A stretch of 64,000 nucleotides of DNA from Zygnema circumcarinatum SAG 698-1b (taxonomy: Eukaryota > Plantae > Zygnematophyceae), in contig CM074805.1 of NCBI GenBank assembly GCA_037447605.1, positions 310,001-374,000 of the forward strand, given 5' to 3'. Both the position numbers and the translations under genes were made by a program. Under the pieces are notes generated by a model that did no database searches, had not been told where the DNA came from, and saw only the letters and a list, made by a program, of their open reading frames with translations. Shown here piece by piece: positions 1-64,000 of this stretch (position 1 is the first letter of the stretch; each line of letters starts with the position of its first letter).

Positions 1-21
1 TACGATTAAAATCCTTTTCAG

Positions 22-195
22 ATCTGCAATGGAACACTTTCTCTGTTGTATTCTCCAACCGCTCAAATGAAACAGGCTTCACCAAGGTCGGTAACTTTGA
101 AACACGAGCAGAAGATCCTCCTGCTCTCTCCTCCACTTAGCGCTATTGACACGACAGAAGCAATACCTAAGGATTTGAAGCCACTAGGCCTGCAA
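22..195 (+). CDS. Possible internal exon of an unidentified gene running in from upstream of the window
   Basis: ccttttcag acceptor, 58 open phase-0 codons (ICNGTLSLL...KPLGLQ) and a gtaagt donor. No recognisable homology. Confidence 0.25.
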
Positions 196-942
196 GTAAG
201 TACCATTAACCTGCAAAACTAGCAATGTCAAAAATATCGACCGCATCAAAAATGCCAATCCATTTGGAAGAACAGCTTTTTCTGTCACAAAAGACATCTA
301 GAAGCAGTCTGTGGAATTTCAATTCGAGGCTGGCAGCCATTGTAGTGAAGAAGAATGAAGCACGAGGCCTCAGACATCCAAAGGGGCCATCTCCCAGGTG
401 AAGGGAGAGCGAGAGATTGCCGGCCGGCAAAGGCCTGCTTGACGGCCGGCAGGCCTGGCCGCCTGGTCGGCTACCTCGCCCTTCTTTGAACGGTTCAAGG
501 GAGCCAGCTGGCCGGCAGAAATGTGTTGACGGCCGGCAGGCGGGCCGGTAGGAGCGTGCTTCATCAGTGTTGCCACTGTCTGCGCAAGTTGCCTCGCTCG
601 CCATTAAGGGCATGGCATGGCATTATGGCATGGCCTGGAGGAAAGGATGTCGCATTGATCTCACGATGGGATGGCATTATGGCATGGCATGGCATGGCAT
701 GCAGGCATCGAGCCGCGGACATGCTATGGTTGGGCTGTAACAGCGAATCCTCTCAACTTCTACATGAACCGCCGGCCGTAGCCTTGGTCTGCACCGCCAG
801 GCAATGGCTCGCTCGTGCGAGCCGTCCCCACAACGCATGCGGCTTGCAGGGAAAAGAAACGGTGCCGCATGAGTTATGACGCGACGTGACCTCACGTCAC
901 GTGAGATGCCAATGAAGGCGAAAAGATATAAAAGGCGAAAGA

Positions 943-1524
943 GATGTGGCATCGTTCTCACGATGGCGATGCCGCCATCAAATGTACATGGATAATATCA
1001 TCAGTATGGGGAACCACGAGGAACTGGTCGCACAAAGGACCTAAGGACAAAACAAAAAATCTAGGAGCGGTATGCTATGCCTAGGCTCAACACCGCTTCA
1101 AGCCCTCCCTCGAAGGTCACCGATCGATGTGCGGCACATCACATCGCGCGGAGGGAGGGAGGGAGGGAGGGAGCGGCGGAAGGTCAGCAACAAGCTACCG
1201 CGGCTTCACGCCGAGGGAGCGTCCGGGCGAGGAGGGGGGCACCGCTGAAGGGCGACGGCAATGCGCTGTCGATAAAAAGTGGCGAGGATCGCCGAAGGAG
1301 GAGCGGAGGGCTTCCTTCCTTCCAGGGCCGTGCGCGCATCTCCAAGGAGCGATGGGCGCACGCACGTACTGGCGAAGGAAGGAAGGCATCCAAACGGATT
1401 TCTTTTGTGCTTAGGTCCTTCGCGACCAGTTCCTCGTGGTTTCCAGTTCCTCGTGGTTTCCCGTGCTGGCTTTGTCCATGTACATTCGATGGCCTCATCG
1501 CCATGGTGAGATCAATGCCACATC
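943..1524. repeat. Long imperfect inverted repeat (fold-back), arms about 943-1053 and 1402-1524
   Basis: The reverse complement of the right arm (gatgtggcattgatctcaccatggcgatg...aatgtacatgga...aaccacgaggaactggtcgcgaaggacctaagcacaaaa) aligns with the left arm (gatgtggcatcgttctcacgatggcgatg...aatgtacatgga...aaccacgaggaactggtcgcacaaaggacctaaggacaaaa). The right arm has an extra 17-bp tandem copy. Confidence 0.8.
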
Positions 1525-1792
1525 CCTTTGATCCAAACGGGCGTCGAGGCAACCTCAAACCTCAACAGCCATAGGAACAAACTCGTCAGTCGTGTCACGT
1601 CACGTCACGTCACGGCACGGCACGGCTGGCATATGGGCGCTCCTTACAAAGGAAGGGACGCACTGCGGCTAAAACGCCAAAAGTCTGGACTACCGTACAG
1701 TAGATGTGACGTGACATGACGTGACACGACATGACAATCTTGAAGGAAGGTGGGTGCTGGAGGGGGCGAGGTTGAAGGGAGGGCGAGCGGCC

Positions 1793-4122
1793 ATGGAGGA
1801 GGGGGAGGAGGAGCGGCAGGGGCTATGGCCGCGGCTGGTGCGAGCCGTCCATGGCGCCCTGGATCGCTTCAAGTGCGTCTTAGAATGCATGCCCAAATCC
1901 GAACCCAACCCAGCGCTCGCCCGATTTGCAGTGGACAGCGCCGCGGCGGTCAACGGGTGAGCGGGTGGTCATGGCTCAGGTCTAGGGTTAGGTGTTAGGG
2001 TTCCGCATAGCAGTGTTTAGTACATGTGAAAGCAGGACGGATATTAACGGAATGGAACGACATTTCCGTCTTGAACTCGCGTTTTGGAGGTTGCAGGTCA
2101 CCGAATCCGAAGCTGATTCGACAAACACCGGAGTCTGATCAAGAGGATTCAGATGTTAAACCGGAGTCTCCCGAAGGGCTTTCTACGCCGAAATCTCGAA
2201 AAAGTCCTTTTTTAAAGGTGTGAGAAACGCTGCTCTCTCTCACTCTCTCGCTCTACTTCTCGCTGTCCCTCTGCCCCTTTTTCCCACCTTTTTTCCTTTC
2301 CCCTTCTCGCCCTTCTCCGTATACCTTCTATCCCTTTCCTAACTCTCTCCCTCTCTCTACCTCTCCCTCCCTCCGTTTCTCTTTTCTCTCTCTTCCTCTC
2401 CTCGGTCTCCGTTACATAATCGATCCCTCTCCTCCATCCTCTCCCTCTATGGGGCGCTTCTTCTCCCTCTCTTCCCACTGCCACCTCTCTTCCCCTCTCC
2501 ATGCCTCTCTTCCTTCCTTTCACCTTGTTCTCCCTTCCTTTGCTCACTCTCCCTCCCTCTCTCGGTCTCTCCCTCGCTTCCTCTTTTCCTCTCCCTTGCT
2601 CCTTTCTCTACCTCGCTCACCCTCACCCACTTCTTCCCATTTTCTAAGAATTTTCCCTCTCTTCCATTAGTTTCCTTCTGACCTTCGGTTAGCACTGTTG
2701 AAACCAATTTTGAAGGAGTTTGAAAACTAACAGAAACTATAAAAACTCTGCAGGTGAGGGCACTTCTGGGTATGTGGAAAAACAGTGCTGTGGGACCTGC
2801 CCCAATGAGCGATGACGAGGAAGAGAATGGTGAGCCTGAAGGAAGAATGAATATTTCACTGCCGTCAATTAGCCGAAACCCGAACAAGTTGAACCTCGAT
2901 AGGGTTAAGAATCTTTGGGACCCTAGCTGGGAGGATTTGCGGTTAGTCCATGCCTGTGCTGTTCATAAGTGCCTTCAATGATCCTCGAGTTTGATTACCT
3001 TCAAGTGATTTTGGTGTCGTTCTCTGTGGGGGTCTCCAGGTGATGTTAAGAAGCATCAAAATCGTGAGAAGGAGAAAACCAAGGGTGGTCATGAAAAAGA
3101 GGAGAAACACAATCAGAGTCAAGAAGTGGAGGGGGAGACGAGGAAAATGGGGAAGGCATCATCATCCGGCGGAACTTCACACCTATGGCAGAGAAAATTT
3201 TCAGGATTGTTAAATTCCCAGTCTTTGGTAAATTTCCCTATGGTCTTCATGCGCTCTGGTGTGCTTTCGACAGATTTGATGGAATTTTGGGCACTTTTGG
3301 GGTTACGCACATTGTAGGGATTCCAGGGTTCTGGATGGTCCTTGCTTTAAAGGGTGTGCCTCTTCACTCATGACGGGGCACACCTACTCATGTTTTATGC
3401 TCCCTCCTCTCCCTCTCCCTCTCCCTCTCCCTCTCCCTCTCCCTCTCCCTCTCCCTCTCCCTCTCCCTCTCCCTCTCCCTCTCCCTCTCTCTCCCTCTCC
3501 CTCCCTCTCCCTCTCTCTCTCCCTCTCCCTCTCCCTCTCCCCACCTCACCCTCTCCCTCTCCACTACCTTTGCCTCTCCCCCTCTCCCTCTCCCTCTCTC
3601 TCCCACTCTCTCTCTCCCTCTCCCTCTCCCCCCCTTCCCCCTCTCCCTCGCCCCCCCTCCTTTCCCCTCGCCCTCCCCCTCCCCCTCCTCCTCCCTCCCT
3701 CGTGCTAAGTTGCTCCGTGGGAAGTGCAGGATGCTAGGGACGCTGCCGGAAAAGCACACGCCCAACTGGTGGAGCGTGGTGATAAGCTAGAGGTAGGCGG
3801 ATTCTCCAGAAATCTTCTCCTCAGGATCCCTGAAGCCTTAGTATTTTTTTCCGTTTCTTGTAAAGGACGCCATTTGGCAGTTTACAAGGAAACTACTTTC
3901 TGTCCAGGCGGTTTCACTTGTGCTTTGTGCTTTCTACCTGAAACCCTAATCCTCAACTGCTGAGAACTCTACAAACGTTTGAACCCATATATTGTCTCTT
4001 GCGCCTCGCAGAGGCTCTCTAATGCAACTGAAGACCTTTCAGCAAATGCGGTGGATTTCGCGAGCTTGGCGGAGCAGCTCTACCAGAAGGAGAAGAACCG
4101 GAAGTGGTGGCACTTGTCGTAG
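1793..4122 (+). CDS. Tomosyn-like protein with a C-terminal synaptobrevin-type (R-SNARE) coiled coil and no transmembrane anchor; 5' exons uncertain
   Basis: Exons 3730-3792 and 4012-4122 splice GT-AG in phase 0 to DARDAAGKAHAQLVERGDKLERLSNATEDLSANAVDFASLAEQLYQKEKNRKWWHLS*. This resembles plant tomosyn C-termini (ERGEKLERIS...FASMA..L...KRKWW). Candidate upstream exons: 1793-1956, about 2036-2096, 2754-2829 and 3040-about 3228. Confidence 0.7.
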
Positions 4123-5505
4123 CGGAGAGGGCCCGGATTTATGTCTTGACCTTGTGCAATGTATAGAGACTGTGCATATTGTGTTCGTGGGTCCGTAAAG
4201 TTGATCAATTGGTTTGGACCTTTTTTCTTCGGTAGTGAACATAAGGGTGTAAGATAGCCAGGTAGCTTCCTCTCTCTCCCTCTCCCTCTCTCCCCCACCC
4301 CCCCCTCGCTCTGTCTGTCTTTCTTGTAGAGTTCATGCATTGATGTTTGCGCAATATGCCATAGAATTTCTGATATTAATAATAGTGTAACGTGCAAATG
4401 CACGAACTGCGGTATTCGTAATTTATGTATTGGGTCAGTAAACCCGAGGTGTTCGCATAGCTCAAGTTCCGCCTTTCTCCGTGTTCCATCCATCCATCGT
4501 GGCATGATGCATGGTCGGGGGGGGTTGCATGCATGCATGCATGGGCAGCGGCATGCGGGGGCGACGCGAGGCAGCGCAGTCATTGAAATCCACGACTCAT
4601 GTTTGTTCAGAAACCAAAAAATTTACTTCTGCTATCGTGGAGAAACCCAAAACTTCTCATGACCTCTTTTTTCTTTTATTTAAATTTTGCATTATACTAT
4701 ATGTCTGTGTGCAAATCTTGACTAAATTTAAGCTCTATGACTAACATCCGTTTTAAGTCTAGTCAAATGATTAGTCGACTGAGTTTTTAGCCAAAAGCAG
4801 TGACTAAGCGGCCAAGTTACGAATTTCTGCCGACGTGACGATCTAGCGGCGTGAAAATCTCCTCGAGCCTGTCGATCTGCCAGGGGACACTTTACAGAAA
4901 ATCAGCGCGAGCAAATGGGAAGGTCGCGTGTGATTCGAATTTAGGGGACCGGCGTTCCGTAGGCCGGAAACCGACCTGATCGGCCAACCAATGACAGACA
5001 CGTGGTGATAAACCAATGATATTTGGACACGTTTACAACACGATTTGTCGTTTGTGGACGTCTCGAGGCTGGCTCGTTCCGACGTTCGCCCAACAGTTGG
5101 CAATAATAAGACTCGCGAATCAAGCGCTCCTTGAACAGCCAATCAGGGCGAAGGGTCCCTGTGAGCACCCCATGCACTAGCTGACACGTGTACAGATGGA
5201 CCTTTTTACCGTAACGCGGTCACTTTTTGCGCGCACGCGCGCGAACGGAAAGTTTTAGATATTCAAATGGGGCTGCCAGATTTTGCACTTTGGTACCGTA
5301 CGGCTGATCGTGAACCGAGGGAAAGATCTGCCAATGAACCAATAGGATTGCGCCATGTATGCGTACATGTCCAAGTGACGAATTCCCATTACTGTAGATT
5401 GACACCCCCTGACGCTAGAAGATATTTTTACCCGATACCACAGACGGTATATCGCGATAGCATGGTTTTTCGGAGTTCCGGTGTCCCGCGCGGGAGTGTC
5501 AAAAG

Positions 5506-5844
5506 TAGGGTTGGGGGCACGGTCCCCCTCCGACCCGTGCCCAGGGGCACGTGCCCCCCCCCCCTTGGGGGGGGGGCACGTATCCCCACGTATCCCCACG
5601 TATCCCCCGTACGGACAAAGGTACACATGTACGGGAAAATATGAAAAGTACGGACAGTACTCAACACAACAATCGTCACCGGCCCGGGCCTGGTCGTACG
5701 AGGTAAGCGTCACGTGACAGGGGGCACGGGGGGGCACGAAATATATGGGGAAAATTTTTGGAGGCGTGCCCCGGGCACGGACGGTCAAAAATGGGGGGCA
5801 TGCCCCCCCCCCGGGCATGCCCGTGCCCCGTGCCCCCAACCCTA
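5506..5844. mobile_element. Non-autonomous hAT-superfamily element (MITE), 339 bp
   Basis: Perfect 17-bp TIRs TAGGGTTGGGGGCACGG / CCGTGCCCCCAACCCTA, perfect 8-bp TSD GTCAAAAG (5498-5505 and 5845-5852), subterminal GGGGCACG repeats and CACGTATCCC x3. Confidence 0.92.
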
Positions 5845-6492
5845 GTCAAAAGACGCCGACGAAGGTGTTGATCTGGAGACCAAACCTTTGATCCGCAGTG
5901 CTGGACTGGCAATCCGGTAGGATCCACTTCAATCTGCAGGACAATCCTGCTGAAGTGGATCCTGACCGGCGCCATTGGTTGGTCCTTCGAAGCCTTGGAT
6001 GCGGAAAGGTTGGTCTCTCTCCTCCCCTGCAGCCTCCTCCTCTGGTCTTTGCAGCATATATGTATTTGGAATTGCAATGTCTCAGAGAATGCATCCAGCT
6101 GCAAGGGGATGTAACTGCTGAAAATGCTGCCCTGGAGCATTCCTGCGCGGTCTCATTTCGTCCGAGATTCGTGCTCAGTTCGTTATTTCCCGCCGTCTGC
6201 TGTCGCTGCTGCTGCAAAGTATAACTGTGTCAAAGTTGGCTTGTTTGGTGCAGGCTTGCAAGAAACTAGGATCTCATTCAATTTGAGTCATAAACTTTCG
6301 TCTAAGGGTGCTTATTTGAAACTGCAGATTGTAGGAAGGGTGCAAGAGGGAGAGAGGGGTAGTAACGGTTGTCTTGGAACCAATCTTGACACGTTTTTTT
6401 CCGAGAAAGGGCGGACTGGTGTCAGGTTAGGAAGTAGCGATCTTAAAAAGGGGAGAAGGAGTAGGTTTTGCGCGTCCCAGTGCAGCAGCAGA

Positions 6493-9063
6493 ATGGAACT
6501 GGTAATTGCAGGAATGAACTTTACGTGCATGGCGGATTCGGTGACCAAGTTCGAGCTTCCTGATAGGGATTGCTTTTTAAATCTTTTTGCCAAGGCGCTT
6601 GGATACGCCATCATAACCGCTTCCACAATTGTGAAGCTCCCACAAGTAGGACTTCTACTCAGTATCTGTCTGTGCTGATCTCAAGTATTGTAATGGCTTG
6701 AATATTTGATCGGATTTCAAAACCCACTTTATTGTTTAGGACTTGCTCGACACTGATTGGTTCTCCAAGCAAATGAATCTGCTCGCATGTATAGTGAATG
6801 GAAGGTTCCATTGCAGTCTTGGTTAAAGAAGTTTAATAAGTTGCCTTGTCTCTGCCAGATTATTGTTATTTTGAAGAAAAATAGCATTCGAGGCTTAAGC
6901 GTTCCTTCCTTTGAGATGGAACTTGTTGGCTACACTATCGCTTTGTCTTACTGCTTCTTCAAACAGCTTCCGTTCAGCGCATATGGAGAGCTTTTATTCT
7001 TACTGCTCCAAGGTATCCTCATGCACGCAATGTAGCGTATGTTAGGATAAGCTCACGTTCCTAGATCTCACTTCTCTGAAAGGACGAGCAGTTGTCTTTG
7101 ACATGATGCAAACTCTTGGCAATCTTGCTCTAATTAATGGTTCTGAACTGCCTGGAATGCGCAGCAATCATTCTGATGTGTCTCCTCTATTATTATTCAC
7201 CGCGCCTTGGGCCAATGGTGTGGCTGAAAGCGGGAGTGTATCCATTCTCACAACAAGCACAGGATGCAAATCCAACGTGCTGCAGTTTTTTTGTCGTGCA
7301 TGTCGTGCATTTCTTAATTGTGTCGTATAAGAAGCTGCAATAGAGAGTGAGGGGGAGTAGGGGCATTTGTGAAAAACTTGGAGGAGCGTTGTTAGTGCTT
7401 CGACTGTTGGTTCCTTAATCTTTCTTTTCACTACAGATATACCGCCATGGCTCCAGTTCTGCTCGGGGGTCGCTTGGATGGCAGGGTGTACGAGACGCTT
7501 TATGTGAGTTGCCTTTTCGAAAGAACTTCTTTTGAGACTAGCATTCATCACCAGAGTCTGACCGGCAGATAGCCAGCAAGTAGCTCTCCCTCTTTCATCT
7601 CCCATTTCTTGTTCCCATTCGGATGTTTTAGTCATTTTTGGATTCTGCAGAAACGTGGTAATTTAGAATGTTACTGATATGAATTTTGTGCTTTATTTGT
7701 TTATCTGAATTTGTTTGTATTCTTTCTAAGCGCAGGCTGGCCAAACAGCTCTCTTCACACTTTCAAGGATCCCACAAATTTGGTCAAACTATGCTGTACG
7801 TTACTTGCCGACATTTAGACTCCATTTCCTTGAAGCGTCTCTCTTGACGAGATATTCTGTGCTTAAAAATTATGAAAGAAGAATGCACTACTCGCGCGTC
7901 CAGTCCCTTGACTTTTCTTTGTGTTCCGTGTAAACTGGTTGTCCGGTTGTGACATGTAGGCCGTATTATGTCAGTTGTCGCTATGAAACTTGCTTCATGA
8001 ACTCGATTTTAAATTTGTCTGTTGCAAATTTTTAAAACTTTGACATGTTTCGAGTTACTGTGGCAGTCAAAAAACACAGGACAACTTAGCTTCGCTACAT
8101 CCTTTATGAACTTTGCGGGTTGTATTGGTAAGTTGGGGGTTTCCAGTTTTAAGCAGCTATTGGATTTCCTGATAATGAAAATGATTCTTGTTAATGGTCT
8201 CTATGGGTTCAGTAGAATTAAATTATTTGGGAATTGTCTGGATTCTGTCTTGTTAGGCCATGGCTATGGATAGGCCAGCAGGGTTGGGTAGTGGCTTCAG
8301 AAGCAAGCAGAAAAGTAGTGGGGGAGGGGGAAGGGGGGGGTTGGGAGAGACAGACCCTTATGAATCTCCTGCCAGAGCATTTTCGAATATGTTCAGAGTT
8401 TCACAAAGTGTTGCTTCAAGTTCAGACAGGATTCTATAAAGAAATTCAAAGTAAGGCGTGTGTGTAATTCTGCAGTTGTCCTCACTATGCTTGCATTTTG
8501 GTTCTGTTTTTCCTTCATGCAGCGCGTCTCTTCACATCAATTCAAGAGAAGGCTCCTGGGAGCAGTATCCTTGTTCCATACTTTGAAGGAGTCACTTAGA
8601 ATTCAGAAAGTTTTGTAAAAGGGTCTGAGAATTTGAGAATACCTGACTAAAGCAGGTATGACCTTGAACACTGAATATCTAGTGCAGGCGTGAAGCGATA
8701 GCTAAACGCTTGACCTATTGAAGCGGACAGCTAACAGTTCAACTACCTAACATGTGCACCTGCTCCCTTTAAACTAGATTTTCTTGTATCCGTTCTAGGT
8801 ATGTAGGTTCTTCACTCCCAGCTCGTCTAAATTACTTGCCATCTGACCTAACGTCTCAATTTTTTATTTTTTTTTGCATGAAATCATTGAAATGGGCCCA
8901 TCATGCGGCTGCTCCTCTCCCTTGCTGGCTCGCCTTGACTGTGAATTAATCAGTGGTGATTGGCAGCATTTTGGGGATGATCTGCCATGGAACCATTGTG
9001 AGCCAAATACTTCTGTACAGCGTGAAGTCCGCACCCAAGAAGGAGGAGAAGAAAACGAAGTGA
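6493..9063 (+). CDS. MPDU1: Mannose-P-dolichol utilization defect 1 homolog (PQ-loop protein), 8 exons, 239 aa
   Basis: Exons 6493-6645, 6859-7012, 7165-7237, 7437-7503, 7736-7795, 8067-8127, 8523-8564 and 8954-9063 join into an intact 720-nt CDS. It has two PQ loops (TIVKLPQI; SRIPQIWSNY..KNTGQLS) and LFTSIQEKAP. Confidence 0.93.
7013..7164 (+). other. Possible U12-type intron 2 of MPDU1
   Basis: Donor GTATCCTCA, weak branch candidate TTCTGAAC about 16 nt from the AG, no pyrimidine tract, phase 1. Confidence 0.5.
7238..7436 (+). other. Probable U12-type intron 3 of MPDU1
   Basis: Donor GTATCCATT, branch site TTCCTTAAT about 18 nt from the AG, phase 2. Confidence 0.7.
8565..8953 (+). other. 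U12-type (minor spliceosome) GT-AG intron 7 of MPDU1
   Basis: Donor GTATCCTTG, branch site CCTTGAC close to the AG, no polypyrimidine tract, phase 1. Confidence 0.85.
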
Positions 9064-10389
9064 GAGAGTCCCCATCGTGATTACGGTACGTGGAGCAGCC
9101 ATTTTGAAAAGATGAACCTTTTACTGGATTGGGAGTGAGAGAGGAGGGGGAGAAGAGGCAGAGGGCAGGGAGAGAGGAGGGAGAGGATGAAGAAGAAGGG
9201 GAGGGAGGAAAACGGATGGCACGGCAGCCGTAGAAAGAGAGGAGAGGTCGAGTGGTCGTGAAGGATGTTTTCGGAATTTGTCTCTCCCTTTCCCTGCTCA
9301 CGTTAGTCACTTCGTCTCGTTTTCCTCTTTGGTTAGTTTTTTGAGGGCGAGAAGACAACAAAAGAGAGAGTGGGAGTGCTCCAAAGAGAGAGGGACAGAG
9401 AGCGGAAGGGGCGAGAGGGGGAGGTAGAACGAGAGGTAGAGCGAGAGAGAGAGAGAGAGAGGAAGATGGGGAGGAAGCTCATTTCTCACAAGTCTAGGCT
9501 TTCATTCCCAATGTTCATGTGTGCAGATCTCCTTCGCATACTCCCATGAAGATGGTCTGCTTCTGAACATATTAGAGGGGTCCCATTCGGCATTTCTTTC
9601 TAAATTGGAAGAGTCGAGGAGTAAGGCCTCTGACCCTGGCCCAGAGGCTGGCCCCTTTTTCTAACGACTACAATTTTATTGACCTCGTAGAAAATATTCA
9701 GAAGCAGACGAAAGCAGGCATCCTTCGCCAATGCGGCATATATTCTTTTTGGCCCCACCCTGTTCTTTTTTTGTGCTGCCTGCGTGGATTTTCACTAATT
9801 AGAAGAAAAAAAAATGTCTGAACGTAGACACACTTGTATTGTTGTAAGGAGCTTCCATGCAAGCGCCTCCACAACCTCTAAATCCCTTGAACCCTACAAA
9901 ATTCTGAAACCCTTCAAATCCCAAGTCGTACTTGTTATTACTTTCCATATGTGATTTTTAACCCTTAGCTTTTGCGTTACTTATTTGAAATCAAACCTGC
10001 AGAAAATATGTCTCTGGTCTTCAAAATGAAAAAAAAGTTCACTTTTGAGAGTTACTTATTTCCTCGGAAGTGCAACTGCCGTTTTTTCTTTATCCACATA
10101 TATTATTTGGAGATGCAAAATCGTACAAGAATGCTCTGCCCTCCCCTGCCCTGCCTCCCGAGGCCTGCCCATTAAGAAATCATATCAAAACTGAGACTGA
10201 TAAAAAATCTTAACCCTAAAACACACTCATCTGCTAACATGATACATGCGCAAAGCGCCCTTAAAAAATGAAACTAAACGCCTAGCAGCTCCTCAAACCC
10301 TCAGACCACACTCAGCTATTGGTGGGTTGCACGGGGTCGAGACACCAGCGGCTGCTCGCCTCTCCCCCTCCTGCCGCCGGAGAGGGCAC

Positions 10390-11561
10390 CTAAGCCCCCC
10401 TTGGAGGCTCCGTGCTCTGCTGCCGCTGCCTGCGAACCCTTGAAACCCAGTTTGAAATTCTTCCCAGGATCGCCATGTTGCTCCAAATTGACCTAATTTT
10501 CACAAGGGTGTCCCGGGTGCTCCGCGCCGCCACTGCCACCGCCGGCCGGACCGCCGCTCCCACCGGCACGGCTGCTCGCTCCTGCAGGAGAGCTGTGGCC
10601 GACCGCCTCCCCTCCGTTTTAACGTTGAGGATTTTAGGATTGCAGGGGTTCCACATTTCGAGGTTTAGGGTGCATGGTTGTAGGGCTTCAGGAGTTTCAC
10701 AACTCAGGGTTCAGAGAAAAGGCTTTCATGTCTTCATCTCTTAGGATCAAAGAGAAAGTGTCCATCCATAAAACTGCAAAAAAATGCATATCGTGGCTTT
10801 TCAACATACAGCAATCGCATGCATTTCTGCATCAATTCCGAAATTCGAAGCCCTAATCCTTCAACCCAGAATGCAGAAATCGGTCTGTATGTATACCCAG
10901 AGTCTGAACAGATGCCATTGTGCCGACTCTGCGGAGCCCGTTCTCCGCTGCCTGCACTGCCCGCGCTGAACTTCTCACACCCTCCGATATCTCCTGACTA
11001 CATGCACACGCAGGGTTCAGAACCTCAGGCAAGCCAATCAAGGTTCAGTGCCTTAGGCGAGGGTTTCAAATACTCGGGTTTTAGAATTTACATGCTAGAG
11101 TTTTAGGGTATACACATAAGGGTTTCCGGGTTTTTGCGAGCACCTGAGGTCACTGAGCTCCATAGTGAGGTCGCTGATCTCCATTCCCGACAGCCGCACG
11201 GCCGCCATGGTGCTCGGCAGCTCTTCTCTCGCAGCCTCGGCCAACTTCTCCACAGCCTCCGCTGCTCTCTTTACTGCCTGGAAAACCGCCAGACCTTCTG
11301 AATGGATTAGAGTTGATTATATGAGGAGAGGGGAGCGGAGGAGGAGAGAGAGAAAGCGGGAAGGTGGGAGCTAGTGAGAGAGAGGCAGAGGCGGGAAGGG
11401 AGAGTGAGAGAGAGAGGTGGGGACGAGAGAGAAGAAGGGGAGGGAGAGAGAGTGAGGGACAGAAGGATCGGGGGGAGAGGGAAAGAAAAAGGGAAAATGG
11501 GGGGAAGAAAGGGAGAGGGGAGAATGTGGAGAGGGAGACGGGGGAGAGAAAGGGGGAGCGA

Positions 11562-11615
<54 letters not shown>

Positions 11616-12496
11616 GCGAGAGAGAAATCACACAGCCCAGACCGAATTCAAAGCTTTCACCGTAATGTATAAATTATCGAGGACCTCCTGGCGGATAATT
11701 CCATCTTGTCTTGTTCTTCAATTCATGATCCTTGGCTGAATATTTGTAATGCATGCCAGGAAAAGAACGGAGTCCTTTGAATAAGTGCATTGTGTTCATA
11801 AGAAAGGGAGGAAAGAAAGGCATATTGAAAGCACGCACCCGAAGCGTTGGAATGGCTGCGAGAAGAAAAATAGCAAATGCGGCCGTCAGCTGTTCTTACC
11901 CTCCCCTCAAAGAAAAAAAAAATCAGAAAATGCAGAAAATTCAGCCAACATTAAAAAAAGTAAGGAAACGGAGAAAAGAACTTAAGGGCGAATGGGGGGA
12001 GGAAAGAGGGAGAGGGAGAGGGAGAGGGAGAGGGAGGCTAGCAAGGAACAAAGGGACCTACAGTACATGCAACGAAGCCGAGAAACTGTACGGCGCTGCC
12101 TCCTGCAGCGATTCTCTGCATGGAGGGAGGAAGAGAGGAGGAAGGAGACGCCATAGACGCTTCGTACTGAGCTTCAGACGGAGCCATGGCGGCCGCCCTT
12201 TCGGAGAGCTGCGATTTCACAGAGCAGAAAGAATAGCGGCGACCATGGCTGCGTCGTAGAGAAGGAGGGGAGGGAGAGGGACAGGGAGAAGGAGAGGGGA
12301 AGAGAGCTGGAAGAGAGGAAGGAGAGGAAGGGGGGAGCCTGCATGCAGGAATGCCTAACCGATAATTTGGGTTTCTATGGGTCCCAGAAACTCCAAAAAG
12401 TATCAGGCTTCTGGGGCTGAAAGATTGAGGGTCTGAGCAGAAAGGGAGAGGGGGGGAGAAGAGGTGTGGGAGACACCTCCTCTCTACGACTTGCAT
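10390..12496 (-). CDS. Conserved plant protein of the At1g08530/At5g09995 type (one hydrophobic segment plus helical domain, probably plastid-targeted), 5 exons, about 307 aa
   Basis: Exons 12496-12062, 11889-11839, 11277-11144, 10997-10897 and 10592-10390 splice in frame. Hallmark sequence: AAIPTLRAVKRAAEAVEKLAEAAREELPSTMAAVRLSGMEISDLTMELSDLSQEISEGVRSSARAVQAAE. The start codon is less certain. Confidence 0.82.
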
Positions 12497-12510
12497 GTCT
12501 GCAGAGGAGG

Positions 12511-12594
<84 letters not shown>

Positions 12595-12930
12595 CGAGTG
12601 GGGAAAGTTAAGACGGGACGGAAGCCACGAGAGAGGGGAGAGACGAGAGACGCGAAGAGCACGAGGAGGCTCACACCTGCGAAGGACGAAGCGGGGAGAG
12701 CCACGTGGGCACCCGGCTTGATGGATCCACTTTGGACATGATCAAAAGTTAACCTTTCAAGTAACATGTTTAACATGAGGTGGATTCGATTCTGTTGATT
12801 GATGAAAGTGGAATCGGGGCCTTCCAGGGCCTGGGCCTGCCAGCAGAGAGGGAACGCTGCAACTTTTTGAGACCTTTTGGAGTCTGAGGGCTTCTGGAGG
12901 GCTCTGGTGGGAGGTATTGGAGGCGCCGCC

Positions 12931-15734
12931 ATGGCTTCGTCGGCGGACCTTGCCGACGTTACTGCAGGAGACCTCTTCAGTGAGCTTTTGAGGAGAATGA
13001 AGTGCGCTCCGAAACCGGAAAAGAGGCTGATCTTGGTTGGTAAGTAAACGTCAAATATCAGCGAATATCGTTTTGTTTCTGCTCCATTTTCATTGATTCT
13101 ATTGGTTAGGCTGATAATTTTGCAAAGAGATTCCAAGGAGGCCTTCGATCTTGGAAAGGTGTGGGCCTTGAACTTCATAGCCTCACTTTCTTCAGGAATC
13201 TTTACGATGATTGCTGCATTTTTGGCTGCATTGTTGGCAAGGAATTGGCTGGAGAAGGCAGTCGAACCGCAAGAGTGGGCATCCCGGTTTAAGATATGAC
13301 ATTTGTGTACTTGAACTGTTATAAATTACATTTTTCATGCTGTCGGTCTAGGAAGCAGTGGCTCGTGCTACAGGATTCTATGCAGAGCAGACATGTACTA
13401 GAATACCTGGACAGCTTTCCGACTTGTTCTGAGTTTGAAAGGCGATACAAGTGTAACCTGTAAGCTGCAAAAAATGGACATGACTACTGAGCTGAAGCTT
13501 TGATGGCACACTTTTTGAGTAGGGCATTCAGTAGTGTATTATTTTCTTTTTGTATGGCAGGTCCTCCTGGCTGCGGTAAGGGCACGCAGTCGCCCATCAT
13601 TAAGGAGGAGCACTGTCTTTGTCACTTAGCGACGGGAGACATGCTGAGAGCGGCTGTTGCAGCGAAGACTCCTCTCGGGTTGAAGGCAAAGGAAGCCATG
13701 GATAAGGTAGCTAGGGAAGGAGGTGCAGAGTTGGAGTGTTTGAACCTCCCTACTGCGTTGTTGCGCTTGACGCAGTGGTGCCCTTGTCACTTGACTTTTG
13801 GTAACTTGAATTTAGAGTGCATTCCAGTAGCTGGATTGCATTGCTTCAGTATTTATATGCATGGGCAATAGAGGCCTGCAGGCATCTCGCCTGCATGAAT
13901 TACGAATGAGCTTTGGTCAAGATTAGTCATATCATTTTGCCTTCAACAAGGGAGGAACCACTTCATTTTTTTTTTTCAAAGAAACTGACTTATATGAGCA
14001 TCCATGTAGCTTGCTGTAAAAGAAAAAAAAATCAGCGTGGTTTACTCATCATTCTATGGTTCAAACATAGGCCTTGCATCATCTTGCAAATGTCCATCCT
14101 TAGATGCATTTAATTTCTTGAAGAAATTTAGTTATTCCTTGATTGTGTGCATGCTTTCTATTGGTTCAGCACAAACGGCTGAGCCAACTTGATCTAAAAA
14201 AATGGCGTCTATTTGTTAATGCCGCAATAGGAAATGGTCTAACCATATTTTCTGTAGTCGTTAGAGTAAATGAATATAGGACTGAGGTTGATCTCTTCTG
14301 CTCGCAGTATTCCTGGTCTACCTTTTAAGACGAGCTCATGCTGTGTTCTGTGCATTACAGGGCGAGCTAGTAACAGATGACCTTGTAATCGGTATCATTG
14401 ATGACGCCATCAAAAAACCATCCTGTCAAAAAGGATTCATTCTCGATGGTTTCCCACGGACAGTTGTGCAGGCAGAGAAGGTGAGCCATCCAATCCTTCA
14501 GCGTTTTTAAATGAGCTAATTAGTCCAAGAGTTGTTATGTTGCTTCCCAAGTGAGCGGTCAACTGCCAATTTATGAAAACTGATCGTATGTGACGCGTGG
14601 ATGGTAAAAGTTGGATTCACTTCAAGGACTATATAAAGAAGGAGGTTCTGCAGAATAGGCTCAATATGTATCAAAGCAAGTGCTTGTGTATTTTTTGGCA
14701 TAAAATGATGAAGGCGCGCCTTCCTATTTCATAGTGTACCTCCCTCTCCATCTTCACACAGACAGTCCTTTCTCTCTTGTTTCCCACTCCTCACTTCTTT
14801 CACTAAGCTCAAAGATGGTGCTTGGATTTTGAAAAACTGATGATGTTGACCGTTCCCTTTCACAGCTCGATGCCATGTTGGAGAAGGAGGGAACCAAAGT
14901 AGACAAGGTACTGAACTTCGAAATTCAGGATTCTATTCTGGAGGAAAGAATCACTGGAAGGTGGATACATCCAGGCAGCGGACGATCTTACCATACAAAA
15001 TTTGCGCCGCCAAAAGTTTCTGGCATAGATGATGTATGCATCCCCTTCTCCTGCATTTGCATTGATTCTTGAAAGCATTAGCATGTACAACCTGCTTTCC
15101 AGATGGGCCTTGTGAATGCAGGAGCAGCTCGTAGTATTGCGGAAAAACAGCACATTTGATTGATAACAAATCTATATTGACTCTTTTGGCAACCCTTGCC
15201 AACCAGCAGTATGGCAGTATCATTTTGGTAAAAAGAGTTAAAACCCTTGTTTTTAGGTCATTTCCAGTCACAGAGAATGCCGTAGCTTTTCAATGCAGGT
15301 GACAGGCGAGCCCCTCATTCAACGAAAGGACGATAATGTGAACACTTTGAGGAGTCGTCTCGATGCATTCCACAAGCAAACTCAGCCAGTGAGAATCCAC
15401 TTTTCCCTGGATAGATCAGCTTTTCTATAATGAGATACTGCAGGATACTCCCACCTTTTATTCGTGTTTTTATACTGACTTCCTGAACCACATCTGCTGC
15501 ATCCTTCCGCCGTCCCATGTTCATCTTGCTTCTTTCGCCTTTCCTAATCATGTTTGTGGTACATGGAACATGTACATATTTTACATATACAATGTATTTT
15601 TCAACATGGTTCTAAGCCTCTCTGCTTTCCCGCAGGTGATCGATTACTACAGCAAAAAGGGGGTGGTCGTGAATCTGCACGCGGAGAAGCCCCCTCCAAA
15701 GGTCTCTGCAGAGATTGAATCTGCCCTGAAGTAG
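12931..15734 (+). CDS. ADK: Adenylate kinase, plant ADK1/ADK2 type with LID domain, 6 exons, 243 aa
   Basis: Exons 12931-13039, 13561-13706, 14361-14480, 14866-15033, 15299-15388 and 15636-15734. Motifs [48 protein letters not shown] and QRKDDN. Confidence 0.97.
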
Positions 15735-16829
15735 AGGCCCCATCTGAACCCAACAAACATCCGAAACCGGAAATCATTTGAGCTCTCCCCACGTGGTCCT
15801 CTCGCCCGTCCCCTTCCTGACCTATTTCAATATGAGGAAATTCCTCGCCGTCTCCCTCAAAGAAACCTCTCAATTTTTTTGGGAACGAATCCCTGCCGGC
15901 CGAGCAGCAGAAAAGGTTCGCAGTTTTGAGCAGGTGCTGGCAAAAGGCACTTCAGGAAAAAAAAACCCGAAACCCTAGGAGTAGCTTTTGTGTCTCCCAC
16001 CGCTGTCTTCCAACAGACAAGCTCGAGGATCTTCCCTTCCTTCTCTTTCTCTAATTAACTCGTGCTCATGCAGGCTCATGCTTCACCCATGGATGGATGG
16101 GTCTCTACGTGTTCATTGGCATGTGACTTGTGATTTCTTTCTGTATTTGGCGAGGATTCGTTGATAGTTTTGAACACGAGTCGACATTCACGGTAGCTGC
16201 TACGCTGCACCTTGAGGAGTTGAGCTTTTTGGAAGCTTCTTTTCCTCTATGGTTGAGAGTGTATTGTGTGAGTCGCAGTTGTGTACCCCCCTCTTCTCCC
16301 CATCCCCCCTTCCCATCCCCCTTCTCCCCGCTTCCTCCGCCCTTTGAAAATTCCCAATATCCCCTTCTTCCTCCCCGCTCCCTCTCTGACGTTGCTGTGG
16401 AAGATCAGAAACAATTATGAATGACGTATGTCGAAGAAAAGGAATCATGGACACACATAGAAAGGGCATGAACAGATTGTTAGAGTCCAATAAAAGTTGA
16501 CGAATTGGTCAAGCACGAAATACGTACTTGCAAAAGGCCCTAATGTACAAAATCAACTGTCCTACAATAGAGACAGAATATTCCAGTCTATAGAGCGTTC
16601 TGATGGCCTAGACTGAAACAGAATTGTGTATTCTATGTACATTGTATTTTACAGTTCACTAAAAGCCACATTCTATTTTTCTTTTTTTTAACTGCAATTG
16701 CTTTCTTGTTATACTTCCTAATTAATCTTCTTTTACTTTGTTTACGCCACTAAAGTAGTTATTACCCCCACAATCAACGTCTATGCCCCCTCCCTTCCCC
16801 CACCCCCCCAACCCCATCCGTAATTCGAC

Positions 16830-19737
16830 CTAATTCCTAAGACCCACAATGAGGGGCACCCCGTTCTTGGGCTTCAAATTGAGCCCCGCGTTGAGAAGGA
16901 GCTGTTGTGGGGAGCCTTCCGGAACCCTAAAAGTGAAGCGGCGGTGAAGGCGGACGAGAGCGAGCACGACCTCTGCGGAGGCGAAGCGCTGGCCCACGCA
17001 CATGCGAGGCCCGAGCCCAAAGGGCACAAAGGCACATGCGGGCCGCTCCGTGTGTTCCATGCTGCCCTTTGTAAAGCGTTCAGGCCGGAAGGAGTCTGGA
17101 GATGGGTACAGTTTGGCCCACCGTTGAACTGCGTAAACGGGAATCAGTACGTTTGTGTTGCGACGGAACAGGTGGCCATGGATCCGCACATCTCTAGTGG
17201 CCTGCCGAGCGATGAGAGCCCCCGTGGGGTACAGCCGCAGGGTCTCCATCACCACCTGCTTCAAATAATAAGAAAAAAATAACAAAATACAGTACATTCG
17301 CATACTTTGAATACTTCTTCTGAACTTTTAAGAAAAAAAAAAAAATGTGTTGTTTTTTTAAGTTCCGTTAAGAAGCCCCAGCTTGCTCGCCCCCCTCTCT
17401 GGCCCACACAACCCTAAAACCACGAGCTCCGCACCTGTTCTGTGTAAGGAAAGTCGTTGCAAATCTCCTCAATGGTCGGCCTTCGTAGGACCTCTCCCTC
17501 CCCCACCTCCCCTCCGTGTTCCCCCTCCCTCCCCCTCTCCCTCTCGTCTCCCTCCACCCTCTCGTAGAATGCATCCACCTCTCGTTGCACCCGTTTCCGT
17601 GCTTCCGAACTGCCTGCCAGCAAATGGAGGGCGCATGCAATAGTAGTCGCCGTTGTGCTCGAGCCGGCCCCCAAAGCGGAGAAAAGAAGAGTCCGAACTT
17701 CAACATCAGTTAAAGGTTCTCTGCTGCCTTTGGGCCGCGCCCTGCGGCACGCTGACAGCAGTTATTTAGGGTTAAGTGCCACGTGGCAGCAGTTGATAGG
17801 CTGCTAGCTCATGCTAGCACGGCTATTACAAAAGCAACGAGAGAGGGAGCAGTGGAGGAGGGGGGAAAGGGGCATCGAAATGGGAGCAGGGAATGGAGAG
17901 AGTCAAAGAATAAGCGAAGGAGGAAGACAATGAGAGGGAAGCATGAAGGAGAGGAAAGAGTGACGAGAGAGTGAGAGAAGGGAGAGAGTGAGAGAGGGAG
18001 GGAGAGAGAGAAGAGAGAAGACAACCCATGTGAATGTTTACCTCAAAAGGCAGGTGAGAAGGTTGTTGGATTGCTCCGTCGCTACTTCCAACGCAACTTT
18101 TCGGCGTTGCTCACCAATGAGCGCCTGCCAGGTGTCCATTCAAATCCAGAAAAGAATCCTCTGTTCAGAATGCAATTCTGCCCTACAGAAATAAAACTTC
18201 AAGCAAAGATTAGCGAGAAAGTCCGAACTGGATACCGGTTTCCCGGGTGTTTTTCAGCTTTGAGAATGTAAAAAGGTGTGAGGGTTAAAAAGGTTTCAGG
18301 GTTTCACCTGACATTGTTGAAGCAAAAAAAGTTGGCGTTGCCGAATTTTGTACTCGGGCAGAACGGGCAGCCGAAAAACCATCCATTGAATCCACACTCG
18401 CAAAAATGGAACCAAGAGAATAAGCACAGAACTTAAAGGCAGCCGCCCTGAAGCTCGCTCAATTTCGGAATATGCGCGGCAGAATTCACTTAGATTTTCG
18501 TCCTGCTCACAAAAATCAATAAGGTTTTGAACGTTTTAGGGTTTCCAAAAGTTTTTTTTTCGCTTGAAATCGTACACTTCAAATTGTTTACAAGTTTTCA
18601 GAATTGACATTGAGTAGCTACAACAGGATAGAGCCGAACCTGAATTCCAAGATTTAGACCGAGTGTGGCTCGGACCATCACTTCCAGACTCATAGCTTCT
18701 GCAAGCTGCTGCAGGTCAACGGAGTCAACAGAGTCAACGGAGTCAACACTTTTTTTGGCAGCCGCAGCTTCCAGAATCTTCTCCAACTCGTCGATGGCGG
18801 AATGCATTGCGGGAAGAAATTGGCGAATTGAGGCAGAGTGGAACAAGGGGGAGAGAGCGCTCCGGACTCCAGCCCAAAAGGCTCCTCTGAACATTGCCAA
18901 AAAACAAAAAACAAAATATGCGGAAAAACCATCTTGAGAAACGTGGATGTTTCAGTTTCTACAGTCAGCAATGAACAAGATTGGGGAGGGGAAAAGGAGG
19001 GGGAGGGGGTGTTGTGAACCTGCTGAAGAGGAGCCCATATTTGCTCTCCGGAGCAGCGTATGGTGGGACGGGGCGGTCATGAAAATCGTTAAAGTGGCGA
19101 GAACCAATTTCTCGAATCATTTCCGGATCGCACACAACTTCCACTCGCTGCCAGCCCATGTAATATCTGCGTAATAATTCGAACCCCCAGCTCAAAATAT
19201 ATATAAACAAATTAGTTCCCGCCCTAACACTCACCCTGTCCTAACCCTAACCTAATCCTAAATCCTAACCTGATCTATTTTACAGGTTTTAACCTAAACC
19301 TTAAACTCAGTCCTAACCATAAGCCTGACCATGGTCCAAACCCTAATTTTACCTCAACCTTAATCCTAAGCCTACCCTAACTCTAACGATAACCCTAAAC
19401 CTAAAGATAACCCTAACCCTAATCACTCCTCATCCTAATCCATACCCTAACCCTAACCAAAGCGCTGTACACCAAAACCTCCCTCCCACCTGTACAGCGG
19501 CCCGTACTGCTGCAGCCATTCCAGCTGGCACACGTGGTACCCCTTCCTCCCCAGCTCCAGCAGGTTCCCCAGCAGCCACGTGGCAGGCGGTCCTGGCAAC
19601 TCCTCCCTTCCCGCACGCGCGAGCCGCCATAGCATCGGTACTGCTGCGGCGGCAGCCACTGACAGCACAGCGAGACACGTGGCAAGCAGAGGCGCGTCGG
19701 GCAGCCATGCGAGCAGGTGACGCGTCGGCAGCGCCAT
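16830..19737 (-). CDS. Cytochrome P450, CYP711 (MAX1-like) clan, 7 exons, about 550 aa
   Basis: Exons 19737-19490, 19166-19020, 18886-18640, 18502-18308, 18124-18042, 17741-17435 and 17255-16830 splice in frame. N-terminal anchor plus LPGPP hinge, I-helix AGSSTTA, ETLRLYP, PERF, FGLGPRMCVGQRFA and a C-terminal LKPKNGV. Confidence 0.9.
19241..19460. repeat. Degenerate telomere-like (CCCTAA/CCTAAA) array inside P450 intron 1
   Basis: About 220 bp of aaccctaa/cctaat/ccctaaa variants, e.g. ataaccctaaacctaaagataaccctaaccctaat. Confidence 0.7.
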
Positions 19738-21086
19738 GCCGCCGTCACACGTGCGACGCTCCCTGCCCGCTCTCCGCCCCTCCCCTCGGAGAGAGCTGCC
19801 CGCCTCGCACGTCTGAGCAAGATGGGGCGCGGGAGAAAGGATCGAGCGCATGAGGCAGAGAGAAATAGAGCCATGGCGTGACTCGCTGACTCCGTTGAGG
19901 ATGGGAATGATGGCATGATGACTGATGTCAGAGGGCACCACTCGACATCAGCCCCGTCAATGAGGAATGTGCTATTATGCGGTATGATGGGAGGGGCCGC
20001 ATGGCATCTCTGCTCTCCATACAGTGCGTGTATTACATGTTTGTGGCCATGGCTGGCATGGTTTCTCGCATGGCGCGGTGCACGGCTGCAAGCGAAGGAA
20101 GGGCTCGGAATGCAGCATGCAGAGCGAGGGCCGCCACATTTCTTCGTCTCACGGGGCGGAGAAAGTGAGGGAGAGACTTTCGCTGGTACGGGGGGGCAGA
20201 GTGCAGGAGGAGCCAAGGGAGGATCCAGAGGAGAGAGATAGGGAGAGAGGGGGAGGGGGAGGGGGAGGGGGAGAGAGAGGGAACGGGAGACAAAGGAGAG
20301 GGATAGGGGGAGGGAGACAAAGGAGAGAGAGGGAGAGGGAGGGAAAGGAGTGAGAGGGAGAGAGAGAGAGAGAGGACAATAGGAACGCGAGGAGAGAGAA
20401 GCAACACGAAGTAAGAATAACGTGTACTTCTTGTTTTCTTATTTCGTGTCCAATGGAAAAAACAAAAAAAAACGAAAAAAAATTCAAAACGAAAAACGAA
20501 ACGTTTTTTCTTAACGAATTCTGTTGCTCTAAGAAAACAAAGGAGATAAACGAATTTTAAATAGGTAAAAAGTGCCTGCCTTGCCCCCCTAAAGGTCATC
20601 TCAGCTGAAAAAAGGAACCAAAACAGAAAAAAATATCTCTAATAATAAGAATTCAAGTCGGCGTCACCCAAAAATAAAATGAATGAATGAATTAACATAG
20701 ACTCGAACTGAATAAAAGAATCTCTTTAAGAATGAATTGCCCCTCTGAACCATTTCCAGTTCGACCCTTTCATTTCTTTCTCTCCTTCCCCTTCCTTCAC
20801 TCGCTGACCTCCACCCTATCATCATCATCTTTTTAATTATTTTTTTCGGCATGAAAAAAAATTGAAGTATTGACAGCAAACGCTCCCCCTGTTAACCCAT
20901 CTCAGATTTACAAATTCCGCCTTCGGAGCTCCTTAAAAAAAAAAAAAAGAAAAAACCAAACCTAGGCGAACTCCCCACACTCAGCACCGGAACTATATAC
21001 AAACCCAAACCATGGCACATGTCTCCATGTAGCATGTTTCTGCGGCCCTAGAAACCCAAAACTGAACTGAAACTGAAAACTGAAAT

Positions 21087-21824
21087 TTACGGGACCCTGC
21101 ATCCGGGCACCCTCTTGCATTTTCTGATCACCCCAACTCCTCCCTTGCTCCCACATTCGCACACGCGGCATCGGTCTCCAGGCTTCACCACCCCCACCGC
21201 CCCCACTGCATAGAAATACGGACCCCAGTTGGGCCCCGCCGACACGCACAGGGGAACTTGAGGCGCCTCACATTTCCCCAAATGGGTTTTCTCCCCTCCC
21301 ACCACAACGCCCCCCCCCGGCCTCACAATGCGGCAGCTGCTCTGAATCTGGTAGGGGCACCCCCTTCCCACGGTGGTGCCGTTAGCGTTGACGTAGCAGG
21401 GAGGGAGGGGCTCGCAGTCACATGTGGCTCTGTTCTGTCCGCGCCGTTGCGGGTAACTGTTGCATGTGCACAGTTCGCACGTGGCGGGGCCGTACGGGGG
21501 AATGTGCCTCACTCCCACGGCGAAGCGGTAGGGCCCCGCAGTGCAGTACGAGAAGCGGGGGGGCGGGGTGCGGCAGGTTCCATGCAGGAATCCGTTGGAG
21601 GGAACGGCGGAACTGAAGATGCATGCGACGGGGTCGCCGCCGCAGAAGGGAGGGGTCCAGCTGTAGTTCGCGGCGAGCTGACACGGGGCGCCGTTGGGGA
21701 GAGAGGGGATGGTGGAGAGGAGGTGGCGGGAGGCGGAGACGGGGGAGGCGGCGGAGAAGAGGAGGGAGAGGAGGGAGAGGAAGAGGAGGAGGAAGGGAGC
21801 GGCTGCAGCTGGGGGGAAGGCCAT
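21087..21824 (-). CDS. Intronless secreted cysteine-rich protein, copy A (245 aa, 20 Cys), unknown family
   Basis: ATG at 21824, hydrophobic signal peptide ending VSA|SRHLL, 20 Cys in two homologous halves, and a close paralog at 33870-34628. Confidence 0.88.
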   Translation of the reverse strand: MAFPPAAAAPFLLLFLSLLSLLFSAASPVSASRHLLSTIPSLPNGAPCQLAANYSWTPPFCGGDPVACIFSSAVPSNGFLHGTCRTPPPRFSYCTAGPYRFAVGVRHIPPYGPATCELCTCNSYPQRRGQNRATCDCEPLPPCYVNANGTTVGRGCPYQIQSSCRIVRPGGGVVVGGEKTHLGKCEAPQVPLCVSAGPNWGPYFYAVGAVGVVKPGDRCRVCECGSKGGVGVIRKCKRVPGCRVP

Positions 21825-21828
21825 CGCG

Positions 21829-21863
<35 letters not shown>

Positions 21864-22736
21864 TGAGAGAGGAAGAGGCGCGGGGAGAGAGAGTGCAGGA
21901 GTGCGCGTGTGCACTGTAGCACTGGCTGTGGCCAGTGCTATATAACAAGCGGACTTAGTATTAAAGAATCGGTGCTCCTTAATGATGGGATGTGTCTGTT
22001 AACGCGTTTGCAAGGTACTCATTGTTTTCTGTAGGACAGGATCGCCGCGTCTCGAACATTCGCAACGCGTCGACCCGAGGGCGGGCGTTGACTTCCGTGT
22101 CGGTCGTAAGCGCGTGCATGGCCGTCACGTGGCGGCCCGAGAGAGGCTGGAAATTGTTTTGACAGGGCTGCCCGCAGACCTGGACCGTGACGGGGACGGG
22201 GGACCGGGACGGGGACCGGGACCTGCTGACCGGGAAATGCGGGCAGCGGGCAGGACGCCGACGACTGCCGTGCGGCTCGCCATTGGCTGAAAGGCCGCAT
22301 TTGAAAAAAAAAAAAAAATCGAAGTTCTCAGAGATTTATGCTTCCGTCACCTGTGGCTTCCGGTTTGCAGTTTTCCAGTTTTGCAGTTTGTGGTTTGCAG
22401 GAACTTTGCAACTGGCGGAGATCGTCCCGCGGAGGCTTGAGAGTGGAGACACAGAGAAGGAGAGGGAGGGAGAGGGGGAGGGAGAAGGGGAGGGAGACGG
22501 GAAGGGGGGTGGAGGATGCAGGGCGGGGCGGCGGAGGGAAAGGGCGGGGGAGAGGAGGGGAGGGGAGGGGAGGGAGATGGAGGGAGATGCGATCCAGCGG
22601 CGGTGTCTCCCTCACAGCATTGACCTGCGCATGGGAGCAGACAGACAGACAGCGCGCATCTTGTCGATGTTTCATGCAGCAGGCCATGGAGACATCAATT
22701 TAACTGACTGCTGTTAAACTGGATCTCATTTGCATC

Positions 22737-23664
22737 ATGGATGCCGATGAATCCTGGGGTGAGCATTGCGTGGAACCGCCTCACTTGATTCACTTAAGTT
22801 CGTCAAATATTCGTTCCTGTTTTGTTGTCTTCTTTCCCCGTTTATCTTCCTCTTTCGCAGAACATGTTCCTCAATTGCAGTGTACAGACAAGTCAATGTA
22901 TTCGCAAAGCAGTCTGAAAAAGCTGGAACTGACGTTGTCGTTTAGCAGATGCTGGAAACGTTCAAGTTTATTTCTTGAACAGGATGCTGTTGTTGCAGAG
23001 AGAGGACCTCATTATGTCCTTTGTTTCCTTTTTTATTTCTTTGCTTGGATCTCTCAGATGCAGATGATTACCAAATCCCCGCAGTGAAGAAGGTTGCAGA
23101 GCTCCCTGTGACGATAGCAACGCCGCTTTTAGAAGGTCAAGGCATCAGCTTGGTCCAACCAGCAGGCGCAGTAAGGATTGTCCTTTCTGCCAAACTTAAG
23201 CTTTCACAGGCTTCAATCCGAAAGCTTCTCCTCCTTATATATCCTGGTTGAAGATCCCAATGATTTCAGTGTCCCTGCTCCTTCAAACAATCTCAAAGTT
23301 GGGTATTATTCGGTAAAATCCGCTAAGGAGCCGATAGAAATTTAGTATTTGATAGTGTCTGATGATAAACATCGCTGAATCTGAACTGCTTCGGATATTT
23401 AAATGTGGCTGTTTTTGTGAACAGGGAAAGGAAGATACAGTTTCCGTACAGATCGGAAAGCCTGCTAGTCGGAAACAGCGACTGAAAGCAGCTTTGAAAA
23501 TGGCAGAATCAAAGAGTGGGGTCCAAAGCCGCGAAGACAAAGTTGCAGCTCTTCAAGAGCTGATGGGCGCACCTCACAAGCAGACTGCTCCTGCAGCGAG
23601 CCGCCACGAGTGGTTGGATCCTCACTGCAACGAATCTGATTTTGAACGCGAGAATCTGTCATGA
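22737..23664 (+). CDS. Small hypothetical protein, 3-exon model, 124 aa
   Basis: Exons 22737-22758, 23058-23170 and 23425-23664 have GT-AG junctions with compatible phases, giving MDADESWDADDYQIP...KVAALQELMG...HEWLDPHCNESDFERENLS*. No homology recognised. Confidence 0.45.
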
Positions 23665-24616
23665 ACGCAGAGAGAATCTCCCTCTCTCCCTCTCTCTCTG
23701 TCGCGCTCTCTCTCTCCCCCTCTCTCTCTCCCCCCCTCTCTCTCTCCCTCTCTCTCTCTCTCTTTCCCCTTTCTCTCGCTCGCTCTCTCTCTCTCTCCTC
23801 CTCCCCCTCCCACACCCCCCCTTTCCGCGGACCACTCTCTCCACTCCCTTGCATTCCCTTGCCGCTGTCCCCTTTCTCCTCCCCCCTCCCACCCCCTTGC
23901 CGCTGCCTCCTCTCTCACTCCCCTCCCTCCTCACCTCCTCCAAACACACATTTTTTATGAGTTTCTTTTGGCTCGTTATGGCATTATCAGACTTTTTGCG
24001 AACAAGTGTCAAGTGTCGCTTCTTTGAGGCTTTGAAACTTTACGTTCTCGATTTCCCATTTGTCTTTCTCTTCCCAGTGATGTGCTCCCGCTTGCAAACT
24101 CCCCTTAAAGCCAAGCAGCCGTTAGGTTGATCAGTGTCAATTTAGTTCCAGTTCATCTGCAGTTTTTCACCACAGCCTTAACTCCCAACTGCTGTATCCT
24201 GACTTTTGGGACTATGAAATCACACTCCTGGCCCTTTCGTGTTGCTCAAACCATAAGACAGAGGGTTCAAACACTAAGGTTCTTGGGTCACCAAAAGGCA
24301 GAAGGTGATTGTGTTCTAAGTAGGGATGTACATTTCTACGTCCAAGCAACTTTTAGAGTTTAGATTTCAGTATTAGAACGTTCTAACATCCAAACGTTTC
24401 AGAGTTTTAGAACACTTTTAGAACGGCCGTGCGACCACAGATCTCAGAATTAGGCTACGCCAACCTGAATAGCAACAGCGATGACCTTATAGCCCAGCCG
24501 TACGACCGTACAACTGTACGACTGTACGCCTTGTCCGGCCATCCTAAAAGTGTTTACTCGACTTATAGAAATTTCGATTGGATGTCTAATACGGTAGACG
24601 AAGCTGCGCTTTAAGA

Positions 24617-24908
24617 AGGGGTGTCAGACTTAACGAAATTTGACGAACAAGAAAGTTTCGGAAGTACTCCGCCGCACCAAAAATGCAATGTCACCAGAGT
24701 ACTTGTTCTGGTATCAAATTTCCGAACAACTTTAAAGTCTAATACCTCCTAATAGGGGTTATCAGACTTAGCAAAAAGTTATGAAAAGCATTACAAGAAA
24801 GAAAGTTACGAAAGTAATCCGTTGCAGGCGGATCGCGATGTCACCGGGGTATCCATTTTTGGTTTTTGATCCGAACGGATTTACGGACTAAAAAAGTCTG
24901 ACAACCCC
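24617..24908. mobile_element. Two tandem related MITEs (about 134 bp degenerate and 154 bp more intact)
   Basis: Copy B 24755-24908 has TIRs GGGGTTATCAGACTT / AAGTCTGACAACCCC flanked by TA on both sides. Copy A 24617-24750 starts AGGGGTGTCAGACTT, ends AAGTCTAATACCTCCT and shares internal sequence (aagaaag...atgtcacc...tccgaac). Confidence 0.7.
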
Positions 24909-26117
24909 TAATATCAAATCCTTAGTACTAGGGAAATCAAAGATCAAGCATTCGCAACAGAACTGAGTCTATTTCATCAAACTGATGTGCTTAGATCGAA
25001 ACTTCTGCTAAACAAATATCTTCGTACCTCATCGAGCATGTAATTTAGTCAAGGCATAAAATGCATGAATCAATCACAGCTAACCTGCTCAGACTCAGAG
25101 ACAGTGAACACATGGCGACACCCAATTACGCGCAGGCAAAGCCCCAAAAGCTTTCCACTCCTGCCATAAGCCATCTCGTCGCTTTCTTCACAGAGTCAAA
25201 TTTGAACACAGAGGTGGGAGATCAAGGTGATCAAAAAAGTGCTCCTGCATGGCTTGAGCCGACCGACCAACCGAACGAACGATGCAAAATAGGGTTAATT
25301 AAATCCTTGAAGAGCTTGTAATCATACTGTGCTAGCAAAAGGCGCCACTAACTGCAAATCTCCTATATTTCCAACGGAACGCCGCATGTAGCAGCGACGT
25401 GTGACCTGTTCAACTGAATCAAGTAAAATCTAATCGATGTTGCCTTTGAAGCTTTGACTTCTGTGGGTTCTTCAGGGCCCTATGTATGATAACGTCGAGG
25501 TCATGGAAAGACCCACCACTTCAGTGGATGCTGCTTATTGTCTGGTGGAAAATCGAATGTCAAGTCACTCATATTATTGGTCCTACATTCTTTGATCGAT
25601 GAAGAATTACGTCATGAATAAACTCCGACTAGAAACGGAAACCGAACACATTGGAATAGCCACAAGTTGCTTCCACCTGTCTCTGCCTCCTTCCCTCACT
25701 CCCTCCCTCTTTCTAGATCCCTTCATTTGCATCCTTCCCTCCCCCTCCCACCCATCATTCCCCCTGCAACCTCCCTGCCTCTCCTGTGCATCATTTTCTC
25801 ACCACTCCCTCCCTCCATCTTCCCTCTTCCTACAACCCTCCATCCCTTCCTCCTTACCTTTCTCTCCCATCCATCGTTTCTCCACTCCCTCCCTCCATCT
25901 TCCTCCTTGCATCCCTCCATCCCTTCCTCCTTACCTTTCTCTCCCATCCATCGTCCCTTCACTCCCTCCCTCCCTCCCTCCCTCCCTTCCCCCCCCAAAC
26001 CCCAATCATCTACATATCCTCCCTCTGCTCTCCCGTTCTCATGCCGAAGCCAAGGCATTCCCTGCTATTAAGCTTTTCTAACTTATTTCTGCCCTTGAGT
26101 TCAAGAAGTGTGCGTTT

Positions 26118-29100
26118 CTATTCAAGATGAGGACTGACCTCGCGAGCTCTGACCTCGCGGTCTTTTGGAGGCAGGCGTGACCCCAAGTCCCGCACTGTGC
26201 TGAACCACTCGCTCACATTCTTCTCCTGCCCTTTATCGTCCTTCACAGAGATCCAGGTGACCTTATAGCCCCCCGGCTGATCCCAATATTCCACCAACTG
26301 CAACAGAGGCATAGATGGCAGCATTCAAACCTTAGCCTGTGAGCTTTATGATTTCCATGTTGGAGAATATGAGTTGGGCGAAATGAAGCGACTGGTTGAG
26401 TAGGGAAGCCCACCTGCTGCTCAACCGTTTCCGCTTCCTTCAAAGCATTGGACGCCATCTCAACTCCCTTCGTCAGCTTCGGCTCCCACTCTTCCCGAAC
26501 TTCCTTCTCGAACTCCCTCACTCCCTCACTGCACGTCTCCACTCTCCTGCGTTCCCCGAAGACAGAATCATTTTTCGAAAGTCAAGTGGATACGTCCTTG
26601 AATCCACACATCAAGTTGGTTCAAAAAATTTGCACTCCGCACGTTATGCAGGAACTTTCCTGCATTCAGATTTTCGGGTTTTAGGAGTTTGTTCTTTGAA
26701 TTGTTAAGATTTACCTCTCCAGCTCCACCAGTGAGGCAGTGCTCTGAGAAGCAATAGTGCTCCATCTCTCCTTCATTGACTGCAGCTGCTCTTCCTCGTC
26801 AAACTCTCGCACGAGGCTTGGAATAATGGTTGCAGCAGACGCTGTGGGAGGATGGAAGAATTGGAGGGCTTTTAACAACTTCGCCAGATTAGCTGGGCCC
26901 TTGCGGCTACCTGGATATAGGACATGGCGCACGTGAAGAGCACACAGCAGCTTTAGAATGTCTTTAGTGGTAATGCCACATCCCCTCCCCTTTAGTGGTA
27001 ATGCTTTTTCTTTCAAGTTTTAGGGTTTCCTATTTTCGTCAAGGAAAAGTTAGGGTGCTTAGGTTGCTAAGATAATGACGCTCATAGATAATTTGAGGGG
27101 GCGGGCTGACCAATCATCATATCGCGTGAAGCAGCTTGCAGCTGGGCCACCGCTCTAAGTGTCCCGTTCTCTGGTGTATGTTCAGCCTGCACATATATAG
27201 AGAGTGAGCCCTAGAGGTAAATCGCCCGTTCAGTGCCCAGCAAACGGCATTATACAAAGTATAACCTAGGGGTTCGAAGCCAAGTTGTGGGTTTTATGGT
27301 AGATAAAAAGCAGCCTTATTTTATAGAAGTCCTTTATCGCAATATTGCTATGGTTCCACTCACTCTCAACATATGCAAATGCATCTCAAATGGTTTGAAA
27401 ACAAATCTGATTTTACCTAGCACGTGGGTGCAAGTGTGCAGACACATGTCTCAGCTCCCCCTCACCTGTGGAGTAACAACCAGGAGAGGCAACAAGCTCC
27501 GTGGTAGCGCTTGGAAAGCTTCCAATTCATGCTTAATAAATCCGCGTAGTTTTTTCACTTTTTCTCGGAATGAAGCTCCGGCAGGCACCACTCTGTTGAT
27601 GCAGTATTGCTGAGCTGCCCATTGTTGAGGCTCCCACATTGAGGCTGCTTCCTACACGATAGCACTCCAGAACCGGAAATCAGTGAGGGGAAATCAAGAG
27701 TGCTGCTCATTAAGGGAGAGAAGACGAGAAGGGCAATGGGGAGGAGAGGGAGGGAGCGGAAAAAAGAGGGAAGAAAGCAAACATGAGCCAAAAGACTTTG
27801 GAAAGTAGAGATAGGTCAGGAAAAAGAGGAGTGGAGAACACACGTTAAAGCTGCCCAAAACCAATTCGATTTTCCACCTGCGTGTAAGATGTAAATGGTT
27901 TTAATCGAGACCTTCGCATTCCATCAAATTTTAACTTAGACTAAAGAAATGAGGAGTCCCGAGAAACACCTGTATGCTCGTTTGTAAGATGCCTGCGATG
28001 TGTTGCATCTTGGCCTTCTTCTCATCAAACTGCTGAACAATGCGCCACTTTTCCTCCAGCTTTTCCTTCACCTCTTGTCGCTTTTTGCACTGCCTGCAGA
28101 AGTCAATACAAGGAGCCAGTCGACACATTTCAATGTTACAACATCCTCCTTGATTCGACTTGACAGTCAAGAACATTGTGTTGCACGCTCTAGAACAAAG
28201 TAAAACACAAGCGTGGGCTTGACACAAATACAAACACTAGAAGGTTCACGTACGTCGAGTTTATTCACAAATAATACATCACAGACACCTTCTACTGATC
28301 CTTTCTTACTGCAACATAAGAAGGCACAGCACGTTTCGAGATGTTAGCAGTTTTGGGATGGTTGCGTTCTTGGTGTTCGCGATGATCATGGTTTTGGTTT
28401 GTTTTGGGTTTATGTGGTTTAGAAGATTGAATAAACCTTTTCAACCACTCAGCCTCTTTGGCCATTGCCGATTTGGCAGCTCTGTGCCCGGCTACCTCAC
28501 GTTGTAAAGCCCACACGGCAAGCTGCAAATTTGCCCTTCCCTCCCACCATAGTGAATAACTCCACTAGAATATTACCTTCTGTGGACCTTGAGAGAGGAA
28601 CACAATCAGCAAGTTGCTGGAGAATCCAAGTGGTTAAGGAAAGTCTTTCAGACATTTTGAAGGAGACACAATTGACAAAACAAAACTTTAAGAGTGTACG
28701 AAATCTATGACATCTCGCATATTGAGACTAGAGAAAGGTTGTGCTGAACAATATGTGCACCCTTAGCTTCCATCACGCCTATACATCCATCTGCCCAGAA
28801 TAGCACAGAAGAACGGCAAGCACAGCTGAGCCCTCACCTTCAAATCTCGTAGCGACATGTTGGCATTTCCTAGGCCTTCTTCATCTCTTGTAGGTCCTAC
28901 CACAGTTAGATCATCACCCGCTCTTCCTGCCAAAGATTGAACAACCTGCTCGCGCTCAATCTGAGCTGCTTTGGCATCGGAAAGAGCAGCTCGAGTTTCA
29001 TGGAACTGTTTCACATGGGCCATCTGCAGGCATTAGACATATGGACAGAAACAGAGTGAGAAATAAAGGGAAAGAAAGGTGGAGAGTGAGATAGATGCGT

Positions 29101-32100
29101 GGTTTCAGTAGTCATGAGGTAGCAGGGCTTTCAACCACTCTGAATTGACAAGTTAAAAGAGAATGAGATTTTGAAAAATTTACGGTCTTCAGAAACTTCA
29201 TGGATTTCGGTTCAAAATAGGTCTCGTAACTTCCCCTTCCACTTACAGCAAAGCCCCCTTTATTTTGGAACTTCCTTCCCCTAATACCATTAACTGCCAA
29301 ACCCATTCCTTAAAGGTGCACCAGTTTCTTATTTGTTTTTCCACTTCCGTCTCCTTCTCTCTACAGAAAAAATCTAATTTCTGTAGGAAGGCTTCAGCAG
29401 GTGATGATCAATTCGAAAGCCTGGCTTTTCGTGTAACTCTTTTTTGAAAAAGACGCTACGAAAGAACTTCACACTGGCAAGCCACCATTCATTAGCAGCG
29501 ATGAAGCTTCAAGTCTAATAACGCACCCTTCGTTCTTGAATGAGCTGAACGATAGCCTTGCCTGCATCATCAACACGCATTCTACTAAACACTCCAGTGC
29601 CTTGCCTCTGCCTTTCCGCACTATGCAGCTGAGCGCTCTTCTCCAGCTCATATTCTTCTCTGCATCACACAAGTACAAAAGAGATCTAGTCTGAGTTATT
29701 ACACAAGAGGTCAAAGGAGTTTCGAGCAAATGGGGCGACCCTTTTCGCAAAATGTTCAGGGTGCACACCTGCAAACTGGCCAGGCAGCATGGAAACATCC
29801 GAGACTATAATTGATGGGCCTTACAGTGGATCCTGCAAACTTGGCAAGACATTCAAAATATGAATCTGAAGCTTTTCAACATTCAAGCATTTTCCTTTGT
29901 AAGGATCTTGCCGAAGGAGGCACATTACACATTGTGCCACGCCTCACCTTAGCCGCTGTACTTCTTTTGCGGGATTCATATTCTCCCTTTCGGCACGCAC
30001 TTTCTTCGCTAGACCTTCGCAGCTTTTTGCAAGAGCTTTAATAAAATCTCCAGGTTGTTGAAGAATCAGTTCCAAATCATCTCGGCTAGTTTCCCCTTTC
30101 CCGAGAAAATGCGTTCTGATGTCAACAATTTCCTTTTCCTGCCCACTCACTCTTATCACTCTCTGTGGAGTCTCCTCCCCTCCCATCGCTTGTCCGTATG
30201 CGAAATTCCGCCGTTCACCTGCAAATCCTGTTGAGCTCCTTGCCGTGCCCGATTGTAACTCTCTGCTGACTCCATTCGCGTCTCTAGGGTTCTCATTACT
30301 AGAATCTCTGTTGCTGTTGGTATTAGGTGAAGCAAAAGTATGCAGGCCAAAAGATGCTCGGTCGATGTTCTCAATTGCTCCTTTTATTTCAGTCTGAAGC
30401 TTTTCGGCAACAGCTGTGCACGATGAAATTACTCTCCTTTCTATTTCAGTCATAGCTTTTGATTCTGAGTCACTGCGGGAAGGATTGAAGACGCCAGGGC
30501 TCATCTGGATAAAAAAAAAAAAAAAAGCCAGTGCTGGATAAGGAAAGTGCTTATGTGAGGGAGGAGAAGAAATAAGGTACTCATAACTGAATACTAGAAC
30601 AAAACTACGAGCATCATTCGTTTTTCAGCCAAAACACCTCCCTGCACCTGCATGAGAGAGCACGTAACGTGTTACCTGCACAGGTTTCTCACTCCCCGGA
30701 ATTCCAGCCACCACAAATTCACCCTGAGATCCTCCGAGAGACCGTTTAACTCCTCGCTGCGCATGCAGATTCAAGCTTTCATAGTATTTTTCAACGACTG
30801 TAACAAGCTCTCTGCATCGCTTCTCATACGTGTCAAGGGGCGGAACCTGTGCCCTGAAGAGAAGTAAAGAAAGCTTTCTCGGATGTTTCAGCGTGCAGTG
30901 GCAAAACAAATGATTGAAATGCACATTTCACATTGCGTTGGACTCAGGCATCTGCTGACGACATGGAAACATCTGCAAATGCATAAAATGATGTTGAAAA
31001 GCTGTAGATGGCCATAAAACAAGAACCTGGAAAGCCTTCAAGAAAAACTTTCGTTCAATGTCAACCTTCTCAATCGTATAGTAGTCAATACCATCCTTCT
31101 CAGCTCTCGAGATTCGGAACATCAAAGATTTCAACCTGCTTGCTCCAGCGATTGAAGTCTGGAGCGCTTTCTGTCTTTCCGTCTCGCAGGGAGTTGTAAG
31201 TCGTCCTACACTGAACATTCATAATGATAAACAAAAGGGAGCCTCACCTAATTTCAGCTGCATCTTCTGCGAAAGCGAACTGCTTGGCAGCTTGCTCTGA
31301 GAGATCTCGTTTCTTTTCACATATTGACTCCTCCAACCGCCGAAACTCCTGCTGCAAATTCTCCACTTCCGCGACCCTTTGATCCCTTATGTCACTATAA
31401 ACTGAAAGGAGTTTTTTCTTCCCCTTCACTCCCTTCAAATTTTTATTCAAGTCAAATCCATTGTGTCCATTGAGAAACCGATCTGCTCCTTCCGTCTGCT
31501 CCGCAACCAAATCCGCTATTTCCCGTTCATCCAAAACCTCCAAATGGCTTGCAGATTCTAAGAATTTTCCTTTCAAATGGACAGCCAAATTCTTCTTTAC
31601 TTCAAGAACTGTCTTCTTGCTTCTAACGTGCGTCAGGAAAAACTGCCATACAGGAATAAGGTCTCCCCGGACCAAGTATCTGCAAATAGAAATAGCATAT
31701 TGAAGGAGAGCGAGGGAGGTCCAGAAGGGAGGGAGGAGGAGAGAGACGGAAGCACGCCAATTTCAACCGCCTCGAAAACGCTCTTTTTTCCAGAAAAACG
31801 ATTTTTAAAGGAAGAAAAAGTCCGAACAGAACTTTTGAACAACACTTTTTGGATTCTATACCTTACGTATTAAAAAGATTCAACCTTTTTTAAAGAGGCT
31901 GCACTAAATTGCAGCTACTGTACAGAATGTTTGCGCATGCACCTTTTCAAATGCGGTTTTTTGGAAGGAAAAGTCAAACCGATTCATCAGAGGACAGACT
32001 TGTTAGACCAGCTCAGATATTTAATACATTTTTAATGAATGATCAATATTCTCATTCAGGTCGAAAGTAACGTCTTAGTTTTCCCAGACTGAAGTCTGAG

Positions 32101-32371
32101 CTTGACCAGCTGTCAAACAATATGGACCAATCCTTAATCAAAATTAGAACTTTCACCTTCAAGAAAAAAGGTAGACGCGTTTAAATAGCCGCTACTTATT
32201 GTTGTGTCTGTCTTAGGTTTCCCCTTACCGAATGCTTGAAGGCATGCGATTATGAGCATGAGTCTGAGCGTTCTTCGCCTGGCCTTCCTGCGCTGGATTG
32301 TATTCCATTTCGTGGTAAAGCCATTGAACAATGGCTTCCAGAGGAATCTGTTCCCCCCCTCCCCTTTGCAT
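26118..32371 (-). CDS. AUG5: Augmin/HAUS complex subunit 5, multi-exon
   Basis: Exon 1 (32371-32229) LEAIVQWLYHEMEY and exon 2 (31679-31248) VRGDLIPVWQFFLTHVRSKKTV match the plant AUG5 N-terminus. Colinear later exons: LDTYEKRC, AHVKQFHETRAAL, EKLEEKWRIVQQFD and the C-terminal LVEYWDQPGGYKVTWISV. Not every internal junction was resolved. Confidence 0.88.
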
Positions 32372-33034
32372 CTTGCTGATTGAATGCCCTCAAGCTTGCC
32401 AAAATCTCTCGAAGCCTTTCAAAAAAATGGCCCTTAGCATTCGAATCAAACATAAACGAGCTTTTACTCTTCAACATTCGCTGAAAATTTGCAAGATTCC
32501 CTGTCCGGAATCTGAAGGCCTTCCAGGTTTTTTCAAGCCATGGCAGCTATGGCGACCCTGCAGCTCCTGCTCCCTGGCCTGCGCTTCAACAGAGGCGTAC
32601 GGACATATGTACGGCTCTGCTGTAGCCGCGATGTATCCTCAAGTATCGTATCGCGATACTTTCTGTCATGGCGTCTGGCAAGAGTCTCCACATATTCGTA
32701 TCGTGTCGTATCGCGATGGTTTTCCGTTGGGTTTGGAAAGAAGCGATATATCGTATAGTATCGAGATATAATATCTCTTGCCGCTTGCACATATCTCAAT
32801 ATCCAGCACATGGTGAGCCGCATATAACTGTTCACAACCACTCCCGTTAGAAATTAAATAGTACGCGATTCTGAACATAGATCGTAGATCCTACCAGCGA
32901 AAATCCACTCACAGTTGAACGCTTTCACGGTTCCGTGTTATCATGGTAATAATAGTTCCAGCTACAGTTCCATCCCAAGTTCCAGCTTGTCGTCTCTGAC
33001 AAAGCGCTGCTCCAGTTAACGCAGCTGCATGGCC

Positions 33035-33679
33035 GCCACGTGGCACATAGTCGTCGTGTGGTCCAACCCAAGGCCTTTTCCTCGTGTCACGTCATTCCGC
33101 CACGTCAAATATCTGCTCTCTATTGCCACAGCGAGCCACGTGTCGCCGGTTACTTGCTCGGCCCTTGACCGGGAGCTTCCCGCGGTCACGGTCAGCACGA
33201 CCCGAAACACGACAGCGAAAAAAAAAAAAAAAAATCCCCCAAGCGCATTAGCCGCCGGTGCTCGAAACTTTTTATTGCTACCCTGAGAAACAAGGAAATT
33301 TTGAGGACTGTTCCCGAGCTTGGTTCCGTAGACTGAAGGCGATGCAGTTGAAAGTGAGACCAAAACTGTAATATGTATTGCCTGTCAAAAACATTTTTTC
33401 CCTGCCTGACTGACATCCTCCAATCGGAGCTCGCCGCGAGTCAGGCGTCGCCCGGTCTCGTCGCGCCACGTGTCACCCATCACCGTTCACCCCGAGACGA
33501 GTCAACGTCGCCATGCAGGTCCAAATCACCCTCTTGTCTACAATCAGTATCTACCAAGTCAGAAATCAGGTTATAACCGAAGCAACTATGTATCAACTCT
33601 TTCTTAGGCAGTAACCTTCCCTTTCGGCACCTACAGAAATATTTCCTTCCCTGCCCACCAGTCGCAGTGTAGCACGTGC
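33035..33679. promoter_or_regulatory. G-box/ABRE cluster in the divergent region between AUG5 and Cys-rich copy B
   Basis: GCCACGTGGC 33035-33044, GCCACGTGTC 33135-33144 and 33465-33474, GCACGTGC 33672-33679. Confidence 0.45.
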
Positions 33680-33869
33680 GCTGTCTACTATATTTTGTTC
33701 TATCGTGTCGTTTGCGGGACACTGCCCGGCCCTCTCTCCCTCCCTCTCGCCCCCACCTCTTCCCCCCCCCTCTCCCTGTCTCTCTCCCCCACATCTCTCC
33801 CCCTCTCTGCCTTTCTCTCTCGCCCCCTCCTCTTCCCCCCTCTCTCTCTTGCCCCCCATCTCTCTCTCA

Positions 33870-34628
33870 ATGGCTTTCCCCCCAGCTACAATGACAACCA
33901 CTCCCTTCTTCCTCCTCTCTCTCTTCTCCCTCCTCTTCTCCACCGCCTCCCCCGTCTCCGCCTCCCGCCACCTCCTCGCCACCATCCCCACCCTCCCCGA
34001 GGGCGCCCCGTGTCGACTCGCCGCGAACTACAGCTGGACCCCTCCCTTCTGCGGCGGCGACCCCGTCGATTGCATCTTCAATTCCGCCGTTCCGTCCAAC
34101 GGATATCTGTATGGAACCTGCCGCTCCTCGTCCCCCCTCTCCGGCTCCTATGCCCCCCGCTTCTCGTACTGCACCTCGGGGCCCTACCGCTTCGCCGCGG
34201 GGGTGAAGGGCATTACTCCGCTTGGTCCCGCCACGTGTGAACGGTGCACATGCAACAGTTACCCGCGACGGCGAGGACAGAGAAGAACCTCATGTGACTG
34301 CGAGCCCCTCCCGCCCTGCTACGTCAACGCTAACGGCACCACCGTGGGAAGGGGGTGCCCCTACCATATTCAGAGCAGCTGCCGCATAGTAAAGCCGGGG
34401 GGGGGTGTTATGATGAAAGGGGAGAGGACCCATTTGGGGCGATGTGAGGCGCCGCAGGTTTCCATGTGCGTGTCGGCGGGGCCCAACTGGGGTCCGTATT
34501 TCTATGCGGTGGGAGCGGTGGGGGTTCCTGAACCGGGGAGTGGGTGCAGGGTTTGCAGGTGTGGGAGTAGGGGAGGAAATGCCGTTATGAGGAAATGTAA
34601 GAGGGTGCCAGGGTGCAAGAAAAAGTAA
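33870..34628 (+). CDS. Intronless secreted cysteine-rich protein, copy B (252 aa, 20 Cys), unknown family
   Basis: ATG at 33870, signal peptide, SRHLL, and all 20 Cys aligned with copy A. About 80% amino-acid identity by hand alignment, with a 7-aa insertion. Confidence 0.88.
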   Translation: MAFPPATMTTTPFFLLSLFSLLFSTASPVSASRHLLATIPTLPEGAPCRLAANYSWTPPFCGGDPVDCIFNSAVPSNGYLYGTCRSSSPLSGSYAPRFSYCTSGPYRFAAGVKGITPLGPATCERCTCNSYPRRRGQRRTSCDCEPLPPCYVNANGTTVGRGCPYHIQSSCRIVKPGGGVMMKGERTHLGRCEAPQVSMCVSAGPNWGPYFYAVGAVGVPEPGSGCRVCRCGSRGGNAVMRKCKRVPGCKKK

Positions 34629-35711
34629 AAGCAGAGGGATATGGGGAGTATTTAGTAAAGTCACCTTTAGTGGCAACTTTTGCTGGTACGTTTTAAGGGT
34701 CTATATTTGGGCGGAATGACTATATTTGGCTAAAAATATTCGGTTTATATTTCGGCGGAAATGCGAAGGGAAGAACTGAATTTCGGTCCAACTTACGCGT
34801 TGGGAAAAAGTGAAGAAGAAAAATGAGAAAACAATGGAAACTGGACCTGAAGTCAACGACAGTCAAAGCTGTATTTGTGGGGCGGCGGCATCTACAGTTA
34901 TCAGTTACGGGAGGCGTGAGAAATCGAGGGAAGTGTGGAACAAGACCTATTACTGTTTCAGGAACTGGAGGGGATCTGACTGAACGAATAAAGGAAGATG
35001 GACGGCTTGACAATATTCTCCCTTTTTTTTGCTTTGGCAATCTATTGTTTTTCCTTTCATGAAACTATCTAGTTTACGCTACTAATACTCACTACTTTAC
35101 AGTACCTCAGAGCTGACTTACTCGAAGTAACAAGATTCGTAGGACTTTAACTAGTAACTGAAAGAAGAAGACTCTCTCTCCCTTCTTTATACTCTCTATC
35201 TCTCTCTTTCTCTCTCTCTCTCTCTCCCACTCTCGCTCGTTATTTTTTTTGTGAGCATACGAAGATTTTACTTACTCTGTTCCGAGAAATTTGTCAAATA
35301 AAGGAAGAATTGTGTACATATGTTATCTCTATTGTGCGCTTTGTCTCCTTAGCTCATATAGGGACATTGATCAAAAGGTGATGTTTACAACGGAGGCGCG
35401 TCTTTCCATCCCCGCCACTTCCTGCCTCCTTCCCTCGTCCTCCCCTCCCTCTCTCCTCCCTCCCTCCCTGCCTCCTTTCTCATGCCGCCCTGTAATTATT
35501 TATACACGTCCGGAAATCTACAAGCTTCCGCTGTAAATTGCAATGGTTGCAGCTGAAAAAAAATCAATAGCTGCACTGTTTCCCTCAACGAATCTGAAAG
35601 AATGGCACTACAAACCGTCGGAGACAACGTCTCCAAAAAATGATTTATGAATTTACAAATCTCACCTTTTGATCATTGAATACTCGGATTGTTGTCAGAG
35701 CGATGCTCCCT

Positions 35712-47448
<11,737 letters not shown>

Positions 47449-47451
47449 CGC

Positions 47452-47512
47452 AAACCCTAAAATCGACGGTTTGAAAACGGACACGTGGCGACCGACAGGC
47501 GCGCCACGTGGC
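47452..47512 (-). promoter_or_regulatory. ABCC proximal elements: telo-box plus two G-box/ABREs
   Basis: AAACCCTAA 47452-47460, GACACGTGGC 47480-47489 and GCCACGTGGC 47503-47512, directly upstream of the ATG at 47448. Confidence 0.45.
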
Positions 47513-49939
47513 GGACGCGCGGGGCAGGCGGAAGGCCGAAAGCCTTGGCGCATGTGGGCCTGCGCGGGCCCTTTGAATTTTAGGCTGCCCAACATTTTGG
47601 TAATATAAAATGATCTGCAATTGCCTTGGATACTGCCCGTATCTGAATTAAAGTGTTTTATTGGCAGCTTGGTCTTGAAAAAAAAAAAAAAAATCTAAGC
47701 ATTATTCTTTTCTTTTTTCTGCCCAGTTCATTGGGCAGGCCGCCGGGCAGGTCGGGGCGTTTGACCGTACAGTTTTTACGACGACAGAATCAGTGCGTAT
47801 CTGATGTCAGAATCGGATTTGTCCTCAGTTTGACTTCAGATTCTGTCCACGTCGACAGAATCTATTCGTTGAACGTTACTGGCCCAGCCAGGGACCCTAA
47901 TCGACGGCCACACAGCGCTAGAGGTTGCGGCACGCAGCCAGGGCCGTCGATTGGCTGACGGCGGCCCTTGCAGCGCGTTTCGGAGGCGGCAGGACTTCAG
48001 GCGCTTGTCTGGGTCAATTCCCTCTCAGAGATCCTTGGAAACGTACCGGTATCAGCGAGGTTTTTCCCAAACATTACTTCATTCTGAGTGCGAACTCAAG
48101 TGTCGCTCATTGCAAGGAAGTGCAATTGAAGACATCTATGCACAAGGCGTAATCACTTCCAATAGGCTACCGACGTTTACGATGGCTTCTTTGACATGAC
48201 CGGGTTCCATGCAGGCTGTGGGAGCATCGCCCCCACCTCTCCCCCCCCCTCCCTTTCTCTCTCTCTCTCTATCTCTCGCTCTCTCTCTCTCCCTCTCTGT
48301 CCGGCCATTTTCCAATGTCGGCAACGGAGGGAGTGGTCCTGCATCGCATGGATGCAGTTTGGAGCGCAAGCAGCGCAAGGAGGAGCGAGAAGCGAGATGT
48401 GAAAGTGGGAGAAGGGATGAAAGGACGGAGAGAAAATTAAAGATGAAGTCGAAAGGAGGGAAGGGAGGTCAGGGAGAGTGTCCGTTGCCTGAAAATGTTC
48501 CTGGTTCCATCACGGACGCTACGGAAATCATGACGAATGGTGGGGAGGTGCTGGGTGGTTGAGGGAAGTGGAGGTGGAGAAGACAACGAGTTAGTGATGA
48601 GGGAGGGAGAAGGACGAGATGGGAGGGGAGAGAGAGATGGCAGTGGGGGGTGAGAAGGGAAAGGTGAGCGAATGGGAAGAGGAGAAGGAAAGTGAGAGGG
48701 CCGAGGGGAAGGAGAGAGGGGAGGGGAGAGAAAGTGGAGAGAGAGGGGGCACAGGAAAGAAAGTGGAAGATTGGGTACTGGAATAAGAAAAAAAACACAA
48801 CTTATAGGGCAAGAGAGTGGGAACGGGAAGGAGAAACGACAGAACAAGAAGAAGGAGAAGAAGAAGAAGAAGAAGAAGAGTGAGAGGGGAGAGGAGAAAG
48901 AGGGTAGAGTGGGGAGATATTGGGAGAGGGAAGCAATTAGGGGTGGAGGGAAAGCCAGGGCAGAGGGGAGAGAACGAGGAAAGGAGGGGGATATGGGATG
49001 GGAGCGAAAGAGAGCAGAGAGGAGGGAGTAGGGAATGGAGGGGAGAGAGGCCAGCGGGAATATAGGGGTGATAGTAGAGAGAGGGCAGAGAGCACACAGG
49101 GGAGGGGAGAGGCGGGGGGAAAGGGAGAGGAGAGGGAGATTGGAAAAGACGGTTTTATGTCGTCGTCGCGCGAGGCGGTTCTGTACTGTGCGACGGGACG
49201 GAACAGCGGTACAGACGACTGAACGGATAAGGAAGGGCTGCCACGTGTCCATCGCTTTTCATCTCAGCCGTCGATCTACCGCCTTCGCTGCCAGGTCAGA
49301 TTTGGGACAATCCTGAACTGCAGATATTTTATCCACAGCGAGAGGATCAACCAGGGTGGGTCCACTGCGTAACCAATGTGGTTCCGTACCGAATTGACTC
49401 AGATCAACTCTTTCCTTGTAAGGTTGATCTCGTAGATTATCACGATTTAATTGGTCGGGTGAGATTGTGCACGGCTTCGATTGGTCGTCAACTGAACTCA
49501 ACAACCGCACGCTAGTTCAAGAATCAATAATTCGAGGATCCACGTTCCAGCGGTACAAAGATCATATTTGATTTGTGGACCTCGGTCGAGCTTTGTGCGT
49601 TAACCCCGGATCCACTTTGGGACCTTTTTCCGCCAACTTATCTGCCTCGCAGCTTCCTGCCTCCCTACGGCTCGATTTCATCCCTTTCTCACTTTTACCG
49701 AATGCAAGAAACAAAGCTTAATTTGCAAAACGACGAGCAACCCATTTCATATTGAGGCGCTATCTATTTTGGGTCACTTCATTCCTCCCTAGAAGCCTCC
49801 GTTTTTATGCATAGTTTGGCAGACAAATTGCTCTTTTCTGGCAGAAAGCGCTCTAATAGGATGGCCTTCTTCATCATCCCTCGATAATATAAGCTCATCT
49901 CGTACTTAGTCGAGGTTCTGGGCACCACTGGAGCGCTGC

Positions 49940-52868
49940 ATGGCCCAGTCGTCAGCAATCGGAACCCCAAATATGTCGATCGAGCTGTTGGGGTCTTCAT
50001 ATTCCCCACTATCTTCATCTCCCCCTTTTCTCCACGCTTCTTCAAAGAAACTTCAGTCGCTGTCGCTGTTCTATAAGGTGGATTCCATCACGTATAAATG
50101 TAAATTCCGTAGTGTTGCAGTTTCTGGAAGTGTCCCACTAAGGGGTATAGGAGAAATCGGCGCTTTTAGAAGAAGTGTTTTTGGGGCTTGTTTGAAATCT
50201 CAAACGAAATTAGGGTTCTCTGAGCCATATACCGCTAACTCCAGCTGTACATTATTCAAAAGAGGAGCAGACATTTCTCGCAGAAAGCGGCAAAAACATT
50301 GGAAGGCAGGGGCCAAAAACGTGCCCGTGTCTGAAAGAAGTAGAGGATACAGGGGGATTCCAGCTGTGGCTTTTTTTACCAACAGAGATTCGAAAAATGC
50401 TCGCAATTCAGAGGAAGAAGTTGTTCACCCTAATGTATTTATCGATGAAAAGGTGGGTTCAGTCCTGTACTCGCAATTCGCAAACGGTTTCCTAATTTTC
50501 TGGAAGTTGCTGTCCGCTTAGAAGCCGCCCTTACTGAGTTAGTGGAGTCCCATCCCTCCCCTCTCTCTCTCTCTCACTCTCTCGCTTTCTCTCTCTCCCT
50601 CTCGCTCTCCCCACTTTTTTTGAGTGTCTCACTTCGATTTTCGAGCTTTCTTGCGTTTTGGTTGTTGGGTGTTTACAGTCTTTGGGTTCTCGGTTTCGGA
50701 ACTTACTTTTTCTTACTCCTGCCTCTCCCACCACCTCTCCCCTTTTCGTTTCCTTTTTGCAGTCATGGACTCCCCCCGCCTTCGAACTCCCTCCCGAACC
50801 TCCGCTCCACCACACCTTTTCAGAATTGTCACGTTTTGACGACAAATTCGACCCACAACACGAGCCCCAGACTGCAGGAAGCCGGAAACTGGTTTTTGAC
50901 AGCAAACTGGGCGTAATCCTGTTGAACATTGTGGCGGTGGGATACGCGGGGACCGCCGTTCTGGTGAAGGCCATGCAGGGGGGCCCCTCCTTGGGCTCCG
51001 CCAATACTCCGACAAGTGTCGATTTTTTCCTGCGCTTCGGAACCGCTGCGATGGCGATGTTGGTTCCCTATTTTCTGAGGTAGGCTCTCGCTCTCCCCCT
51101 CTCGCTCTCTCTCTCCCTCTCTTACTCTTTCTCTCCCACTCTCTCTCTTTCTCTCCCACTCTCTCTCTCCCACTCTCTCTCTCACTTTAGCTCCCACTCT
51201 CGCACTGTGTCGTTTTTTGTCGCTTCTCCTATCTCCCTCTCTTTCGGCCCCTCCCGCTCGTTCGTTTTCTGTACTCTGTCTCTTCATACCTCTCTATGTC
51301 GCTTTGAGATCTCTCTCTTTTTCTCTGTCTCTCCCTCTCTACCCTCCTCTCCTTCCGACCCTCCTACCCGTCCTCTCTATCTGCCTTCTCAGCTTCTCTC
51401 CCTCTCTTTCTCCCGCTCTTCCCTCTCTCCTCTCCTTCCATTTCTCTCGCTGTCTCTCGCCTTATTTCCCCTACTGTCGTTCTCACTCTCCTTTCCTCAT
51501 CCGCTTGTAATCCTCTTCCACCCTCATATATGCTCTTGCTTTCTCTTCGCTTCACATTTTCTTCGCTCCTCTTTCATTCACCCCGTCCCTTTCCCTCTTT
51601 CCTTTCTCTTCTCTCCTCTCCCCCCACTCCCTCTCACATTATCAGTGTATATGTGGAGCAGGAATCATTGGAGAATTAGCAAGCGCTCGCACCTCACCAT
51701 CGGTGGAGACGGAGGCATTCTTTCTCCTTCTAAGAGGGAGAGCGAGAGGGGGGGAGAGAGGGAGAGGGAGGCGGAGAAGGACAGATCCGTCCTGGGCCAT
51801 GGAGTGGAATTAGGGTTTTGGATGTTCCTAACATATGGAGGGCAGTCCCTTGGATTGGAAACAAGTTCGGCAGATCATGCCTCTCTCCTCCTCACGCTTT
51901 CTGTGAGCGCTTTTTTCATTATCCCATTATAAACTATCGTGATTTTACTATTCTCGACAGCAGTTTATTTCGGGTTAGAGAGTGTGTTCAAGCTTAAAAT
52001 ATGCAGTGAAAATGTTCGAAGATAAGCTCTGCTTTTTATTGGATTCTGGGACTCGTTAAGTTAAGAGGGAACGGGTTGTGTAGTCGCCACACTAATGAAA
52101 ACAAAATCTGAAACATTTGGTTTTTTTCCGGTTTTCTTCTTTCTAGTACGAAATTGTGTCGACTAGATTAGATTTTAATTTGGTTTTGTAAATTGTGGAA
52201 CGGGGAAGTGTTGCAGGTTATATTGGTTCCATTTTTGGAGGCGTTGGAGGGGCGGGCCATCAGTCGCAGCGTATGGTTCGCCACTCTTTTGGCGACTGCA
52301 GGTAAATCTCCTCTCTCTCTCCTTCTCCTTCTCCTTCTCTCCCCCCCCCTCTCACTATCTCCATTTCTCCACCCTCTTTCTCTCTCTCTCCACTACTCTC
52401 CCCCTCTCTCCCTCTCTCTCTCACCCCCACTCGCTCTCTCTCTCTACGAGTTGTGAGCTCTTTTGATAGTGTTGTCACATGATGCAGGCATGGTCCTATT
52501 GGAGGGAGGGGGGGGTGCTCTCGGAGGCGAGGGCTTCTCGGGTTTGGACCTTTGGAATGTGCCCGCCGGCCATGTATGGTGCCTCCTGGGAGCGGTCGGA
52601 TCCGCGATCCATGTGGTGCGTGTTTCCGTTCCGTTCATGTCATTGCTACAACTGCGTTTGAAACTTCTGCTTTGGGTCCATTGCAGAGTTGTCTCATGTC
52701 CCCCTTCCTCTGTATCCGTCGCCCACATTTCTTTCTCGATATCTACCCTCTCTCTCGTCCCGTCTCTCTCCCCCCTCCCACTCTCCGCTTCCCTCTTTCC
52801 TTCCCCTTCCCCCCTCACTCTCACACGCTCGTTGCCATCACTCTCACTCTCTCTTTCCTCCCCCCCTT

Positions 52869-52958
<90 letters not shown>

Positions 52959-53737
52959 CCACTGGCAGGTGAGATCCGAGGCTGCGTGCTCCAAGAGCGA
53001 CCCGCTTGCCCTTGTGGTGGTGCAGCTAGCCACGGCGGCCGCCCTGGCGGTGCCATGGATGGCATGGGACGCGCTGGCCATGATGCATGCCCATGGCCAT
53101 GCCCATGCGCCCATGGACATGGCCATGAACATGGCCGCATGCCTCCGCGCCGCGCCATGGCTCATGCTCCTCATTGCGGGGCCCATCGGAACCGGTCCGT
53201 GCTTCAAACCCTGCCACCTCCACAACCCTAAAAACCCCCAAAACCCCCAAAACCCCCTTCTCCACATCATGCATGGCGACTGGAACCCCGTACGGACCCT
53301 CAAATGTTCTGAGTATGTATGTGCGTGTATCCTTTATGGGCGTGGCAGGGCTGTGCGAGTGGCTGGAGCTGGAGGCCCTGCGCCACGTGGAGGCTTCCGC
53401 CGCAACCCTAATTCTGACGTCCTCCCCGCTGTGGGGGAGTCTGTTCGCGTTCGCGGTCCTCGGGGAGACGCTCGACCGCGCCTCCGCGGGGGGGGCGCTG
53501 CTGCTGCTGCTCGCCAGCCTGCAAGTGCAGCTCGTGGACCCCGCAAGGAAGGGGAGGGGGAGGGAGGAGAGGGAGGGACGGGAGAGGGAGGGGTGGGAGA
53601 GGGAGGAGAGGGAGATGCTTAATGTGAAGGGCGGGGGAATGAGGGAGGCCGCAAGGCCGCGCAGTGTAATGGAGGCGGCGGAGCTGCTCGACAAGGCGTG
53701 GAGGGAGAGGGGAGTGGGAGGGAGGAGGAGGAGGTGA
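49940..53737 (+). CDS. EamA/drug-metabolite transporter family protein with Ser-rich N-terminal extension (likely transit peptide)
   Basis: Spliced segments GVILLNIVAVGY, LRFGTAA, GVELGFWMFLTYGGQSLGLETSSADHASLL, VILVPFLE..GR, LALVVVQL and LELEALRHVEASAATLILTSSPLWGSLFAFAVLGETL. The first exon (49940-about 50451) joins 50763 in phase 0. Confidence 0.85.
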
Positions 53738-54149
53738 TCATGGGGGGGGGCGTGACGTGACATATCGGAGGGCGGGGTTCTATAAGTCCGATAGTACTAT
53801 CCTTGTAAATACTTTTTTTTTTTTTTTAATCTTCCCCCGTAGGTAGAGATATGTAAAGGTTGTGACATAAACGGGAGCACAAAAAAAGGATTAATTCGAT
53901 CGAGATTTGAGGTCCTATTACGACCGGCCATATCTTATAGGTGACGTTAAAGCCGCACTTAAAGTCGGTAAAGAGATAGAAGCGGCTTGCATGGATATGC
54001 ATGGCAATAATTGAAAAACAATAAGCAAAAGATTCCGGCGATTTGTGCGTCGATGGTTTCTCAACGGCGCTGGTTCATCGACTGCATTTCTTTTCATCTC
54101 TCTTCCAGTCTCCCAACTCACTTCTCACCCCCCCACTGTCGTTCTCAGA

Positions 54150-54920
54150 CTTCCTCTTTCCCTCGCACACCCTCTCACTCTCGCTCTCCCGCTCCCGCTT
54201 CCCCTCTCCCTCCCTCTCCCTCTCGCTCTCCCTCTCCATCTACGGCTCCCTCTCCCTCTCCCGCTCCCTCTCTCGCTCCCTCTCCCGCTCTCCATCCCTT
54301 ACGCTGTCCCTCCCCATTCCCCCCTTCCTCTCCCTTTCCCTCTCCCTCTCCCGCTCCCTCTCCCTCTCCCTCCCTTTCGCTCTCCCTCTCCCGCTCCCTC
54401 GCCCTTTACGACTCCCACTCCAGCTCTCTCTCCCTCTTCTTCTCCCTCTCCCGCTCCCTCTCCCTCTCCCGCTCTCTCGCCCTTTACGACTCCCTCTCCA
54501 GATCTCTCTCCCTCTCCTTCTCCCTCTCCCTCTCCTTCGCCCTCTACCTCTCCCTCACCCTCGCCCTCTCTCTCTCCCATTACGGCTCCCTCGTCCACTC
54601 CCTCTCTCGCTCCCTCTCGCTCCCCTTCTCGCTCTCCCTTTACGGCTCCCTCTCCTCCTCGCTCTCCCTCTCCCTCCTCCCTCTCCCTCTCGCTCTCTCT
54701 TAATGGCTCCCTCTCCCTTTCCTCGCTCTCCCTCTCCCGCTCCCACTCCCTCTCCTCCCTCTCCCTCTCCCTCTCCTCCCTCTCCCTCTCCCTCTCTCTT
54801 AACGGCTCCCTCTCCCTCTCGCTCTCCTCTCCCCCTCCCTCTCCCTATTGCCATCCCTTTCGCTCTCCCTCTGCCTTTACGGCTCCCACCCCCTCTCCCT
54901 CTCCTCCCTCTCTCGCTCTC
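54150..54920. repeat. Pyrimidine-rich minisatellite with about 9 recurring TTACGGCTCCC-like anchors
   Basis: Anchors near 54240, 54299, 54405, 54483, 54579, 54638, 54700, 54799 and 54876, embedded in (CCCTCT)n. Confidence 0.7.
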
Positions 54921-57316
54921 CCTCTGGCTCGTTCGTTTGAATGAAGGCGCGGTAGCCACGTGGCAGTACCCCCTTCCTTCGCTTGCCCTTCGACTGTACG
55001 GCGGCTCCCCAGCCGCTGACTCTACCTGACACGTGGTGGAACCAGGCCAATGCCTGTTCTACGCGCACCACACACGATCGACGGCTCTCCGGATTCTCAG
55101 CGACATGACAATGTTCCCACCGACATTTTGGCTCGAACCCGTCATTAAAGCTGAACAATGTCCGTACAAACATAATAATGGACATGACCAAAGAGTACGA
55201 AAATATCTTTTTCCGAACGTGTGCTGTTTTGTCGTTTTGGTTGTGGTCTACTTCTCTGTGTATCTTGACCGCAATTTTCCTACTGTATTACGCCAACGTT
55301 GGTCCGTGAACCAATACGACAAATATGACAGCAAGGATAAGGAACGACAAATTCATGCATTTTGTCGTTAGGTGCACCTTTTTGGTCAAAGCTAAACTCC
55401 CCGTGATTCCCGGCCAGCCAGCCACTCATTGCCCAAGATCCGGCCCGTGGTCAGCACAACGGACAAATCCGATTCCCACTAAGCGTCAGCGATGCCCTGC
55501 AGCCAATCACGAGCCACTGACCACCCGTCAGCTGGCACGTTGCCGACGGCAATTACTATCGCAATATCGCCAGCCGTATCGACATTGACCGACATACCTT
55601 TTGCCGGTTTGCCGAGGCGCCAGCCACATGACCCCCGGCCAGAGGAAGTCCCCTTCTCCCCTAGACAAGTCAATGTTGCCGGCTCCGGCAAGTTCTGTCG
55701 GTCATAGCCAACACGCCGGCGATGTGGCGATATGCTTGAGATGACGCCCTGATCGTTCTGGCCGCGCCCCCCCCCCTGACCGCTCCGCCCGGTGGGCGGT
55801 CCCTGGCTCCTCATTGGCCAGCCCATCATAGAAAAAGACAAATTTTGCAGAGTCACTTAGGGGTACCACGTGGGGAGATTCTGTAGGGACTCTTGGGGGC
55901 ACATAAATGCAGATGTACTTTGCGTACGAACGAGGAACCCCAGCCAATCAGAAGCAGTCGAACAACCATTAGGGCTGGAACGGCGAATGGTTCCGTACGG
56001 CTAGGGCTTGTGCGAAGGGGTGGCCAGTTTGTCGTTTTTAACTATCGTTGAGATATCGCCACTTCGCCGACGTATCGGGTAAAACGACATTGGACAGACC
56101 GTACCAATATGGCGCGAACGGCCGAGCGGAAGCAGCCAAAGAAAAAAGGAAGGCGATATGACGATGTGGAAATCGTATCGGGCGTACCGTAAGTGGACTA
56201 ATCCGTGGGTGCCGCTAACACGGTCCTTAAATTCTCCGATTGAGAGACCTTAGAAACGACAAAAATGTAGATCTTGTGTTTGCCTGTCACCAGGTCTCAT
56301 CTTTTGTCGCCTGCAAAATGGACGGTAGCGTCACTGGCGTCGCCTACCTCCGGCAGACGACTGGATTCTGTCTTCTTGTTGAGATTCGATGCGTAAGGAC
56401 TGCGCTAACGACAAACATTTTCCGGAGACCCGCAGGGGCCGCATACTCTGGGAACGCGAAATTGTACGGAACATTAACTTTCGGGTCAGGAGTCAAAACA
56501 TTTTAAAAAAAGCAAAAAAATGGCAGAATGTATAACTACGTGGCAGGTTTTCACTAGCTGACGCAGAACCTTGATACCTGCCCGCAACTTCTTTGGGCTG
56601 CCCGTAATCACATGAAAACATTTTTCAGTTGCCCGTCCTCGTGGAGGCTTCTGACAGGCTGCCGGCCCCACGTGATTTAGGAGCTCAAATCGTACGGCTC
56701 CGATTCAGGGCGAATCTTTTTTCGATGCAATGCAGCCAATCGCAGGACGCGCGACAAAACCGTGAACTTTTTAAGACCAAATTTGTCTGCCGAAACAATT
56801 TCCAAGTTTGGTCCTCCCATGCCACTCGCGCCGGGGCTGGTAGCCGCCTCCTTGTGGGTCCCACAAGGATTCCCCCTCGACTACCCCTGCCTCTTCCTCT
56901 CCCTCTCCCTCTCCCTCTACCACTCCCTCTCCCTCTCCCTTCCTCCCACTCCGCTTCCTCTCCTTCTCCTTCTCCCTCTCTTACTCCCACTCCCCTCCCT
57001 CTCTCACTCCTCTCCCTGTCCCTCTCCGTCTCCCACTCCTCTCCCGCTCCCTCTCCTTCTCCCACTCCCCTCCCTCTTCCACTCCTCTCCCTCTCCCACT
57101 CCTACTCTTCTCCCTCCCCTACTCCTCTCCCTCTCCCTCTCCTTCTCCCACTCCTCTCCCTCTCTCACTCCTCTCCCTCTCCCTCTCCCTCTCCTTCTCC
57201 CACTCCTCTCCCACTCCTCTTCCTCTCCCACTCCTCTCCCTCTCCCACTCCTCTCCCTCTCCCTCTCCTTCGCCCTCCTCCCCACTGTAGGACACGCGTC
57301 GCTCAGCGGTCGCCCG

Positions 57317-63949
<6,633 letters not shown>

Positions 63950-64000
63950 CTCGACTTTATCGAGGGGGATGACACTATCAAGGGCACCTTCAAAGCCTTA

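Follow-up and report, generated by a model that had tools for sequence, protein, structure and literature searches.

Two inverted genes of Zygnema circumcarinatum encode a predicted secreted protein with a duplicated 10-cysteine module, from an unnamed family seen so far only in Zygnematophyceae

We analyzed a 64,000-nucleotide stretch of the Zygnema circumcarinatum SAG 698-1b genome (contig CM074805.1, positions 310,001 to 374,000), here called the window, in which positions are counted from its first letter. On the minus strand, at 21087-21824, lies a complete, intronless coding sequence of 245 codons plus stop (copy A), delimited by its open reading frame and translation and by the end-to-end alignment of homologues. 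A tblastn search within the window recovered a second, inverted paralogue of 252 codons plus stop (copy B; 33870-34628, plus strand; E 2e-119), which was also supported by its open reading frame, by alignment, by dN/dS, and by its position in a tree. The two genes are divergently transcribed, with their 5' ends facing each other ∼12 kb apart. Their products are 76-78% identical and keep all 20 cysteines in both; relative to copy A, copy B has seven inserted residues between Cys 4 and Cys 5.

The DNA similarity between the two copies begins ∼65 nt 5' of the ATG and ends exactly at the stop codon. Its upstream limit falls in a CT-rich 5' leader, (GA/CT)n-rich in copy A (21825-21891, minus strand), which is the sole flank that can be aligned between the copies, as judged from the inverted-repeat arms of the gene pair (21554-21891 and 33803-34140) and from pairwise DNA alignment. 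Beyond the leader and the stop codon, we could not align the flanks (window positions 20900-22100 against 33600-34800). Within the coding sequences, codons 16-75 and 136-165 showed almost no synonymous differences (nucleotide identity 0.91-0.98), and the last 45 codons showed 7-10 synonymous differences per 30 codons (identity 0.67-0.77). This patchy identity looks like the product of gene-conversion tracts or of uneven constraint, and the age of the copies implied by dS is therefore unreliable.

Elsewhere in the window, we observed long TC/GA microsatellites and CT-rich minisatellites at 23677-23797, 20227-20376, 33730-33846, and 25802-25973, several of them within the presumed 5' leaders of genes. 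A tandem array at 36306-36783 repeats a 27-nt unit, rich in GCATGCAT, 17.6 times (93% matches) and also scores as many nested inverted repeats. A 613-codon open reading frame at 42534-44375 on the minus strand matches the start of the ABC-transporter ATP-binding domain (PF00005, E 5e-6) and is likely to represent a single large exon from an ABC transporter gene.

We then followed the gene pair into other genomes. With a two-paralogue profile of copies A and B as the query, we searched 1.84 billion representatives exhaustively by HMM and obtained 16 relatives with E values from 8e-55 to 1.7e-4, most of them matched over their whole length; the same search returned no relative from land plants, other algae, animals, fungi, or bacteria. 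The relatives come from several Closterium genomes, where they are labeled "unnamed protein product" or "hypothetical protein", from Netrium digitus transcripts, from two transcripts recorded under the name of the amoeba Leptophrys vorax and one other transcript, from one JGI metagenome contig (L001), and from three Logan assembly matches, for two of which the contigs were examined (L002 and L003). None has more than a placeholder name (examples are CLOM_g2273 and CLOM_g13242 of NIES-68 and CAI5502591.1 of Naga37s-1), and we found no paper that cites the gene identifiers from Closterium or either of the two run accessions. Leptophrys vorax feeds on such algae, and one of its two members, P0003 (EukProt), is 78% identical to a Closterium protein; P0003 is therefore most simply read as prey carry-over, and prey contamination of this data set, which also holds P0012, is likely. 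Together, the sequence comparisons support an unnamed family that comprises at least 16 database clusters and is so far known from Zygnematophyceae alone.

Other searches added little. A word-based protein search with the single copy A sequence gave no match, not even to itself. When the 12-sequence alignment was used, words from the leader peptide dominated, and members present in the database were missed among the best 8000 candidates that were scored. Started from a Closterium member, the same search turned up nothing but more unnamed proteins of Closterium, and a metagenome locus scan matched 169 patterns without confirming a relative.

In a 12-sequence alignment of full-length members, with identities of 32-46%, all 20 cysteines were invariant, as were eight glycines (G82, G104, G149, G153, G183, G197, G216, and G228); W200, G201, Y205, and a few other residues were nearly so. 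The most conserved motif of the family is AGPxWGPxFY in module 2 (see below). Copies A and B keep every family-invariant residue, and they share with the family similarity over the full length, the leader, the 20 cysteines in register, the Trp/Tyr motif, and two homologous modules. In a maximum-likelihood tree, the two copies are sisters (support 100/99) and fall, with P0001, P0002, and the member on contig L003, in a separate clade (100/99), while Closterium holds at least three subfamilies. The family is kept at low copy number, with several paralogues per genome, and its architecture has been preserved in the Zygnema-like, Closterium, and Netrium lineages. The Closterium and Netrium homologues belong to the same length class, with the same leader, two modules, 20 cysteines in register, and AGPxWGPxFY; like the window genes, they have no Pfam domain or studied function. 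However, the Closterium genes have 5-6 introns, whereas copies A and B have none.

Some members depart from this plan. P0007 and P0021 bear an extra C-terminal six-cysteine tail, which in P0007 (contig L004) is a separate last exon, and some Closterium members have inserts. P0006, an annotated protein of 339 aa from Closterium sp. NIES-54, has three occurrences of the segment that surrounds Cys 5 and the aromatic AVGT motif, which would be either local exon multiplication or an artefact of the gene model.

We considered whether the pair might be non-functional, that is, a chance open reading frame in GC-rich, CT-microsatellite-rich DNA or a decaying pair of retrocopies. Both copies are intronless against the 5-6 introns of their Closterium relatives, and retrocopying is a possible origin of the intronless gene, before the A/B duplication. 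The restriction of the A/B similarity to the coding sequence and ∼65 nt of leader, and the many overlapping open reading frames in all frames at the copy A locus, would also fit this explanation. Exact-sequence look-ups of both copies, from the ATG and from alternative upstream starts, found no record of either product in protein or contig collections. However, P0008 (110 aa, Logan) proved to be a mis-called piece of an intact, 280-residue, single-ORF member at L003:203-1045 (SRR8128908); because that gene had been called only in part, exact look-ups can miss genes of this family, and the missing records of copies A and B may reflect only gene calling on those assemblies. Against decay, both copies read through their 245 and 252 codons without a break, the nearest homologues from elsewhere are likewise uninterrupted and full-length, and the family profile matches from the leader through to the C terminus. 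The dN/dS between the copies, at 0.41-0.50 by three methods, is below 1. We therefore regard a non-functional pair as very improbable: a second intact copy, the 20 cysteines kept, this dN/dS, and 16 homologues with invariant cysteines confirm at the level of sequence that copy A is a real gene under constraint, not a chance reading frame in GC-rich DNA.

The initial annotation had described the mature protein as two homologous halves, each a 10-cysteine module, and our analyses bear this out. The 20 cysteines of copy A span residues 48 to 242. Module 1 (residues 41-140; 21405-21704, minus strand) holds Cys 1-10, with a CxxCxC and an aromatic FAVG stretch, and was delimited from the cysteine map, a profile match to module 2, and a confident beta model. 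Module 2 (residues 141-245; 21090-21404, minus strand) holds Cys 11-20, with AGPxWGPxFY, a CxxCxC finger, and a basic tail, and was delimited from its invariant columns, the hhalign comparison, and weak matches to fibronectin type I (FnI)-like and VWC-like domains. The cysteine spacings run in parallel: 12, 6, 15, 9, 21, 2, 1, 13, and 1 in module 1, and 12, 7, 20, 7, 25, 2, 1, 11, and 5 in module 2. Local alignment of half against half in single sequences was moderate, with z of 3.3 for copy A and 5.4 for copy B (2000 shuffles). The family profiles of the two modules matched each other in hhalign with a probability of 96-97% (E 3e-10), with the first eight cysteines in register.

Gene structure in Closterium carries the same symmetry. 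In the paralogues P0007 and P0016, introns lie between Cys 2 and Cys 3 and just after Cys 4 in both modules; the two loci whose modules mirror each other in this way are L004:8001-10150 and L006:8001-9817. Cys 5-10 of module 2, its finger (see below), sit on one exon, and no intron was found where the modules meet. The matching intron positions in both modules indicate that the module duplication is old and common to the whole family. From the predicted structure, we infer that each module consists of a four-cysteine N-terminal sub-domain followed by a six-cysteine CxxCxC beta-hairpin "finger". With two homologous, all-beta 10-cysteine modules, ten disulfides are probable, as a prediction.

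The N terminus of copy A reads as a Met, a hydrophobic core, and then a stretch of small residues. By sequence reading, residues 1-32 (21729-21824, minus strand) form a predicted signal peptide with a VSA-type cleavage context, followed by SRHLL. All full-length members begin with a hydrophobic leader of the same type, in keeping with the export-type leader first proposed for copy A, and neither the sequence of copy A nor the alignment of full-length relatives showed a hydrophobic C terminus or a retention signal. From the leader, export is predicted for both copies. The predicted mature parts of copies A and B are ∼205-213 residues long, with masses of ∼21.6-22.6 kDa and pI values of ∼9.0-9.3. 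Across the family, the mature pI is 8.65-9.34 in 10 of 12 sequences (7.78 in P0010 and 5.63 in P0012), and the mature mass is ∼21-24 kDa in all but one of the 12, P0012, which has inserts and reaches ∼32 kDa.

The SRHLL stretch had initially been likened to the RxLL processing sites of S1P-type subtilases, a proposal that found no support. In the alignment, RHLL, RELL, or RLL is limited to the closest subgroup, where it begins 1-2 residues past the likely signal-peptidase site, so that the pro-piece would be only ∼5 residues long and subtilase processing is unsupported. The motif is missing from most Closterium and Netrium members, and we do not place the family among S1P/subtilase pro-proteins.

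The initial annotation had also placed an N-glycosylation sequon at the same position of each half. NYS and NGT do both lie five residues past the first cysteine of their own modules, but the sequons vary across members. At this site the family has Asn or Asp, followed in module 2 by the invariant G149, and the third residue is variable. Because Asn/Asp(-Gly) is kept while the third residue varies and sequon positions differ between members, the conserved feature is, by the alignment, an Asn/Asp-Gly turn, not a glycosylation site. NYS and NGT may well be glycosylated in this species.

To what known family, if any, could such a protein belong? Pfam returned no family for the copy A product at E up to 10, no relevant family for any of the 17 aligned members, and no VWC for any of them at E up to 1. 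PDB sequences gave no match, whether searched with the single sequence or with the family profile; a superoxide dismutase appeared at E 1.2 in the PDB search and was set aside as a chance match. With placeholder names for all homologues, these results agree with the initial reading of an unrecognized family.

We modeled the mature part of copy A (residues 41-245) with AlphaFold. The 17-sequence alignment gave a model with a pLDDT of 89 and a pTM of 0.71 (80-89 across five models), and an alignment of the two paralogues alone gave a useless one (pLDDT 38). The better model is all-beta, with fifteen strands and no helix. A Foldseek search of the PDB with it found nothing better than E 0.5, and a structure search of BFVD found no match. 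The top Foldseek rows, all at E 0.5 or above, were FnI modules of fibronectin, mucin and von Willebrand factor (VWF) assemblies, and a collagen VWC domain. Residues 147-201 of the model superposed weakly on the VWF C4 domain and several FnI fingers, and residues 1-50 insignificantly on knottin-type peptides (tachystatins and agatoxin) and colipase. All of these structural matches lie under the noise level, the typical best Z for unmatched models being 7-8. Language-model features ranked VWC, NELL, and pacifastin clusters at 0.77-0.80, within the chance range.

The algal modules, FnI, and the N-terminal sub-domain of VWC would share a small, disulfide-locked stack of beta-hairpins, seen here in a predicted model, with CxC or CxxCxC followed by Gly-rich turns and a closing cysteine, and a conserved aromatic/Gly stretch before it. 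VWC clusters were also the nearest by language-model features (0.77-0.80). However, neither VWC (PF00093) nor FnI (PF00039) matched the sequence of any of the 17 members. VWC packs ten cysteines into ∼60-70 residues, its CxxCxC being formed by Cys 2-4 and a CCxxC lying close to its end, whereas the algal module has ten in ∼100 residues with CxxCxC at Cys 6-8; CCxxC is absent, and the copy A product has no CC pair anywhere. FnI has four cysteines in ∼45 residues, and the corresponding stretch here has six. FnI and VWC are, moreover, domains of animals, and the twin 10-cysteine proteins are algal. On the predicted model, we take the resemblance to FnI/VWC fingers as a lead, not as membership.

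This lead bears on one possible role, that of an extracellular signaling ligand, possibly in conjugation, that would bind a receptor kinase or receptor-like protein. Mating in Closterium uses secreted glycoprotein pheromones together with Cys-rich receptor ectodomains (PMC5736609), and this precedent offers a parallel for a predicted secreted product of glycoprotein size with two sequons in copies A and B. The family is confined to conjugating algae, and VWC-type modules bind growth factors in animals. However, the sequons are not conserved, and a look-up by name, which compared names and not pheromone sequences, found no PR-IP or PR-IP Inducer among the relatives or their clusters; the clusters holding NIES-67/68 genes contain hypothetical proteins only. 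Family transcripts are also present in culture transcriptome assemblies, including that of the amoeba, which fits expression in growing cells rather than in mating only, if the cultures are assumed to have been vegetative and non-mating. A signaling ligand is, on this balance, quite unlikely.

Pacifastin (PF05375) provides another comparison, since the last six cysteines of each module follow the same order, C..CxxCxC..C..C, and a pacifastin cluster was among the weak language-model feature matches (0.77). We found no Pfam match to pacifastin and no pacifastin structure among the fold matches listed, and the loops here, of 21-25 and 11-13 residues, are about twice as long as those of pacifastin. 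Defensins, LTPs, thionins, RALF, GASA, hevein, and STIG1 likewise combine a signal peptide with a basic, Cys-rich mature part, but the algal protein is far larger (∼205 residues, 20 cysteines, two modules) and matches none of their Pfam models, as the initial annotation had held for defensin, LTP, thionin, RALF, GASA, and hevein.

These comparisons touch on a role in defense, in which the protein would be a secreted antimicrobial or an inhibitor of foreign proteases, built on a rigid, basic, disulfide-rich scaffold like those of thaumatin-like proteins, tachystatins, and pacifastin-type inhibitors. A pI of ∼9, the richness in cysteine, and the export leader would all suit such a protein, as would a family that is restricted to one lineage, has several paralogues in a genome, and evolves relatively fast (dN/dS 0.4-0.5), and the shared cysteine order and feature score of pacifastin point the same way. 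Those matches fall far short of significance, however, the loops are much longer than those of pacifastin, and no inhibitor or antimicrobial Pfam family matched in the 17 members. The low copy number, with no large expansion, and an architecture that has stayed stable since the Zygnema-like, Closterium, and Netrium lineages split are atypical of arms-race genes. We hold a defense protein to be somewhat unlikely.

The explanation that we prefer, at a probability of roughly 40%, is that the protein is a bivalent binder outside the cell, retained in the polyanionic pectin/mucilage matrix. We infer this, with low confidence, from the leader, the basic mature part and its mass, the two-module all-beta architecture, the low copy number, the conservation, and the culture transcripts. 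After secretion into the acidic, pectin- and mucilage-rich wall space, the protein would act there as a rigid, disulfide-locked binder with two sites. Each finger would offer one binding face, either the conserved aromatic/Gly patch or an exposed beta-edge, so that one molecule could link two polymers of the wall or mucilage, or two partner proteins. Its net positive charge would anchor it in the polyanionic matrix. A basic, Cys-rich, secreted, lineage-specific, and duplicated protein would fit a defense protein or a signaling ligand just as well.

Among algae, Zygnematophyceae are the nearest kin of land plants, and to our knowledge hardly any of the proteins that they secrete into wall and mucilage have been described. 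Eukaryotic genomes commonly carry orphan families of secreted Cys-rich proteins, and this one is of that common kind, a lineage-specific set; what is new is an unnamed family without a recognizable fold. Nothing so far points to an unusual mechanism. The window genes define a clean, conserved family, probably restricted to Zygnematophyceae, that has a confident predicted structure and no Pfam model, solved relative, or name. Closterium, which has several members, can be edited by CRISPR (PMC5736609), and with a family alignment and a model in hand, the function is directly testable. We think it unlikely that the family represents a new disulfide-rich fold specific to Zygnematophyceae, or an independent, plant-side origin of an FnI/VWC-like finger, serving a trait peculiar to these algae, such as the assembly or cross-linking of pectic wall and mucilage sheath, or adhesion and recognition between cells in conjugation. 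If true, this would add a new class of extracellular matrix or recognition proteins on the lineage towards land plants.
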